Positions 1 to 64,000 of a stretch of DNA of 64,000 nt are shown here, in pieces. The notes below the pieces were generated by a model. That model saw only the letters and a program-made list of their open reading frames with translations, did not search any database and had not been told where the DNA came from. The stretch is taken from assembly GCA_965248445.1 (NCBI GenBank), contig CBDFJG010000004.1:96001-160000 (forward strand). Direction: 5' to 3'. This DNA is from Planctomycetota bacterium. GTDB lineage: Bacteria; Planctomycetota; JAJSAM01; JAJVHW01. Each line of letters opens with the position of its first letter. Position 1 is the first letter of the stretch. A program made the position numbers and the translations under genes.

Positions 1-1386
1 CGGACCGACGGGCGGGAGTTGGTTGTGATCGCCGACCAGGACGACGCACGTGCGACGGAGATCGATCGCCTGGAAGAGCCGCCATGCGAGCGGCACGTCT
101 ACCATGGATACCTCGTCCACGATGACGACGTCGGCTTCGATCGGATCGTCGGGCCCGGCTGAGTACGCGTGCCCGTTGAACCCCAGCAACCGGTGGATCG
201 TCATGGCCTCGCGGCCAACGACCTGCTCGATCCGCTTGGCCGCCTTCCCGGTCGGCGCGGCGAGCACCACGTCCAGCCCGGCGGTCTCGTACATCCGCGT
301 GATCGCGGCGATGGTGTACGTCTTCCCCGCACCGGCCCCGCCGCAGATGAGGACCACGTTCTCGCGGGCAGTGGCTTCGAGCGCGCGCCGCTGGCACTCG
401 TTCAGGTCAGACCCCGCGGCATCGAACAGTTCGTCGGGCTCGTCCGCGGCGAAGTGTGGGTTCCCGCAGCCGCGCGCGGTGAAGACCTCGGCGAGGTCGC
501 ACTCCATCCGGTGCATCGCTGGCTGCGCGACCAGAAACCTCCCGCCGACCGAGACGCACGCCAGCGCGCCCTCCGCGATCAGCGAGTCGAGCGCCCCCTC
601 GATGCGATCGCGGCTGTCCGCGACGTCGAGGACAAGGAGGAGGTTCGCGAGGTCGACCAGGTGCTCGTACTCGATCCAGCAGTCGCCTCGATCGAGCCGC
701 TCGGCGACGCAGTGGACTACGCCCGCGCGCAGACGCGAAGGGTGCTCCTTCGGCGTCCCCATCTTGCGCGCCACGAGATCGACTCTCTTGAAACCGAAGC
801 CGGGGACCTCGCGGACGAGCAGGTAGGGATCGGTCTTCAGCACCGTGACCACGGCGTTCCCGAACTTCTCGATGAGCGTCGTCATCTGGTGGTGCGTGAG
901 CTGGAACGAGGCGAGCCAGGTCATCGCGGCGTTCAGCGTGCGCGTGCCGAGCCACTCCTCACGCAGCGCCATCGCGGCTGCGAGCGGCACCTTGGCGACT
1001 GCCGCGACGCGCTCGGGCTCCTCGTCGATCACGCGGTCGAAGTCATCACCGAACGTCTCCGCGATGCGGCGCGCCTTGACGGGGCCGATACCGCGGATGC
1101 CCTTGTGGCTGGCGAGGAAGTGAGCGAGACCCTCGGCCGTCAGCCGCTGGTCGAACGTGAAGCGCGCGACCTTGAGCTGACGCCCGTACTTCGCGTGCCG
1201 CTCGAAGGTCCCGTGAAGAACCACGGCGTCGTGCTGCTGGACCATCAGCGCACCAGCGAAGGAGACGGTCTTGCCGTCGTCCGTGCGCAGACGACCGGCG
1301 CTGAAGCGCGGGCTCGCGTAGAAGACGGTTTCCACGCGGCCGCACACCGCGACGGTCTCTGCCTCCATGGCGCGCGTTCTGGTCAT
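1..1386 (-). CDS. recD2: RecD2-like ATP-dependent SF1B helicase (runs off the window start)
   Basis: Absent from the ORF track; translated by hand. Contains GIGPVKARRI and PGFGFKRVD (HhH motifs), ICGGAGAGKT (Walker A), AAPTGKAAKR, TIHRLLG, IVDEVSMVD (Walker B) and LVGDHNQLPPVGP. ATG at 1386 overlaps the ERCC4 stop. Confidence 0.92.
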   Translation of the reverse strand, partial: MTRTRAMEAETVAVCGRVETVFYASPRFSAGRLRTDDGKTVSFAGALMVQQHDAVVLHGTFERHAKYGRQLKVARFTFDQRLTAEGLAHFLASHKGIRGIGPVKARRIAETFGDDFDRVIDEEPERVAAVAKVPLAAAMALREEWLGTRTLNAAMTWLASFQLTHHQMTTLIEKFGNAVVTVLKTDPYLLVREVPGFGFKRVDLVARKMGTPKEHPSRLRAGVVHCVAERLDRGDCWIEYEHLVDLANLLLVLDVADSRDRIEGALDSLIAEGALACVSVGGRFLVAQPAMHRMECDLAEVFTARGCGNPHFAADEPDELFDAAGSDLNECQRRALEATARENVVLICGGAGAGKTYTIAAITRMYETAGLDVVLAAPTGKAAKRIEQVVGREAMTIHRLLGFNGHAYSAGPDDPIEADVVIVDEVSMVDVPLAWRLFQAIDLRRTCVVLVGDHNQLPPVGP

Positions 1387-1817
1387 CCATCGACCTTCCT
1401 GTGGTAGCGGAGCAGGAGCCCCTGGACGAAGCGGCAGGCCAGCTGCCGATCGCTGCAGAAGAAGACCGGCACGCGAAAGTCCACGACCATCGAGAGCGTC
1501 GCGCCGAAGACCGATTGCGGGTGCGCGCCCGATCGGTAGCGGTGGGCGAGGACGTCCTCCAGCGTCGCCTCGACGACCACGCAGCCGAGGTCGTAGGTCG
1601 CAAGGAGCCGCAGCTCCCGCGCGAAGCGTTCCCGGTTGCGCACGGCCGTCGTGACGAAGTCGTCGAGTGACTTGCGTTCGACCGCCACGACTGTCTCGTG
1701 TCCGACGAGCGAGTAGTCGCCCGCGGGCAGCGCCCGCCTCACGGGCGCCACCCGTGCGGGATCAAAGCCGTAGGGCTCCTGCTCCCGCGTGTCGATGACG
1801 ACGGCGATGCGCGTCAT
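1383..1817 (-). CDS. ERCC4-domain nuclease
   Basis: IDTREQ...GDY...VERKSLDDF motif set typical of stand-alone ERCC4/XPF-like nucleases. Confidence 0.88.
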   Translation of the reverse strand: MTRIAVVIDTREQEPYGFDPARVAPVRRALPAGDYSLVGHETVVAVERKSLDDFVTTAVRNRERFARELRLLATYDLGCVVVEATLEDVLAHRYRSGAHPQSVFGATLSMVVDFRVPVFFCSDRQLACRFVQGLLLRYHRKVDG

Positions 1818-1818
1818 C

Positions 1819-2316
1819 CTAGAAGGGGATCAGCTCGTCGCCGAGGGCGGCGCCCGGGCCCGAGGTCGTGTCCCCGACGCCTTCATCCACCACGATCCGG
1901 CGGTTGAAGTAGACGTTCTCGTTCTCACCGCGCGTGCGCTTGGTGATCTCGAGCTTCACGTCGAGCAGTTCCTCCAGACGGCCCGGCAGGTCCGAGACCT
2001 TCGCGAGGTCGAGACCGCAGGTGTGGAGGTCGTTCTTCAGCCACTTCATGTTCTCGCGCGTGGCCATCACGTTGTTGCGCCAGAGCAGGCGGCCGCGGCA
2101 CTGCGGCGCGATCACGCGCAGCGTCCACTTGAGCATGGGGTTGCCCGAGCTCTTGGCGCGGGTCAGCTCGACCTTCTCGACGTTGATCTGGTACTTGCCG
2201 TCGGGGATCGGCTCGAACTCGCGCTCCTCGATCGGCGCGCCGGCGAAGTCGTCGTCGAACTGCGAGAGATCGAAATCGTCTGCGCGGCCGGCGCGGTCGT
2301 TGTTGGACTCGTACAT
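1819..2316 (-). CDS. DUF669-family protein (putative phage-type ssDNA-binding protein)
   Basis: FEPIPDGKY...SGNPMLKWTL pattern, acidic C-terminal DELIPF tail, and position next to an AAA_24 ATPase. Confidence 0.75.
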   Translation of the reverse strand: MYESNNDRAGRADDFDLSQFDDDFAGAPIEEREFEPIPDGKYQINVEKVELTRAKSSGNPMLKWTLRVIAPQCRGRLLWRNNVMATRENMKWLKNDLHTCGLDLAKVSDLPGRLEELLDVKLEITKRTRGENENVYFNRRIVVDEGVGDTTSGPGAALGDELIPF

Positions 2317-2334
2317 GGGGCTTTCTCCTGGGGG

Positions 2335-3051
2335 TTACTTCGTGGCCTTGCTGGGACGCCCCGCCGTGAACGCGGCGAGGAACTTGGGGTAGTCGAGGTC
2401 GATCACCTCGGGCAGGCGACCCGTGCGGTCGCCGGCCTCGTACTGTGCGGAGGGCTTCGTGCGCATCACGCGGCGGACGACGGTCTTGCCGTCCTTGCCG
2501 ACGCTCGTCTCCAGGTCGCAGAACAGGATCATGTCGACCATGCCGAGCACGATCTGCCGCGCCTTCTCGGGCAGCGTCGGGACGATGCGCATCACCTTCC
2601 CGGTGCGCGTTTCGAACTCGCGCTCGACGGAGTGCGACACGAGGAAGAGCCCGTAGGGGAGCAGCGCGAGCTTGTTCAGCACGCGGTGGAACTCGTTGTT
2701 CACCAGCGCGTAGCCCTTGCCGTAGGCGAGGTCGCTCTGGTGGTCGACCTTGAACTTCGCGCAGATGTAGTCCGCGCACATGCGGTAGGCGTTGTCCACC
2801 GTGTCCAGCACGATGGTCTTGAAGGGGTGCTCGCCCTTGCCGATCTCCGCACACGCGGCGAGGAGCTCTTCCCAGGTCCCGACCGGGGACTGGAAGACCT
2901 CCAGGCTGTTGAGGCCCGCCTCGGTGGCGAGGAACAGTGCGTCGCCCGGCTGCGAGCACCACGTGGACTTGCCGATCTTCGTCGGTCCGTACACCAGCAC
3001 GGTCAGGTCGGCGAGCGCATCTCGCGGGGGCGTCTTGGCGGTTGGAAGCAT
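2335..3051 (-). CDS. AAA_24 P-loop ATPase (Sak4-like phage recombination protein)
   Basis: YGPTKIGKST Walker A, LATEAG, TIVLDTVD, YGKGY and AGDRTGRLP motifs. Confidence 0.85.
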   Translation of the reverse strand: MLPTAKTPPRDALADLTVLVYGPTKIGKSTWCSQPGDALFLATEAGLNSLEVFQSPVGTWEELLAACAEIGKGEHPFKTIVLDTVDNAYRMCADYICAKFKVDHQSDLAYGKGYALVNNEFHRVLNKLALLPYGLFLVSHSVEREFETRTGKVMRIVPTLPEKARQIVLGMVDMILFCDLETSVGKDGKTVVRRVMRTKPSAQYEAGDRTGRLPEVIDLDYPKFLAAFTAGRPSKATK

Positions 3052-3080
3052 GGGATCTCCTTCGTTTGATCAGTGGTTGT

Positions 3081-3203
3081 TCAGGACTGGCAGGCGTCGC
3101 CTTCGCACCCCGCCGGCTCGGGCAGCCGCTCGAGCACGGCGCCGCACGTCGTGCACAGGCGCACGGCGGGGCCGGCAGCGACGGTGACCGCGTGCTCGCA
3201 CAT
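3081..3203 (-). CDS. Small Cys-rich protein (40 aa), possible Zn-ribbon
   Basis: ATG overlaps the PD-(D/E)XK stop (TGATG); translation MCEH...CTTC...GCEGDACQS. Confidence 0.45.
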   Translation of the reverse strand: MCEHAVTVAAGPAVRLCTTCGAVLERLPEPAGCEGDACQS

Positions 3204-4216
3204 CAGAAGGGCACGGGCTCGGCGGTCTCCGCGTCGCGCAGTTCCTCGTGGGGCGCCACGCGCTGGTAGAGGTTCTCGATGACGTTCGGGCTCCCGCCCG
3301 AGCGGCAGAGCGGGAAGTACGCGCACGGGCGCCCCCAGCGGAAGCAGTACGAGGTGTTCTCGTAGAAGACGTTGCGCCTTCGCGCATCGAGGAACGCCTG
3401 GGTCAGCTCCCAGAGTTCGGCGCGCAGCGTCTCGAAGCGATCGCGCGAGATGTAGATCGGCTCGCGATGGAACATCCCGGGCTCGGCATGCTTGACGAGG
3501 AGGCGCGCCTGGAAGTCCTCGTCGCTCTCGGGCATTCGGCGCTTGGCCGAGCTCTTCCCGGTCTTCGACTTGGCGATCAGCGCGGCGCGGCGCTCCTCGT
3601 ACTCGATCTGCGTCTCGCCGGCGCGCTGCTTCAGCCGCGTCTTGACCAGCACGTTGTAGAGGACCCCTGCGATGCGGATCCCGAGCGCCTGCTCGACGTA
3701 GTGCGCGTAGAGCGTGATCTGGAAGTCGGTCCAGAGGCGTTCGAGGTAGCTGGCGTCGAGGACGCTGGCCGTCTTGTGCTCGAGCAGGAAGTGCTCGTCT
3801 CCGATGCGGACGATCCCATCGACCTTCCCGGAAAGGACGAAGCTCCGGCTCGCGGCGCCCGTTGCGGGGTTCACGATCCGGCCCTCGAACGTCTTCTCCA
3901 GCGCGACGACCTCGAAGTCCTCGGTCGGGTAGCGCGCCGCGTAGCCGCGCATCATGGCCGTGGCCAGGTGCCACGTACGGTGCTGGTCCTCATCGCGAGC
4001 TCGGTCCGCGCAGGCGCGGTCGATGTGGTCGAGCGCTGCGGACAGATCGCGCGTCCCGTGCCAGATCTCCAGGCACTCATGAATGAGCGAGCCGAAGCGG
4101 AGGTTGCGGTCGCGCTCCAGCGGGACGAGATCCAGCAGGTAGCGCCACTGCGCGGCCTTGCGGCAGTTCCGGAAGAGCGACCACATGGAGTAGGTCGTGA
4201 CTACGCGCGTGTTCAT
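3203..4216 (-). CDS. PD-(D/E)XK nuclease (PDDEXK_1, RecB/Cas4-like) with a Cys cluster
   Basis: N-terminal Cys (RNCRK), GKVDG...LLEHKT, QITLY and a C-terminal CFRWGRPCAYFPLC. Confidence 0.88.
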   Translation of the reverse strand: MNTRVVTTYSMWSLFRNCRKAAQWRYLLDLVPLERDRNLRFGSLIHECLEIWHGTRDLSAALDHIDRACADRARDEDQHRTWHLATAMMRGYAARYPTEDFEVVALEKTFEGRIVNPATGAASRSFVLSGKVDGIVRIGDEHFLLEHKTASVLDASYLERLWTDFQITLYAHYVEQALGIRIAGVLYNVLVKTRLKQRAGETQIEYEERRAALIAKSKTGKSSAKRRMPESDEDFQARLLVKHAEPGMFHREPIYISRDRFETLRAELWELTQAFLDARRRNVFYENTSYCFRWGRPCAYFPLCRSGGSPNVIENLYQRVAPHEELRDAETAEPVPF

Positions 4217-4560
4217 CGGCCGTTCCTCGCGTGAAGGTCCATGTCGGGGCGTCCGATCCGCTCCTCCGAGGCGACGCGTTCGACCGTGAAGGCGTCCTCC
4301 CCGAACTCGCGGCCCAGGAACGTGGTGAAGACCTTGGCGATCGTCTCGCCGGCCGGCGTCGTGGCATCGACGACGCAGGCGCGCTTCGCTTCGTCGAGCA
4401 GGAACTCACCGTCCATCCGCACCTGGGAGTGGCCGTGAACTCCCTCCGCCGCGAAGACGGCGAGAAGCAGCGAGTCTTCGACCTCGTCGAGGTCGACCGT
4501 CGGCCGGAACGAGTAGCGGTAGAGCGTGCGGGGCAAGTGGATCTCCGTGGGGGCGTTCAT
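4213..4560 (-). CDS. Hypothetical protein of the element's recombination operon
   Basis: Protein-like composition; stop overlaps the next start; GGGG RBS upstream. Confidence 0.7.
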   Translation of the reverse strand: MNAPTEIHLPRTLYRYSFRPTVDLDEVEDSLLLAVFAAEGVHGHSQVRMDGEFLLDEAKRACVVDATTPAGETIAKVFTTFLGREFGEDAFTVERVASEERIGRPDMDLHARNGR

Positions 4561-4569
4561 CTGGTCCCC

Positions 4570-5093
4570 CTACTGATCACCTACCGGAGCCGCCGCCGAC
4601 GTGGCGGTGGACTGCAGGTAGATCCGCAACCCGGCGCGCTCGAAGCGGCCTCGGATGCGAGCGATCCGATCCCTGACGGTGCGCCGGGGGACGCCGGTTG
4701 CGCGGGCGACCTCGGTCGGCGTCTGGCGGGAGAGATGTCCCGCGAGGTCGCGCAGGTCCTCCGGCAGATCCGACAAGGCCGTCGCGACGTCGAACTGCAG
4801 GTCACGGAGGTCTGCGTCGTCGCGGGGTGTCCGGCCGTCGCTGCGGCCGAGGCGCTGGTCGATCGTTGCCCAGACGGGTTCGGCGTGCCCCTCGTCGTCG
4901 CCGGTCTCTGCGTCGAGCGAGGCAACGCACCGCGCGGGAGGCGAGTCAGGAGGTCGAGGTAGAGCTCCTGTTCGATGTCCCCGCGGTCCGAGACGGTGAA
5001 CTCTGGCCGTCTGATGAGTTGTCGCGCCTTGTGGCGGACGAGTCGAACGGCGTGCTGGTCGAGGCCCTGCTGGGCGGTGGTGTTGTGTGCCAT
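4570..5093 (-). pseudogene. ECF/sigma-70-like factor, split by an internal deletion/frameshift near 4933
   Basis: The N-half (VRHKARQL...DIEQELYLDLLTRLPR, region-2-like) and C-half (CVASLD...LSDLPEDLR...TEVARATGVPRRTVRDRIARIR, region-4 HTH) are in different frames, and the usual intervening segment appears absent. Confidence 0.75.
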
Positions 5094-5105
5094 CGCCCGC
5101 GACTT

Positions 5106-5242
5106 GCGACAAGTCGCTGGGCGTGGCGTTGGGAGCGTTCAGGAGGCGCGGAGAATCGACGTAAGACGCAGTGCTCCAATGGGTTGAAGCGAGTGGGTTT
5201 CTTCGGGAATCCGAGATTGCTCCAGCGACATGTCGCTGGGCG
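5106..5242. promoter_or_regulatory. Pair of palindromic 18-bp operator-like sites
   Basis: gcgacaagtcgctgggcg (5106-5123) and gcgacatgtcgctgggcg (5225-5242) are 17/18 identical; ccagcgacatgtcgctgg (5222-5239) is a perfect palindrome. Confidence 0.55.
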
Positions 5243-5245
5243 GCG

Positions 5246-6313
5246 CTAGATCGAGAGCGAGATCACGGTGCGCCAGCCGCGGGGGCGTTGCGTGCTGAAC
5301 ACGATTGGGCGCCCCTCGGTGATCCGGAAGAAGGCGCGGAGATCGCGGACGAGTCGCTCGCACTGCTTCTTGCGATTCCGATGGGCGTCGCGGTCGCTCC
5401 AAGTGAGCCAGCCCTGGCGATTCGCGAACGTGCGCAGCAGTTCCCATTGGAGGGTCGGCTGATGCGTCTTCCGGTTCACCATGCCCATCTCGGCGTAGCT
5501 GAACCGCCCGGCGGTCCCGAGCACGTCGACCGAGACCGTGTGCGAGTCGGTGAACCGGACGTTGACGTCGCTCCACGTGGCATCGCCGGGCGTCGCGAAG
5601 TAGGCCATCCCGCTCTTGCTCGGGCCGTCAGCCGGCTCCGCGATGCCCTCGTGCAGGGACGCGAACACATCAGCCGGCGCCGTGCGGATCGCGAGCGCCC
5701 CTCCGTCCCCGAGGCCGGTGAAGTCGGGGAGCGCTACGACCGCGGCGCCGCGCGACGTGAGTTGGCGTGCCGTGTCCGAGGCGACGTGGTCGGTTGTCGG
5801 GACGATCAAGGCGAACGCTTCCGTCTCCAGCGCGAGGAGGCGCTCACAGACGCTGGTCATGGCCGCGCGGTTGGGTTGAATCGTCAGGTAGACGCCGAAC
5901 TCGCGGCCCGCTACCGGCCGGTAGATACCGCAGACGGCCGTGCGACGAAGCCCCGTCGCTTCGGTCGGTGCATCTCCCCGCAAGTCGAGTCCGTCGCGCA
6001 GCCATGTGGCGAGCCGCAGGAGATCCAACCGACGAATGACTACGTCCTCCCGCGTGAGCGTGAGCGTGTCGCACGTGAGCGGGTCGCGCTGACAGACTGC
6101 GACGATGTCGTCGGCGCCATGCTCGACGACGCGGCGCGGACAGCCATCGCTGCCGGGCTCCGGACAGGGGTACGACGTCGCGTACCCCTCTAACGTCTCG
6201 AGGAACGGCCACACCGCCGTGACCGCGTCCCCGAGGGCCTCTCGCCACTGCGCCTCGACGCCGGAGCGGACCGGCATCGCCTCAAGCGCGCGCCACAGGG
6301 TCTCCGCCGTCAT
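5246..6313 (-). CDS. Hypothetical protein with an N-terminal Cys cluster and possible C-terminal DNA-binding domain
   Basis: Likely start MTAETLW at 6313; YPCPEPGSDGCPRR...AVC...TC Cys cluster; basic helical C-terminus. Confidence 0.7.
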   Translation of the reverse strand: MTAETLWRALEAMPVRSGVEAQWREALGDAVTAVWPFLETLEGYATSYPCPEPGSDGCPRRVVEHGADDIVAVCQRDPLTCDTLTLTREDVVIRRLDLLRLATWLRDGLDLRGDAPTEATGLRRTAVCGIYRPVAGREFGVYLTIQPNRAAMTSVCERLLALETEAFALIVPTTDHVASDTARQLTSRGAAVVALPDFTGLGDGGALAIRTAPADVFASLHEGIAEPADGPSKSGMAYFATPGDATWSDVNVRFTDSHTVSVDVLGTAGRFSYAEMGMVNRKTHQPTLQWELLRTFANRQGWLTWSDRDAHRNRKKQCERLVRDLRAFFRITEGRPIVFSTQRPRGWRTVISLSI

Positions 6314-7491
6314 CGTCGAACTCCTCCGGGCGGGGCACGAGGAACTCGCGCATCCGCAGCCACTCCTCGACGTGCTTGCCATCGTCGTCGCGCGTGAAGG
6401 TCGCCACGTTCGGCGGTCGGACGTTCACGCTGCGCGGCGTCTTGCTGTCGCTGAACTTCACGCGGAACTTGGCCCCGCTGATCCGCACGCTGTTGAGGAG
6501 CTCGCGCTCGCGCGCTTCGAGGGCGGCGAAGATGTCGCTCGCGCGGCGAGTCTCCATCTCGTTGTACGCGCCGCCCCAGAAGTACGTCACCTCAGTGAGG
6601 TGGATCGAGTCGATGCCCTCGACGTCCGCGCACACGAGCGCCGCCTTGCCGTGCACCTGAAGCGGCTCGAGCGTGTACTTCCTGAGCGAGGCCGGGAAGT
6701 GCTCCTCATCGCCGAAGAGGTGCAGCCCGAACATGCGGCGGTAGAGGTCCTTCTCGCCCTTCGTCACCGCGTTCACCCGCAGCTCGCCGACGACCGGGTT
6801 GTAGACCACCACGTCGTGCTTCTCGGGGCGGTAGAACACGCTCGACGACTGGCCGTCCTTCACCGCGCCCTCGCGTCGGTACGTGTCGCCATGCCGCACG
6901 AGGAACCACACCTCGTCGGGCTTCGCGTACATGAGTACGCGCACGACGTCGCTCTTCTTCTTCTCCCCGAACCAGTTCCCGAGTGACCGCTCCAGGGCGC
7001 GCATCTGTTTCGCCCGTCGGCCGCGTGAACTGCGTGGTCGGACGATCCTTCGCCAGGAAGGACAGGAACGACTTCTTGCTCGCGACGACGGCCTCGGCGT
7101 GCTGGCGCTCCAAGAGTTCGGGCGAGTGGAGCCACACAGCGATCGCGACATCGCCGGGCGTCAGGTCCGACGAGTTGCCGAGGTCGGGACGGTCATCCAC
7201 CGGCATGCGGTCGATCGTCGCCAGGAGGGTCTGCATCCCGTCCTCCGTCGCCATCTCGTTGGAGATGAACAGCGCGTCGATGAGCGCCTGCGGCATCGTC
7301 TCGTCCGGGTCCACGAGGAAGCTGGCCAGCGCCTCGTAGTCCAGATCGTCACCTCCGGCCGTGCCGTTGACGTGGATCCCATGGTCGGCGAGATAGGGCC
7401 CGTGGGGCGCGAGCAGCTCCCGCAGAATCGGTGGTCGGATGCGCTTGAGTGCGTCGGCGCTGGCGAAGCGCCGGAGTTTGAACGTCGCCAT
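6282..7491 (-). pseudogene. Hypothetical protein (~400 aa) with a one-base frameshift near 7015
   Basis: The N-part of ORF 6706-7491 (MATFKLRRF...FTRPT) joins the C-part of ORF 6282-7151 (AKQMRALE...) if one G is removed from ACGGGCGAAA; AGGAGG RBS upstream. May be a sequencing error. Confidence 0.7.
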
Positions 7492-7537
7492 GAAACTGGT
7501 CCTCCTGTCCGTCCGCCCGGCTCCGAGGAGTCGGACC

Positions 7538-7641
7538 CCGCAACGTATCAGGAGGCGACGACGCGCTCAGGGCTCCGTGGCTGCTCCGGCCGGGATGTTG
7601 CGGGATGTCGGACCCCCACATCCCGCAACGATTACCGCAAC
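7538..7641. promoter_or_regulatory. Four CCGCAAC boxes including a 12-bp inverted repeat
   Basis: CCGCAAC at 7538, 7623 and 7635, reverse copy at 7597; gttgcgggatgt-N9-acatcccgcaac at 7597-7629. Confidence 0.5.
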
Positions 7642-7668
7642 GGAAGTCCTGCTCTGACAGCCACTTAG

Positions 7669-9337
7669 CCGCATCTGTTCACGAGACGTCGCGATGACGG
7701 TGCTTTCGGAGTCCACAGGGTCAGATCTTGGCCAGGCGAGGGCGGATGCTGTCGTCGTTGCCACAAGGGCAACGCGAGTGAGCGGCCGAAACGGCGCGGA
7801 TTCTGCGGTGTGGGCAGACCGTAGGCCGGGCGGTGGTGTGGCGGACGGCGCGGCGGGACGTCAGGTCGGCTTCGGGGATGCCAGCAGTCGTTGCGCGCAG
7901 CGCTCGAAGACGTGCTGCCAGGGCCACGACGAGGACATCGAGACCCAGATCCGGCGCGTCGTGATCCGCACGAGCGCGCCGATCTTGAGCAGCCGCAGGC
8001 GGATCGTGCCGGCTTGCGCACGCGCCATCTCGGTGCCGGCGAGACCGATGCGTCGCAGCGCACAGGTCAGGACGTAGGCCATGGCCGACATGGCCATCCG
8101 CACGGCGTTGCCCTGCATCGTGTGCACCGACAGACGGGTGCCGAAGAGCTCGAGCTGCTGCTCCTTGATGCGATTCTCCGCCTCGCCCCGGGCGCAGTAG
8201 AGCTGCTCGTAGAGACGCTTGCTGCTCCAGCTACGAGGCGGCAGATTGGTCACCACGAAGCGGGGATTGCGCTTGCCGCCCGGCAGGTGCTCGGCCTTGG
8301 CGACCACGCGACGCCTCTGGCTCCAGCTCCCCAGCGTGGTCCAGGCAAAGTCGCGAAAGACCCGGGCTGCTCGGCCGGTCTGCACGGCACGGGCTGCGGC
8401 CTCATCGAGCGCGTCTTCGACGTGTCGCTCAAGGCGCTCATTGCGCGCCATGCCCAGCAGGTAGAAGTGGCCGGCGGCCTCGCACCAGGCCATCAGCTCC
8501 TCGCGGCAAAAGCCCGAGTCTGCGCGCACGAGCACCTTGGCCCGGGGCCAGCGGCGCCGCAGACGTAAGACCAGCGCACGGAGCTCGTCCACGACTCCGC
8601 GCGCGGGATCTCTGTCAGCGGTCTGGAGCCGAGCGAGCAAGAGGTGCTCGCCGCAGAAGACGTACAGCGGCAGGTAGCAGTAGTGCCCGTAGTAGCCGTG
8701 GAAGAAGCGGCCCTCCTGCCGGCCGTGCAGCCGCACGTCGGAGTGGTCCAGGTCCAGCACGAGCAGGCCCGGATCCTCCGGCCCCATGGCCTCGCAGAAG
8801 ACGTCGCTGAGCACGCTGTCCACGCGCTCCTGGTCCATCTCGATCTTGGCGTAGCGCGTCTGTGCCGTGGCGCCGAGCTGCGTGGTCTCGAGCCGCGAGA
8901 GCGTCGGGTGCGTGGCCAGAGCACCCTCGCGCTTGCCGCACGCCGCGGCAAACAGCGGGTCCTTGCCGACATGGTCGTGGTCCACCAGATCCTCGTAGCC
9001 CGCGCACAGCCCGAAGACCCGCTGACGCAGCATCTGGCCGACCGTGTGCTCGACCCGACGCGGGTCCCGGTGGTCCCCGAAGCAGCGCGCAAACCGCGAG
9101 AGCAGATCGATGCGACGATCGGTCCGCTCGAGCAGCAGCACGCCCCCGTCGCTCGTCACGGTACCGGCGTCGAAGCGCGTCACCGCGGTGCGTCCACAGA
9201 TGCCCGCGAAGAGGGTCCCCTGCGGGCTACAGTCTGTCGTCATCGGGCCGGCGCTCCTGTCGGTGCAAGTACTAGCGAGTACGAGCACTTAGACAGACGA
9301 CGGCCCGCTCAGATTCCCGGCTGGTGAACGATTCGGG
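7669..9337 (-). mobile_element. IS1380-family insertion sequence (copy A1, complete)
   Basis: Imperfect terminal IRs ccgcatctgttcac / gtgaacgattcggg around a DDE_Tnp_1_4-type transposase; flanks are TTAG and CTAG. Confidence 0.88.
7861..9243 (-). CDS. IS1380-family transposase
   Basis: TSDGGVLLL, QRVFGLCAGYED, LDLD, HGRQEGRFFHGYY, RADSGF and YCARGEAENRIKE motifs. Confidence 0.95.
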   Translation of the reverse strand: MTTDCSPQGTLFAGICGRTAVTRFDAGTVTSDGGVLLLERTDRRIDLLSRFARCFGDHRDPRRVEHTVGQMLRQRVFGLCAGYEDLVDHDHVGKDPLFAAACGKREGALATHPTLSRLETTQLGATAQTRYAKIEMDQERVDSVLSDVFCEAMGPEDPGLLVLDLDHSDVRLHGRQEGRFFHGYYGHYCYLPLYVFCGEHLLLARLQTADRDPARGVVDELRALVLRLRRRWPRAKVLVRADSGFCREELMAWCEAAGHFYLLGMARNERLERHVEDALDEAAARAVQTGRAARVFRDFAWTTLGSWSQRRRVVAKAEHLPGGKRNPRFVVTNLPPRSWSSKRLYEQLYCARGEAENRIKEQQLELFGTRLSVHTMQGNAVRMAMSAMAYVLTCALRRIGLAGTEMARAQAGTIRLRLLKIGALVRITTRRIWVSMSSSWPWQHVFERCAQRLLASPKPT

Positions 9338-9407
9338 CTAGCGTGCGTGTCCGTCATTGCCGACGGCTTCCCGGGTGGCAGAGTCCGTTGTGCTGAGGAG
9401 GTGCGAG

Positions 9408-12400
9408 GTGGCTAGCAAACGATGGTCCCACGGTTCTTTTCGCGGCGTGGTGCTCACGACGCTCGTGCTCGTTGTCGGAGTGTGGATGTTCGCCGCCGCC
9501 CTCTTGGCAGCCGACCCGGACGGCGGGTCGATGCCGACGTTCTCGGGTGCACCAGCGGGATTCCCGGCGCTTGCAGCTGGCTCCGCTCCTCAGGCAGGAG
9601 TCGGCGTGTTCGCGGCGACCGGCGAAGTCATGTGCGATATCGGAGTGGCCAGGGCGCGTGGCGTTGAGATGCCGTTCGGCTTCAATGCGTCGTACGGGTC
9701 GCACTCGCTGTACGACGGGCGGCTAGGATTCGGCTGGTGTTCGATTCTCGACTGGAATGCGTTCGAAATGCCGGACGGAAACGTCAACGTTCTCATGGAT
9801 GGCCGGACGTGGCTGTTCGTCAAGAACGGCAGTTCGTACGTCTCGCCATCCGGTGTCGTCGACGTGCTGGCGAAGAACGGCGCCGACAACTTCACGCTCG
9901 CGACGCCCGAAGGCCGGAGCTTCCAGTTCACACCTTACCTGTCGGTTGTCGCTGATCGGTTCGGTAACTCCATCGAAATCGGCCGAGATGTTTCCGGCGA
10001 CCCTCAACAGTTCACGGACACACGAGGGCAAGTTCATCCGATCGCTCTCTGGCCGAACACTGGGCGGCTCAAGACGATTACGATGGCCGATGGCCGAGTC
10101 TGGATGTTCAAGTACGATGCAAACGCGAATCTCACTGAGATCGCCGGCCCAGCGACAGTCCAGTTCCCAAGCGGGATCACGCTCGCCTTCGGGTACTCGA
10201 GTGGTAGTGGCACACCAGCGCTTGACCACAACATGACTTCGGCTACCGATGGACGAGGCGACATCTGGCTGCAGGCGCAGTTCGACACGTCCGATCGGGT
10301 CACGACGCAGACGATCGATAGCGGCACCTTCGTCTTCGACTACGCCGCTGCGGCGAGTTCGAAGACGACCGTGACCGATGATCCGGTTGGCAACGAGTCT
10401 GTGTGGGAGTGGCACCCCTCAAGCGGCGCCCAGACGGCGCTCACCCATAGGACGAACCGCAACGTGCGGCCGTCAGAAGGCGACTACACGACAACTTGGA
10501 CAGCCGACGCCGATGGCTACCACACGAGCGTGACCGATCCGGACGGCGGCGGAATGCGGTGGACGCTGAACGCGGTGAAGCTGCAACTTGTGGAGCGCGC
10601 GAAGTGCGACATGACCGCCTCGGACGACGACGATGCCGACATCGTACAGAGTTGGACATACGACGAGACCAAGCACTACGGCATGACCTCCGAGACTGAC
10701 GCCCTCGGCAGAACGACTACGTTTGCCCTGAACGACTTCGGTCAAGCGTTGACGACGACCTTCCCGACGATCACGAACGTCATCCCGAATATGACGATCA
10801 CGAACGAACACACATACAACGCGAACGGCGCCGTCGCCACCTTCACCGACGGCGTCGGCACGGTTACGGCGTACGAGTACTTCACGAGCGGCGCCAAGAA
10901 GGGCCAGGTCCAGTACGTCCGCGACGACTTCTATGGGATGATCCTCACGACGACCCATGACTACAACGCCTGGGGACAGAGAACATCGGTCACAGACCCG
11001 TCAGGCAACAAGACGACGTACATTGTCGACGCGTACAACAACGTAACCCAGATCAACTCGCCATCCGCACTTGGATACGTCACGAAGATCGCCTACGACG
11101 GCAACTTGAACGTGGTCAAGAAGGAGGTGAAGAATGTCGACGAACATGGACTGCCGCAGACGGTGCCCACCGCATGGTGGACCACAGAGTCCACATACAG
11201 CCCCGGAACCAATCACCTTCTGAGCGTCACAGAGTTCGTGAGCCCAACCCACAACCGTATCACGACAATGACATACGATGGGAACGGGCAGCGCCTGACT
11301 ACCGAGCGGGGGGGCTTCGTCGTCGAGCAGCAATACGACGAGCGGGGGTTGATCTTCAAGAGGATACGAGATCCCGGACCGAGTCCGCACCTCGGCGTAA
11401 CAGAGACGTTCGACTACAACGCCGACGGAGGTCTATCCACCTCGACGAATGGCCGCGGGAAGACGACGACCCTCACGTACGATTGCTTCGGTCGCGCAAC
11501 GAGGAGGACCGACCCTCTCGGGAACTACGAAGAGTGGGCGTACGACAAGAATGGTAGTCAGGTCGAGCACAAGTGGTGGGAGCAGAGTGGCAGTGGCGAT
11601 GTGTTGCTCACGCATAGTAAGTCGTTTTACGACGAGAACGGCGGCCTCTATCGCGAAGACGATCTACTGATCGGGTCCCCAAATGATTGGCTGACACGTT
11701 CTTACGAGTTCGACGAGCGAGGACTACAGACGGTAGTCACGGATCGTCTCGCTCGAGTAACTACGTTGGAGTACGACGGAATGGGGCGGTGCATCAAGGT
11801 AACGGACCCGCTCGGGAACGTGGAAGAGTGGACACACGACGCGAGCGGGAATGCGGTGAGCCACGTCGTCAGTGAGGTCGTGCCCGGGTCATCCAACGAG
11901 TCCTACGTAGCTACGTCGAACTTTGACGAACTCAATCGGATGACTAGCCGTACTGTGATCGATCCGAACGACGGGACCAACACGAAGGTGACCAGTTGGG
12001 AATTCGACTCCCGTAGTGCGCTGAAATCATCGACAGATGCGCAGGGAAGTGTCACGACGAGCACGTTCGACGGAGTCGGTCGCCGCACTTCTCAATCGTC
12101 GCCGATCTCCACGACGATTACCTCGACTACAACCTGGGCGTACGATGATAACGACAACGTCACGATGATCACAGACGACAACCTGAGCCAGACGTCTTTC
12201 ACATTCGACGACATCAAGCGAGTGACCACAGTCACGTATGCCGACGGAACGACGACATCGTACGTATACGATGCCAACGATAACACGATCCAGACTGTCG
12301 ATGCTAACGGGACGCAAGTCGATCGATCCTACGACGATACCGACCGATTGCTCGGCCGCGTAGCCACGTTGGCCGCGGGCGTTGGGGGTGATACCGTCGA

Positions 12401-14534
12401 GGCGTTCACCTACGACGGAATGGGGCGCCTCCTTCAGGTCACCGACAATGACTCTACGGTGGACTTTACGTACGACAGCTTGTCGCGCACGCTGACCGAG
12501 CATCAGGGTGCGAACCCTGTCGGAGGCACCGGTAAGACCGTCACGTACTCGTACGACGCGGAGGGGAACCGGACGTCGGTCACGTATCCCGGCGGGTTCA
12601 CGGCCCTACGAGCCTATGACGGGATCAACCGGCTCGTCCAGATCGACGACGGAAGCGCGAGTCTCGTTGCGGAGTTCGATCTCTACGGCGCCGGTGCACG
12701 CCTGCAGAAGACGACATTCGGCAATGGCACCGTCGCCACGTACGGCCATGACGGATTCCGGCGACCCACGAGCATCGTCCACAAGGACTCCAGCAACACC
12801 CTCGTCGCCGGCTTCTCCTACGGCTGGGACAAGCTCGACAACCCGCTCTACGAGGCTCGGACGCACTCTGCTGGGATTGGCGAGGTGTATGCGTATGACA
12901 AGGCGAGTCGGCTCGCGCAGGTGCTCTACGGCTGCGGCGACCCACCGGCAGAGGTCGCTACCCCGGGCAGCCAAACCTACAGCACGAAGCAAGCGCACAA
13001 CATGGACGGCGTGCTCAATCTCTCAAGCGTCGTCACGACGCCGTCCGGCGGATCACCTACAACCGTCAGCTATACGACTAACGCCGTCAACGAGTACACG
13101 CTCGTCGGCACGTCGAGCCTCGTCTACTTCGCGAATGGTGACCTCAAGGACGACGGCACATTCACATACACATACGATTGTCACGGACATCTCATCGAGG
13201 CGCGCCGCAAGAGTGATGGAGTTGTGGTGGGTGCATACAAGTACGATGCATTTGGGCGCGGTCGTCGGATAGAGCGGGACGCTGGAGGGACCGTGACTCG
13301 CTACGTTCACGCGGGAGGGCATGCGATTGAGGAGTACGACGATGCCAGCGGCTCGCTGCTCCGCCATTTCGCGTTTGGAGACCGATACGACGAAGTCGTC
13401 ATGGTAGATACGGGAACGCGCTACCACATCCACACCCAACTTGTCGGCTCCGTAGTCGCAGCCACGGGACCCACGGGGACTGTGGCGGAGCGATACGAGT
13501 ACGACGCTTTTGGGCGCACGACTATCAAAGATGCGAGTGGGACCACGCTCACCAGCACGCAGATCGGGAATCGGCACGGCTTCACGGGCAGGCAGTTCGA
13601 CGAGGAGACTCAACAGTACCACTATCGTGCCAGGCAGTACTCACCGGGACTCCGACGCTTCCTGCAGCGTGACCCGCTGGGATCGGCAGATGGACCGAAC
13701 CCGTACGCCTACGTCCACATGCGACCGACGATCGAAGTCGACCCGAGCGGCTTGCGCGGTCGACGCGGGCTCCCTCACGGCATCGAGGTCGATGCGACGT
13801 TCATCACGAATGTGAATCCAGGGCTCGCAAGGGCGTCCGGCGGCAACCCCGCGCATGCCGCCATCCGGGCGCTGATAAACGTCGGGGCTCCCCTCGGTAA
13901 GTCGAAAGGGAAGATCGACAAGAAGACGACGTGGAAATGGGCTCGGTTTTCTGGCTGGATGGGTGGTTTCGAGAAGGAGGGAGAGTCATTCGGCATCCGT
14001 CGCAGGCTGCGCAGAGGCGCTACGTCCCAACTCGTCTTTATTCAGACCGTCCGCGAGAAGTTGGTTTGGAAGACGCAACCTGGCCGATGGACCAACAGGG
14101 GCTTCACGAGCTGGGCGATTGACGACGGGGAGCAGACGCCGGGAGCGCCGACCACGCCGACGACGTCGACGTTCCCCGGTCAAGACGGTGACTCAGAATT
14201 TGGAGACAGACGACGCGTTGGCGCCTACGTAATGGGGGACTCTCCGGGGGCTGGTGCGGGAACTCGGCAGGCTCGCTTCGACGCGCTGAATCGGGATTTC
14301 ACAGGAACGGCGGGATTCGGCGATGGAATTCCAAATGGAGCGACGGACGTGAAGTGGATACTCGCCTTCAGAACCTACGTCTATGATATGGACCTGGATA
14401 GGACGCTTGGCTACTTCCCATGGGCAGTCGCGTATACGTACCGGACGACGCAAAACCCGAACCGCCCCGACGGCGAGCCAACTAGCAAAGAGAGAACCTA
14501 TTACCCGAAGAAGATGAAGTTCAAGCGGTTCTGA
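9408..14534 (+). CDS. RHS/YD-repeat protein 1 with an N-terminal signal/TM segment and uncharacterised C-terminal tip
   Basis: Many YD repeats; RHS core HYRARQYSPGLRRFLQRDPLG...PTIEVDPSGL; hydrophobic N-terminus; GTG at 9408 follows GAGGAGG. Confidence 0.92.
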   Translation: MASKRWSHGSFRGVVLTTLVLVVGVWMFAAALLAADPDGGSMPTFSGAPAGFPALAAGSAPQAGVGVFAATGEVMCDIGVARARGVEMPFGFNASYGSHSLYDGRLGFGWCSILDWNAFEMPDGNVNVLMDGRTWLFVKNGSSYVSPSGVVDVLAKNGADNFTLATPEGRSFQFTPYLSVVADRFGNSIEIGRDVSGDPQQFTDTRGQVHPIALWPNTGRLKTITMADGRVWMFKYDANANLTEIAGPATVQFPSGITLAFGYSSGSGTPALDHNMTSATDGRGDIWLQAQFDTSDRVTTQTIDSGTFVFDYAAAASSKTTVTDDPVGNESVWEWHPSSGAQTALTHRTNRNVRPSEGDYTTTWTADADGYHTSVTDPDGGGMRWTLNAVKLQLVERAKCDMTASDDDDADIVQSWTYDETKHYGMTSETDALGRTTTFALNDFGQALTTTFPTITNVIPNMTITNEHTYNANGAVATFTDGVGTVTAYEYFTSGAKKGQVQYVRDDFYGMILTTTHDYNAWGQRTSVTDPSGNKTTYIVDAYNNVTQINSPSALGYVTKIAYDGNLNVVKKEVKNVDEHGLPQTVPTAWWTTESTYSPGTNHLLSVTEFVSPTHNRITTMTYDGNGQRLTTERGGFVVEQQYDERGLIFKRIRDPGPSPHLGVTETFDYNADGGLSTSTNGRGKTTTLTYDCFGRATRRTDPLGNYEEWAYDKNGSQVEHKWWEQSGSGDVLLTHSKSFYDENGGLYREDDLLIGSPNDWLTRSYEFDERGLQTVVTDRLARVTTLEYDGMGRCIKVTDPLGNVEEWTHDASGNAVSHVVSEVVPGSSNESYVATSNFDELNRMTSRTVIDPNDGTNTKVTSWEFDSRSALKSSTDAQGSVTTSTFDGVGRRTSQSSPISTTITSTTTWAYDDNDNVTMITDDNLSQTSFTFDDIKRVTTVTYADGTTTSYVYDANDNTIQTVDANGTQVDRSYDDTDRLLGRVATLAAGVGGDTVEAFTYDGMGRLLQVTDNDSTVDFTYDSLSRTLTEHQGANPVGGTGKTVTYSYDAEGNRTSVTYPGGFTALRAYDGINRLVQIDDGSASLVAEFDLYGAGARLQKTTFGNGTVATYGHDGFRRPTSIVHKDSSNTLVAGFSYGWDKLDNPLYEARTHSAGIGEVYAYDKASRLAQVLYGCGDPPAEVATPGSQTYSTKQAHNMDGVLNLSSVVTTPSGGSPTTVSYTTNAVNEYTLVGTSSLVYFANGDLKDDGTFTYTYDCHGHLIEARRKSDGVVVGAYKYDAFGRGRRIERDAGGTVTRYVHAGGHAIEEYDDASGSLLRHFAFGDRYDEVVMVDTGTRYHIHTQLVGSVVAATGPTGTVAERYEYDAFGRTTIKDASGTTLTSTQIGNRHGFTGRQFDEETQQYHYRARQYSPGLRRFLQRDPLGSADGPNPYAYVHMRPTIEVDPSGLRGRRGLPHGIEVDATFITNVNPGLARASGGNPAHAAIRALINVGAPLGKSKGKIDKKTTWKWARFSGWMGGFEKEGESFGIRRRLRRGATSQLVFIQTVREKLVWKTQPGRWTNRGFTSWAIDDGEQTPGAPTTPTTSTFPGQDGDSEFGDRRRVGAYVMGDSPGAGAGTRQARFDALNRDFTGTAGFGDGIPNGATDVKWILAFRTYVYDMDLDRTLGYFPWAVAYTYRTTQNPNRPDGEPTSKERTYYPKKMKFKRF

Positions 14535-14831
14535 ATTCGGCGCCAAGGGAGCCATCGAGGGCATTTCGTGACAGTCGATCCGCGGAGCGGTGAGGGGGGC
14601 GTCGTGTCGGTTGCCGGCGTCGACTCGATCGTGACGCTCGCTCAAGTGAGACCGTGGACAGCGAGCATCGTGGCGTGCTGCGGTCTGTTTGGGTTTTCGT
14701 TCTTTCTCGGAGACGAGTTGTTTCCAGAGATCATCCGCGAACAATGGACCCCGCAGTATTATCGGACTCAGGGATTTCCGCAAGAGCGTCTGCCCGTGCA
14801 GATGATATTCGGCGTGCCCTCGAGCGCAGCA

Positions 14832-14861
14832 AATGGAGGAACTTCCAATGGAGGAACTTCC
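14832..14861 (+). repeat. Tandem 15-bp duplication containing the RBS
   Basis: aatggaggaacttcc x2 immediately before ATG 14863. Confidence 0.85.
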
Positions 14862-14862
14862 G

Positions 14863-15363
14863 ATGACCCGGTCTCGTTCACGCAATCTCGCGTTCGGACT
14901 TCTTGCCCTGGTGGCCGTGGCGCTGTCAGCCACGGCGCACTCTGGCCCGAGCAACGAGAGGGTCACACGCCTCCGAACGATCTGCGAGTCGCCGATCGGT
15001 GTCTCGCGTCGCGCGGCGCTGATGGAGGAGCTTCTGGGCATCGGCACCGGCGCGTCTCGGAGCGCGCTTACTGCCATGGCGGCGAGCAAGGACGACAAGC
15101 TGGCCGCGATGGCGATCGCCACGATCGGTCGCGGCGACTACTCAGGCGCTCGCGCGAAGCTGAAGATCATCTACGAGGACACCAAGCGGACCGACGGCGT
15201 GCGGTGCGCCGCGCTCGCTGCCTGGTGTCGCGCAGAGAAGTCCGACAGCAAGAAGTGGAAGGACGTGAGCTCGTACGTGAACGCGAAGGCGGGCACGAAC
15301 CAGCGTCTCCAGGGCATGGCGCTCGCGATCCGCGGTGGCCTGTTCGGGGAAGGGGGCCGCTGA
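14863..15363 (+). CDS. Exported helical (HEAT-like) protein translationally coupled to RHS2
   Basis: Signal peptide (LALVAVALSATA), Ala/Leu helical repeats, TGATG overlap with RHS2. Confidence 0.7.
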   Translation: MTRSRSRNLAFGLLALVAVALSATAHSGPSNERVTRLRTICESPIGVSRRAALMEELLGIGTGASRSALTAMAASKDDKLAAMAIATIGRGDYSGARAKLKIIYEDTKRTDGVRCAALAAWCRAEKSDSKKWKDVSSYVNAKAGTNQRLQGMALAIRGGLFGEGGR

Positions 15364-18300
15364 TGCGGACGAAGCACGCGTTCTCGCTGGCTGCCGTGCT
15401 GCTCTTCGGTTGGACGACAGCGGCGTTCGCCGCGGACACCGACGGCGACGGACTGGACGACGTCTTCGAGGGCACGATCCTCGGCACCAACCCGGCAGCC
15501 GCCGACAGCGACGGCGATGGCTGGAACGACTTCAAGGAGGTGTTCGAGACGGGCACCGATCCCAACAACCCCGACTCGGACTTCGACACCTTGCTCGATC
15601 TCATCGACCCGTCCCCGCTCGACGGTGGCCCGGGTGTGCACGACGGAGCCACGGTCCCGACGCTCGCCGGTTTCATGACGGCGGAGCCCTTTGCGCCCTC
15701 GGGGCAGTCGGCGTTCGTGGGGCGCAGCTTGGCCATTCACAACGGCGCGTTCGCGCGGCGTTACACGATCGGCCGATCCCGCGGCGTCCGCCCGATGATC
15801 CTGATGCCGGAGTGCTGCTCGGTCTCGAACGCCCCCACGATGATGGTGGCCAGCACGAGCGAATCCGGCATCGCCCTGACCTACAACTCGCAGAGCGCGT
15901 TCGACAGCTCAGTCGGGTACGGCATGGGCAGCGTGCTCGATTCTAGCTACACCGTCAACGGCGCCGGCGACGTCGCGATCCTCAAGGAGACAGGCGTCCT
16001 CAGCACGTACCTGTTCAACGGCGTCGGTTACACGACACCGGTCGGCCTGCGGGACACCCTCACGGCGACCCCTGGCGGCTACGTACGAACGCTCCCCGAG
16101 GGCGGCACGTGGACCTACTCGAACGGCTGGCTCACGTCGGTCGCGGACGCGTTCGGTAACACGACGAACTACGCGCGCAACCCCGCCGGCCAGATCACGA
16201 TGATCGGCGACAGCCGCGGGCTGGCGCACACGCTGGCGTACTACCCGGCGACCGGGCGCCTGATGTCGATTACGACGGCCGATGGAGCCGCGTGGACACT
16301 TCACTACAACATCAAGACGCAGCTCATGCGCATCGAGGGGCCGCCGACGACGAGCTTCCCCGGCGGCGTCTGGACGCAGTTCCTCTACATCAACGGCTCC
16401 GCCACCGCGGCGCTGAACGGCAACATGATCGCGGAGATCGACGGCCGCGGGAATTCGCACATCAATAATCAGTACGACGGCACGGACCGCGTCACCGTGC
16501 AGACGATCGGCGGCACGGACACGATGACGCTGGCGTACACGCCGCTCACGAACCAGACGACCGTGACCGACCGCGCCGGCAACCGTGAGGTGTGGACCTA
16601 CAGCGCCTCGACGCTCACTCCCACGCAGGTCGTCGAGGAGACGAACCGCGGCGTGCGGACCGGCGAGGGTGACTACACGACCAAGTGGGCGCACGACTCC
16701 GCCGGCTATCTCCTCACCGTGACGTACCCGCGTGGCAACGGGCTCAAATACACGCTCAACACGGCGAAGCTCGCAACCAAGCGGCGCCACAAGGAGGACA
16801 TGACGGCGGCCGACAGTGCGACGAACGACATCGTCAACACTTGGGCCTATGACTCGACCAAGAACTACGGCGTCACGAGCTACACGGACGGTCGAGGGAA
16901 CACGACGACGTACACCCTGAACGCGGCGGGCCAGCCGACGAGGATCACGTTCCCGACGATCACGAACCTCACGCCGAACGTGACCATCACGAACAGCTAC
17001 ACGTTCAACACGGACGGCACAGTGGCTTCCTTCACCGACGGTGAGGGGTACGTGACGGCGTACACGTACTTCGCAACCGGCAACACGAAGGCTCTCCTGT
17101 CGACGAAGACCGTCGATCAAGGCGGACTGGGACTCCTGACCACCATCGCTTACGAGAACTGGGGTGACGTCAATGCGATCACGGATCCCCGCGGGAACAC
17201 GACCAACCTGACGGTCGAGCGGTACGGCAACGTCACGCAGGTTGCCGCCCCCACCGCTCTGGGCTACATCACGAAGTTGACCTACGACGGCAACCTCAAT
17301 GTCACCAAGCGCGAGATCAAGAACATCGATCACTTGGGCATCTGGAGCTCCACTCCCCAGTGGTGGGAGGCGAGTTACACGTACACCGTCGAGAACGACC
17401 TAGCGTCCGCCGTCGAGGACATCACCGCCACGACGACTCGCACCACGACGTTCGAGTACGACCCGAACGACAACCGGTCCGCCATGCAGCGCGGTGACGT
17501 ACGTGTCGAGTTCACGTTCGACGAGCGCGACTTACTGCAGAAGCGCGTCGCCGACCCCGGAACGGGACACATCGCCGCCACGACGACCATCGATTACGAC
17601 GGGAACCGCAATCGGACCTCCGTGACGAACCCTCGCGGCAAGAGTTCGACAGCGATGTTCGACCTCTTCGATCGGCCCACCCAAGGCACCAACGCGTTGG
17701 GCCATTACACGCAGCTCGCGTACGACAAGGCGAACAACCTGACCGAACGCAAGAGCTGGCAGGACAACGACCCGTCGGCAGACGACCTCCTCGCCCACGA
17801 GAAGCGCAACTACGACGAGATCAACCGGCTCTGGCAGAGCGAGGCGGTGCTCCAAGGAACGCCGGACACCTGGTTGTATCGGACGAGGACACTCGACAGG
17901 CGCGGCCTCACCACGGTGCTCAACGACCGGCGGGGATACGACACGACTCGTGTCTACGACGGCGCGGGCCGGCTCACGAAGGACACCGATGCCATCGGCA
18001 ACCTGGAGGAGTACACGCTCGATGCGAACGGGAACGTCACGGAGATCAAGGAGACTGAGTTCCTGCACGGCACGACGGTCAGCGAGGTCTACGAGACGGA
18101 GTTCACTTACGACGCCTTGAACCGAAGGAGGACGCAGAAGCGCATCGACGCCGCGAACTCCGCGAACAGTCTCGTGACGGAGTGGAAGCTCGACGCGCTC
18201 AGCGTGGCGAGAGTGGAGATCGAGCCGGATGGCACCGACACGGAGTTGTTCTCGGACGGCCTGGCACGCATCACGAAGAAGAGCGTCGATCTGGGGTCGG

Positions 18301-20414
18301 GCGCGTCCCTTGACATCGAGTGGGACTTCGACATCCACAACAACGTGATCGTCTATCGCGACGACGCGGGGAACGAGACGCAGTACGACTACGACCTCAT
18401 GAACCGCCTTGAGGAAGTCACCTACGCCGACTCCGGCGTGGTCACGCTCAGTCTCGATGCGAACGGCAACGCAACGACGATCATCGATCAGAACGGCACC
18501 GAGTTCGACCAGGACTTCGACGATCTCGACCGTCTGATCGCCCGCGACATCACCAAGGGCACTGGCGTCCTCGGCGACACCGACGAGGACTTCGCCTACG
18601 ACGGCCTCAACCGTCTGACCGAGGCCAAAGACAACGACGCCATCGTGCAGCTCACATACGACTCGCTCTCGCGCGTCCTGACCGAGAAGCAGGGCAGCAA
18701 TCCACTGGGCAGCGAGGCGAAGACCGTCACGTACACGTGGGACGCGGAGTCCAACAAGACCAGAGTGACATACCCCTCAACGTTCGAGGCGCGGCGGACC
18801 TACGACGAGGTCTGCTGCCTGATGGAGGTGGACGACAAGACGGACACCTCGATCGTGTCCTTCGGCGTGATCGGCCGGCACCACCGACGGGACACGGTCA
18901 CCTTCGGGAACGGCACGACCACGACGGTCGGCTACGACGGCTACCGCCGCATCGTCGAGATCGCGCACGAGGATTCGAGCAGCCCGGAGTTCGCATCGTT
19001 CGACTACGCGTGGGACGCGAACTCGAACCCCCTCTACGAGGCGCGCGGTCATGAATCGGGGGCGGGCGAACTCTACACCTACGACCAGGCCAACCGCCTG
19101 ACGAAGACGTTGATGGCAGTGGCGGATCCGGCCAACGAGCTTGCGAACCCCGGCACCGAGACGTACACCGAGAAGCGCGACTTCAACATGGACGACGTGT
19201 TCAACCTCGCTTCGTACGTGGTGACGCCCTACGGCGGAAGCGCGACGACGACGAACTACACGTCGAACGTCGTCAACGAGTACACCGCCGTCGGCGCCAC
19301 GACGCACACCTACGACGCCAACGGCAACCTGACCGACGACGGCACGAACACGTACGCCTACGATGCGCACAACCACCTGCTCAAGGTGACGCGCAAGAGC
19401 GACTCGGCGGTGCTCGGCGAGTACAAGTACGACGCGCTCGGCCGTGGCCGCCGCACCAAGAAGACCGTCGGGAGCGACACGACGCGCTTCATCTACGACG
19501 GGCAGAGCGTGATCGAGGAGTACGACGGCACGGACCTTCTGCGGCTCTACGCCTACAGCGACAAGATCGACGATCCCGCGATGATGGAAGCACCCGACGT
19601 CGCCGACGTCGATGGCGACAGCAACACCACCGAACTCAAGCGCTTCTATTACCACGGCCAGCTCGTGGGATCGGTCACGCACGTAACAGATCCGGACGAA
19701 GTGGTGGTCGAGAGCTACAGCTACGACCCGTACGGCGAGGTCGCGATCGCGGACATCAATAGCAACTCAGTGGCGGCGTCGCAGATCGGGAACCCGTGGA
19801 TGTTCACGGGGCGGCGGTTCGATGAAGAGCATGGCCTGTACCACTACCGGGCGCGGGCGTACTCGGCGGAGTTGCGGAAGTTTGTACAGCGAGATCCACT
19901 CGGGTATGCCGACGGTCCGAACGCGTACTCGTATGTCAATCAGCTTCCAACGCTTCTCGTGGATCCACTAGGGCTATCCGGAGGCGCGCCGCTCCCAGCT
20001 CCGGTGCCAAACGCACCGCCTCCTCCACCGCCTCCTCCGCCCACGAGCAGTGGAGGCGGGATACTTGGCTTCCTCGGTGACGTCGCAGGGTTCCTGTGGG
20101 GTCTGCCGACGAATATTATCGGAGCGGGCATCTCGCTCCTCGGAGGCGACGGAGGAACGGACGTACGAGACGCCTGGTGCTGCCCTGTGGGTACTGCCTT
20201 GACCGTCGGAGACTTCGTCTTCTACGGCGATGCCAATCCAGCCCCGGACACAGAGAAGCACGAGGGCGCGCACGTAGACCAGCATGATGTGCTGGGACCG
20301 CTGTACCTCCCCGCGCACGCGGTCAGCTGGGCGATCTGGTGCTGTTCGTTCGGGTTGATTACGCCGCCACTCGAAACAGCCGCGGACGCGGCGGCAGGAA
20401 CGAATCTCTATTAG
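15363..20414 (+). CDS. RHS/YD-repeat protein 2: signal peptide, TSP3-like Ca-binding repeats, HExxH metallopeptidase-like tip
   Basis: MRTKHAFSLAAVLLFGWTTAAFAA signal; DTDGDGL/DSDGDGW repeats; core ends PTLLVDPLGL; tip contains HEGAHVDQH. Confidence 0.92.
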   Translation: MRTKHAFSLAAVLLFGWTTAAFAADTDGDGLDDVFEGTILGTNPAAADSDGDGWNDFKEVFETGTDPNNPDSDFDTLLDLIDPSPLDGGPGVHDGATVPTLAGFMTAEPFAPSGQSAFVGRSLAIHNGAFARRYTIGRSRGVRPMILMPECCSVSNAPTMMVASTSESGIALTYNSQSAFDSSVGYGMGSVLDSSYTVNGAGDVAILKETGVLSTYLFNGVGYTTPVGLRDTLTATPGGYVRTLPEGGTWTYSNGWLTSVADAFGNTTNYARNPAGQITMIGDSRGLAHTLAYYPATGRLMSITTADGAAWTLHYNIKTQLMRIEGPPTTSFPGGVWTQFLYINGSATAALNGNMIAEIDGRGNSHINNQYDGTDRVTVQTIGGTDTMTLAYTPLTNQTTVTDRAGNREVWTYSASTLTPTQVVEETNRGVRTGEGDYTTKWAHDSAGYLLTVTYPRGNGLKYTLNTAKLATKRRHKEDMTAADSATNDIVNTWAYDSTKNYGVTSYTDGRGNTTTYTLNAAGQPTRITFPTITNLTPNVTITNSYTFNTDGTVASFTDGEGYVTAYTYFATGNTKALLSTKTVDQGGLGLLTTIAYENWGDVNAITDPRGNTTNLTVERYGNVTQVAAPTALGYITKLTYDGNLNVTKREIKNIDHLGIWSSTPQWWEASYTYTVENDLASAVEDITATTTRTTTFEYDPNDNRSAMQRGDVRVEFTFDERDLLQKRVADPGTGHIAATTTIDYDGNRNRTSVTNPRGKSSTAMFDLFDRPTQGTNALGHYTQLAYDKANNLTERKSWQDNDPSADDLLAHEKRNYDEINRLWQSEAVLQGTPDTWLYRTRTLDRRGLTTVLNDRRGYDTTRVYDGAGRLTKDTDAIGNLEEYTLDANGNVTEIKETEFLHGTTVSEVYETEFTYDALNRRRTQKRIDAANSANSLVTEWKLDALSVARVEIEPDGTDTELFSDGLARITKKSVDLGSGASLDIEWDFDIHNNVIVYRDDAGNETQYDYDLMNRLEEVTYADSGVVTLSLDANGNATTIIDQNGTEFDQDFDDLDRLIARDITKGTGVLGDTDEDFAYDGLNRLTEAKDNDAIVQLTYDSLSRVLTEKQGSNPLGSEAKTVTYTWDAESNKTRVTYPSTFEARRTYDEVCCLMEVDDKTDTSIVSFGVIGRHHRRDTVTFGNGTTTTVGYDGYRRIVEIAHEDSSSPEFASFDYAWDANSNPLYEARGHESGAGELYTYDQANRLTKTLMAVADPANELANPGTETYTEKRDFNMDDVFNLASYVVTPYGGSATTTNYTSNVVNEYTAVGATTHTYDANGNLTDDGTNTYAYDAHNHLLKVTRKSDSAVLGEYKYDALGRGRRTKKTVGSDTTRFIYDGQSVIEEYDGTDLLRLYAYSDKIDDPAMMEAPDVADVDGDSNTTELKRFYYHGQLVGSVTHVTDPDEVVVESYSYDPYGEVAIADINSNSVAASQIGNPWMFTGRRFDEEHGLYHYRARAYSAELRKFVQRDPLGYADGPNAYSYVNQLPTLLVDPLGLSGGAPLPAPVPNAPPPPPPPPPTSSGGGILGFLGDVAGFLWGLPTNIIGAGISLLGGDGGTDVRDAWCCPVGTALTVGDFVFYGDANPAPDTEKHEGAHVDQHDVLGPLYLPAHAVSWAIWCCSFGLITPPLETAADAAAGTNLY

Positions 20415-20424
20415 AGGAGTTCAC

Positions 20425-20919
20425 ATGAGAAGCTTGACGATCGCCACTTACACTCTCGCGGCGCTCGTAGTGTCCGCATGCGAAGCCATACCCACGGTCT
20501 ACATGTCCGTTCAAAGTTCGACGGAGGACCGGCCTGTCGTGTTCGTCAAAACCGACCGACCTGAGCCGGATCTCGACGTACTCGTCGAACGAGGCGTCCC
20601 TAGTGCCCTGATCAGCGTCACTGCTTGGACGGACGACTGCATGAGCAATGCGGCAACTGTGGATGGCCTCAACCGCAGCGCGAATGGGACTGGCAGTGTC
20701 GGGCACGGCAACGGTGACGATTGGCCTGTTGTCATGCGAACATCCGGAACCGGTCGTGCCCGATACGCCGAACTTCGACTGCGTCCGTTGCCGATCATCC
20801 CGTTCGCTCCGGTGCGTCGTTGTGTCACGGTCTCCGCGAGAGGGCATCAGACTCGAACATTCGAGATCGAGTTCACAATTGGTCAACACATCCTGGAGAT
20901 TCCACTGAAGCGCGAGTGA
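20425..20919 (+). CDS. Lipoprotein, candidate immunity protein for RHS2
   Basis: Lipobox VVSAC; GAGGAG RBS; starts 10 nt after the RHS2 stop. Confidence 0.65.
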   Translation: MRSLTIATYTLAALVVSACEAIPTVYMSVQSSTEDRPVVFVKTDRPEPDLDVLVERGVPSALISVTAWTDDCMSNAATVDGLNRSANGTGSVGHGNGDDWPVVMRTSGTGRARYAELRLRPLPIIPFAPVRRCVTVSARGHQTRTFEIEFTIGQHILEIPLKRE

Positions 20920-21220
20920 GACGACGTTGTGGTCGTCGTCCCGCAGAAGTGGGGATACTGCCAAGGACGCCTCCTCGGCGGCAATTGGACCCGCGGAGCA
21001 AGTGGTCGTGCGCGGCAGTACCGAGGAGGCGCGCGACGACGAATTGGCCGATGCCTTCTGCTGGTACCCGGTCACGTCTTCGGGTCGGTAGACGCCGCGT
21101 ACGGAGGTGTGCGGGATTGCGCCTCCGGCGTGTGCCTCTTCCTCGCCATCTGCTGCCTCCTCCTGAGGCCCGGATCCTCACATCAGGTCCGGACCGGATC
21201 CAGGGGGGGCAGGTCACTAG

Positions 21221-21403
21221 CCGCATCTGTTCACGAGACGTCGCGATGACGGTGCTTTCGGAGTCCACAGGGTCAGATCTTGGCCAGGCGAGGGCGGATG
21301 CTGTCGTCGTTGCCACAAGGGCAACGCGAGTGAGCGGCCGAAACGGCGCGGATTCTGCGGTGTGGGCAGACCGTAGGCCGGGCGGTGGTGTGGCGGACGG
21401 CGC
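21221..21403 (-). mobile_element. IS1380 copy A2 terminal remnant (~183 bp), truncated by IS66
   Basis: Apparently identical to 7669-7851 (ccgcatctgttcacgagacg...ggacggcgc); preceded by CTAG. Confidence 0.92.
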
Positions 21404-22935
21404 GTACCCGTTCAGGGTATGACGATCCGCGGCCTCAGCGCGTGATCGGGAGCGCGACGAGAGCCGGCGGCGAGCGGTTGTGCGCGAGTGCCGCGCTGAC
21501 GTCTGCGAGGTAATCGAAGACGCTCTCGCCACGCTGGCGGAGCGTGGCGGTGACGGTCAGGATGCGCTCGACGAAGCGGAGTCCGCGCTCGCTCTGACTT
21601 CCGTGCGTTGCGCGTCTCCACAGGACCGGCTTGCGCACCGCGCGCTCAGCGGCGTTGTTCGTCGGGGAGACGCCAGGGACGTCGGCGAAGGTCCACAGAG
21701 CCTCCGCTCGGTCGAGCAGATGCCGAGTCGTTCCGCGTACTCGGCGGTGCTTGCTGTCTGCGCCGCGCACGAGCAGCGTCAGGAGTCGGTCCCATGTGAG
21801 ACGCAGCTCACGCCGCATGCGGTCGCGGTCCCCGTGCTCGCCGAAGTGACGCTGAGCTCGCATGACAGCCTGGGCGAGACGCACGGCCTGCTTGCCGAAG
21901 CGCCGGCCGCCGCGCGAGCCCTCGGCCAGCGCTCGAAAGTCCCTCTCGAGATGCGCCCAGCAGATCTGGCGGCGCTCGGTGGGATGCTGGTCGTAAGCGC
22001 CCATACGGTCGGTCACGAGGACGCCCCTGAAGCGCTTGCCCACGAGTCGCCGCATGGCCTTGGCGCTCCTGCGCCGATCGATACGATGGACCGTGGCGTG
22101 CTCACAGACCGCGCTCCACAGCCAATGCAGCGTGCCACGACGCGACCACGGTGTCTCGTCTACATAGGCGACGCTGCTCGTGCGTACGGCCCCGAGGGCC
22201 TCGATGTGCGCTGAGGAGATGGCTCCCGACACCCGCTCCTCGATCGCACTGACCGTGCCCGGTGACATCGAGACGCCGATGACGTCACGCAACAGACGAC
22301 TGGTCTCGCGCCGCGACAGGCGGAAGACGCCGACCAGAGCCGCGGTGAGCGCACAGAGTCGCGGGCCGAAGGGACTCGCCGTCACACCGCTTGGCAGCGA
22401 GGCAGTGGACGTGGCGCCACAGTCCGTGCACCGTGCCCGGTGCAACCGGTGCTCGGTCACCTGGATCAGCCGTGGCGGGACCTCGAAGACCTGCTGGCGT
22501 GTCGGGGCGCGATCGATCGGGACGAGCACGTCGCTCCCACACGCGCTGCACTCGCGCGGGCGGTGGTCCTCTACGCCATCGACCTCGGACTCGTCCACGA
22601 GCTTGCGCGTCGCCCCTTTGTGGCCGGGCTGCGCACCCTGGCGCTTGTCCGACGGCGGCTTGCGCCGCCGCCGCTTCTTGGACCACGACGGATCCGAGGA
22701 CGGTGGGCGCGAGGAGGTGCGGGAGTCCCGGCGAAGACGGCTCTCGAGATCGTCGATCCGTGCCGCCTGCCGCTCGATCACCTCCGCCTGCTCGGCAATC
22801 GTCTCGTCCCGAGCGTCCAGACGACGGGTCAGGCGCTCGACCAGATCACGCAGCTCATCGGTGCCCACATCCGATTCATCGACCGAACGGAAAGCGATCT
22901 GGATCCGAGCTCAGAACCAAGGGCTGAACGGGTAC
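21404..22935 (-). mobile_element. IS66-family element, single-ORF (ISBst12-like), copy 1
   Basis: Terminal IRs gtacccgttcag / ctgaacgggtac; only a TnpC ORF is present. Confidence 0.92.
21435..22868 (-). CDS. tnpC: IS66-family transposase TnpC
   Basis: Coiled coil, SSRPPSSD, GAQPGHKG, CxxC fingers, VDET, QICWAHLERDF and TNNAAERAVR. Confidence 0.95.
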   Translation of the reverse strand: MGTDELRDLVERLTRRLDARDETIAEQAEVIERQAARIDDLESRLRRDSRTSSRPPSSDPSWSKKRRRRKPPSDKRQGAQPGHKGATRKLVDESEVDGVEDHRPRECSACGSDVLVPIDRAPTRQQVFEVPPRLIQVTEHRLHRARCTDCGATSTASLPSGVTASPFGPRLCALTAALVGVFRLSRRETSRLLRDVIGVSMSPGTVSAIEERVSGAISSAHIEALGAVRTSSVAYVDETPWSRRGTLHWLWSAVCEHATVHRIDRRRSAKAMRRLVGKRFRGVLVTDRMGAYDQHPTERRQICWAHLERDFRALAEGSRGGRRFGKQAVRLAQAVMRAQRHFGEHGDRDRMRRELRLTWDRLLTLLVRGADSKHRRVRGTTRHLLDRAEALWTFADVPGVSPTNNAAERAVRKPVLWRRATHGSQSERGLRFVERILTVTATLRQRGESVFDYLADVSAALAHNRSPPALVALPITR

Positions 22936-23171
22936 GAAAGTTTCGGCAGCCCTCTAGCTGGCCGCGCCGGGTCCCCGGGATCTCCCGCTCCGGTCTCGGC
23001 ACCGGCGTCTCTCTGTGTAGAAGCCGAGCGGCGCCACCTCGCCGCGGGGGCAGCAGTCGCGGAAGTCAACACAGCGGGAGTTACCAATTCCGAGCGTTTA
23101 GGTCGCGCGCATTGGGCGCAACGCCGAGCCTCGGGGCAACGGGGTCCCCCCCCGGTTAGTGGAGAAGAACC

Positions 23172-23543
23172 ATGAGACTACGCGCGATCACGGGTGCGTC
23201 TTGCGCTGTGGCGGTCATCGCCGGTTGTTTGATGATCACAGCCGAACCAGCGACGGCACACAGTGGCTCCGAGCCGACTAAGGTCAGGAAGTGCGAGGAC
23301 TACTCGCCGTTCCAGAGTGATGGCACGAACTGCCACATCATCGTCGTCAGCAACACGCAAGGCGCTGGAAGCAGCTCCTCGCAGACCGTCACGGTCACGT
23401 ATGCGAACGGGACTCAGACGACAAGCACGCTGACAGGCGGCCAGTCGACCAACATCGAGACGAATGTCACGCAGGTGACGATCCACGAGACCATTACGCC
23501 CAAGTCCGGTTCGCAGACCGACTTCGGACACCCGACTCCGTAG
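23172..23543 (+). CDS. Small exported Thr/Ser-rich beta protein
   Basis: Signal peptide ending ATA; GGAG RBS; two Cys in the mature part. Confidence 0.7.
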   Translation: MRLRAITGASCAVAVIAGCLMITAEPATAHSGSEPTKVRKCEDYSPFQSDGTNCHIIVVSNTQGAGSSSSQTVTVTYANGTQTTSTLTGGQSTNIETNVTQVTIHETITPKSGSQTDFGHPTP

Positions 23544-23583
23544 GGTCTGCGGAAGGCCACGACAAGAGAGGAGGTCCGGCCAC

Positions 23584-25239
23584 GTGAATTCCAAGCTGCG
23601 TCTTTCCACAATCGCTGTTGGCTTCGTGTTGATTGCGGGCCTCCTCCACTTCTGCGGGGCGTTCGAGGGCGCCAGCTCCCCCGACACAGCACTTGCGCCC
23701 GCCAGTGTCGAACCGGGCCAACGCCCGAGGACCAATCGACGGAGGGACGAACCGGCGTGGACCGAGTCCTTCGCCGACCTCGCAAAGCGCGCCGAAAGGG
23801 CGCAAGCAGAAGCCGCGGAAAATGCTCTGAACGCTCACGAGAACCTTGCCCGACTGCACGGCCAAGTATTCGGTCCCGACGGGAAGGCGGTCTCCGCCCG
23901 CGTATTTCTGCTGCGCGGCGGCGAAGTCTTGGGCGCGGTTCTTGCTGACCGCACGACCGAAGCCGATGGTCGTTTCCAACTGGCCGTGCCGTATTCATTC
24001 GACGACGCGACGACGGAGGCGATCATCGGCGCTGTCGCGGACGGAATGCTCCGTCACACTCAGGCAGTGACGCTGACCCCGACGTCGGATGCTGCTGTAG
24101 ATCTCCATCTGCAGGCCGGAATGAGCCTGCGCGGCAGGATCGTCACAGAAGACGGCGCACCCGTCCCCAACTTGCGCGTCTACGTTGCTTGCGGGAACCT
24201 TCCTCGCGGCATGGTATCTGGACACACGTTCGCCAAAGACGGGCAACTTCTGGCGCCGACGAGCAATGGTTATCACGAGGCGCGGCTCGTGACCGACGCG
24301 CGTGGTGAGTTCACAGCGAAGGGCCTCGGCAAGGGGCTCTACGCAGTGTTCAGCATGGACCCTGCGTGGTTCGTGTCGCACTCACGGCGCCATGAGCCCG
24401 GAGCCTCGGAGACGACGGAGTGGATCGCGCATCGCGCTCTGACCGTCGTGGGTTCGGTGCAGTCGAAGGCAACCGGAGAACCCGTGCCAGAGTTCGAGTT
24501 CTCCGCCAAGATCCAGTCATCGGAACGTCCGAACTACAACCTGAGCGGGCGTTGCCTCGATGGCAAGTTGTATGTCTCGTGGAAGCCCCAGTTCGAGGAG
24601 TCCGAACACGGTTGCCGAGTCATGGTCAAGATCGAGGCGGACGGGTACCACCCTGCTGAGGCGTCGCGCGAGTTCCGTGCGGGTTCCGCAACGACCGAGA
24701 TGACGTTCGCGCTGGAGCGGCGTGAGACCTCGGGAATTACGCTGAACGTCGTCGGTCCGAGCGGATCGCCAGTCGACTTCCCCCTGAACGCTGATGCAGT
24801 CGATCGGTACGATCAGTCCGTCCGGATTTCGCCGGTCACCGTGCGAGCCGTCGGGCCGGGACGCTACGAGATGGAGCTTCCCGCCGGGCAGTGGTTCGTG
24901 CGCGTCCACTCCACCGCTCCCCACGGTCGCAACGTGAAGTGGGACGGCGAGGTGGGAGTCTCCACGACTGGCGAGAGTTCCGCGTGGTGCTCATTGTCTG
25001 AGTTCGGGACGCTCCGAGTCGCGTTGCCGACGCCGTCCGAAGAGGCTCAGGAGACCGTTTGGTTGCGGGTCGGGTCTCGCGATGGCAAGAGCACCGGACT
25101 TTACGAGTTCCGGCGAGGACAACTCGAACTGAAAGGCTTCCCGGTCGGCGAATGGGTAGCGAGCGTCGTCGGGAGTCGTCGCGAGGTGGAGTTCAGTATT
25201 CGGGCCGATGAAGCGACCAGCATCGAGTTGAGCCCATGA
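23584..25239 (+). CDS. Membrane-anchored carboxypeptidase-regulatory-like (beta-sandwich repeat) protein
   Basis: Repeated GQVFGPDGKAV, GRIVTEDGAPV and TDARGEF units; N-terminal hydrophobic segment. Confidence 0.75.
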   Translation: MNSKLRLSTIAVGFVLIAGLLHFCGAFEGASSPDTALAPASVEPGQRPRTNRRRDEPAWTESFADLAKRAERAQAEAAENALNAHENLARLHGQVFGPDGKAVSARVFLLRGGEVLGAVLADRTTEADGRFQLAVPYSFDDATTEAIIGAVADGMLRHTQAVTLTPTSDAAVDLHLQAGMSLRGRIVTEDGAPVPNLRVYVACGNLPRGMVSGHTFAKDGQLLAPTSNGYHEARLVTDARGEFTAKGLGKGLYAVFSMDPAWFVSHSRRHEPGASETTEWIAHRALTVVGSVQSKATGEPVPEFEFSAKIQSSERPNYNLSGRCLDGKLYVSWKPQFEESEHGCRVMVKIEADGYHPAEASREFRAGSATTEMTFALERRETSGITLNVVGPSGSPVDFPLNADAVDRYDQSVRISPVTVRAVGPGRYEMELPAGQWFVRVHSTAPHGRNVKWDGEVGVSTTGESSAWCSLSEFGTLRVALPTPSEEAQETVWLRVGSRDGKSTGLYEFRRGQLELKGFPVGEWVASVVGSRREVEFSIRADEATSIELSP

Positions 25240-25393
25240 GTTATCGAGTTACCGCATGGATGGCCCTGGCCATTGCCTTGGGGGCGTGCTCGCGCTACGA
25301 GCCAGAGCATCCTGAGCCGCACTCTTCTGATGCGCACGACCACCACCATCACGGCGTTCACGTGGGAGCAACCGATGGCCTCGGAGTGGATGG
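25236..25393 (+). pseudogene. His-rich lipoprotein 5' fragment, cut by IS66 copy 2
   Basis: Lipobox ALGAC and HDHHHH; the frame runs into the IS66 IR at 25394. Confidence 0.65.
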
Positions 25394-26872
25394 GTACCCG
25401 TTCAGCCCTTGGTTCTGAGCTCGGATCCAGATCGCTTTCCGTTCGGTCGATGAATCGGATGTGGGCACCGATGAGCTGCGTGATCTGGTCGAGCGCCTGA
25501 CCCGTCGTCTGGACGCTCGGGACGAGACGATTGCCGAGCAGGCGGAGGTGATCGAGCGGCAGGCGGCACGGATCGACGATCTCGAGAGCCGTCTTCGCCG
25601 GGACTCCCGCACCTCCTCGCGCCCACCGTCCTCGGATCCGTCGTGGTCCAAGAAGCGGCGGCGGCGCAAGCCGCCGTCGGACAAGCGCCAGGGTGCGCAG
25701 CCCGGCCACAAAGGGGCGACGCGCAAGCTCGTGGACGAGTCCGAGGTCGATGGCGTAGAGGACCACCGCCCGCGCGAGTGCAGCGCGTGTGGGAGCGACG
25801 TGCTCGTCCCGATCGATCGCGCCCCGACACGCCAGCAGGTCTTCGAGGTCCCGCCACGGCTGATCCAGGTGACCGAGCACCGGTTGCACCGGGCACGGTG
25901 CACGGACTGTGGCGCCACGTCCACTGCCTCGCTGCCAAGCGGTGTGACGGCGAGTCCCTTCGGCCCGCGACTCTGTGCGCTCACCGCGGCTCTGGTCGGC
26001 GTCTTCCGCCTGTCGCGGCGCGAGACCAGTCGTCTGTTGCGTGACGTCATCGGCGTCTCGATGTCACCGGGCACGGTCAGTGCGATCGAGGAGCGGGTGT
26101 CGGGAGCCATCTCCTCAGCGCACATCGAGGCCCTCGGGGCCGTACGCACGAGCAGCGTCGCCTATGTAGACGAGACACCGTGGTCGCGTCGTGGCACGCT
26201 GCATTGGCTGTGGAGCGCGGTCTGTGAGCACGCCACGGTCCATCGTATCGATCGGCGCAGGAGCGCCAAGGCCATGCGGCGACTCGTGGGCAAGCGCTTC
26301 AGGGGCGTCCTCGTGACCGACCGTATGGGCGCTTACGACCAGCATCCCACCGAGCGCCGCCAGATCTGCTGGGCGCATCTCGAGAGGGACTTTCGAGCGC
26401 TGGCCGAGGGTCATGCGAGCTCAGCGTCACTTCGGCGAGCACGGGGACCGCGACCGCATGCGGCGTGAGCTGCGTCTCACATGGGACCGACTCCTGACGC
26501 TGCTCGTGCGCGGCGCAGACAGCAAGCACCGCCGAGTACGCGGAACGACTCGGCATCTGCTCGACCGAGCGGAGGCTCTGTGGACCTTCGCCGACGTCCC
26601 TGGCGTCTCCCCGACGAACAACGCCGCTGAGCGCGCGGTGCGCAAGCCGGTCCTGTGGAGACGCGCAACGCACGGAAGTCAGAGCGAGCGCGGACTCCGC
26701 TTCGTCGAGCGCATCCTGACCGTCACCGCCACGCTCCGCCAGCGTGGCGAGAGCGTCTTCGATTACCTCGCAGACGTCAGCGCGGCACTCGCGCACAACC
26801 GCTCGCCGCCGGCTCTCGTCGCGCTCCCGATCACGCGCTGAGGCCGCGGATCGTCATACCCTGAACGGGTAC
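25394..26872 (+). mobile_element. IS66 copy 2 (inverted relative to copy 1) with a 53-bp frameshifting deletion
   Basis: Same IRs and sequence as copy 1 except the 53 nt missing after ctggccgaggg (~26410); 1479 bp versus 1532 bp. Confidence 0.92.
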
Positions 26873-27969
26873 GCGCGCGTTGTCCTTGTTCACCTTCCCG
26901 GTGGCGACCAGCACTTGCGCCTTGAAGACCACGCGGCGGGACCTGCTCCAGCTCTTCGCCCGGTACTCGCAGTCGCCGTAGATCTGCGCCGTCTTGTCTT
27001 CCATCGCCGCCAGCACCGCAGCCGCTGTCATCTCGGCGTCGCACAGATCCAGGAGCCGCTTGTTCTTGGGCATCCCGACCACGTACTTCACGCCGAGTTC
27101 GTCCAGCGCGTCGAAGAGCCGCGAGCCGGCGAAGCCGCTGTCCAGGCGCACGAGGATCTGCGTGCGCGGAAACGCACGCCGAAGTCGCTTCACCATCCGG
27201 CGGATCGTCCGCAGCGACGTGCGGCCCTCCTTCGCGTTGCCCGGCCGCAGCCGCGCACAGAAAAGGTACTGCTCCGGATCGCCGTCGACCGTGAGGAAGC
27301 CGAAAACCGGCAGGTAGCACCACGTGTCGTAGAAGCCGTTGAAGAGCGCTCCCTGCTGTGCACCGTGGGTCGGGTCACAGCTCGGGTCCATGTCGATCGT
27401 GATGCGCCGGGCCCCCCGGTGGCGAGCGCAAAGACGCTCGATCACGTCCTCCTCGAGCTTGCGCGACAAGGCCACGAGCTCGTGCGCCGTGACCGCGTTC
27501 TCGAAGCGCGACAGCGTCGCCTGAGACGCCAGGTCGGCGCCCTTGATCGGCGCGCGGCCCGTGACCCCCTTGAGCATCGGGTCGGTGCCCACGCGAGCCG
27601 CGTCGTTCTGGTCGCTGTAGCCCAGGCCGATCGAGAAGACGCGCTGCCGAAAGAGCTCCTCCAACGAGTGCTGCACCCGCGTCGGGTCACGACGATCCAC
27701 CAACAGCGCAGCCAGACCTGCGGTCACTCCCATTCGACGGTCCACCGCGCGCAGCAGTCCCGCGCCTCCCTCGGACGTGTGCGCTTCGCCGTCGAACACG
27801 GCCGTGGTGACCTTCCCGAAGAGATCGGGAAACCGGACAGTGTGTGGGGTAGAATTCGTCACTCGGGCGTACCTCTCGCATCTGTGTAACTATTGCTCTA
27901 ACAACAGTTTATGCAATGCGCGGTGCGCCCGAATCTACGTTCCGGGCGTGGCATGATGAATTATGCAGG
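26873..27969 (-). mobile_element. IS1380-family element B, 3'-truncated (transposase pseudogene starting at 27862)
   Basis: TSEGGAGLL, QRVFSIGLGYSD, HGAQQGALFNGFY and RLDSGF; outer IR atgaattatgcagg followed by CTAG; the C-terminus is cut at IS66. Confidence 0.88.
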
Positions 27970-28834
27970 CTAGCCACCCGTCCGGGATGTCCGCGGGATC
28001 GGGGCGCGTGAACATGCGGGGGTCGGCGGCCGGGAGGACGTCTTCGCCCACGCCGTCCCGGACGAAGAAAGCGTTGATGCGGTGCTGGTTGCAGCCGACC
28101 AGTCGGTAGCCCTTGCGCTCAGCGAGCTTCACTAGGGCGCCCAGGGACGCGCCTCCGACCGTCGGGCCGATCTGTACGAAGTTCGGCTCGTAGCGGACCG
28201 TCACCGACTGTTCGGCGGCGAAGCGCGCGTTGTACTCGATCACGACAATCCGCGGTTCGACGCAGGTGATCGCTTCCCAGATCCAGTAGTCGACACCGTC
28301 GACGTCGATCGACAGGACGTCGATCTCACCGCGGAACCCGTTGCCGCTGATCAGGCCGTCGACGTTGCCGCGGTCCACCCACCCCGTGACCATGCGTGGC
28401 TGGTGGGATCGGGTGTCGCGGCACATTCCGTAGAAGCGCCGGCCCAGGTCGAGCTGCCGCGCACGGGCGTCCAGGAGCAGTCCGCGGAAGCCGTGATTGA
28501 TGACCAGGTTGGCGGTGTTGCACTCCACGCCGCTGCCACAGCCGACCTCGACTGAACGCCGTGTCGCCATACCGGTCTTCGTCAGCAGGTAGAGCAGCAC
28601 ACCGTCTTCGCCGTTCTGCGAGAACGAACGGAACTCGATGTCCTGCCACGACGGGGCCGTTCCGTTCATGCCGCGGTACGCGTGCATCAGAAGCAGTTGG
28701 TTCTGGCGGTCGATAGCGCCCACGCGGTCGAGGCGCTTGCGATAGTCCGCGACCACGTGGTCGACGCTGAACAGGCGCGGCAGGCCGCGCAGCAGTTTCT
28801 TCGTCCACTTCTCGGTTAGCCGGGCCAACTGCAT
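27935..28834 (-). CDS. FkbM-related methyltransferase-like protein; last codons supplied by IS1380-B
   Basis: FSQNGEDG, VEVGCGSG, SIDVDGVDYWIW, GASL and NAFFVR motifs. Confidence 0.75.
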   Translation of the reverse strand: MQLARLTEKWTKKLLRGLPRLFSVDHVVADYRKRLDRVGAIDRQNQLLLMHAYRGMNGTAPSWQDIEFRSFSQNGEDGVLLYLLTKTGMATRRSVEVGCGSGVECNTANLVINHGFRGLLLDARARQLDLGRRFYGMCRDTRSHQPRMVTGWVDRGNVDGLISGNGFRGEIDVLSIDVDGVDYWIWEAITCVEPRIVVIEYNARFAAEQSVTVRYEPNFVQIGPTVGGASLGALVKLAERKGYRLVGCNQHRINAFFVRDGVGEDVLPAADPRMFTRPDPADIPDGWLACIIHHATPGT

Positions 28835-28922
28835 CTCCTCGCCCCGCAGGATCGCCAACGAACATGAACACTGAGTGACGCCTTCCCCACCTCGCGTGGA
28901 TGTTGCTAAGTTCCGCCGCAAC

Positions 28923-29612
28923 ATGAGCAGCGTTCGCCCCGAACCGCCGAAGAGCTCTGACGATCTCTTGGACTTCGCAATCGAGGTCTTGAACGAAGCG
29001 GCACCCGGCCGTGGCACGCTGCTCGACCTCCCGTGCGGCACCGGCCACCTCTCGATGCGGGCGCGGGAGACCGGATGGCACATCCTCCCCTGCGACCTGC
29101 ACCCTGACTTCTGGGAGGGTGACCCGGACGTTGCGGTGCAGCGCTGCAACTTCAACGAACTGCTGCCGTTCGACGAGGACAGCGCCGATGCGATCGCGCA
29201 CTGCGAGGGAATCGAGCACGTCGAGAACCCGTGGCAGATCCTGCGCGAGTTCCGCCGCGTGCTGCGCCCGGGCGGCACACTGGTGCTGTCGTTCCCGAGC
29301 ACGATCGACGTGCGGCAGCGGCTGCGCATGCTGCGCCGCGGTTACATCGGGCATTACCTGCCACGCGTCCCGGAGCACGTCAACCCGATGGGCACGTTCT
29401 ATCTGTGCCATGCGCTGATCCGCACCGGCTGGGCGATCGAGTCCGTGTCGACGCGTCAGAACTACGGAGGCATTGCGCACCGTGTGCTGGCGCGTTTCAT
29501 GGGTTTCGGGAAGCACTGCGGCCTGCCCAACGACGTCCGCGAGATGCTCTCGCGTTCGGATGTCCTGCGGGCCCGCACGGTGTACGTCGTGGCGCGGCCG
29601 GTCGGCGACTGA
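28923..29612 (+). CDS. Class I SAM-dependent methyltransferase
   Basis: LLDLPCGTG, EGIEHVENP and RVLRPGG. Confidence 0.88.
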   Translation: MSSVRPEPPKSSDDLLDFAIEVLNEAAPGRGTLLDLPCGTGHLSMRARETGWHILPCDLHPDFWEGDPDVAVQRCNFNELLPFDEDSADAIAHCEGIEHVENPWQILREFRRVLRPGGTLVLSFPSTIDVRQRLRMLRRGYIGHYLPRVPEHVNPMGTFYLCHALIRTGWAIESVSTRQNYGGIAHRVLARFMGFGKHCGLPNDVREMLSRSDVLRARTVYVVARPVGD

Positions 29613-29618
29613 CGCTCG

Positions 29619-30491
29619 TCAGATGCGGCGCGCGAGCCACTCCATGTGGCCGCCCTGCCCGGTCAGACGGACATAGAGACCGAGGAGCCGCCTGCGCAGC
29701 CCGTTGGGCATCTCGATCCCCCAGGTGCGCAGCGAGTGGAGCTCGAGGCCGGCCGTCTCGACGAGCCGCCGGGCCGTTTCCGGGTTGAAGTACGACACGT
29801 GACCCTGGCTCGCATATCCGTAGTACGACCACTTCGCGCCGGACCAACGGGCCGAGAACGACCGTGCGTTACCCGTCTTGCAGAACACAACGCCGCCGGG
29901 GCGTAGCACCCGCCGGACCTCGCGGAACAGCGGTACTGGGCTGTCCACGTGCTCGATCACCTCGCAGAGGTAGACGATGTCGACACTGGCAGATGGCAGT
30001 TCGGCGTCGGCGAGGTAGCCGGTGTGCACGTCGAGGTCGTAGCGCTCCCGCGCCAGGTCCGCGGTCTCGGCCTCGGGTTCGATCCCCCGCACGTCCCAGC
30101 CGGAAGATGCGGCAACATCGAGGAACAGCCCCTCGCGACACCCGATCTCGACGAGCTGCCCGTGACCGCGGAACGGCTCCAGTCGGCGCAACCGGCGCGC
30201 ATACTTGCGGCGGCGGTCGCGCAGTCGCCTGCTGCCCGGCTCGCCGTACTCCTCGCGCGCGTGACGCATCGGTGTGTTCGCGACGACCGGGTCCGCGTAA
30301 CGCGGATCGACGTAGACGAATGCGCACGCGTCGCACGAGACGTAGTCGAACCCCCGCTTCGTGAAGAGCTTCGACGGCCGGTGTTCCCCGCAGAGAGCAC
30401 ACGGATAGCTCTACAGCGTGCCCGCAAGATGCAGGTCCACCCGCTCGGTACCCTCCGCAGACGCTTCGGACGCGACCGTGTCGTGCGACAT
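29619..30491 (-). pseudogene. Class I SAM methyltransferase with an N-terminal CxxC...CxxC finger, interrupted by an in-frame TAG at 30411-30413
   Basis: MSHDT...GTL*SYPCALC...SCDAC continues in frame into ORF 29619-30269 (VEIGCREG, EVIEHV). Confidence 0.72.
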
Positions 30492-30546
30492 GGCGCGCCA
30501 GTCTTGTCACCCGTACTGAACGGTCGGTGAACGGCCTCTTGGCGGG

Positions 30547-31338
30547 TCACGTACGGGTCGCGACGAGAACCAGGTCGTGCGACGAGCTGGCCTCGTACGG
30601 TCCGCCATGCATGTCGCCGTGCAGAGCGGCGTCGAACCCGGCGGACGCGAAGCGCGGGGTCAGGTCGGCGGGCGTCCACGCGCGCAGCGGCACGCGCCGG
30701 GTGCCGCGGACAGTGACGGGCTCCTCGGCGTCGTGCTGCAACTCCAGCGTCGTCGGGAAGAACAGGATCCGGCCGCCCCCCGCGTCCTTCATCAGGCGGA
30801 GGAACACGATCTCGGTTCGGTCGTCGTCACCCGCGCGCATGTTCACAGGCAGGTGACGGATGTCCTGAGACAGGATGCGCTCGTAGTTCAGGAGCTGCAC
30901 GAGCAGAAGTCCGCCTGGCAAGAGGAGTGAGTGCGCCGACGCGAGAAGCGTGTCGAGTTCGTCGTCCTCCTGCACGTGCGGCAGCATGTTCCCGAGGCAG
31001 ATGGCGAGACCGAAGGGTGGCTCGTCCGGCAGAACTGGATGCGCAGACAGCGCGTCGCCGAGCACGAACCGGCCGTCACCGCGCGACTCGTGCTCCTGCG
31101 CGGCCTCGATCATCGACTCGGAGCGGTCGAGCCCGACGGCACGGGCTCCTCGCTGCGCGAAGAACGCCGTGTGCTCGCCGGTCCCGCAACCGAGATCCAG
31201 CACCGAGCGGTCCGGCGCGCGGTCGAGCAGCGAGAGCAGGTACGGCGACTCCCGCTCGATGCGCCGCTGCCACGCGATGAGCCGCCGGTACTCCACACGC
31301 GAATACTGATCGCCGGGACCTCCGCTCTCCTTGCTCAT
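30547..31338 (-). CDS. Class I SAM-dependent methyltransferase (Methyltransf_25-like)
   Basis: VLDLGCGTG, ICLGNMLPH and LLPGG. Confidence 0.88.
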   Translation of the reverse strand: MSKESGGPGDQYSRVEYRRLIAWQRRIERESPYLLSLLDRAPDRSVLDLGCGTGEHTAFFAQRGARAVGLDRSESMIEAAQEHESRGDGRFVLGDALSAHPVLPDEPPFGLAICLGNMLPHVQEDDELDTLLASAHSLLLPGGLLLVQLLNYERILSQDIRHLPVNMRAGDDDRTEIVFLRLMKDAGGGRILFFPTTLELQHDAEEPVTVRGTRRVPLRAWTPADLTPRFASAGFDAALHGDMHGGPYEASSSHDLVLVATRT

Positions 31339-31363
31339 TCGATCGATCAGGCTACTCGGCGTC

Positions 31364-31996
31364 TCACTTGGCAGCGTGGGTGCGATTCTCGCTCATCCGG
31401 CGCGCGCTCAGCCGGAACACGAAGTCGAGTGTCAGGTAGGCGAACACGATCAGCGCGAGCACGTACGCGCCGATCTTCACCTGGGTGGCCGAGGATGCCA
31501 GCGCTGTAAGCGTCGCGGAGGGTGCATCCGCGTCGTCCGGCACGCCGTACACGATGAACAGCAACAGGATGTTCTCGATCACATCGGCTATCAGCGCGAT
31601 GGCGCCGAGCACCGTGACCGGAATGCTCGCCGTGCGCCACCCACCGACACGCCGCGCTCCCACACGCGAGAGCGCACCCATCAGCGCGAGCGCGTAGAGC
31701 GTCATCACGCCGAAGAGGAGAGCGACGATGAAGTCGACCCACGTGGCGGTGGCGTAGAACGACCATGACGACGGACCGACCGACTCGAACACGTTGCGCA
31801 GATCGTCGGCCGTGTACCCACGCCACTGCATGTGTGGCCAGAGCGCCGGATCGACCCCGCCGCCCCACTGCAGGAGCTGCATCGAGAAGAAGATCAGCGC
31901 AGCGAACACGAACGCAAACATCGCGGAGACGAACGCTGCGAGGACCACGCGCTGCCACGCTCTGAAGCGTGTCGGGTCCACGTCAAGCAGTCTCAT
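31364..31996 (-). CDS. Hypothetical membrane protein (~4 TM)
   Basis: Hydrophobic segments and an ADVIEN motif; start overlaps the end of the DUF2235 gene. Confidence 0.65.
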   Translation of the reverse strand: MRLLDVDPTRFRAWQRVVLAAFVSAMFAFVFAALIFFSMQLLQWGGGVDPALWPHMQWRGYTADDLRNVFESVGPSSWSFYATATWVDFIVALLFGVMTLYALALMGALSRVGARRVGGWRTASIPVTVLGAIALIADVIENILLLFIVYGVPDDADAPSATLTALASSATQVKIGAYVLALIVFAYLTLDFVFRLSARRMSENRTHAAK

Positions 31997-33602
31997 CGCC
32001 GCCTCCTTCAAGCTGAGCGATCGACCGCACATCGACACACAACATGCGGTGGGCCCAGTGATCCTCGAATACCCGGTGCATCGCGCGCTTCATGCGCGCT
32101 CCCAGCCAGAGCAGCGCGACGAGCGCTCCGAGCACCAGGTACACCGCGGCCCAGCCATCGATCACCAGCGGGCGCGTGCGCCGGACGATGTCGTCCAGGA
32201 AATCGATCGGGCTCACCCACTCCGCCGCGGTCCACGCTGCGGCCACAGGCCCGGCCAGCGGAGAGCGCGACCCCTCGGTTTCCAGTCCGTCCGGCGTGAG
32301 AATCAGTGCGATCACGACTGCAGCAACGAGGAGCAGGACCGCCCAATACACCGCGCGGTAGGCGCACCGCTGTCTCGTCACGCGGCGCAGCGGCGGGTCC
32401 GTGTCCTCGTCGGAGGACTCGATCTGTGCGACCAGGTGATGCACGTCGTCGCTGACCGGTGGATCGTGCGGCGTCGACACGACGGTGCACTTCTCGGGGA
32501 GATTGCCGGGCGCGTAGGCGCCCATGCTCCCGACGATCCGGTCCACGACCGAGCGGTGGATGCACACCTCGCCGGCGCCGGACTCCTGGCGGAGAGCCGC
32601 GACATCGCGCGGGCGCCAGCGATAGAACTGGGAGACCCCTCCGCGCGAATCGTACAGACGATCCTGCACGTCCCACGTGTCCCGCGCGCGCGTGAGCGCG
32701 CCGTCACGCAGGGACAGGCCGCAAAACTTCGCCCGGTCCATCATCCAGACCAGTGACGGCGCCGCAAGGCCCTGCCGCGGGTATCCGCCACCGACATTCG
32801 AGTGCGCGCCTGCGAACCAGACCTGCTCACAGTGCGGCGAGCCGTCCCCGGGCGTCTTCCACACCTTCGGCCGGAAGCTCGCGCGCTCCTCGTCCAGAGC
32901 CAGCGCCTGGAACGAGTGATTGACGTGCGGCGAGAGTTTGTGGTCGTGGAACTCGACATAGAGAACCTGGTCGACGGCCCAGCGCATCGCGTCGAACGGG
33001 CCGCCGAGAGCACTCACCGTGTCCCACACCCCGAGGCACTCGATGGTGCCGGAATGCGCGCGGTCTCGCCGGAATGCGAACGCGTGCGACTCCTTCTCCG
33101 CGCGCAGCGGCCGCAGCGTGCGATCGAACCAGCCCCGTTTCAGCGCGGCGACCTGCTTGACTCGGCGCTTGGTGATGTGGTCGCGCCGATACGCCGCGAA
33201 CGCCTCGTTCGCGGCACGACCGACCGGATCGTCGGACAGCTCTTTGTAGTCCTGCCAGCGCGCCACGCCGCAGAGCCCGATGAGCCCCGACAACGAGCGC
33301 ACCGTGAACGCGCCGCGGCTGAACCCGAACAGGAAGATGCGATCGTCCTTTTCATAGTGGCGCACCAGGAACTCGTAGAGGTCGCGGATGTTCTTGTTCA
33401 GACCGAATCCGAACGCGCCGCCGAGAAGCTGCCTCGGCCGGAGCTTCGACGTGCCGACGCCGTCGTCGTAGGCGGCGATCTGCGTCACGCCCGCTCCATC
33501 GTCGCCGGGGAGAATCTCCTGATACAGGCGCCAGACGTTCGTCGGCCGGCCCACGCCGCCCTGGTTCCACGTCCCGTCCGAACAGAGGATGATGTTCTTC
33601 AC
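31983..33602 (-). CDS. DUF2235 alpha/beta-hydrolase (Tle1-like lipase domain) with C-terminal TM helices
   Basis: CSDGTWN, TNVWRL, YDDGVGT, GFSRGA, GVWDTV, ALALDEER and WFAGAHSNVGGGY. Confidence 0.9.
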   Translation of the reverse strand: MKNIILCSDGTWNQGGVGRPTNVWRLYQEILPGDDGAGVTQIAAYDDGVGTSKLRPRQLLGGAFGFGLNKNIRDLYEFLVRHYEKDDRIFLFGFSRGAFTVRSLSGLIGLCGVARWQDYKELSDDPVGRAANEAFAAYRRDHITKRRVKQVAALKRGWFDRTLRPLRAEKESHAFAFRRDRAHSGTIECLGVWDTVSALGGPFDAMRWAVDQVLYVEFHDHKLSPHVNHSFQALALDEERASFRPKVWKTPGDGSPHCEQVWFAGAHSNVGGGYPRQGLAAPSLVWMMDRAKFCGLSLRDGALTRARDTWDVQDRLYDSRGGVSQFYRWRPRDVAALRQESGAGEVCIHRSVVDRIVGSMGAYAPGNLPEKCTVVSTPHDPPVSDDVHHLVAQIESSDEDTDPPLRRVTRQRCAYRAVYWAVLLLVAAVVIALILTPDGLETEGSRSPLAGPVAAAWTAAEWVSPIDFLDDIVRRTRPLVIDGWAAVYLVLGALVALLWLGARMKRAMHRVFEDHWAHRMLCVDVRSIAQLEGGGDETA

Positions 33603-35647
33603 GGCGTCCCGCCTGGGGCGCGGAACGGCTGGGACTCCGACAGCCTTTCGGTTTCTCCGCTCACGACGATCTTGTACTCCGTTCCAGCTGACGCTGCTTG
33701 AGGGAACCCCCAAGCAACCGTCCACTGCTGCTTGCCGCCCGAACACCCGGTCATCGCCACCGCCAGCGACGGTCCGGCGTCCGTCTCCAGCAACCGCCAC
33801 GCTCCCCCCGACACGCGAGAGTGGACCGCGGCAGCGGGCGCGGCCACGACACGTCCGTCCGCGTCCTGCGGCGAGATCACGAAGGTGTGCAGCCTCACGG
33901 CCCGTGGCCGGACGGCACCGACCAGTTCAACGAGTTCGTCGACTCCGTCCGGGGTCCCCGGGGCATCGCAGGCGTTCGACGACTTGAACCGGCGTCGGAG
34001 GAGTCCCGGGGAGTGTCCGAAGCGAAGCGCCTCCCCTGTGCCGGCGGTACCGTCGCGCAGGTCGCGCGCCAGCGCGTGGTACCGCCACGCGAGCCACCGG
34101 CTGCTGTCGCGGCCGTAGAGCGTCGACGCGCCCTCGTAGTGCTGGTGGTCGTACTCCTCGGGAGTCGCGAAGTAGGACAGGTATTCGTTCGCCAGGCCGA
34201 CGGGCCAGACGTCCGCCTCGGCGACGCCGAGGCCCTGCGCGACGGCACGCCGCACGCGCAACCCCGTGACCGTCGTCGCCTCGCCGGGGATGCTGACGAG
34301 CACCAGCCCGCCCAGGTCGTGGATGGCGAGCGGGACTTGTTCCGGCGGACCGGCGAGCGCGTCCACGATCACACTGAGCGGCTTGAGACACCGCCACCAC
34401 GACAGGCACAGATCCGCGGCGGGGAGCTTCGGGTACTGCGTCGGAGGCGACGGCCCCGTCATCCCCTCGAAACGCTCATCCGGCCACTTCGACGTGCGGC
34501 CGTCCTCCGCTCCGCCCTCGGCCGACGCGCCGATCATGACGTACGCCCCCGTGCGCCCCGGCTGTCCGGTCTCGTCGGTGAAGACACGGCCTTCGATCCG
34601 CTCGTAGCGCAACGCAGCCCGAACGGTAGACACGGTTCGCGTCCGCCCAGCCGACGCGAGGCCCGAGACGTGCACACCGAGCTCTTTGCCCAGCCGCACC
34701 GTCTCGTAGGCAGTCTGATCCTCCCATGCTGCCGAGACGTCGCCCTCCGCGCCGTTGAACAGCGCGACGACGGGCGGCTCGGGAGCGCTCGCCGCGAGAA
34801 GGAACTCGGCGTGATGCGCGGCCACGCCGAACAGCGCAGGTGTGTACACGGTTCCGCTCGGACCGATCGACGTCGGGTGCGCGGCCGCGAACGCGGCTAC
34901 CGCGAGCACGCGGCCGTCGGCGGCCCGTGCGGTGAGCACCCGCACCAGCGGATCGACCGCCTTGTAGGCGCGCGGGTCGGGGAACTCGGAGGACAGCGGG
35001 CCCACCGGCATGCGCGGGTTCCCGGCGATGATCTCCACGGCCTCCTCATTGGCATCGAACGGGGGCATGCTGCGGTTTCGGAACACGAGCGGCAGCTTGC
35101 TCTGCGACGTCCTCAGCTCTGCGGGCTCGGACACCAGGACGGCGTCGAGCACGGCGCGGGCAATGCGCTCGGCGAGGAAGTCGAAGAGCGCTCGGTCGAA
35201 CCCAGGCTGGACTCCAGCGAGCAGGTTGTACCCGGCGCTGCTCGAGTAGTTCGCGGGGCTGTGATGTGTGTGAGACGCCGCGACGACGATGCGCGCGCTG
35301 CCCAGGTGACGTCCGTGCGCGTCGAGCGTGACGAGCTCGGCGACGCGGTCCCGCAGACCCGCAGGAACTGCCCACAGGTCCGTCGCCACGAGTACGAGCG
35401 CCGTACCGTCAGGGGCCTCGACGTAGACCGCACGCGCGAACAGGCGGCCCCAGTGTCCGCGAGACACTTGCCCGGCTGTGGAGAAGCCCCCCATCGGAAT
35501 GCCCGGGAGCGGCGTGATGTCGACGCGCGCGGCTCCGGCGTGCAGCTGGCCACGGCCCGGCCACGCGACCGGCGCCGGAACTTCGCCGCGGATGCACGTG
35601 CACGCCGGGAGCAGCGCGGCCATCACGACGAAGGCCCACCGCGTCAC
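33599..35647 (-). CDS. Neutral/alkaline non-lysosomal ceramidase-family protein, exported
   Basis: LFARA, SHTHHSP, NRS, HPTS, GAEGDVS, PGEATT and GLANEYLSY...EYDHQHYEGASTLYG; lipobox-like LPAC. Confidence 0.88.
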   Translation of the reverse strand: MTRWAFVVMAALLPACTCIRGEVPAPVAWPGRGQLHAGAARVDITPLPGIPMGGFSTAGQVSRGHWGRLFARAVYVEAPDGTALVLVATDLWAVPAGLRDRVAELVTLDAHGRHLGSARIVVAASHTHHSPANYSSSAGYNLLAGVQPGFDRALFDFLAERIARAVLDAVLVSEPAELRTSQSKLPLVFRNRSMPPFDANEEAVEIIAGNPRMPVGPLSSEFPDPRAYKAVDPLVRVLTARAADGRVLAVAAFAAAHPTSIGPSGTVYTPALFGVAAHHAEFLLAASAPEPPVVALFNGAEGDVSAAWEDQTAYETVRLGKELGVHVSGLASAGRTRTVSTVRAALRYERIEGRVFTDETGQPGRTGAYVMIGASAEGGAEDGRTSKWPDERFEGMTGPSPPTQYPKLPAADLCLSWWRCLKPLSVIVDALAGPPEQVPLAIHDLGGLVLVSIPGEATTVTGLRVRRAVAQGLGVAEADVWPVGLANEYLSYFATPEEYDHQHYEGASTLYGRDSSRWLAWRYHALARDLRDGTAGTGEALRFGHSPGLLRRRFKSSNACDAPGTPDGVDELVELVGAVRPRAVRLHTFVISPQDADGRVVAAPAAAVHSRVSGGAWRLLETDAGPSLAVAMTGCSGGKQQWTVAWGFPQAASAGTEYKIVVSGETERLSESQPFRAPGGTP

Positions 35648-38600
35648 TCAGCGGTCCTCCGCACGCATGGGCAGCGGTACGTGTTGCACGCGCGGGTGAC
35701 GGCCGGGCCGGACCTCCACGACCACGAAGCCGCGGTGTTTGTCCTGCACGTCCCCCAGCGAGTTCAGACGGGCAAGGCGGATCTCGTCGGTCGCGGGGTG
35801 CGCAACCTCCTCCCACCACGGCGGCTGCCCGCCGCTCGACACGCGGAAGAACCGGTTCCACGGCGCGCCGCTCGGGAACGACTCGTCCACCGGCTGCCCG
35901 TGGAACGGATCGCCGTTCTTGCTCCAGCGCCCGCGGGCATAGACGTCGTTGTGCCCCTCGAACACGCGGAATGCGTAGTTGCCGGCCGGGTCGCCGGTAC
36001 CTGTCGAGATCGCGTGATCTCGCACCGCGGCGAGCAGTTCACGGGCGCCGCTCGCGTGGCCGTCCTTCTCGTTGAAGAGCTGCCACTCCATCAGTTCGCC
36101 GCGCTCGAAGAACTTGCTGCGCAGGAGGAGATGGATGCCCGGCGTCACTCCCGGCCAGATCAGACCGACCGTCGGTGCGTGCCCCAGCCCGGCGTACCCG
36201 CCGGACCACGTCTGCCAGAACGCCTCGACCTGGTCGTAGCGGCCCCAGTCGCGATCCCGCCCTTCGAGCTTGTCGCCGACCGTGTCGCTCTCCCTGGGAT
36301 ACGCACCGCGCGGATCGTGGTGCAGGAAGAGGGTCGTTCCCCGCATCGCCGACGACGAACCGTCCACCGCCTCGCGGATCGCCGCGCCGCTGTCCATGGC
36401 GGCACGGGCCCACAGCACGTCGTTCGACTCGACGCCGCCGCCGCCGTAGAAGACGGCCGGACCGAAGCCGTCCCGTGTGGTCCACGGGTGCGCGTACGTG
36501 TTCAGTCCCACGAACTGGTGTCCGCGGTACGAGAACGAGAAGTTGAGCGGCCCCAGGTGACTCTGCCACTCGAGGAGCCCGTCGTAGACCGGCCAGAGGA
36601 GGGGGTTGTAGTACTCCTCCGCGCGCTCCTCGATGGGCACGCCGGGACGCACCCATGCGCGTGTCGGCGCCGGGGGCGCGAAGATCGTGGGCAGCCACTC
36701 GTAGAACGTGCGCTCGAACCAGTCGAGTCCCGTCACGCCGTCGATCAGGCGGCCGATGAACGCGATGAATGCCGCGGGCGTCCCGGCTGTCTGCACGTAC
36801 CCGTCGTGGTTCCCGGGCACCGCGAACACGGGCTTCCTGATCTTCGCGAACTGCGACTTGATCGACAGGAACTCACCGCGATCCTCGATCTCGGCCCGGT
36901 CGGGAGAGAACAGATCGCACAAGAGGCCGTTGCCCAGGTCCCACGGACGCTTGTTCGGGCGCGTGTACGGGGAGCTCGCCCCGGACAGTCCCAGCGCGGA
37001 GGAGATGAAGTTCGCGGGATTGCTGCCGGCGCGCCCGTCGGCCACGTCCCCCGCGAGCACGACGAACTTCGCCCGATCCACCAGCGCGCGAAGTTGCTCG
37101 CAGCGAGTCGTGCCCGAGACGTGGGACCACGGGTCGTCCGCCGCGTCGTCGTAGGCCTTCTCGAGGGTCGGATCGAGCATCCGCGCGAAGTCGTTGAGCG
37201 CGCGCGGGTCGCGCGAGAACTGCAGGTCTGCGCCGACGACGTATACGAAGCCGCCGTCCCCGCTCTCCTCGCGCAGCAGACCGCAGACGCGACCCTGACC
37301 GACGTCCGGCGGACGGAGCGGGGCGATGTCTCGACGGGCTCCGAGGACCGCCAGCTGCCGCGTTCCGGGCCGTGCGGCACCCCGGTTCGTCTGGGGCGTC
37401 GAGAAGCGCGCGTCGTCGAACGCGACCGGGCACGCATTCGCCCGTGCGCTCCAGACCGTTCGTAGTGCATCGCCCAGCCGCGCCACGGCGCCGAGACTGT
37501 CCGAGTCGAGCCGCACCCATCCGTCGCGCACCACGGAGCAGTGGGCGATTTCGTCAGCCAGGTCATCGAAGGCGTCGGACACCCGCTCGAGCAGGTCCCG
37601 CCGGTACGGCAGCTGATACCACGTCTCGACGGCATCCGCGGCGCGGCGCATCCACGCGGCCGCGGCGTCGCGTTGCTCGACCACCTCGGGGGCGCCGGCA
37701 CCGGCCGCTGCGGTGATGTACACCGAAGCGTCGTCGAGACGGCCCTCGGCGAGGTACTGCGCGAACAGCGCGAGAGTGTCCGGAGGGTCGTACCCGACTC
37801 CTGAGTCGTCGAGCACGCGCACGCGCGGGACGATACGGACGTCGTAGAACCCCTCCTCCACCTCGCGGCGGCTCACCTCGTCGTAGCGTGACGCGTCCGC
37901 GTCGGCCGGCACGAGCACCGAGCCGCCGGGGAGGTCTCCGGCGTAGCTCGCAGGCACGCCGCAGTGCAGCATCACGAACGAGTAGACGCGGTTGACCTCC
38001 GGGTTGGCGAGCGTCAGCTCCGTGGCCTCGTCCGTCAGCGACTGCACGCTCACCGCACCGAGATCCGCTGCCTCTTCGGTCCTCGTGAACGCATCGCCTC
38101 CGCCGGCTGAACGGCGCCCGAAGTAGTTGCCGTTCGTCACCGGAACGGCCGGTTCAGGAAACGCGAGCTCCGGCTCCCCGTCCGCGCGGCGGCTCTGCAC
38201 AAAGAATGCGAGGCGCGCTGTCAGGAACTTGGCGCGGTGTTTCGGGTGGAACTCCTCGATCAGCGAGTGCCCGTCGCCCAGTCCGGACCGCCGCGACGCG
38301 CCCTTCGACAGCGGCCCCGTCCACGGCCGCCCCTCTCGCGACGACTCGGTCCGGATGCGGTCCAGTTCCCGCCACGCCGCGTCCACATCCGTCAGTTGGT
38401 CGTCCGCGAGCAGGTACGGATCCTGCAAGACCACGGGGGTGACCCACGCGATCTGTGTCGCGTCGTCGAGCGCCGCCCACGGGGGGATGCCGCCGCCAGT
38501 CAGTCCTCCGGGCGTCGGCACTGCGTTCCCATCCCACGCCGACGCCGACACGAGCGCGGGCGAGAACAGCCGCGGATATGCCTGCGGTGCCGGTTCGTCG

Positions 38601-38866
38601 CGGTGTGTGAACGGGGAGAGCCGCTGCTTGAGATACAGCGGCTCGTTGGCGAGCGTCACGTACGCATCGACCGACGTGCGGCCGGCCGACGAGTACTCGG
38701 CGGTGCGGCGCTCGGCCCGGCGGCCGATGTGTCTGAGCACAGCGTCGGCCGGACCCTGCATGTCGGGGTACGGACGAGCGTCGCCACCGGTCGCGCAAGC
38801 GGCCGTCGTGAGCGCCGCGAGAGCGCCCGTTGCCAGCGCAGCCCACGCGCGGCACCCACGGCCCAT
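35648..38866 (-). CDS. Large lipoprotein with a C-terminal calcineurin-like metallophosphoesterase domain
   Basis: Lipobox TAAC; ADLQ, GDVAD, VPGNHDG, HHDP and GHND motifs. Confidence 0.8.
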   Translation of the reverse strand: MGRGCRAWAALATGALAALTTAACATGGDARPYPDMQGPADAVLRHIGRRAERRTAEYSSAGRTSVDAYVTLANEPLYLKQRLSPFTHRDEPAPQAYPRLFSPALVSASAWDGNAVPTPGGLTGGGIPPWAALDDATQIAWVTPVVLQDPYLLADDQLTDVDAAWRELDRIRTESSREGRPWTGPLSKGASRRSGLGDGHSLIEEFHPKHRAKFLTARLAFFVQSRRADGEPELAFPEPAVPVTNGNYFGRRSAGGGDAFTRTEEAADLGAVSVQSLTDEATELTLANPEVNRVYSFVMLHCGVPASYAGDLPGGSVLVPADADASRYDEVSRREVEEGFYDVRIVPRVRVLDDSGVGYDPPDTLALFAQYLAEGRLDDASVYITAAAGAGAPEVVEQRDAAAAWMRRAADAVETWYQLPYRRDLLERVSDAFDDLADEIAHCSVVRDGWVRLDSDSLGAVARLGDALRTVWSARANACPVAFDDARFSTPQTNRGAARPGTRQLAVLGARRDIAPLRPPDVGQGRVCGLLREESGDGGFVYVVGADLQFSRDPRALNDFARMLDPTLEKAYDDAADDPWSHVSGTTRCEQLRALVDRAKFVVLAGDVADGRAGSNPANFISSALGLSGASSPYTRPNKRPWDLGNGLLCDLFSPDRAEIEDRGEFLSIKSQFAKIRKPVFAVPGNHDGYVQTAGTPAAFIAFIGRLIDGVTGLDWFERTFYEWLPTIFAPPAPTRAWVRPGVPIEERAEEYYNPLLWPVYDGLLEWQSHLGPLNFSFSYRGHQFVGLNTYAHPWTTRDGFGPAVFYGGGGVESNDVLWARAAMDSGAAIREAVDGSSSAMRGTTLFLHHDPRGAYPRESDTVGDKLEGRDRDWGRYDQVEAFWQTWSGGYAGLGHAPTVGLIWPGVTPGIHLLLRSKFFERGELMEWQLFNEKDGHASGARELLAAVRDHAISTGTGDPAGNYAFRVFEGHNDVYARGRWSKNGDPFHGQPVDESFPSGAPWNRFFRVSSGGQPPWWEEVAHPATDEIRLARLNSLGDVQDKHRGFVVVEVRPGRHPRVQHVPLPMRAEDR

Positions 38867-38948
38867 CGAGTTCCCTCCCCCGACTTCTATACCCCGCCGT
38901 GAGCCGGGGATCAACGCCCAGAGTGAATCGAGAAGGCCCGGGTTGATT

Positions 38949-38981
38949 CAAAACGGCCCGGAGCCGTGTGGCTCCGGGCCG
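38949..38981 (-). terminator. Intrinsic terminator after the selenoprotein gene
   Basis: 12-bp stem cggcccggagcc/ggctccgggccg followed by TTTT on the minus strand. Confidence 0.75.
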
Positions 38982-39004
38982 CCGTTGCTCGCAAGCGGGA
39001 GGAG

Positions 39005-39937
39005 TTACTCGGCGGCCTCGGCCTTCTTCTCCTTGAGCAGCGCGAACAGCTCGGTGAGGCGCCCCTCGAGGTCCGTCTTCCTCAAGGCGGTCTTGAGCGA
39101 CGACAGGAGCTTGTTCGCCTTGGCGAACTCCTCGTTCCCGATCATCTCCTCGGCGTTGTCGAGTTCCTCGCCGGCCTTCTCGAGAAGCGTCGCCTTGTGG
39201 GCGTCGATCATCTCGACGATCTTGTCGCCCTTCTTGAGGAGCTTCTTCGAGTCCTTGTTGAACTGGAGCAGCGCCTTGGCGATGCCCTTGTCTTTCATGA
39301 CTTCGGCGGCCTTGATCTTCGCGTCCTTGAGGGTGCTCAGATGTTTGCGGGACAGGCCCTTGCCGTGCTTCTTCTCCAGCTCCTCACGCATCTTCGTGAC
39401 GAGCTCGATCATCTTCTTGACCGGCTGGCTACCGCCCAAGCCACGCATCTGCTTCAGCGTGTGGGGATCGACGATCGCAGTGTAGGGGATGGACTGCGTC
39501 TCGTTATAGGACGGCGCCTTGGACTTACGGAGCGCGTAGATGTCCTCGACCGTCAGCCCGGGGAACTCGACCAGGTACTTGACCGGCTCGCCGTTCTCGT
39601 CGACCGCATCGTACTGAGCGGCCTTCTTGTCCTTCGCGTCAAGGCCCTTCTTGAGTTCCTGGAGGGACATCACCTCGACGGTGTTCTCGTTGGCGAAGTC
39701 GATGTACTTGTCGTTTTGCAGCACAGAACTGTGCATGCCCCAGCAGGGGTTTCAATAGAAGCCGTGGACGTGCACCACCATGGGTACGTTCAGCATCTTG
39801 GCTTCTTCGACGGCCGCGTCCCACGACTTGGCGTAGGTGACCGACGGCTTGATCTTGTGCTTCTTTTCCTTGGCCTGCACCACGCCGCCGGTGGCGACGA
39901 GGAGCGCGGCGAGCACGAGTGTGGTGCGTCCGAGCAT
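39005..39937 (-). CDS. Exported thioredoxin-fold selenoprotein (UxxC), ~310 aa
   Basis: ORFs 39752-39937 and 39005-39736 are in one frame across a single TGA, reading HGFY-U-NPC-WG; signal peptide; IPYTAIVDP; downstream SECIS-like hairpin. Confidence 0.85.
39718..39738 (-). promoter_or_regulatory. Putative bacterial SECIS element
   Basis: mRNA GCA-U-GCACA-GUUC-UGUGC-UGC: bulged U, 5-bp upper stem, G-first loop 22 nt after the UGA. Confidence 0.75.
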
Positions 39938-40168
39938 GTTGTTCTCCTGCCGATCGCGCGGGCCGCGATCCTGACTGCTGGGTCTTCTGTCGAGTGAGTC
40001 CCGTCCCTCGCCGGGCCGCCCCCGTCATCAAGTGGGGGGGCGCTCCGATTCGTGGCTAGGACGCCTGAGGCCGGGGCAGAGTTCCCCTGGGCTCCCCGCG
40101 AGTGTACCGCACGCCCGATCCGCCCCTGAGAGGCGGTCGGCGGCCTCGGATCGGGACCGGATGCAGCC

Positions 40169-41158
40169 TCACGGGCGCCGCAGGTCGTGAGCGGAGCCCT
40201 CCTCGTTGCGGTCAGTCGCCGGGGCGGGCGCGGGGGAGAGTGCCGAGAGCCTTGCACGGTCCTCGGTGGACAGCCGGATCTCCGCGGCCCCGAGGAGATC
40301 GTCGAGCTGGGCGACGCTGCGGGCCCCGAGCAGCGGTGCCGTGACCGCCGGGTGGCTCGCGACCCACGCCACCGCGAGCGCCGCCGGATGCTGCCCCATC
40401 TCGCGCGCGGCTGCTGCGAACGCGCGCGCGCTGCTGGCATACACATCTCCACCGTAACGCGTCTTGTACATCGCGTTCGTGGCGAGCCGGCCGACCGCCT
40501 CCCCGTCGCCCGAGTACTTCCCGCTGAGGTAGCCACCGCCGAGCGGACTGTACGGGAACACGCCGAGCTGCTCTGCCGACGCCATCGGCAGGATCTCGGA
40601 CTCCGCCTGCCGCTTCAGCAGGTTGTACATCGGCTGGATCGCGGCGACCGGGAGGTAGTCGCGCAGCGCCGCGAGACCGAGCGCTTTCGACGTCTGCCAT
40701 GCACTGAAGTTGCTGACGGCGGGATAGAGGATCTTGCCGCTGCGCACGAGGTCCTCGACTGCGCGGAGCGTCTCCTCGAGGTCAGTCACGTCGTCCCAGC
40801 GGTGCAGGTAGAAGATGTCGATTCGGTCGGTGCGCAGCCGCGCAAGGCTCGCGTCCACCGCGCGCGTGAGGTGATACAGGCTGCTCCCGCGATCGCTCGG
40901 GCCGGGACCCGTCGGGAAGTACGCCTTGGTCGCCAGCACGATCTCGTCGCGGCAGCCGCGGACGAGGTCGCCCAGGATCTCCTCCGAGCGGCCCTTGTTG
41001 TAGATGTCGGCCGTGTCGAAGTGGTTGATGCCCGCCTCGCGACACCGCGCGAACAAGCGGGCGGACTCGTCGACGTCGGCGTCTCCGCCGAACGACATCG
41101 TCCCGAACGCGAGCCGTGAGACGCGCACGCCGGTCCGCCCAAGCGGAACGGTGTCCAT
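40169..41158 (-). CDS. Aldo/keto reductase
   Basis: FGTMSFG, FDTADIY, LATK, LRTDRIDIFYLH and YSPLGGG. Confidence 0.95.
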   Translation of the reverse strand: MDTVPLGRTGVRVSRLAFGTMSFGGDADVDESARLFARCREAGINHFDTADIYNKGRSEEILGDLVRGCRDEIVLATKAYFPTGPGPSDRGSSLYHLTRAVDASLARLRTDRIDIFYLHRWDDVTDLEETLRAVEDLVRSGKILYPAVSNFSAWQTSKALGLAALRDYLPVAAIQPMYNLLKRQAESEILPMASAEQLGVFPYSPLGGGYLSGKYSGDGEAVGRLATNAMYKTRYGGDVYASSARAFAAAAREMGQHPAALAVAWVASHPAVTAPLLGARSVAQLDDLLGAAEIRLSTEDRARLSALSPAPAPATDRNEEGSAHDLRRP

Positions 41159-41160
41159 GA

Positions 41161-41484
41161 TCAGGAGGCTCCGCCCGCCGGCGCGGCCAGGCAGGCGCGC
41201 AACTCGTCGCGCACCGCGGTCTCGATCGCGCCGCGGAACATCATCGCGGTGAGAGGCACGTTCACGCGGACGCGAACGTCACGGTCGGAGACGTCCGTCT
41301 CGCCCTTGACCTGCGCCCCCATGATCTTGAAGGACAGTCCGCCGCCGTGTCCACTCCACCACTCGTCCACGTCGCTCATCTTGTCGCCGTAGCGGACCCG
41401 CATCTGTTGCACCAGGTTGCGGACGCGGGCGGACGCCTCGTCAGCGCCAAGGTCATGCTGCTCGCTGATCTCGATCTTCGGCAT
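41161..41484 (-). CDS. Polyhydroxyalkanoic acid system protein (PHA_gran_rgn-like)
   Basis: MPKIEISEQHDLGADEA start, ~107 aa, and a VPLTAMMFRGAIE-type C-terminus. Confidence 0.65.
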   Translation of the reverse strand: MPKIEISEQHDLGADEASARVRNLVQQMRVRYGDKMSDVDEWWSGHGGGLSFKIMGAQVKGETDVSDRDVRVRVNVPLTAMMFRGAIETAVRDELRACLAAPAGGAS

Positions 41485-41618
41485 CGGCGGGAGAGTAGCT
41501 GTCGCCCGCCGGAGGTCGCAGCCTTCACACCAGGCCCGCATCGGCGATACTGGACGGACCGAGGTTCGGTCGGGGGACTGTCGCTCGGTTGTCCAGGCCC
41601 CATTCGCGAGGATTCCGC

Positions 41619-43214
41619 GTGCCCACGCTGCGAGTAGCTGCGCTGATTGCCGTGGGACTTGGGTGCCTCGCCCTGCCCTCGTCCGGCGGAGCGGCGCGCG
41701 CGGAGGTCCGTCGCAGCGAGCCGTTCGTCAAGTCCGTGAACGAGGCGATCCAGCGCGGAGCGGCCTGGCTCCTCACGCAGCAGGCGTCGAACGGCGCGTG
41801 GACGTCGGGCTACGACACCTCGTACCCCGCGGCCACAACGGCGCTCTGCTACCACACGCTGCGAGTCTGCGGCGTCCCGCGGAACGACCCGCAGATGGAG
41901 ACGGCCTACGCGAAGTTGCGCGAGCAGTACGCAACCGCCGTTCGCAGGAGCCAGTTGCGCACGTACACGGCCGCCGTCGTCATGATGGCTGTCGAGGATC
42001 ACGCCCGCGGAGACCTGATCGGAAGCGCCGTCGCGGACGAGCGCGACCCCGAACGCAGGAAGTCCGCCGACGCGGATCGCGAGTGGATGGAGGAACTCGT
42101 CCAGTTCCTCCGGGTCAACCAGCGGCGGGACGGTGTCTGGCACTACGGGATCGTCGGCCTGCGGAAGCAGCGCAACCGCGGCGGGTACGACCACAGCAAC
42201 ACGCAGTACGCGCTGCTCGGCCTCAAGGCCGCTCGCCGCATGGGCGTGCACGTCGATCCCGTCATCTTCCGCAGGACGCTGGACCACCTGATCAAGGCGC
42301 AGGAGAAGCGTGGTCCACGCGTCGCCCGCTACGACGGACGCAGTCCGCAGCGCTCGCGGAGCATGACCTACGACCACGCGCGCGGCTGGGGGTACACGGA
42401 CCTGCCCAAGCCCAAGGGCGGCGGCGCGTACGGCTCGATGACTGCCGGATCACTCGGCGCGCTCGTCATCTGCCGGAGCGAGTTGATCGGCACGAAGGGG
42501 TACTCCGACCACGTGGACGAGTCCGCCGAAGGGTCCATCTGGAACGGGCTCGCATGGCTCGGGAAGAACTTCTCCGTCAAGGGCAACCCGAAGACGGGTG
42601 GCTGGCACTACTACTACCTCTACGCGCTCGAGCGCGCGGGCGTGCTGGCCGGTGTCGACTACATGGGACGACACGACTGGTACGGAGAGGGCGCGAAGTT
42701 CCTCCTCGATCAGCAAGGCCCGCGCGGGTCGTGGAACGAGGGCGGCGGCCGGGAACTCGCGACCTGCTTCGCGCTGCTGTTCCTGAAGCGCGGAACCATC
42801 CCGGTGCGGCGTGGCGCGGTCACACCGTCGGTCGAGGAGAACCCCGACCTGTTCAAGGACGCTGCGACTCTACGCGGCAAGGACTTCGACGACTTCATGG
42901 ACCTGATCGTCGCGCGGTACGCGCGCACGACGTCGGATCAGACGAAGGCGTCGTTCGTCAAGGGCCTCATCGGCCTCGGGGAGAAGGTCATCCCCGCGCT
43001 CCTCAAGCGCATGGGCGCCGGCCGCCCGAACGTCCGGCACGCGGCGAAGGAAATGCTTCTCGGTGCCACCGGTCTCACGCTGCCGTTCGATCCCGACGGA
43101 AAGCCCGAGCAGCGGATGGACGCCCTCCTCGCCTTCGAGGTCTGGTACATGGAGAACAAGCTCCGCATCCGGAAGGACCCGAAGACGGGGCTCCTCGCGC
43201 CGCAGCCGGACTGA
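41619..43214 (+). CDS. Exported prenyltransferase/squalene-cyclase-fold repeat protein
   Basis: QQASNGAW, QRRDGVWHY, DHSNTQYALLGL, GWGY, YYYLYALER and QQGPRGSW. Confidence 0.8.
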   Translation: MPTLRVAALIAVGLGCLALPSSGGAARAEVRRSEPFVKSVNEAIQRGAAWLLTQQASNGAWTSGYDTSYPAATTALCYHTLRVCGVPRNDPQMETAYAKLREQYATAVRRSQLRTYTAAVVMMAVEDHARGDLIGSAVADERDPERRKSADADREWMEELVQFLRVNQRRDGVWHYGIVGLRKQRNRGGYDHSNTQYALLGLKAARRMGVHVDPVIFRRTLDHLIKAQEKRGPRVARYDGRSPQRSRSMTYDHARGWGYTDLPKPKGGGAYGSMTAGSLGALVICRSELIGTKGYSDHVDESAEGSIWNGLAWLGKNFSVKGNPKTGGWHYYYLYALERAGVLAGVDYMGRHDWYGEGAKFLLDQQGPRGSWNEGGGRELATCFALLFLKRGTIPVRRGAVTPSVEENPDLFKDAATLRGKDFDDFMDLIVARYARTTSDQTKASFVKGLIGLGEKVIPALLKRMGAGRPNVRHAAKEMLLGATGLTLPFDPDGKPEQRMDALLAFEVWYMENKLRIRKDPKTGLLAPQPD

Positions 43215-43237
43215 CGCCGCGCCACCCGCCCAGAACC

Positions 43238-45115
43238 GTGTCGACGCGCCGGCCCCTGCTGATCGCACTGATGCTGGTGCTCGCCCTGGCGGGCGCCGCA
43301 GTCGTGATGTCCACGACACTCCCTGATCGCGACGAGAGCACGGGCGGGGGCGCGGACGCGGGCGATGACACGACCTCCGGCACCACGATCCAGGCACCCG
43401 CTATCGGCGATGCGGGATCCGAAGACTTGGTCCGGCAGCGGAACCGGGTGACACGACCGCGCGATGAAGCGGGGCCTCCCGGTCAGCCGACCGGAGGCGC
43501 ACCGCTCCCCGGCGACCACGCAGGATTGGGTGAGACGCTCGCCGCGGAACTCGCGCGGTTCGAGGTCGAGAAGCACCGCGACGACGCCCACCGGCGGCTG
43601 ACGACCGTGACTTGGCGCCCGACGAGCGACATCGACTCGTACGATCCCAATTCCGGAGCTGAAGTCGTGCTGGTCTCGGGGTACCTGGACTACGAACTCG
43701 TGCTTCTGCTACGGACGGACGAAGGCGTGCTCGGCGCGCGCATCCGCCAGCCGCGGCGAGCGCGCGGGACGCCGGGCGCGACCCGAGTGACCTATCTGAG
43801 CGTTTCGGCCGGCCGCTTCGACGAGGCGTGGCGGGCCGCGTCTCTCATCCGGACGGCTGCCGCACAGCGACGCGAACCCGTCGACCGCGGCCCACTGGGA
43901 GGACGCCGGATTGTCGGGAGTCATGCGCCCCATCACGTCGTCGCGATGCGCACTCACGGCGGGGAATCCGAGTGGCTACACCGCGGCGCCGCGCGCGGAC
44001 GCACGTTCCGGTCCGGCGTGCGCGCGTGGAGCGAAATACAGAACGAGGCGATCTTCTCGCTACTGACTGACTGCATCCGATCCTCGGAGATGGACGATGG
44101 CCCACTGTCCCTTCGTGTGCGGGACTGGGTTGCCGGGCTGATCGACGACGCCACCAAGTCGGTCGCCGCCGATACGCCATCCTTCGGGCACGTGGCACTC
44201 ACGGCGATGCTGCGCGCACTGGGGGATATCGGAACCGAAGACCACGTGGCCACGATCGAAGCGTTGCGTGCGGCCATGGAGGCGCACCCCAACGTGAACC
44301 GGTGGACGACGATCGTGGACGAAGCGCGTGTCGCCCTGTTCAAGATTCGCGCCCGTGTATCGCTCGATCAGATCGCCGCGCGCGAGGTGATCGGGTCCGC
44401 GGACGACGGCGTCTGGCAGCGCGATCTGGCGCGCTGGACGGCAGCGCTGCTACTTGCACGGGAGCCGGAGAAATACCGCGGGGCACTCCAAGAGCTCACC
44501 CGTGACCCGCGCGTGAGCGTCGCACAGTCCGCTCTTCTGTCTCTGTTGAAGCACTTCCCGGAATCGTTCGGCGACACGCTACCGGGGATGCTCGACCACG
44601 CCAGTCCGGTGGTGGCGTTGATGGCTGCCAAGGCCATGCTCTCCCGGCAGCCGGGGGACCAGCGCGCCGTCGCCGCATTGATGCGTCTGGCCGAGGACGC
44701 GAACTACCGCCCGGCGCCGACGCAATCGTTCGACCAGTGCCCTCGCGCGCACTCGGTGCGCGAGCTGGTGCAGCACGGCATATGGGAGGACGAGGCATTG
44801 CGGCACGCGTTCCGGCGCGCCGGTGAGGACGCCCGCATGGTGACTCTGAGCATCCTGCAGATCGAGAAGCGCGGCGGGCGCGTGGAGGAGCAGACGTGCG
44901 TCGCGGCGTACCGGCTCGCGCTCGATTCGCCGCGGGACCAAGGGACACTCGAGGCGGTCGAGCGCCTGATTGGATTCGGCGACACGGGAAGCTATGCCCG
45001 TCTGCGGGGCATCCTGGATGAACTGGAGCGCGACGTTCCTTCGGGTGAGCCGGACCCCCTGCTGCGCCGCGACCGCGAGCGCATCTCCTGGCTGCGCGGC
45101 CGACTGAACGAGTAG
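43238..45115 (+). CDS. Membrane-anchored HEAT-like repeat protein
   Basis: GTG start, N-terminal TM and helical repeats in the C-terminal half. Confidence 0.6.
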   Translation: MSTRRPLLIALMLVLALAGAAVVMSTTLPDRDESTGGGADAGDDTTSGTTIQAPAIGDAGSEDLVRQRNRVTRPRDEAGPPGQPTGGAPLPGDHAGLGETLAAELARFEVEKHRDDAHRRLTTVTWRPTSDIDSYDPNSGAEVVLVSGYLDYELVLLLRTDEGVLGARIRQPRRARGTPGATRVTYLSVSAGRFDEAWRAASLIRTAAAQRREPVDRGPLGGRRIVGSHAPHHVVAMRTHGGESEWLHRGAARGRTFRSGVRAWSEIQNEAIFSLLTDCIRSSEMDDGPLSLRVRDWVAGLIDDATKSVAADTPSFGHVALTAMLRALGDIGTEDHVATIEALRAAMEAHPNVNRWTTIVDEARVALFKIRARVSLDQIAAREVIGSADDGVWQRDLARWTAALLLAREPEKYRGALQELTRDPRVSVAQSALLSLLKHFPESFGDTLPGMLDHASPVVALMAAKAMLSRQPGDQRAVAALMRLAEDANYRPAPTQSFDQCPRAHSVRELVQHGIWEDEALRHAFRRAGEDARMVTLSILQIEKRGGRVEEQTCVAAYRLALDSPRDQGTLEAVERLIGFGDTGSYARLRGILDELERDVPSGEPDPLLRRDRERISWLRGRLNE

Positions 45116-45119
45116 GCGC

Positions 45120-45815
45120 CTAGTCCGCGCGCCAGTCCGGCTCCGCGTCAGTCAGGTCCACGGCGCGGGAGACCCTCTCGGACAACGCCGCGAGGTAGCG
45201 CTCCCGCGGCCACTCGACGGCGCCGATCGACTCGAGGTGCGTCGTCATCATCTGTACGTCGACCAGATCGACGCCCGATCGCTCGAGCGTCCTCACCAGC
45301 GCGACGACCGCGGCCTTCGACGCATCCCTCTCGCGGTGGAACATGCTCTCGGCCGCGAACACCCCGCCGCGGTGCACGCCGTAGGTGCCGCCGACGATGC
45401 GGTCGCCGACCCACACTTCCAGACTGTGTGCGTGGCCCAGTTCGAACAGACGCACGTACGCGGACAGCATCTCGTCCGTGATCCACGTGCCCTCCGGCCG
45501 CATCGCGCCGCACTCGGTCATCACTTCTGCGAACGCGAAGTCCCAAGTGAAGCGGAAGCGGCCTTGCTTCAGCCGCCGCTCGAGCCGTCGCGAGACGTGC
45601 AGCGTCTCCACCGTGATCACCGCGCGCGGGTCCGGCGACCACCAGATCGGCGGTAACTCCCCCTCGAACCACGGGAAGATGCCGCGGTCGTATGCGTGCA
45701 GCAATCGCGTGGCGGAGAGGTCCGCGCCGAGCGCCACGACGCCGTCCTCGTCGGCCATCTGCGGGTCCGGGAACCAGACCGGCGCGCCGGGCAGCAGGAA
45801 GGCCGGGACGTGCAT
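45120..45815 (-). CDS. aat: Leucyl/phenylalanyl-tRNA--protein transferase
   Basis: GIFPW, WWSPDPR, TWIT, AHSLEVW, AESMFH and DASK. Confidence 0.95.
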   Translation of the reverse strand: MHVPAFLLPGAPVWFPDPQMADEDGVVALGADLSATRLLHAYDRGIFPWFEGELPPIWWSPDPRAVITVETLHVSRRLERRLKQGRFRFTWDFAFAEVMTECGAMRPEGTWITDEMLSAYVRLFELGHAHSLEVWVGDRIVGGTYGVHRGGVFAAESMFHRERDASKAAVVALVRTLERSGVDLVDVQMMTTHLESIGAVEWPRERYLAALSERVSRAVDLTDAEPDWRAD

Positions 45816-45927
45816 GCCTACGAGCCTACGAGAAGGCACCGGCCTCCCCGGGGTTGGTTTTTCGGCGGTTGGTTTCGCGCCGACCGGGGCGTTCAGGCGT
45901 CTCGGGCTCGATCCCGATGAGGAAGAC

Positions 45928-46968
45928 GTGACCCGCACCAAGAACCGTGTCGACGAGTTCCTGCACACGTTGCAGGCCGAGCCGGCGCCTGCAGCGGCTC
46001 CCGGCGAGCAGGCCGTTCCCTCGCGCGAGCGCATGCCGCTGCGGAACTTCCATCCGGTCTCCCAGACGAACGCTCACGGCAAGGGCGCGATCTTCTTCGG
46101 GTTGGTGTTCGCCGGCATGGGCTCGGTCCCGTTGCTTGCGGCGCTGGACGTGATTCACGCCCCGGACTCGTCGTTCAACGTGCCGCGCTGGGCGGTCGCT
46201 GCGATGGTCTCGCTCTTCTTCGTCCTGCCGGGGATCCTGCTCGTGGTGCACGGGATACGCGGCGTCCTGCGCAATCGCAGGCGGCGCAACCTGCTCTACT
46301 CCCACCCAGACCAACCGTGGCGCGGTGACCATCGCTGGAACCCGGACGGCGAAACACGGACCGGGTGGCGCGCCGTGCGAGCGTGCGTACTCCAGGTGAT
46401 CGCGTTCTCGTTGTTCCTCGCGCCGTTCCATTACCTGGCTCTCCGCGAGGAGGGCGAGTGGTTCTTCCTCATCTTCATCGGGCTGTTCGACCTGGTGATC
46501 CTCGGACTCGCCGTCTACGGCGGATTGCTCGTCGCGCGCGCCGTTCGCTACGGACGAACGCGTCTCGTCTACGAGCAGTTCCCCGTGCATCCCGGTCAAA
46601 CCCTCTCCCTACGTTTCGAGATGTCGCGGCCACGGCCGTTCGACCGTCTGCTCTTCAGGCTGGTCGCCGTCGAGGAGGAGTACCAGCAGAGCGACGAGAG
46701 CACGCGCATCGTCCCGTACCGAACACTCGAGATGGCGCGCGAGGTCCCCGGCTCCGACGCCGGACCGGACGGCTCCGGAGGGGTCCGTATCCAGTTCGAG
46801 ATCCCCGCCGACGCACCCGGTACGTCCCTGACGGACCGGCCTCCGCACTACTGGTCACTGGTGGTGCACGGCGACACACCGGGCGCCGACTATCACGAGC
46901 AGTTCCTCGTGCCCATCTACGAGCGGTTCGCAGCCTCTGAATTCGACGTTGGGGAAGCGTTCGCCTAG
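45928..46968 (+). CDS. Hypothetical membrane protein
   Basis: Four hydrophobic segments and a soluble C-terminal domain; start uncertain (alternative 46033). Confidence 0.65.
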   Translation: MTRTKNRVDEFLHTLQAEPAPAAAPGEQAVPSRERMPLRNFHPVSQTNAHGKGAIFFGLVFAGMGSVPLLAALDVIHAPDSSFNVPRWAVAAMVSLFFVLPGILLVVHGIRGVLRNRRRRNLLYSHPDQPWRGDHRWNPDGETRTGWRAVRACVLQVIAFSLFLAPFHYLALREEGEWFFLIFIGLFDLVILGLAVYGGLLVARAVRYGRTRLVYEQFPVHPGQTLSLRFEMSRPRPFDRLLFRLVAVEEEYQQSDESTRIVPYRTLEMAREVPGSDAGPDGSGGVRIQFEIPADAPGTSLTDRPPHYWSLVVHGDTPGADYHEQFLVPIYERFAASEFDVGEAFA

Positions 46969-46996
46969 TGCGCCTCGGGGTGCGATCCTCCGCGCC

Positions 46997-47638
46997 ATGG
47001 AGGAACGCCTCGACGACCTGCGGTGGGACTATGGCGCCAAGCGTCTGCGCCGGGACGACCTGCCGAAGGAGCCGCTCACGCTCTTCAACGCGTGGATGGC
47101 GGACGCTCTGCGCATCGAGGAGCGCGAGCCCAACGCGATGGCGCTCGCGACCGCAACCGCTGACGGGCGCCCGTCCTGCCGCATCGTGCTTCTCAAGGAC
47201 GTGTCCGCGCGTGGGTTCGTCTTCTACACCTGCTACACGAGCCGCAAGGGGCGTGAGATCGAGTCGACCCGCCGCGCCGCGGGCACGTTCTGGTGGGCCC
47301 GCACCGAGCGGCAGGTCCGCGTGGAGGGCGCGGTCGAGCGAGTGGAGGAAGAGGTGTCGGACGCGTACTTCGACACGCGCCCGCTCGACGCCCGTCTCGC
47401 CGCCGCCGTCTCGCCGCAGAGCGATCCGGTGGACTCCCGGGAGCGACTGGAGGCGCAGATCGAGCTGCTGCGCAGCGCGCACCCCGACGGCGACGTGCCT
47501 CGCCCCGAGACCTGGGGCGGTTACCGCCTCGTGCCCGACCACATCGAGTTCTGGCAGGGCGGGCCGTCGCGCTTGCACGACCGCTACGCGTACGACCTCG
47601 ACGACGGCGACTGGTCGATCACCAGACTGGGTCCGTGA
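46997..47638 (+). CDS. pdxH: Pyridoxamine 5'-phosphate oxidase
   Basis: EPNAMALAT, RIVLLK, SRKG, RQVRVEG and EFWQGGPSRLHDR. Confidence 0.96.
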   Translation: MEERLDDLRWDYGAKRLRRDDLPKEPLTLFNAWMADALRIEEREPNAMALATATADGRPSCRIVLLKDVSARGFVFYTCYTSRKGREIESTRRAAGTFWWARTERQVRVEGAVERVEEEVSDAYFDTRPLDARLAAAVSPQSDPVDSRERLEAQIELLRSAHPDGDVPRPETWGGYRLVPDHIEFWQGGPSRLHDRYAYDLDDGDWSITRLGP

Positions 47639-47639
47639 G

Positions 47640-49211
47640 CTGAGCGGAAGTGAAGCACCCCTCCCGGCGTCGCGACGTCCCGACAACTGGGTGACCGACA
47701 TCGCGTCGGCGCTGGCCGCCGCCGTCCGGCGCGCGCCGTTCTGGACGCTCGGGGCCGTCGTCGTTGCGCTGATGCTCGCGGTGATCGGGGAGTCCTTCAA
47801 CGCGTTCTGCGTCGCGAGTGCTGCCGGCGGCGTGCTGGCCGCCGCATTCGTCGCACGTCCGGGGCGACAGATCGCATGGATGGGACTGGCAGGCACTCTG
47901 GTCTGCGGTGTCAGCCTCGTCGCAGCTCTGGCGCTGGACCAGGCGGGAGCGCTCGAGTTCCCATTCGTTCAGGTTGCGCTCGCCGGGCTCGCTGTCAGCG
48001 GGGCCGTCGGTGTGTCCGCGCTGGCGCGGGCGGCGGCGACACGCGGCACGCTGCACGACATCGTCGGCGTGCTTGTCGTGTCGTTCCTCGCCGCCCACGC
48101 GACCGTGGTGTGGATCTCAGAGAGCCAGAGCTTTGGCGTCGACGGACTGGCGGGGTCGCTGCTCTTGGGCGTCACCTGGTTGGGCACGTGCGGTGTTGCA
48201 CTGCTCGTCGTGCTGGACGGAACGTGGCTGCGCTGGCTCGCCTATCCGCTCGCGGGGTACGCGCTGCACAAGCTGGGCAGCTTCGACGCGCCGGCAATCG
48301 CGGGTTCGATCGCGCTGGCGATCGTCGGCGGCCGGGCCGCCCGCGTCGCGCGGCTCGAACGGCCGAGGTTCGATGACGCCGTCGCTTCGCTCGCGTCCCG
48401 CGTGGCGTGTCGCCCGTGGCGCACCGTGCTGTCGGTCGCGCTCGTCAGCCTGTGCGTCTGGTATTCGCTCGTAGACCTCGGCGCCGCCGCCGCGATGGAG
48501 CTCTGGCGCCATGACGGTCGCACTGATTCTAGCCTGGTGGACGTGTGGGTCGTCTACGGAGCACTGCCGTCCCCGTTCCTCGCGGCGGCGTTGGTCATGC
48601 AGGCCGCGCTGGAGCGCTCGTCGCAACTCGTCGAGCGGCTCGTGCCGTGGATCGCATTCTGCGTCGGCGCCGCGGCGTTCTCGTTCTGGATCCCGGACGT
48701 GCAGGAGTTCTTGGGGATCGGCGACGACGTCGCCGTCAACCATCGGACGTGGATGGTGCCAATCGCATTCGCGGCGCTCGTCCCCGGAGCGCTCGTGGCG
48801 TCGCGCCCACCGCATGGGCGAGTCGGGCTTCTCGAGTGCGCGCTGCTCGTCATGACGGTGGTGGCCATCGTCAAGATCGGGTTCGCCGCGCACATGTTCG
48901 AGGACACGCAGGCGTTCCAGGTCCTGTACTACGTCGGCCTGCTGGCGGTCGCGGCGTGGTTCGCCCTGATCACGCGGACCGCGGCCACACTCATGAGCGT
49001 CCAGTGGATGTGGTTCTTCGCACTGCTGACGACCGCGGCCATCACGGCGGGTCTCACGATCTTCGTCGATGACACACGCCTCATCGTGGTCGTCGGCGGA
49101 TACGTCGGGCTTTACGCGGCTACCGGCGTCTGTGCCACGGTTCTGACACGGCGGCTGCGCTGCCTGACACCTCTCTCGGCCGACCACCCTGCGCGGCTCC
49201 TGCCCGAGTAG
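47640..49211 (+). CDS. Polytopic membrane protein, paralog 1 of 3 (start uncertain)
   Basis: PDNWVTDIA...RR N-motif and TPLSADH C-motif; many TM segments. Confidence 0.65.
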   Translation: MSGSEAPLPASRRPDNWVTDIASALAAAVRRAPFWTLGAVVVALMLAVIGESFNAFCVASAAGGVLAAAFVARPGRQIAWMGLAGTLVCGVSLVAALALDQAGALEFPFVQVALAGLAVSGAVGVSALARAAATRGTLHDIVGVLVVSFLAAHATVVWISESQSFGVDGLAGSLLLGVTWLGTCGVALLVVLDGTWLRWLAYPLAGYALHKLGSFDAPAIAGSIALAIVGGRAARVARLERPRFDDAVASLASRVACRPWRTVLSVALVSLCVWYSLVDLGAAAAMELWRHDGRTDSSLVDVWVVYGALPSPFLAAALVMQAALERSSQLVERLVPWIAFCVGAAAFSFWIPDVQEFLGIGDDVAVNHRTWMVPIAFAALVPGALVASRPPHGRVGLLECALLVMTVVAIVKIGFAAHMFEDTQAFQVLYYVGLLAVAAWFALITRTAATLMSVQWMWFFALLTTAAITAGLTIFVDDTRLIVVVGGYVGLYAATGVCATVLTRRLRCLTPLSADHPARLLPE

Positions 49212-49220
49212 TCTCGACGG

Positions 49221-50876
49221 ATGGGAGCAGTGCAGGACGAGGCCGACCGACGACTCCCGGACTCGTGGCTGAGCGATCTGGCGATCCTGTTCGCCGCCGC
49301 GCTGCGCCGCACTCCACGTCGCATCCTGGCGTGCATGGCCATCACGCTCGTGGTGTTCCTCATCGCTCCATTCGATTTCGTGATCCCGCTGGCGGTGGCG
49401 TTCGGCGTGATCGCTGGAACGCTCGAGACCTCCCGCCCCGCGGGCGGAGCCTTCCCGACGTGGCTCGCGGCAGCGCTCGGGTTCGCAAGCCTCGTGGCGA
49501 TCCTGACCTACGACCAGATCACGGTTCTCCGCTTCGACACAGACCGCGGGAGCTGGTTCAGCTTCATCAACAGCTCGCTCGAATCAGAGTTGCACGCGCA
49601 GGTGATTGGACTCCCCGGGCGCATCGCCACGCTGTCCGCGGTGGCCGTGCTGGCCGCGGTGCTGGTACGTGTCGCGCCGCGCGTGGGGCGCCGCGCGACA
49701 ATCGCATGCGGCGTCGTCGCGCTGCTCGTCGCGCTGGCGGGAATCGTCTACGGCTTCACTCTGGAGATCCCCTTCGTCGGCGACATCCCACTGGTCCATG
49801 GAGCGTCGCTCACCGCGTCCGTGATCCTCGTGGTCCTGGGGGCGCGACTCGCGGGAACGCGCTGGATCGCAGTCATCTCCGTCCTCGCCGTCGCTTCGGC
49901 CGTGGGGTTCAACTACTTCTCGACGCTCTTGATCGGGATCGTCGCGACGGCGCCGATCGCAGGTCGGACGAGTGCTGCTTTGGTGGCCGGTGCGAACGAC
50001 CGCTCCGCGGACGCGGCAGCAGCGAGACTCACCGCACGATTCGCCCGCCGGCCCCTCCGGACCAGTGCCGTCGCGTACCTGTGCGTCGCGGCCATCTCCT
50101 GGTTCCTGGATTGGGCCGCGGTTCTGACGGCGCTCTGGCTGTCGAAGGACTGGGGCTCGGACGAGGGATCCAGCTTCGCCGCGCTCTCCGTGGTCGTGCC
50201 CCCGATCTGGCAGACCGCGATCGTAATCGGCGCACTCGGTGCGTTGCACGCGAAGGGACTGGCCACGCAGCTGGGCGCCGTCTGCCTGTGGATCGTCTTG
50301 CCGTTCGTGCTCGGCTTCGCGTTCTTCTCGATCATCGCGCTGCGCAACGACCCGACCGTCCGGGGTCCGGCGGCGCTCGCGTACATGCCGATGTTCTATC
50401 CCTTCGCGCTCGCGACACTCGCCGGCGTGGCGGTCTCGATCAACGCCCCAAGAGTGATCCGCAACGCGCTCGTGTGCGCCGCCTCGGCAATGTGCCTGCT
50501 TGCTCCGTGGGCTATCGCGTACACACCCGGTGCCGACGAGTTCCTGGGAGCCCAACTGGAGGGAGACGGCCACCTGGCGGTCACGGCCGCGTCGATGCCG
50601 TTCCTCTTCGTGACGGGCGCGCTCGCGACGATGCGGCGCCCACGCGGCACGACGCTCGCGCTGCTCGCAGCCCTGCTCCTGGTCTCGCTCCTCGCGCTGA
50701 TCCCGCGGCCTGAGGACGATCTCATGCACTTCGCACATGTGCTGCCGGAGGTCCTCGCCGCCGGCGTGGCGATCGTCGCGATCCTGATCGCCCGCCGCCT
50801 GCACGGTGTCTCCCCGCTCCCCGACGACCACGCGGTGTTCGTCCTGCGACGTGAGCGTGACGGCGTGACGGCGTGA
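49221..50876 (+). CDS. Polytopic membrane protein, paralog 2 of 3
   Basis: LPDSWLSDLAIL N-motif and SPLPDDHAVFVL C-motif. Confidence 0.72.
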   Translation: MGAVQDEADRRLPDSWLSDLAILFAAALRRTPRRILACMAITLVVFLIAPFDFVIPLAVAFGVIAGTLETSRPAGGAFPTWLAAALGFASLVAILTYDQITVLRFDTDRGSWFSFINSSLESELHAQVIGLPGRIATLSAVAVLAAVLVRVAPRVGRRATIACGVVALLVALAGIVYGFTLEIPFVGDIPLVHGASLTASVILVVLGARLAGTRWIAVISVLAVASAVGFNYFSTLLIGIVATAPIAGRTSAALVAGANDRSADAAAARLTARFARRPLRTSAVAYLCVAAISWFLDWAAVLTALWLSKDWGSDEGSSFAALSVVVPPIWQTAIVIGALGALHAKGLATQLGAVCLWIVLPFVLGFAFFSIIALRNDPTVRGPAALAYMPMFYPFALATLAGVAVSINAPRVIRNALVCAASAMCLLAPWAIAYTPGADEFLGAQLEGDGHLAVTAASMPFLFVTGALATMRRPRGTTLALLAALLLVSLLALIPRPEDDLMHFAHVLPEVLAAGVAIVAILIARRLHGVSPLPDDHAVFVLRRERDGVTA

Positions 50877-52510
50877 CCGAACCGAACCGCTCGGCGACCG
50901 CTCTCCCGGATTCGTGGCTCACCGACGTGGCGATCCTGCTCGCCGACGCGGTACGGCGGCACGCCGGCGGGGCGCTCGGCGTGTGCGGTCTGCTCTTCCT
51001 GCTCGTCCTGCTCTTACCGGTCGAGACCGCGTGTGTCCTAGCGTGCGGGCTCATCCCGGTCGCGCTGGCTGCCGAGCGCAGCCTGCGCCCGCGGCGCCGG
51101 ATCGTGCTCCCCGCACTCGCGCTCGTCGTTCTGCTCGCGACGTTCGCGCCTGATCACTCGGCTGCGCGGCTCCTGGCACAGCGGGACCTGGACGGTCAAT
51201 TCGATCTCACGAACACGTTCTCCGGGCCGGTGCTGCTCGAGGGCGCGGGCGCGCGACTCGTCGCGATCATCGTCGCGGGCATCGCGGGTGGCGTGCTCGC
51301 GGGGCGACGACCGACATCCCGCCGCAGGTACCACTTAGCGGGCGTCTTGACGCTCGGAGTGCTCCTGGTGACCGCCGGATTCAGTTTCTCCCCGGGGGGG
51401 TTCGAGATCGAGTTGGAGTCGTGGGCATGGACTCCCGCCGCGATTCTCGCGTGTCTGGGCTACACCTACCTGGCGGCCTCGCCACTTCGTTCGCGCTGGC
51501 TCGTCGCAGCCAGCGTCCTCGCGATGACCGCCGCGTTGTTGAGCAGCCAGCGCGAGGCGCTCGTCGCCAGTGCGCTCTGCGTCGGCCCGCTCACCGCGCG
51601 CGTAGTGCGCGTTCTGCAGCCGGAAGGGCTGTGGCGGCGTGACGCGGCCGCCGCGCGTCTCGCACGGCGGATCTGCGAGCGCCCGTTCAGATCGAGCTTC
51701 GTCACGTACGGGTTCTTCTTCCTCGCGTGGCACTCCATGGCCACGCCCTTGTGGTTCACGCAGTGGTGGATCGCAGGCCCCGAGCAGGGACCCGGCTCGC
51801 CCCGCTCGATGGGGATGTTCGCGATCACCCCCTGGATGGGCACGTGTGCCAGCATCATCCTCGTCTGTGGGTCGCACGGGGCGCGGGGGCTGCTCGAACG
51901 CGTCCTAGTGCTCTCGGCGCAGCTGACCGCGCCCCTCGTGTGGGCAGCGGTCTTGTGGTTCTACGTAGCCCGCTTAGGAGGCGCGTTCGACCTCGCGGAT
52001 CTCACCGAGGGGTTCTGGCCGCTGTTCCTCTGCATCGCGGCTGCGTTCGCGCTCGCGCGCGGCATGCGCCGGGCAGGGCGGCGCGCTTTCGTAGCCGTCG
52101 CCGCGATCGCTGCGGTGTCCGCACCGATCGCACTGGGCGGATGGCTGCCGGAGTTCGATCCCGGGGCGACGTCCGAGAGGGCAACGATGCTCGCCACAAC
52201 CGTCGCCGGCCTGCCGTCGCTCGTGCTGATCGGCGCGCTCACCGCCCGCCGGCACCCGGCCGGCGGTGCGTTGCTCGGGTGGGTCACCTCGGGCGTCGTC
52301 ACCGTGGCAGCGCTGCTCTGCCTACTGGATCAGTCGCCTGAGCCAGCGCGCGTCGTGGTCCAGACACTGATCAACGGGCTGGTCGTGGTGTTGATCATCT
52401 GGATCTCCCGGCAACTGCTGCTCGTCACGCCGCTCGCGTCCGACCACGCGGTGTTCGTCCTCGGTAAGGAGCGGGCGGCGAAGGCGGTCGAGGCAGAATG
52501 GGCCGCGTGA
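50873..52510 (+). CDS. Polytopic membrane protein, paralog 3 of 3
   Basis: LPDSWLTDVAIL N-motif and TPLASDHAVFVL C-motif; GTGA overlap with paralog 2. Confidence 0.72.
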   Translation: MTEPNRSATALPDSWLTDVAILLADAVRRHAGGALGVCGLLFLLVLLLPVETACVLACGLIPVALAAERSLRPRRRIVLPALALVVLLATFAPDHSAARLLAQRDLDGQFDLTNTFSGPVLLEGAGARLVAIIVAGIAGGVLAGRRPTSRRRYHLAGVLTLGVLLVTAGFSFSPGGFEIELESWAWTPAAILACLGYTYLAASPLRSRWLVAASVLAMTAALLSSQREALVASALCVGPLTARVVRVLQPEGLWRRDAAAARLARRICERPFRSSFVTYGFFFLAWHSMATPLWFTQWWIAGPEQGPGSPRSMGMFAITPWMGTCASIILVCGSHGARGLLERVLVLSAQLTAPLVWAAVLWFYVARLGGAFDLADLTEGFWPLFLCIAAAFALARGMRRAGRRAFVAVAAIAAVSAPIALGGWLPEFDPGATSERATMLATTVAGLPSLVLIGALTARRHPAGGALLGWVTSGVVTVAALLCLLDQSPEPARVVVQTLINGLVVVLIIWISRQLLLVTPLASDHAVFVLGKERAAKAVEAEWAA

Positions 52511-54081
52511 TGGAAGAGCGACAGCAGTCCTCCGGCGCGCCCGTCGTGATCGTGGTGATCGCGCTGCTCCTGGTCGGCGCGTGCGTGGTCGGCGTCTCCG
52601 CGTTCGCGTTCCTCCGTGCGACGGAGGGCCTCCAGGGTGACGAGTACGGTGGCAGCAGCGTGGGGATCGGTGGCTGGTCCGACGAGGAGTACGAGACCGT
52701 CGACCACACGGGCCTCACACTCGACGCACCGGAGCACGTCATCGAAGAGAAGTTCCGCGGGCAGCCGTGGAGCCGCCTGCACGTGTTCGCGATCCCCGAG
52801 GACACGGTGCTGGTGCGCGCGTCGGTGCTCTCCGAGACCCACGACGTCGACGTGTTCATGGTGTTCGACGAGGATGCGGCCGCTTCGGAGGACTGGGACA
52901 TCTCGGCGGACGGCGTGAGCGGCGACGAGTTCGTCTGGGCGTTCCGGCAGGACTCCACCGCGATGGGCGGGGGCCGCTGCTACGTGCGCGTCACGGGGTT
53001 TCCGGACGACGACTTCGACGACGAAGAGGAGATCGAGTACCGGCTCACGCTGCGAGTTGTGCGCTTCGAGGTGCACGAGTCGCTGACGACCGGCCGCGTG
53101 TCCACGGGGACCCTCACTCCTTTGAGCGGCCATCGGCGCGCCTATCACGCCCCGTGGCCCGACGGCGCCGGCAAGGTGCGAATCGACCTGGTCGATGCAA
53201 CACAGAACCTCGACATGTTCGTCGCGTTCGAGGATGAGGTGCTCGACCTCGCGGACTACGACAAGAAGGCCGTCACGGAGGACTGCACGGAGAGCCTCGT
53301 TCTCGATCGCGACGACGTGGACGGCGACACGCTTCTCATCACCGTCATCGACCAGGATTGCCACGACGTCGACGTGCCGTACCGCTTGCTCGTCTCCGCG
53401 GGGGACGCGCCGCCCGCGATCCTGCGGGAACCGCGTTCCTTCCCGCAGCCGCGAACTCCCGTCGAACGAACCGCCCGCGCGGTCGTTCGCCTGGACACGG
53501 ACGACGCCTTCGGTTCCGGCGTGCTTCTGACGCCGAAGGGACTCGTCCTCACCGCGCATCACGTGGTGGGCGACGTCGGCAGCGACATTGTCGTGTCGAC
53601 GATGACCGACGTCGGGAGGCCGCCTCTGGAGTCCTATCGCGGCACCGTCGTACGCGCCGACGCGAACCTCGATGTCGCGCTGCTCCAGATCGACCGGATG
53701 CTCGACGGCTCCCCTGTGCCGAAGAGCGTGCAGTTCCCGACCATCCCCGTCCGCTGGACGGAGGGTCCGGCACTCGGGGAGCGCACGTTCCTCTGCGGGT
53801 ACCACGACTTCGACGACGACTCGACGCGCGATCCCATCTCCTGGACCACCGGTGCCGTCTCCGGGTGGGAGGAGCACGGAGGCTTCCGGCTCGTCCGCGT
53901 GGCGGCGCTCACGACGTCGGGCGTCTCCGGCGGAGCCGTGCTGGACACGGAGCACCGGCTCGTCGGCACCGTAGTCCTGATGAACCAGGCCGGCGACGCC
54001 GACACGTCGGCCGAAGCAGCCATCGTCCCCGCCGGTCTCCTGCCGACCGCGTGGACCGAGTTCTCCGGCGCGGGCCGGTAG
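52510..54081 (+). CDS. Membrane-anchored trypsin-like serine protease with acidic PPC-like domains
   Basis: GSGVLL, TAHHVV, DVALL and GVSGGAV catalytic-triad motifs; N-terminal TM. Confidence 0.82.
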   Translation: MEERQQSSGAPVVIVVIALLLVGACVVGVSAFAFLRATEGLQGDEYGGSSVGIGGWSDEEYETVDHTGLTLDAPEHVIEEKFRGQPWSRLHVFAIPEDTVLVRASVLSETHDVDVFMVFDEDAAASEDWDISADGVSGDEFVWAFRQDSTAMGGGRCYVRVTGFPDDDFDDEEEIEYRLTLRVVRFEVHESLTTGRVSTGTLTPLSGHRRAYHAPWPDGAGKVRIDLVDATQNLDMFVAFEDEVLDLADYDKKAVTEDCTESLVLDRDDVDGDTLLITVIDQDCHDVDVPYRLLVSAGDAPPAILREPRSFPQPRTPVERTARAVVRLDTDDAFGSGVLLTPKGLVLTAHHVVGDVGSDIVVSTMTDVGRPPLESYRGTVVRADANLDVALLQIDRMLDGSPVPKSVQFPTIPVRWTEGPALGERTFLCGYHDFDDDSTRDPISWTTGAVSGWEEHGGFRLVRVAALTTSGVSGGAVLDTEHRLVGTVVLMNQAGDADTSAEAAIVPAGLLPTAWTEFSGAGR

Positions 54082-54090
54082 CCTCACCCA

Positions 54091-57000
54091 GTGAGCTCAC
54101 GCTCCCCCGCCGGACTGCGACCGCTACTGGTCTCGCGGTTCTGCGGCGCGGTCACCGAACACGCGTGGAAGATGCTCGCCGCCGCGATCGCCCTTCGCGG
54201 GTTCGCCGCGGGGGACGACGCGGAGGCGCTGAACGAGACCGCGCTCGCGTTCGCGGTGTTCCTCGTACCGCACACGATCGTGTCTCTGTTCGCGGGCGTG
54301 CTCGCCGATCGGTTCGGGCTCCGCCGCGTACTGGTCTGGGGCAAGAGCGCGGAGTGGTGGATCGTGGCAATTGCCGGGCACGCGACTCTCACGGCTGCTC
54401 GCGTGAGCCCGAACGAAGCGCTCGCCGTCCTGGCGCTTCTCGGCGTCCGCAGCGGGCTGATTGCGCCCGCACGGGAGGGACTCCTCCCCGACTTGCTGAC
54501 GCACCGACAATTATCCTGGGGCAACGGACGGCTGGTTGGGTGGACCTTCCTCGCGATCGTCGCAGGCACCGCGTTCGGCAGTGCGGCCCCGGCGTTCCTC
54601 GGACAGTGGTTGTTCTGGAGCACGGTCGTGTTCGTGATGGCCGGCACGTACGCGGCATACTCCGTTCCGGTCCAGCCGCCGAACGATCCGGCGGCCGGGC
54701 CTCGCGCTCTGCTCGATGGCATCCGGATCGTGCTGCACGATCGGGCGCTCGGGTTGGTGCTGCTCGGAACGGTCATGTTCTGGTTCACGGCCAGCCTTCT
54801 CGGTCACAACGTCGCGACGTACGCGCGGATCTCCGCAGAGGCCGGCACGACCTGGCGCAGTCTGCCGCTCGCTGCGCTCGCTCTCGGAGTGGCCGCCGGC
54901 GCGCTGCTGGCCGGCCGCTGGTCGCGGAACGAGATCGAGGTCGGACTGGTGCCGCTCGGCGGCCTCGGCATCGCCGCGTTGACGGGCCTCCTGGCGCTTC
55001 TCTCACCCGGCGTCGTGCTGACACTGTCGCTCCTCTTCGCCACGGGCGTCGCCTGCGGCGCGATGGTGGTCCCGCTCTCCGCGCTGGCGCAGTGGCGCGC
55101 ACCGGTGGCGCGACGAGCCACAGTCCTCGGCCTCGTGAGTGCCACCTCGGGCACCGCGATCCTCGCGGGGTCTTTCGGCGCGTGGGCGCTCTCGCACTAC
55201 GGCGTCGGAGTACGGGGCGTTCTCGCGACAGCGGCGCTGGTCGCGCTGGCCGGCGCGATGTGGGGCGCGTGGCTCATGCCGGCGTCGCTCGTGCGCGGGC
55301 TGGTCGTCGTGCTGACGCGGACGCTCTACCGCATGAGGGTCGTCGGACGCGCGAACGTCCCGGACGAGGGCGGCGTACTCCTCACGCCGAACCACGTGTC
55401 GTTCATGGACGGACTCTTCGTGATTGCTGCGATCGACCGCCCCGTGAAGTTCCTGATCCACGACTCGTACTTCAACAACCCGATGCTCTCGCCGTTCATG
55501 CGCGCGATCGGCGGGATTCCCGTGTCGTCGTCACGCTCGAAGGAACAGATCGACGATGCCCTGGCAGCCGCGGGCGAAGCGCTCGACGATGGTCGCGTGG
55601 TCTGCGTGTTCCCCGAGGGCCAGATCACGCGGACGGGAACGATGCACCAGTTCCGCCGCGGTATCGAGCGCATCGCCCGCGGGAGAGACGCCGCCATCGT
55701 GCCTGTGTTCCTGGACCGCGTATGGGGCAGTCTGTTCAGCCGCGCGGGCGGCCGGTTCCTCTTCAAGCTCCCCGAGCGGATGCCGTATCCGGTCACGGTG
55801 ATGTACGGCGCACCACTCTCCGCCGACACGGATGCCAACGAGGTGCGCGCGGCCGTGCAACAGCTCGGATCGAGCGCATGGCGTCACCGCCGGCCGGACG
55901 CGCGTCCGCTGCACCACGCCTTTCTTCGCGCCGCGCGGCGGGCACCGTTCCGCACCGCACTCGGGGACGCCGCAGGCGCACGCTGGTCACGGCTCGGAAC
56001 ACTCACGCGTGCCGTGGCGCTGGCGCGCTCGCTCCGTGGCACCTGGGGCGCGGCGCCGCGGGTCGGCTGTCTGCTGCCGCCGGGACGCGACGCCGCGATC
56101 GTCCAGCTCGCAGCCGCGTTTGCGGGGCGCGAGTTCGTGCCGCTCGATCCGGCGGGCGGCCCGGCCGGCATCGCGCGTGCAGCGGAGATCGCGTCGATCC
56201 GGACGGTCGTCACGACGGACGAGGCACTCCGCAGTTTCAAACTGACACTGCCCGACGGCATGCGCGCGCTCAGCCCGGAGGAGCACCGCGCCGGTCTGCT
56301 CGGCCGCTTCTCCGCACTCGTCCTCGCGCTCTTGGCTCCTCCCGACGTGCTGGACCGGGCCTGTGGCACCGGGGAGGACCCGGACATCGACGATGTCGCG
56401 AGCGTCGTGTTCACGAGCGGCCGCACCGGGACACCCAAAGCCGTGCTGCTGTCGCACTTCAACCTCGACTCGAATCGAGAGGGGCTGGCTCAGGTCCTGC
56501 GGCCGCGCGCCCGTGACGGCGTCGTCGTGACACTCCCGCACTGGGGGGCGTTCGGGCACCTCGCGGTCTGGTTCGGTGTCACGCACGGAGACGGAGTCGC
56601 GCTCCCGGACGGCGCCGACGCCGCGGGCCGGACCATCGAGCGGCATCACGCGAGCGTCCTCTTCGCGACGCCGGACCAGCTAGCGAGCTACGTCGAGAGC
56701 GCCAAGCCCGAGCAGTTCGGGTCGCTGCGCGGCGTCGTGACGGCCACCGCGGCGCTGTCCGGTGAACTGCGCGACGCATTCGAGGACCGCTTCGGCATCG
56801 AGCCGCTCGAGTCGTACGGCATGACCGAGTGCTCCCCCATCGTCGCGATCGGCGCCCCGGACTTCCGCGCGCGCGGCTTCTTCCAGCCCGGAACGCGGCT
56901 CGGCTTCGTCGGGCAGCCGCTGCCGGGCGTCGCAGTCCGCATCGTCGATCCCGCGACGCACGAGGAGCGCCCGGCCGGTGAGGAAGGCACGATCCTCGTG

Positions 57001-57141
57001 CGCGGACCGAACGTGATGATCGGCTACGCGGGCGGCGCCGACGCGCCCTGCCTGCCAGGCGGTTGGTTCGTCACCGGCGACACCGGCGCCGTGGACGCCG
57101 ACGGCTTCCTGCGCGTGCGCGGGTGCGTCGGATCGACGTAG
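54091..57141 (+). CDS. aas: MFS (LplT-like)-acyltransferase-acyl-ACP synthetase fusion, C-terminally short
   Basis: MFS helices; NHVSFMD and FPEGQIT (PlsC); FTSGRTGTPK, YGMTE and TGD (AMP-binding). Confidence 0.88.
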   Translation: MSSRSPAGLRPLLVSRFCGAVTEHAWKMLAAAIALRGFAAGDDAEALNETALAFAVFLVPHTIVSLFAGVLADRFGLRRVLVWGKSAEWWIVAIAGHATLTAARVSPNEALAVLALLGVRSGLIAPAREGLLPDLLTHRQLSWGNGRLVGWTFLAIVAGTAFGSAAPAFLGQWLFWSTVVFVMAGTYAAYSVPVQPPNDPAAGPRALLDGIRIVLHDRALGLVLLGTVMFWFTASLLGHNVATYARISAEAGTTWRSLPLAALALGVAAGALLAGRWSRNEIEVGLVPLGGLGIAALTGLLALLSPGVVLTLSLLFATGVACGAMVVPLSALAQWRAPVARRATVLGLVSATSGTAILAGSFGAWALSHYGVGVRGVLATAALVALAGAMWGAWLMPASLVRGLVVVLTRTLYRMRVVGRANVPDEGGVLLTPNHVSFMDGLFVIAAIDRPVKFLIHDSYFNNPMLSPFMRAIGGIPVSSSRSKEQIDDALAAAGEALDDGRVVCVFPEGQITRTGTMHQFRRGIERIARGRDAAIVPVFLDRVWGSLFSRAGGRFLFKLPERMPYPVTVMYGAPLSADTDANEVRAAVQQLGSSAWRHRRPDARPLHHAFLRAARRAPFRTALGDAAGARWSRLGTLTRAVALARSLRGTWGAAPRVGCLLPPGRDAAIVQLAAAFAGREFVPLDPAGGPAGIARAAEIASIRTVVTTDEALRSFKLTLPDGMRALSPEEHRAGLLGRFSALVLALLAPPDVLDRACGTGEDPDIDDVASVVFTSGRTGTPKAVLLSHFNLDSNREGLAQVLRPRARDGVVVTLPHWGAFGHLAVWFGVTHGDGVALPDGADAAGRTIERHHASVLFATPDQLASYVESAKPEQFGSLRGVVTATAALSGELRDAFEDRFGIEPLESYGMTECSPIVAIGAPDFRARGFFQPGTRLGFVGQPLPGVAVRIVDPATHEERPAGEEGTILVRGPNVMIGYAGGADAPCLPGGWFVTGDTGAVDADGFLRVRGCVGST

Positions 57142-57162
57142 GGGCGGCCGCTGCGCCCGCCC

Positions 57163-57570
57163 CTACTCGTCCGTGAAGAAGCGCATGATGCTCTTGGCGA
57201 AGCGGGCGACAACGAATGTGTCGTCGTCACTCTCGGCGGCAGCGACCTGAAGGCGCCGCATCTCCACCGGATCGAACCACACGAGACGGCAACCCGTGCA
57301 GACGTCCAGCTCGAGAGCGCGCTCTGTCGATGCCACGGCGCACACGATCATCGGCAGGCGACAGCGCGGACACCGTCGCGATCCGAGTCGATCCGTTCCG
57401 CCGGCACGCTCGAAGATCCGGTCCACGACACCGGCATCGTTGCCGAGATACTCGCGCAGCGCCGACTCGTACGTCGCGATTCCGTGCTTCTGCGGACAGA
57501 AGAGCCACGCGTCGTCGGCCTGGTTGCGCGTGACGAGCTCCTCGCTGCAGACCGCACAGAGGGAGTTCAC
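57163..57570 (-). CDS. zf-TFIIB-like Zn-ribbon protein
   Basis: CAVC, CPQKH, CPRC and DVCTGCRLVWFD. Confidence 0.72.
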   Translation of the reverse strand: MNSLCAVCSEELVTRNQADDAWLFCPQKHGIATYESALREYLGNDAGVVDRIFERAGGTDRLGSRRCPRCRLPMIVCAVASTERALELDVCTGCRLVWFDPVEMRRLQVAAAESDDDTFVVARFAKSIMRFFTDE

Positions 57571-60500
57571 TTGCCGAGTTCATCCAGCAGGACGCGCACC
57601 GCTTCGAGCAGCTGATCGTCCATCCCGCTCCCGATGCGCGACGGCTCCGTCAGCACGGTCACGTCGGGCTCGAGCGTCTGGTTCTCGAGGTACTCGCCCC
57701 GGGGATCGACCATCCCGACCTGCGGGATACCGAAGATCAGCTCCTGGTCGATCAGCCTCTCCCACCACACCGCCGTCCCCGTGCCCGCGACGGGCGCGCC
57801 GACCAGCTTGCCGAGTCCGTGCTCGCGGTAGGCCCACGGGAACATGTGCGCGTCGGAGTAGTTGCCCTCGCTCATGACGACGCACGATGGCTTGTCCCAA
57901 CGCTGCAGCGGCTCGCCGCCGAGAGACCCGCGGACCTTGCCGCGCGGCTGGAAGTCGAGGTAGCGCTTCCCGGACAGGAACACGACGAGATCGTCGTGCA
58001 GCCAGCCGCCGCCATTGAAGCGCGTGTCGACGATCAGCGCCTCCTTGTCAGCGTTCAGACCCAGCGTCTCGCGGTACACGCGCCGGAAGCTCGCGTCGTT
58101 CATGCCGCGCACGTGCACGTAGCCGATGCGCCCGCCCGACGCGTCGTCGACGATCTTGCGCCGCCGATCGAGGAGCCGTTCGTAGAGAAGCCCGTTCACG
58201 GCGCCCGGGGCGATCGGCCGGACGACGGCGTCGTACGATCCACCGCCCGCGTCGCGCAACGTGAGCCGCGTCAGCTTCCCGGCCAGACGATTGAAGACCG
58301 GCCACGGGTTCGCGCCGGCCGAGAGGGCCGAACCATTCACCGCAGTCACGGTGTGTCCCGCCGCGATCTTCAGCTCCTCTTTGTCGCACGGTCCGCCGCG
58401 GAGGACCTCCGCGATCTTGAGGCCGTCGCCGGCCCATTGCGGATCGTAGAGAAGGCCGAGCGACGCGGTCTGGTCGCCACCCGTGCGGCGAGGACGGTAC
58501 CGACCGCCGGTGTGTGACGCATTCAGCTCTCCGAGAATCTCGGAGAGGAGTTCCGCGAAGTCGCGGCTGTTGTCGATCTCCGGAAGGTGCTGCGCGTACG
58601 CCGCGCGCATCGCGGCCCAGTCCACGCCGTGCAGGTTCGGGTTGTAGAACTTCACCTTCGCCTGCCGCCACGCGTGTTCGAACAGGTGCGCGCGCTCGGC
58701 CGGCCGGTCGATCCACGCCTCCGCGGTGTAGCCGACGGGCTTGGTCTTCGTGCCGCCACCGCCACCGCCCCCGCCGCCGTCGTTCCCGCGGCGACCGCCG
58801 CCCTTCTCGGGCTTGAACGCACCGGCGACGTCCGCCTTGACGATCGTCCCGTTGCCCTTGCGCACGAACAGCGACTTGCCGTCCTTGGAGAGCTCGAGTT
58901 GTCCGCCGCGGTCCTCGCCGAGCGAGATCAACTTCTTGGTCTCGCCCGCCCGCGGCTTGCTGATCCAGACGTCCCACTTGCCGTCCACCTGCCCGAGGTA
59001 GACAACGGCCTCACCGTCGGGAGACACGACGAACGAGGAGATCGGCGCGGAGTGGCGGGTGATGCGCCGCAAGCGGCGCTCCGGGCGATCGAAGTTGATC
59101 GTCACCGTGGGCGGCGGCTCGTCCTTCTCGGCGTCACCGTCGTCGTTGCCACCCTTCTTGCCCTTCTTCTTCTCCTTGTCCTCCTTCGCGGTGAGCGCCG
59201 CGTAGTCCTCCTTGGACAGCCGGCCGCGGTCGTTGGCCGCCCGCGTCAGGTCGAGCGCGATCACGTCCTGGTCCGTGCCCCAGCTGCCGTGGTTACGGCG
59301 TCCGTGACGGTCGGAGATGAAGTGCAGCGATCGCCCGTCGCGGCCCCACCGCGGGCGGCTCTCGTAGTAGCCGCTCCGCGTGACGTCGGTGACGCGGCCG
59401 GTGGCGACCTCGACGACGCCGATCTGCTCGAGCCAGCTCTTGTTCGGGAGATACGTCACGGCGACCCACCGCGAGTCCGGCGACCACGAAAACCAGATGT
59501 CGCCGTCGGAGTAGCTGTAGTTGCGCTCCGGCGGCACCAGCGTGCGCACCGCCCTGGACGTGACGTCGAACACGACGAGCTCGTCACGGTTGCGCAAGAA
59601 GGCGATCTGCTTGCCGTCCGGAGAGACCACCGGTTGGAAGCTCTCGTCCGCCGTCGCAATGACGGAGCTCTCCCGCAGGACTGTGGCGCGGTGGAAGTGC
59701 TTCTCGTCCGCGTGCACGATCGTCGACGAGAAGATGTTCCACGAGGCGCCGCTGCCGTTCGCCGTGCGCTCCCCGGCGTAGTAGAGCGTCCTGCCGTCCG
59801 GCGCCCAGCTGAGCGACCGCTCCTGCTCCGGCGTCCCGGTCACGCGCTTGGTAGCGCCGTGCTCGACGGACGTCACGTAGACGTCGCCACGCAGGACGAA
59901 CGCCACCTCCTCGCCGTTAGGCGACACCTTGATGCTCGTCGCGCCCTTGCTCTCGGTGACGTACTCGACCGGGTTCTTGCGTTGGTCCACCGAGCAGCGG
60001 ATCGGGACTCGCGTGCCCTCTCCTCCGGCGAGCGGCGCCACGTAGACGCCTCCGTTCCAGCCGTAGCAGTAGGAGTCGCCGCCCACCGACAGGAAGCGCA
60101 CGGGATGCGTCACGTGACTCGTGAGCTGGGCGAAGCCGCCCGGCTCGGCAGGGCCGACAGACGTCTTCCACACGTTGAACGTGCTGCCCCGCTCGGAGAG
60201 GAACAGATACGCGTCGCCCCCGGGCGTGAAGACGGGATTGCGGTCTTCCGCGGCGTGCTGGGTCAGCGCTTGGTGGCGGCCGGTCGTGCGTTCCCAGCGC
60301 CAGACGTCGCGCGCCACCGGCGACGTGTGGTGTTTGCGCCAGGGGTCCTCGTAGCCGCGCAGGTTCTGGTAGAGCGCGACGCTGCCGTCCCCGGACAACT
60401 GCACGCGTTCGGCCGGAGTCGTCAGCTCGAGTCGCGGACGTCCCCCCGCCACGGCGATGGACCACAGCTCGGCGAAGCGGGGCGTTCCGAGGATCGACTT

Positions 60501-60905
60501 CGGGTCGTCCTGGCGCGGGCTCTCGAACAGGATGCGCGATCCGTCGCGCTCGAATGTCGCCGGGATGTCCGTGGCGGAGTGGAACGTGAGGCGTGTGGCC
60601 GAGCCGCCCGCGCTGCTCACCACGAAGACGTCGAAGTTGCCGTACCAATCGGCGGCGAACGCGATCTGCGAGCCGTCAGGCGACCAGACGGCGCGGTACT
60701 CGTATCCCTCGTGGCTCGTGAGCCGCGCCGCGTCGCCCCCGGCGACGGGAACGGTCCACAGGTCGCCGCGATAAGCGAACGCGATGCGCGAGCCGTCAGG
60801 CGAGATCGATGGATACCGCACCCACGTCGCGTCCTTGGCGAACGCGACCGACGAGAGAGCCAAAACGAACGGTACGGCGAGAAGGGCTGAGAGCGATGGG
60901 CGCAT
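57567..60905 (-). CDS. Tricorn-protease-like S41 peptidase with PD40 repeats and PDZ
   Basis: PSISPDG, repeated WSPDG, GELNASH, DTRFNGGG and YSDAH; signal peptide. Confidence 0.92.
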   Translation of the reverse strand: MRPSLSALLAVPFVLALSSVAFAKDATWVRYPSISPDGSRIAFAYRGDLWTVPVAGGDAARLTSHEGYEYRAVWSPDGSQIAFAADWYGNFDVFVVSSAGGSATRLTFHSATDIPATFERDGSRILFESPRQDDPKSILGTPRFAELWSIAVAGGRPRLELTTPAERVQLSGDGSVALYQNLRGYEDPWRKHHTSPVARDVWRWERTTGRHQALTQHAAEDRNPVFTPGGDAYLFLSERGSTFNVWKTSVGPAEPGGFAQLTSHVTHPVRFLSVGGDSYCYGWNGGVYVAPLAGGEGTRVPIRCSVDQRKNPVEYVTESKGATSIKVSPNGEEVAFVLRGDVYVTSVEHGATKRVTGTPEQERSLSWAPDGRTLYYAGERTANGSGASWNIFSSTIVHADEKHFHRATVLRESSVIATADESFQPVVSPDGKQIAFLRNRDELVVFDVTSRAVRTLVPPERNYSYSDGDIWFSWSPDSRWVAVTYLPNKSWLEQIGVVEVATGRVTDVTRSGYYESRPRWGRDGRSLHFISDRHGRRNHGSWGTDQDVIALDLTRAANDRGRLSKEDYAALTAKEDKEKKKGKKGGNDDGDAEKDEPPPTVTINFDRPERRLRRITRHSAPISSFVVSPDGEAVVYLGQVDGKWDVWISKPRAGETKKLISLGEDRGGQLELSKDGKSLFVRKGNGTIVKADVAGAFKPEKGGGRRGNDGGGGGGGGGTKTKPVGYTAEAWIDRPAERAHLFEHAWRQAKVKFYNPNLHGVDWAAMRAAYAQHLPEIDNSRDFAELLSEILGELNASHTGGRYRPRRTGGDQTASLGLLYDPQWAGDGLKIAEVLRGGPCDKEELKIAAGHTVTAVNGSALSAGANPWPVFNRLAGKLTRLTLRDAGGGSYDAVVRPIAPGAVNGLLYERLLDRRRKIVDDASGGRIGYVHVRGMNDASFRRVYRETLGLNADKEALIVDTRFNGGGWLHDDLVVFLSGKRYLDFQPRGKVRGSLGGEPLQRWDKPSCVVMSEGNYSDAHMFPWAYREHGLGKLVGAPVAGTGTAVWWERLIDQELIFGIPQVGMVDPRGEYLENQTLEPDVTVLTEPSRIGSGMDDQLLEAVRVLLDELGK

Positions 60906-60924
60906 GTGGCGGACTCCGGAGAGC

Positions 60925-61020
60925 GACGAACCAACACGTGACGAACCAACACGTCTCGTCCTCGTCAGAGGACGAACCAGCAAGCCACGTCTCGTCAGAG
61001 GACGAACCAACAGAGACGAG
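60925..61020. repeat. Compound short direct repeats upstream of the S41 gene
   Basis: gacgaaccaacacgt x2 and ctcgtcagaggacgaacca x2; GACGAACCA four times. Confidence 0.85.
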
Positions 61021-61073
61021 CCCGGCAGCGTATCCGAAGCGCTCGCGCGCCGTCGCGGGTTACCCCCCCCCCG

Positions 61074-61706
61074 CTAGCCCATGCGCCGCGAGCTGCGCTT
61101 GCGAGCCGTCTTCTTGCGCGTCGTCTTCTTGTGCGTGGCCCGGCCGCCGGACTTCCTGGCTGTCTTCTTGCGCGTGGCCTTCTTGGCGGCCCGGCGCGTC
61201 CGCTTCCGCGTCGCCTTCTTGGCGGCCCTCTTTGCCGTCTTCTTCCGGGCCGTCTTCTTGCGTGTGGCCTTCTTGCGGGTCGTCTTCTTGCGCTTGCCCT
61301 TGGCCTGCTTGAGCTGCTCGGAAAGGGCGGCCACGCTGGCGGCCAGATCGTCGATCTCACGCTTGGTCGGAATGCCGAACTTGTGAAGCGCGGACGTCAC
61401 GGTCTCGTCGACGATCTCGCCGACCTTCTCGGCGGACTCGCCGAGCGACTCCCCCACCTTCTCGAGGCGCTCGCGCGCCTTTCCGCCCGCCTGGGCGGCC
61501 GCGGCCTTCAGCTCCTTCACGCGCGGGCGGCTCTTCTTCTCGAAGTCCTCCCCTTGCTCAACCAGCGATGAAAACAGGCGGGTGCCCTCTTTCTCAGCGA
61601 GCGACAGCGCGCCGAGTCCGGCCAGCCAGACCTGCTTCGCGGTCTTCGCGACGTCGTCGCGGATCGCGTCGACCTTCGTCTTCTTCTTCTTCTTCTTCTT
61701 GGCCAA
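61074..61706 (-). CDS. Phasin (PhaF/PhaI-like) with a histone-like Lys/Ala/Arg tail
   Basis: VWLAGLGA...EG.RLF..LV..GE, GIPTKREID and repeated KKATRK; TTG start after GGAGG. Confidence 0.85.
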   Translation of the reverse strand: MAKKKKKKKTKVDAIRDDVAKTAKQVWLAGLGALSLAEKEGTRLFSSLVEQGEDFEKKSRPRVKELKAAAAQAGGKARERLEKVGESLGESAEKVGEIVDETVTSALHKFGIPTKREIDDLAASVAALSEQLKQAKGKRKKTTRKKATRKKTARKKTAKRAAKKATRKRTRRAAKKATRKKTARKSGGRATHKKTTRKKTARKRSSRRMG

Positions 61707-61754
61707 GGTTCACCTCCATCGGGGCGGCCTGCCCCGGAGCCGGATCGAGATCGA

Positions 61755-62195
61755 TCAGCCTCGCTGTTTCTTCTTCGTGTCGGCGGCGTCGTCCGCGAAC
61801 TCCGCGAGCGACGCTTCGAGTTCCTCCAACCGCTCGCGAAGGCTCGCGGTTTCCTCGCGCAGCCGCCGCACGGGGCCGATGCGGTCCACGCCCGCTTGGA
61901 CGACGCGCTCGACGCCCTCCTGCAGACGATGTGCACCCTCGGCGAACGCCGCCTCCCCGGACCGGATGAGCTCGTGCAGCAGTTCCTTCGGCGGCACGGC
62001 GCGTCCCTTCTTGCCCGCGTCGGCGATGGCCTGGGCCAGGACCTGGGTGGTCACGTCGTCCCCGCTGCGGTTGTCCAGCACACGCACGTCCTCGCCCGAC
62101 CGGATCCACCCGGCGATCTCCTCGAGGGAGACGTAGCGGCTGGACCGGCTGTCGTAGAGCTTGCGGCTCCCGTAGCGCTTGATCGTGCGAGGCAT
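61755..62195 (-). CDS. phaR: PHA synthesis regulator (PhaR-type DNA-binding domain)
   Basis: IKRYGSRKLYD...YVSLEEI...G.DV.V.D..SGDDVT..VL.Q. Confidence 0.85.
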   Translation of the reverse strand: MPRTIKRYGSRKLYDSRSSRYVSLEEIAGWIRSGEDVRVLDNRSGDDVTTQVLAQAIADAGKKGRAVPPKELLHELIRSGEAAFAEGAHRLQEGVERVVQAGVDRIGPVRRLREETASLRERLEELEASLAEFADDAADTKKKQRG

Positions 62196-62204
62196 ACCCT
62201 CATG

Positions 62205-62221
62205 ATGCCGCATTGCGGCAT
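62205..62221. promoter_or_regulatory. Palindrome, candidate PhaR operator
   Basis: ATGCCGCA-T-TGCGGCAT about 10 nt upstream of the phaR start. Confidence 0.55.
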
Positions 62222-62336
62222 TCGATGCCAGGGACTTGTGCCGAATCGCGGCAACGCGCGCTGATTCCGGACTTCTCGGGCACTTTTCGACCCGATTCGG
62301 GCCGATTCAGGCCTGAACACTCCCCGCCGCACCGCG

Positions 62337-62774
62337 TCACTCGGCGTCGTGGGAGGCCGGCCGCCGCATGTGGATGTGCGGGATGTCGTCCTCCAGGAAC
62401 TCGTCCCCGTAACGGACGTAGCCGTGAGCGGCGTAGTAGTCGTGGAGGTGGGCCTGCGCCGAGACCACGGTGGCGCGGTCCCCGACCCGCTCGAGCGCCC
62501 GGCGCATGATCGCGTGCCCTGCGCCCGTCCCGCGCACGCGCGGACTCGTCACCACGCGCCCGACCTTCGTGCCCCCGTCTGTCTCGTACCACCGCAGACA
62601 CGCCGCGAGCCCCTGGTCGTCGTACCCCAGCAGGTGCAGGGCGCCCTGGTCGAGGTCGTCCATGTCGAGGAAGACGCAGTCCTGCTCCACGACGAACACC
62701 TCGGAGCGCAGGCGCAGCAGCGCGTACAGCTCGTCGTTGGTCAGTGCGTCGAAGGTGCGGAAGCGCCACTCCAT
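62337..62774 (-). CDS. ElaA-family GNAT N-acetyltransferase
   Basis: LYALLRLRSEVFVVEQ, GRVVT, SAQAHL and FLEDDIPHIHM. Confidence 0.9.
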   Translation of the reverse strand: MEWRFRTFDALTNDELYALLRLRSEVFVVEQDCVFLDMDDLDQGALHLLGYDDQGLAACLRWYETDGGTKVGRVVTSPRVRGTGAGHAIMRRALERVGDRATVVSAQAHLHDYYAAHGYVRYGDEFLEDDIPHIHMRRPASHDAE

Positions 62775-62810
62775 GGGCGGGGAGTGTACGCGCCGGAGTA
62801 TCGTGAGCGC

Positions 62811-63512
62811 ATGTCGCGCCGAAACCTCGTCAGGCTGATGATGTGCTTGACACCACTCCTCGTAGCGAGCGTGCTGGCGGCGGTGCTCGTGGCCGGGCTG
62901 CACCCCGACGGGCTGCCTTTCAACGTCGACTATGTCGAGCCGAGGGGACTCGGGTTCGGGCAGACGTCCGTGATCCCACCCTTGGACGCCACGCGATCCG
63001 TCATCGTGTGTGTTGCAGCGGTCGTCACGATCGCCGCCATGGGTGCACTCCTGGCGCGCTGCTGGAAGAAGCGGCACTCGTTGCGGGAGACCGAGCAGCC
63101 ACGGGAGTGGGTCGTCCTCGCGGCCGTGGCCGTCGGCGCCTTTTCGTGCGGGACGTTCACGGGATCGTTGAACGATGTCCGGCACGGTCTCCACCTGACC
63201 GGGGCGTCAGTGTACTTCGTGTTCGCGCCCGTCGCTCTGCTCGCGCTCGGATTGACGTCTCCCGTCGTGCGCGCGGTACCGCGGGTGGTCGCGTTCGCGG
63301 GGACGCTGTACGGCGCAGCAACGCTGTCGTACGGCTACGCGCAGTACGGCGAGTTTCGTTGGTGGGACGATCCGTTGCCCGCGACCGTCGTCATCGGTGC
63401 CGGCGCGGTACTCGTCGCGATCATCTCCGCCTGGGCGCGCGCCATGTGGTTCCGGCGACCCCCGTTCGATCCCGACAATCCGCTCGCGCCGCGGCGCCCC
63501 CACCGGGTCTAA
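62811..63512 (+). CDS. Hypothetical membrane protein
   Basis: About six hydrophobic segments. Confidence 0.6.
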   Translation: MSRRNLVRLMMCLTPLLVASVLAAVLVAGLHPDGLPFNVDYVEPRGLGFGQTSVIPPLDATRSVIVCVAAVVTIAAMGALLARCWKKRHSLRETEQPREWVVLAAVAVGAFSCGTFTGSLNDVRHGLHLTGASVYFVFAPVALLALGLTSPVVRAVPRVVAFAGTLYGAATLSYGYAQYGEFRWWDDPLPATVVIGAGAVLVAIISAWARAMWFRRPPFDPDNPLAPRRPHRV

Positions 63513-63770
63513 CTAATCAACTTGTAGCCCTCGTGTGGCGTCCGGGTCGGGGCTACTTCTTCGCGTCGAGGCCCATCCAGGCGGGGAGGCCGGAGCGCTC
63601 CTTCGTCGGCTCGCATGCGAGCACGATCGTCCACGCGGCGGTGGTCCAGACCTGGCCGAACGAGACCCTCCTTGAAGCTCTTCGGCGCGGCGACGATCAC
63701 GTCGCCGACCTGCAGTCCGGCCTTCGCGGCCGGTCCATCGGGAAGCAGCAGGTTGCAGGCTGGAAGAGGT
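63509..63770 (-). pseudogene. PDZ-domain gene fragment
   Basis: DGPAAKAGLQVGDVIVA motif without a credible start or rest of the protein. Confidence 0.4.
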
Positions 63771-63908
63771 GACTTCCGACTGCAGGGTCCCTCGCCAGAG
63801 GACTTCCCGGAGATCCCGGACGTCGGTGGCCGGAGGTTATCCGGAAGCCGGGCGGCGCCCTCGCGAACCAACTGCGGGCGGTCCGGTTGGAAGCAGGGGA
63901 GGAACACC

Positions 63909-64000
63909 ATGAAGTCCACCGGCGCTGCGTACCTGCTTTGGCTGCTCTGCTTCTGCGGGTTCTTCGGCATTCACCGCTTCTACGCAGGGCGCTGGGTGAC
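63909..64000 (+). CDS. TM2-domain protein (partial)
   Basis: MKSTGAAYLLWLL...GIHRFYAG; GGAGG RBS. Confidence 0.85.
   Translation, partial: MKSTGAAYLLWLLCFCGFFGIHRFYAGRWV

Follow-up and report, generated by a model that had tools for sequence, protein, structure and literature searches.

Within a 64,000-nucleotide stretch of a Planctomycetota contig (hereafter the window), one minus-strand frame is broken by a TGA at the position where a thioredoxin-like protein would carry the first cysteine of a C-x-x-C site. This locus raises the question of whether it is a damaged or split gene or encodes a selenoprotein and, in the latter case, what selenocysteine (Sec) might do outside the cytoplasm. 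The sequence-only reading of the window had proposed an extracytoplasmic redox selenoprotein. Translation yields a single 310-codon frame (39937-39005, minus strand), the lone internal stop of which is the TGA at 39752-39754, codon 62, within a U-N-P-C site, exactly as had been read from the letters. Standard ORF calling without read-through returns ORFs of 61 and 243 amino acids. The features of the locus are:

39005-39937, minus strand: coding sequence, 310 amino acids, with predicted Sec at position 62; TAA end at 39005-39007; single copy in the genome
39944-39948, minus strand: likely ribosome-binding site AGGAG, 6 nt 5' of the ATG, read from the sequence
39872-39937, minus strand: predicted signal peptide, residues 1-22, ending in V-Q-A; 68 of 69 relatives share a hydrophobic leader; modelled with low pLDDT
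39365-39850, minus strand: thioredoxin-fold domain, approximately residues 30-191, DsbH/Thioredoxin_7-like by model, structural and profile matches
39752-39754, minus strand: in-frame TGA, predicted selenocysteine 62, position one of U-N-P-C; 49 TGA, 20 Cys and 0 other among 69 relatives; Sec machinery in the genome
39743-39745, minus strand: Cys65, predicted resolving cysteine; Cys in 69/69 genomic relatives, a count for which one of the two search patterns demanded that Cys
39718-39738, minus strand: SECIS-type hairpin, class A, with its loop at 39726-39729, 22 nt past the UGA
39488-39655, minus strand: family-specific insertion, residues 95-150 (helix, beta-hairpin, two helices), by alignment and model
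39485-39487, minus strand: Pro151 at the putative thioredoxin cis-proline position, preceded by Ile; invariant column
39008-39364, minus strand: Lys-rich five-helix C-terminal domain, residues 192-310, by model; last three helices packed like TPR units
38950-38981, minus strand: probable intrinsic terminator, 12-bp perfect stem plus four U, by folding

Codon 62 is paired with a selenocysteine machinery

The host genome (5.4 Mb in 4 contigs, 92% complete) was searched for the selenocysteine genes, and all were found above their cut-offs: selA (502 bits), selB (336 bits), selD (386 bits, with an in-frame TGA of its own) and a tRNA-Sec (68 bits), located at unlinked places. The tRNA with anticodon TCA is this tRNA-Sec, and the tRNA-Trp carries CCA. 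Among 69 distinct copies from GTDB loci, codon 62 is TGA in 49, TGC in 17 and TGT in 3, with no other codon, although the search patterns favour close relatives and cysteine-free members would escape this count. A second set drawn from genomes, which overlaps with the first and cannot be added to it, comprises 28 TGA and 11 Cys copies (n = 39, including this gene and one duplicate). In agreement with the proposal that the TGA stands in for the first cysteine, genomic relatives have TGA or Cys there and never Trp.

One sample, possibly the origin of this DNA, is represented by two public runs whose contigs show zero letter differences to the stretch and keep the TGA, with neither TGC nor TGG in its place. 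Among 11 public runs listed with the sequence none is of RNA, and one run labelled metatranscriptomic, probably DNA, contained only short, diverged pieces. Complementarily, a genome-wide scan for stop read-through placed x-x-C after 22 of 219 TGA candidates, compared with 2 of 250 TAG and 0 of 35 TAA candidates. Judged by machinery and conservation, Sec is almost certainly inserted at UGA 62.

Two SECIS designs accompany the TGA codon

The hairpin behind codon 62 has exactly the geometry drawn earlier: a 3-bp stem, a bulged U, a 5-bp stem and a G-first loop of 4 nt, 22 nt past the UGA (-9.9 kcal/mol). Every feature of the bacterial SECIS consensus, that is a loop of 3-9 nt with G in its first two positions, a stem of at least 4 bp, a spacing of 16-37 nt and an energy of -7.5 or below (PMC13188914), is present in it according to our own script, used in place of bSECISearch. 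On its own, the hairpin is no more stable than shuffled sequences (z -0.74); its significance comes from its tie to TGA relatives and from compensatory changes rather than from its own stability. A loose pattern (own script: GG/GU loop, stem of at least 4 bp, 16-37 nt past the codon) matched 49/49 TGA copies versus 8/20 Cys copies and, with the energy limit applied, 34/49 versus 5/20. Because 97 of 250 TAG controls also match the loose pattern, the hairpins of Cys copies lie at background.

Two designs can be told apart. Class A, to which this gene and 18 copies belong, carries its tetraloop at about +22; in class B, with 31 copies, the loop measures six bases and sits at +26. The class B design is marked by CAT for His69 in 31 of 49 TGA copies versus 1 of 20 Cys copies, and by TCT at codon 70 in 30/49 versus 0/20, codons that stand out against these GC-rich genes. 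In class A (n = 20), 93% of cells are paired, compared with 19-53% after sliding the partners against each other. At the loop-closing position, 8 of the 20 have G-C, 6 have C-G and 4 have A-U, changes that alter residue 70 as well. Four of the eight hairpin pairs are invariant, which conserved His and Val codons explain too.

The model shows a thioredoxin fold with an insertion and a helical tail

An AlphaFold model, computed from 36 aligned sequences with Cys in place of Sec (pLDDT 93.7, pTM 0.85), confidently predicts a thioredoxin fold, a mixed beta-sheet in which the redox motif opens a helix, and structure prediction thereby bore out the fold read from the sequence. Following a disordered leader, the modelled chain forms a strand at 53-59, and residue 62 opens the helix at 63-73. 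The 55-residue insertion (95-150) is followed by Pro151, just before the strand at 152-156, and five helices run from 197 to 309. A chain break at codon 62 would separate the active-site helix from the first core strand of the fold. P151 is the sole invariant column of the 36 aligned sequences, with Ile in front of it in 47 of 66 relatives, and His58, Gly59, Phe60, Trp66 and His69 form a strongly conserved surface round the active site. The signal peptide suggested earlier stands as a prediction: by hydropathy alone, a hydrophobic stretch, here running to V-Q-A, occupies the same place in 68/69 relatives.

The best structural match is DsbH of Chlamydia (2ju5; Z 12.6, rmsd 3.0, 123 aligned residues, 19% identity), followed by the exported DsbD-gamma-like domain 3f9u (Z 12.0) and then by AGR3 and UAS domains. 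Foldseek agrees, listing DsbD gamma and YbbN too, and thioredoxin-fold chains fill the match lists. A profile search against PDB sequences gave only weak matches to AGR2 and designed helices. The C-terminal domain, described from the sequence as Lys-rich and helical, contains 19% Lys and is helical in the model. Folded alone it reaches a pLDDT of 95.6, and Foldseek returned nothing for it at E <= 0.001. TPR units can be superposed on its last three helices at Z 8-9 (4ynw: Z 8.8, rmsd 1.2, 54 aligned; 2r5s: Z 8.4), scores that fall in the tool's range for common helical arrangements, and Pfam TPR models matched none of the 36 aligned members at E <= 0.01. A homodimer prediction with a Cys homologue scored 0.00, which is no evidence either way.

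Taken together, machinery, codon pairing, hairpin and fold support the proposed extracytoplasmic redox selenoprotein, and the frame very likely encodes an exported selenoprotein of thioredoxin fold.

The family is planctomycetal and most of its listed members are cut in databases

Of 401 genomes from the phylum, 45 contain relatives at E <= 1e-20, counting the host genome, in which the gene is single-copy. All 44 other family genomes contain selA (43 over the cut-off) and 42 of them selB. Across the phylum sample, selA was matched in 288/401 genomes, and none of the 113 without a selA match carries the family; since these genomes are kin and not independent, we state this co-occurrence without a statistical test. 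A pattern scan of GTDB yielded 63 loci, 58 labelled as Planctomycetota or a subgroup, 5 as 'bacterium' and 0 as another phylum. A scan of contigs with patterns from a single protein had 117 matches, none confirmed, and closer alignment gave the loci. Viral contigs produced 75 pattern matches, none of them confirmed as relatives.

A search of the protein library matched 157 clusters at E <= 0.001. Among the 150 matches listed, 80 begin just past codon 62 and 20 stop just before it; the codon is covered by 26 with Cys, 9 of which read as generic thioredoxins, and by 6 that carry Ala, Ser, Gly or Asp there, the remaining 18 being fragments of other kinds. The expectation that annotation pipelines would split such a gene was thus realized, with 100 of the 150 listed relatives being halves cut at codon 62 and the gene's own downstream half listed in a public collection as a 243-amino-acid protein. 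Of the relatives examined there, the three that carry a name are called 'hypothetical protein'.

Several full-length relatives (P0030, P0039, P0053, P0057 and P0083) miss at least one cysteine of the active site, some of them both; in the alignment, at least four relatives of full length have neither, a loss that suggests use of the scaffold in a non-redox role. Judging by these cysteine-free relatives and by the 6 of the 150 matches listed in which Ala, Ser, Gly or Asp replaces residue 62, the scaffold can persist without redox chemistry. In the more distant relatives L020, L021 and P0144, the insertion is filled with Cys and His in a C..P.I.C..H pattern with an upstream His, possibly a metal site or structural disulfide absent from the present family; the active site of L020 and L021 likewise contains TGA.

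Selenocysteine and cysteine were exchanged repeatedly

A quick IQ-TREE phylogeny of 66 copies (unrooted; codon 62 and the 14 residues behind it masked; four short copies omitted) requires 7 changes of the Cys label, at least 6 of them forced by well-supported branches, and grouping all Cys copies in one clade is rejected (p-AU 4.4e-5). The change count was the same in a tree that included long-branch outgroups and the SECIS-coding residues, from which the four short copies were also omitted. Cys copies L056 and L101 are nested in Sec clades, and Cys copy L084 is sister to Sec copy L081 on the same contig, its hairpin retaining the stem but differing in one base of the loop. This pattern, on an unrooted tree, suggests several Sec-to-Cys reversions. 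Such reversion is rare in bacteria according to the review of the field (PMC13188914).

The gene stands alone

In the window, the gene is solitary, with an aldo-keto reductase upstream and a 1088-amino-acid ORF without a family match downstream. The dedicated terminator proposed for it can be upheld as probable: the hairpin behind the gene forms a strong stem (arms 38954-38965 and 38970-38981, 12 bp, perfect, z -4.23), but just four U follow it and a consensus terminator scan did not list it. No sigma-70-type promoter was found in 38700-40300. Further downstream, the region 31983-38914 (minus strand) holds three adjacent genes, namely the 1088-amino-acid ORF, which matches neither Pfam nor NCBIfam, a neutral ceramidase-like gene (PF04734) and a gene with a Tle1-like lipase domain (PF09994) and a C-terminal membrane region.

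Over 64 loci, no neighbour is conserved beyond small clades, and the neighbourhood therefore points to neither a substrate nor a link to DsbD. In one clade, Sec and Cys copies adjoin thioredoxin reductase (5/64 loci), the family gene lying between this gene and a fumarase (read from sequence), and three loci there have tandem Sec and Cys copies. Loci of this setting with tandem Sec and Cys copies are L075, L083 and L092 (also L041 and L042); tandem Sec copies occur in L063, L104 and L106. In five class A loci (L057, L060, L063, L099 and L106), an ORF of about 690 amino acids without an NCBIfam match lies 3' of the family gene.

A putative envelope reductase and its proposed electron source

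The sole DsbD membrane domain found in the genome belongs to a 631-amino-acid alpha-membrane-gamma protein that itself has a TGA at the first gamma cysteine:

G000:C1:397668-399560 (L117:826-2718), minus strand: DsbD with TGA at the first cysteine of the gamma domain

This DsbD probably carries selenocysteine. Its hairpin is strong but lacks a G in the first two loop positions. A query with this gamma domain matched in 21 of the 44 family genomes, the codon being TGA in 17 and Cys in 4, and the consensus SECIS pattern is missing in 7 of the 17 TGA-type matches. DsbB was not found in the genome, which, at 92% completeness, is weak evidence.

A Gly-Pro dipeptide in the active site and an Ile before the putative cis-proline are thioredoxin-like features of the reducing type. 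A reducing role is predicted for the family because its best match is DsbH, G-P occupies the motif in 51/69 relatives, Ile precedes the proline in 47/66, and the genome contains DsbD but no detected DsbB. Against this assignment, the motif of the present copy is N-P, not G-P. We consider it moderately probable that the whole mechanism is that of an exported Sec enzyme acting as an envelope disulfide reductase recharged by DsbD. In this mechanism, SelB would bind the hairpin and direct Sec to UGA 62, and the leader would guide the chain to the Sec translocon, with predicted cleavage after residue 22. By analogy with thioredoxin chemistry, the Sec62 selenolate would attack a disulfide or oxidised thiol of an envelope protein, and Cys65 would resolve the intermediate to a selenenylsulfide. 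Electrons from cytoplasmic thioredoxin would then reach the protein by way of DsbD, crossing its membrane, gamma and alpha domains in turn, the genes being unlinked. The insertion and helical tail likely pick the substrate or partner, which is the least certain step.

A different role, unlikely although worth weighing, is that of an envelope chaperedoxin or isomerase, in which the helical tail holds unfolded clients while Sec62 shields or reshuffles their cysteines, making the protein a periplasmic counterpart of CnoX. The layout of a thioredoxin domain followed by a helical tail speaks for it, as do the TPR-like overlay of the last three tail helices (4ynw, 2r5s) and a Foldseek match to E. 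coli YbbN/CnoX (3qou, E 7e-4). The cysteine-free relatives, which keep the scaffold, favour it over a dedicated-partner or peroxide role. However, the YbbN match has an rmsd of 13.5 and a TM score of 0.28, the tail alone lacks a Foldseek match at E <= 0.001, its Z scores are those of common helical arrangements, and Pfam TPR models recognize no aligned member at E <= 0.01.

More doubtful still is a dedicated redox partner of one envelope enzyme, for example in cytochrome c maturation or for a peroxidase or methionine sulfoxide reductase, or else a scavenger of peroxides or electrophiles. The conserved active-site surface and the conserved insertion would suit one specific ligand, 3f9u is annotated as cytochrome c biogenesis-related, a peroxiredoxin-like gene (read from sequence) comes next, 3' of the family gene, in 3/64 loci, and the many different exported U-x-x-C proteins of the genome suggest a division of labour. 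Genes for ccm, peroxidase or msr are never a conserved neighbour, though, and the model lacks a TlpA- or peroxiredoxin-type layout and has no AhpC-TSA or Redoxin match.

Finally, that the locus encodes no selenoprotein at all, being a nonsense mutation, an assembly error, two small genes (Met at 68 permits the separate 243-amino-acid ORF listed in databases, and the hairpin alone is unremarkable among shuffles) or a frame in which UGA means Trp, is very improbable given the codon pairing across many genera, the fold, the x-x-C excess after TGA, the tRNAs and the contigs, on which we rejected the Trp, pseudogene and two-gene readings.

Further selenoprotein candidates in the genome

About 19 of the 22 TGA-x-x-C candidates look like plausible redox genes, most with a hydrophobic leader. 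Including other motifs, the predicted selenoproteome amounts to roughly 25-30 candidate genes, again mostly with hydrophobic leaders. Of 21 selected candidates, none attains an NCBIfam cut-off, and Pfam finds thioredoxin, redoxin, deiodinase, DUF3179 and DUF1223 domains among them. The candidates (L124-L143) comprise TlpA-like proteins, Thioredoxin_7-like proteins with TPR or HEAT tails, two DUF3179 proteins, a DUF1223-transglutaminase fusion, a deiodinase-like protein, three AhpD-like C-x-x-U proteins and SelD.

Two exported proteins that resemble each other (G000:C4:680511-681347, plus strand, L143; G000:C1:333771-334718, minus strand) have a TGA directly past the predicted leader, then a Gly-rich linker, and a SECIS-like hairpin each. 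L143 has no Pfam or NCBIfam match, and the pair is possibly a new selenoprotein family. A long FG-GAP/ASPIC-like protein, read from sequence (G000:C3:875259-877697, plus strand), and a leucine-rich-repeat-like protein (C2:189332-189994, minus strand) also run through a TGA with a SECIS-like hairpin. At L119:1375-2727 (G000:C2), and also at L032, an exported formylglycine-generating-enzyme-like domain, with weak GldK/SenA/EgtB matches, is fused to a Cys-type thioredoxin domain related to the present family.

The host can likely respire oxygen, since a heme-copper oxidase subunit I was found (closest to CtaD, below the cut-off for the stretch scanned). Tentatively, and at a strength well short of the reductase proposal, Planctomycetota that respire oxygen may run a selenium-based reducing network in the envelope, with Sec in DsbD and about 15-20 exported thioredoxin-fold clients, and with repeated flips to Cys, often after tandem duplications that leave Sec and Cys copies side by side.

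Relation to known systems

No Pfam or NCBIfam 20.0 model attains its cut-off for the window protein, and the 36 aligned sequences give weak matches only. With DsbH (2ju5; NF043050), the family shares an exported thioredoxin fold and a C-x-x-C-type site. It differs from DsbH by Sec in most members, a 55-residue insertion, a 120-residue helical tail and an identity of only 19%; the DsbH model gives 16.7 bits against a cut-off of 190. A role in maintaining reducing conditions in the periplasm has been suggested for DsbH (PMC5193440).

Resemblance to the gamma domain of DsbD (Thioredoxin_7, PF13899) is seen in 20 of 36 aligned members at E <= 0.01, but the family is a free exported protein without fusion to a membrane domain, and the window protein reaches 16.8 bits against the PF13899 cut-off of 27. 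Like CnoX/YbbN (3qou, 3qdn), the family has a thioredoxin domain followed by a helical, possibly TPR-like one; unlike it, it has a leader peptide (68/69 relatives), a short five-helix tail and Sec, the whole-chain rmsd being 13.5. CnoX is reported to be cytoplasmic and to work with GroEL. A xenorhabdolysin match (15 bits versus 125) was set aside as a product of helical composition.

UxxC proteins of thioredoxin fold are the commonest catalogued kind of selenoprotein, with many entries in Table 1 of the review (PMC13188914). The set compared here comprised thioredoxin PF00085, thiol:disulfide interchange protein PF13098, TsoB NF045694, Trx7/PDZ NF041199, VPGUxxT NF041382/NF041383 and HUIPC NF047660. 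These entries share with our family a UGA at the first motif cysteine, a SECIS loop 16-37 nt downstream and Cys orthologues, but differ in motif context and domain layout. The window protein stays below the curated cut-offs of TsoB (15.5 bits versus 805), Trx7/PDZ, VPGUxxT, HUIPC and SaoT, and it matches no named NCBIfam selenoprotein family at E <= 0.001. The excerpts of the 2026 catalogue of 119 families (PMC13188914 Table 1) hold no matching entry, and the suspicion of an uncatalogued family is therefore sustained for Pfam, NCBIfam 20.0 and that table to this extent. We found no published description, and members may sit in BSepDB under a generic thioredoxin name. The family is new in itself and in its domain layout, within the well-known UxxC thioredoxin-fold kind. 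The main text of the review (PMC13188914) never uses the string 'Planct', and 'planctomycet' is likewise absent from the portions available of the BSepDB (PMC13326102) and deep-Sep (PMC12013277) papers.

Implications

The finding adds a well-supported family to the catalogue of bacterial selenoproteins and corrects a systematic annotation error, about two-thirds of the listed database relatives being halves cut at the Sec codon. Natural Sec/Cys pairs, some within one genome, together with two SECIS designs make the benefit of selenium outside the cytoplasm testable. The same review holds that aerobes seldom keep selenoproteins (PMC13188914); if the network reading is true, it would contradict both this view and the rarity of Sec-to-Cys replacement in bacteria. 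The locus also points to a large exported selenoproteome, DsbD included, in the Planctomycetota, a phylum unmentioned in the main texts of the review and, in the portions available, of BSepDB. Overall, the single gene is ordinary in kind, while a DsbD of the Sec type, a pair of SECIS designs and repeated switching between Sec and Cys make it a good handle on this exported selenoproteome.
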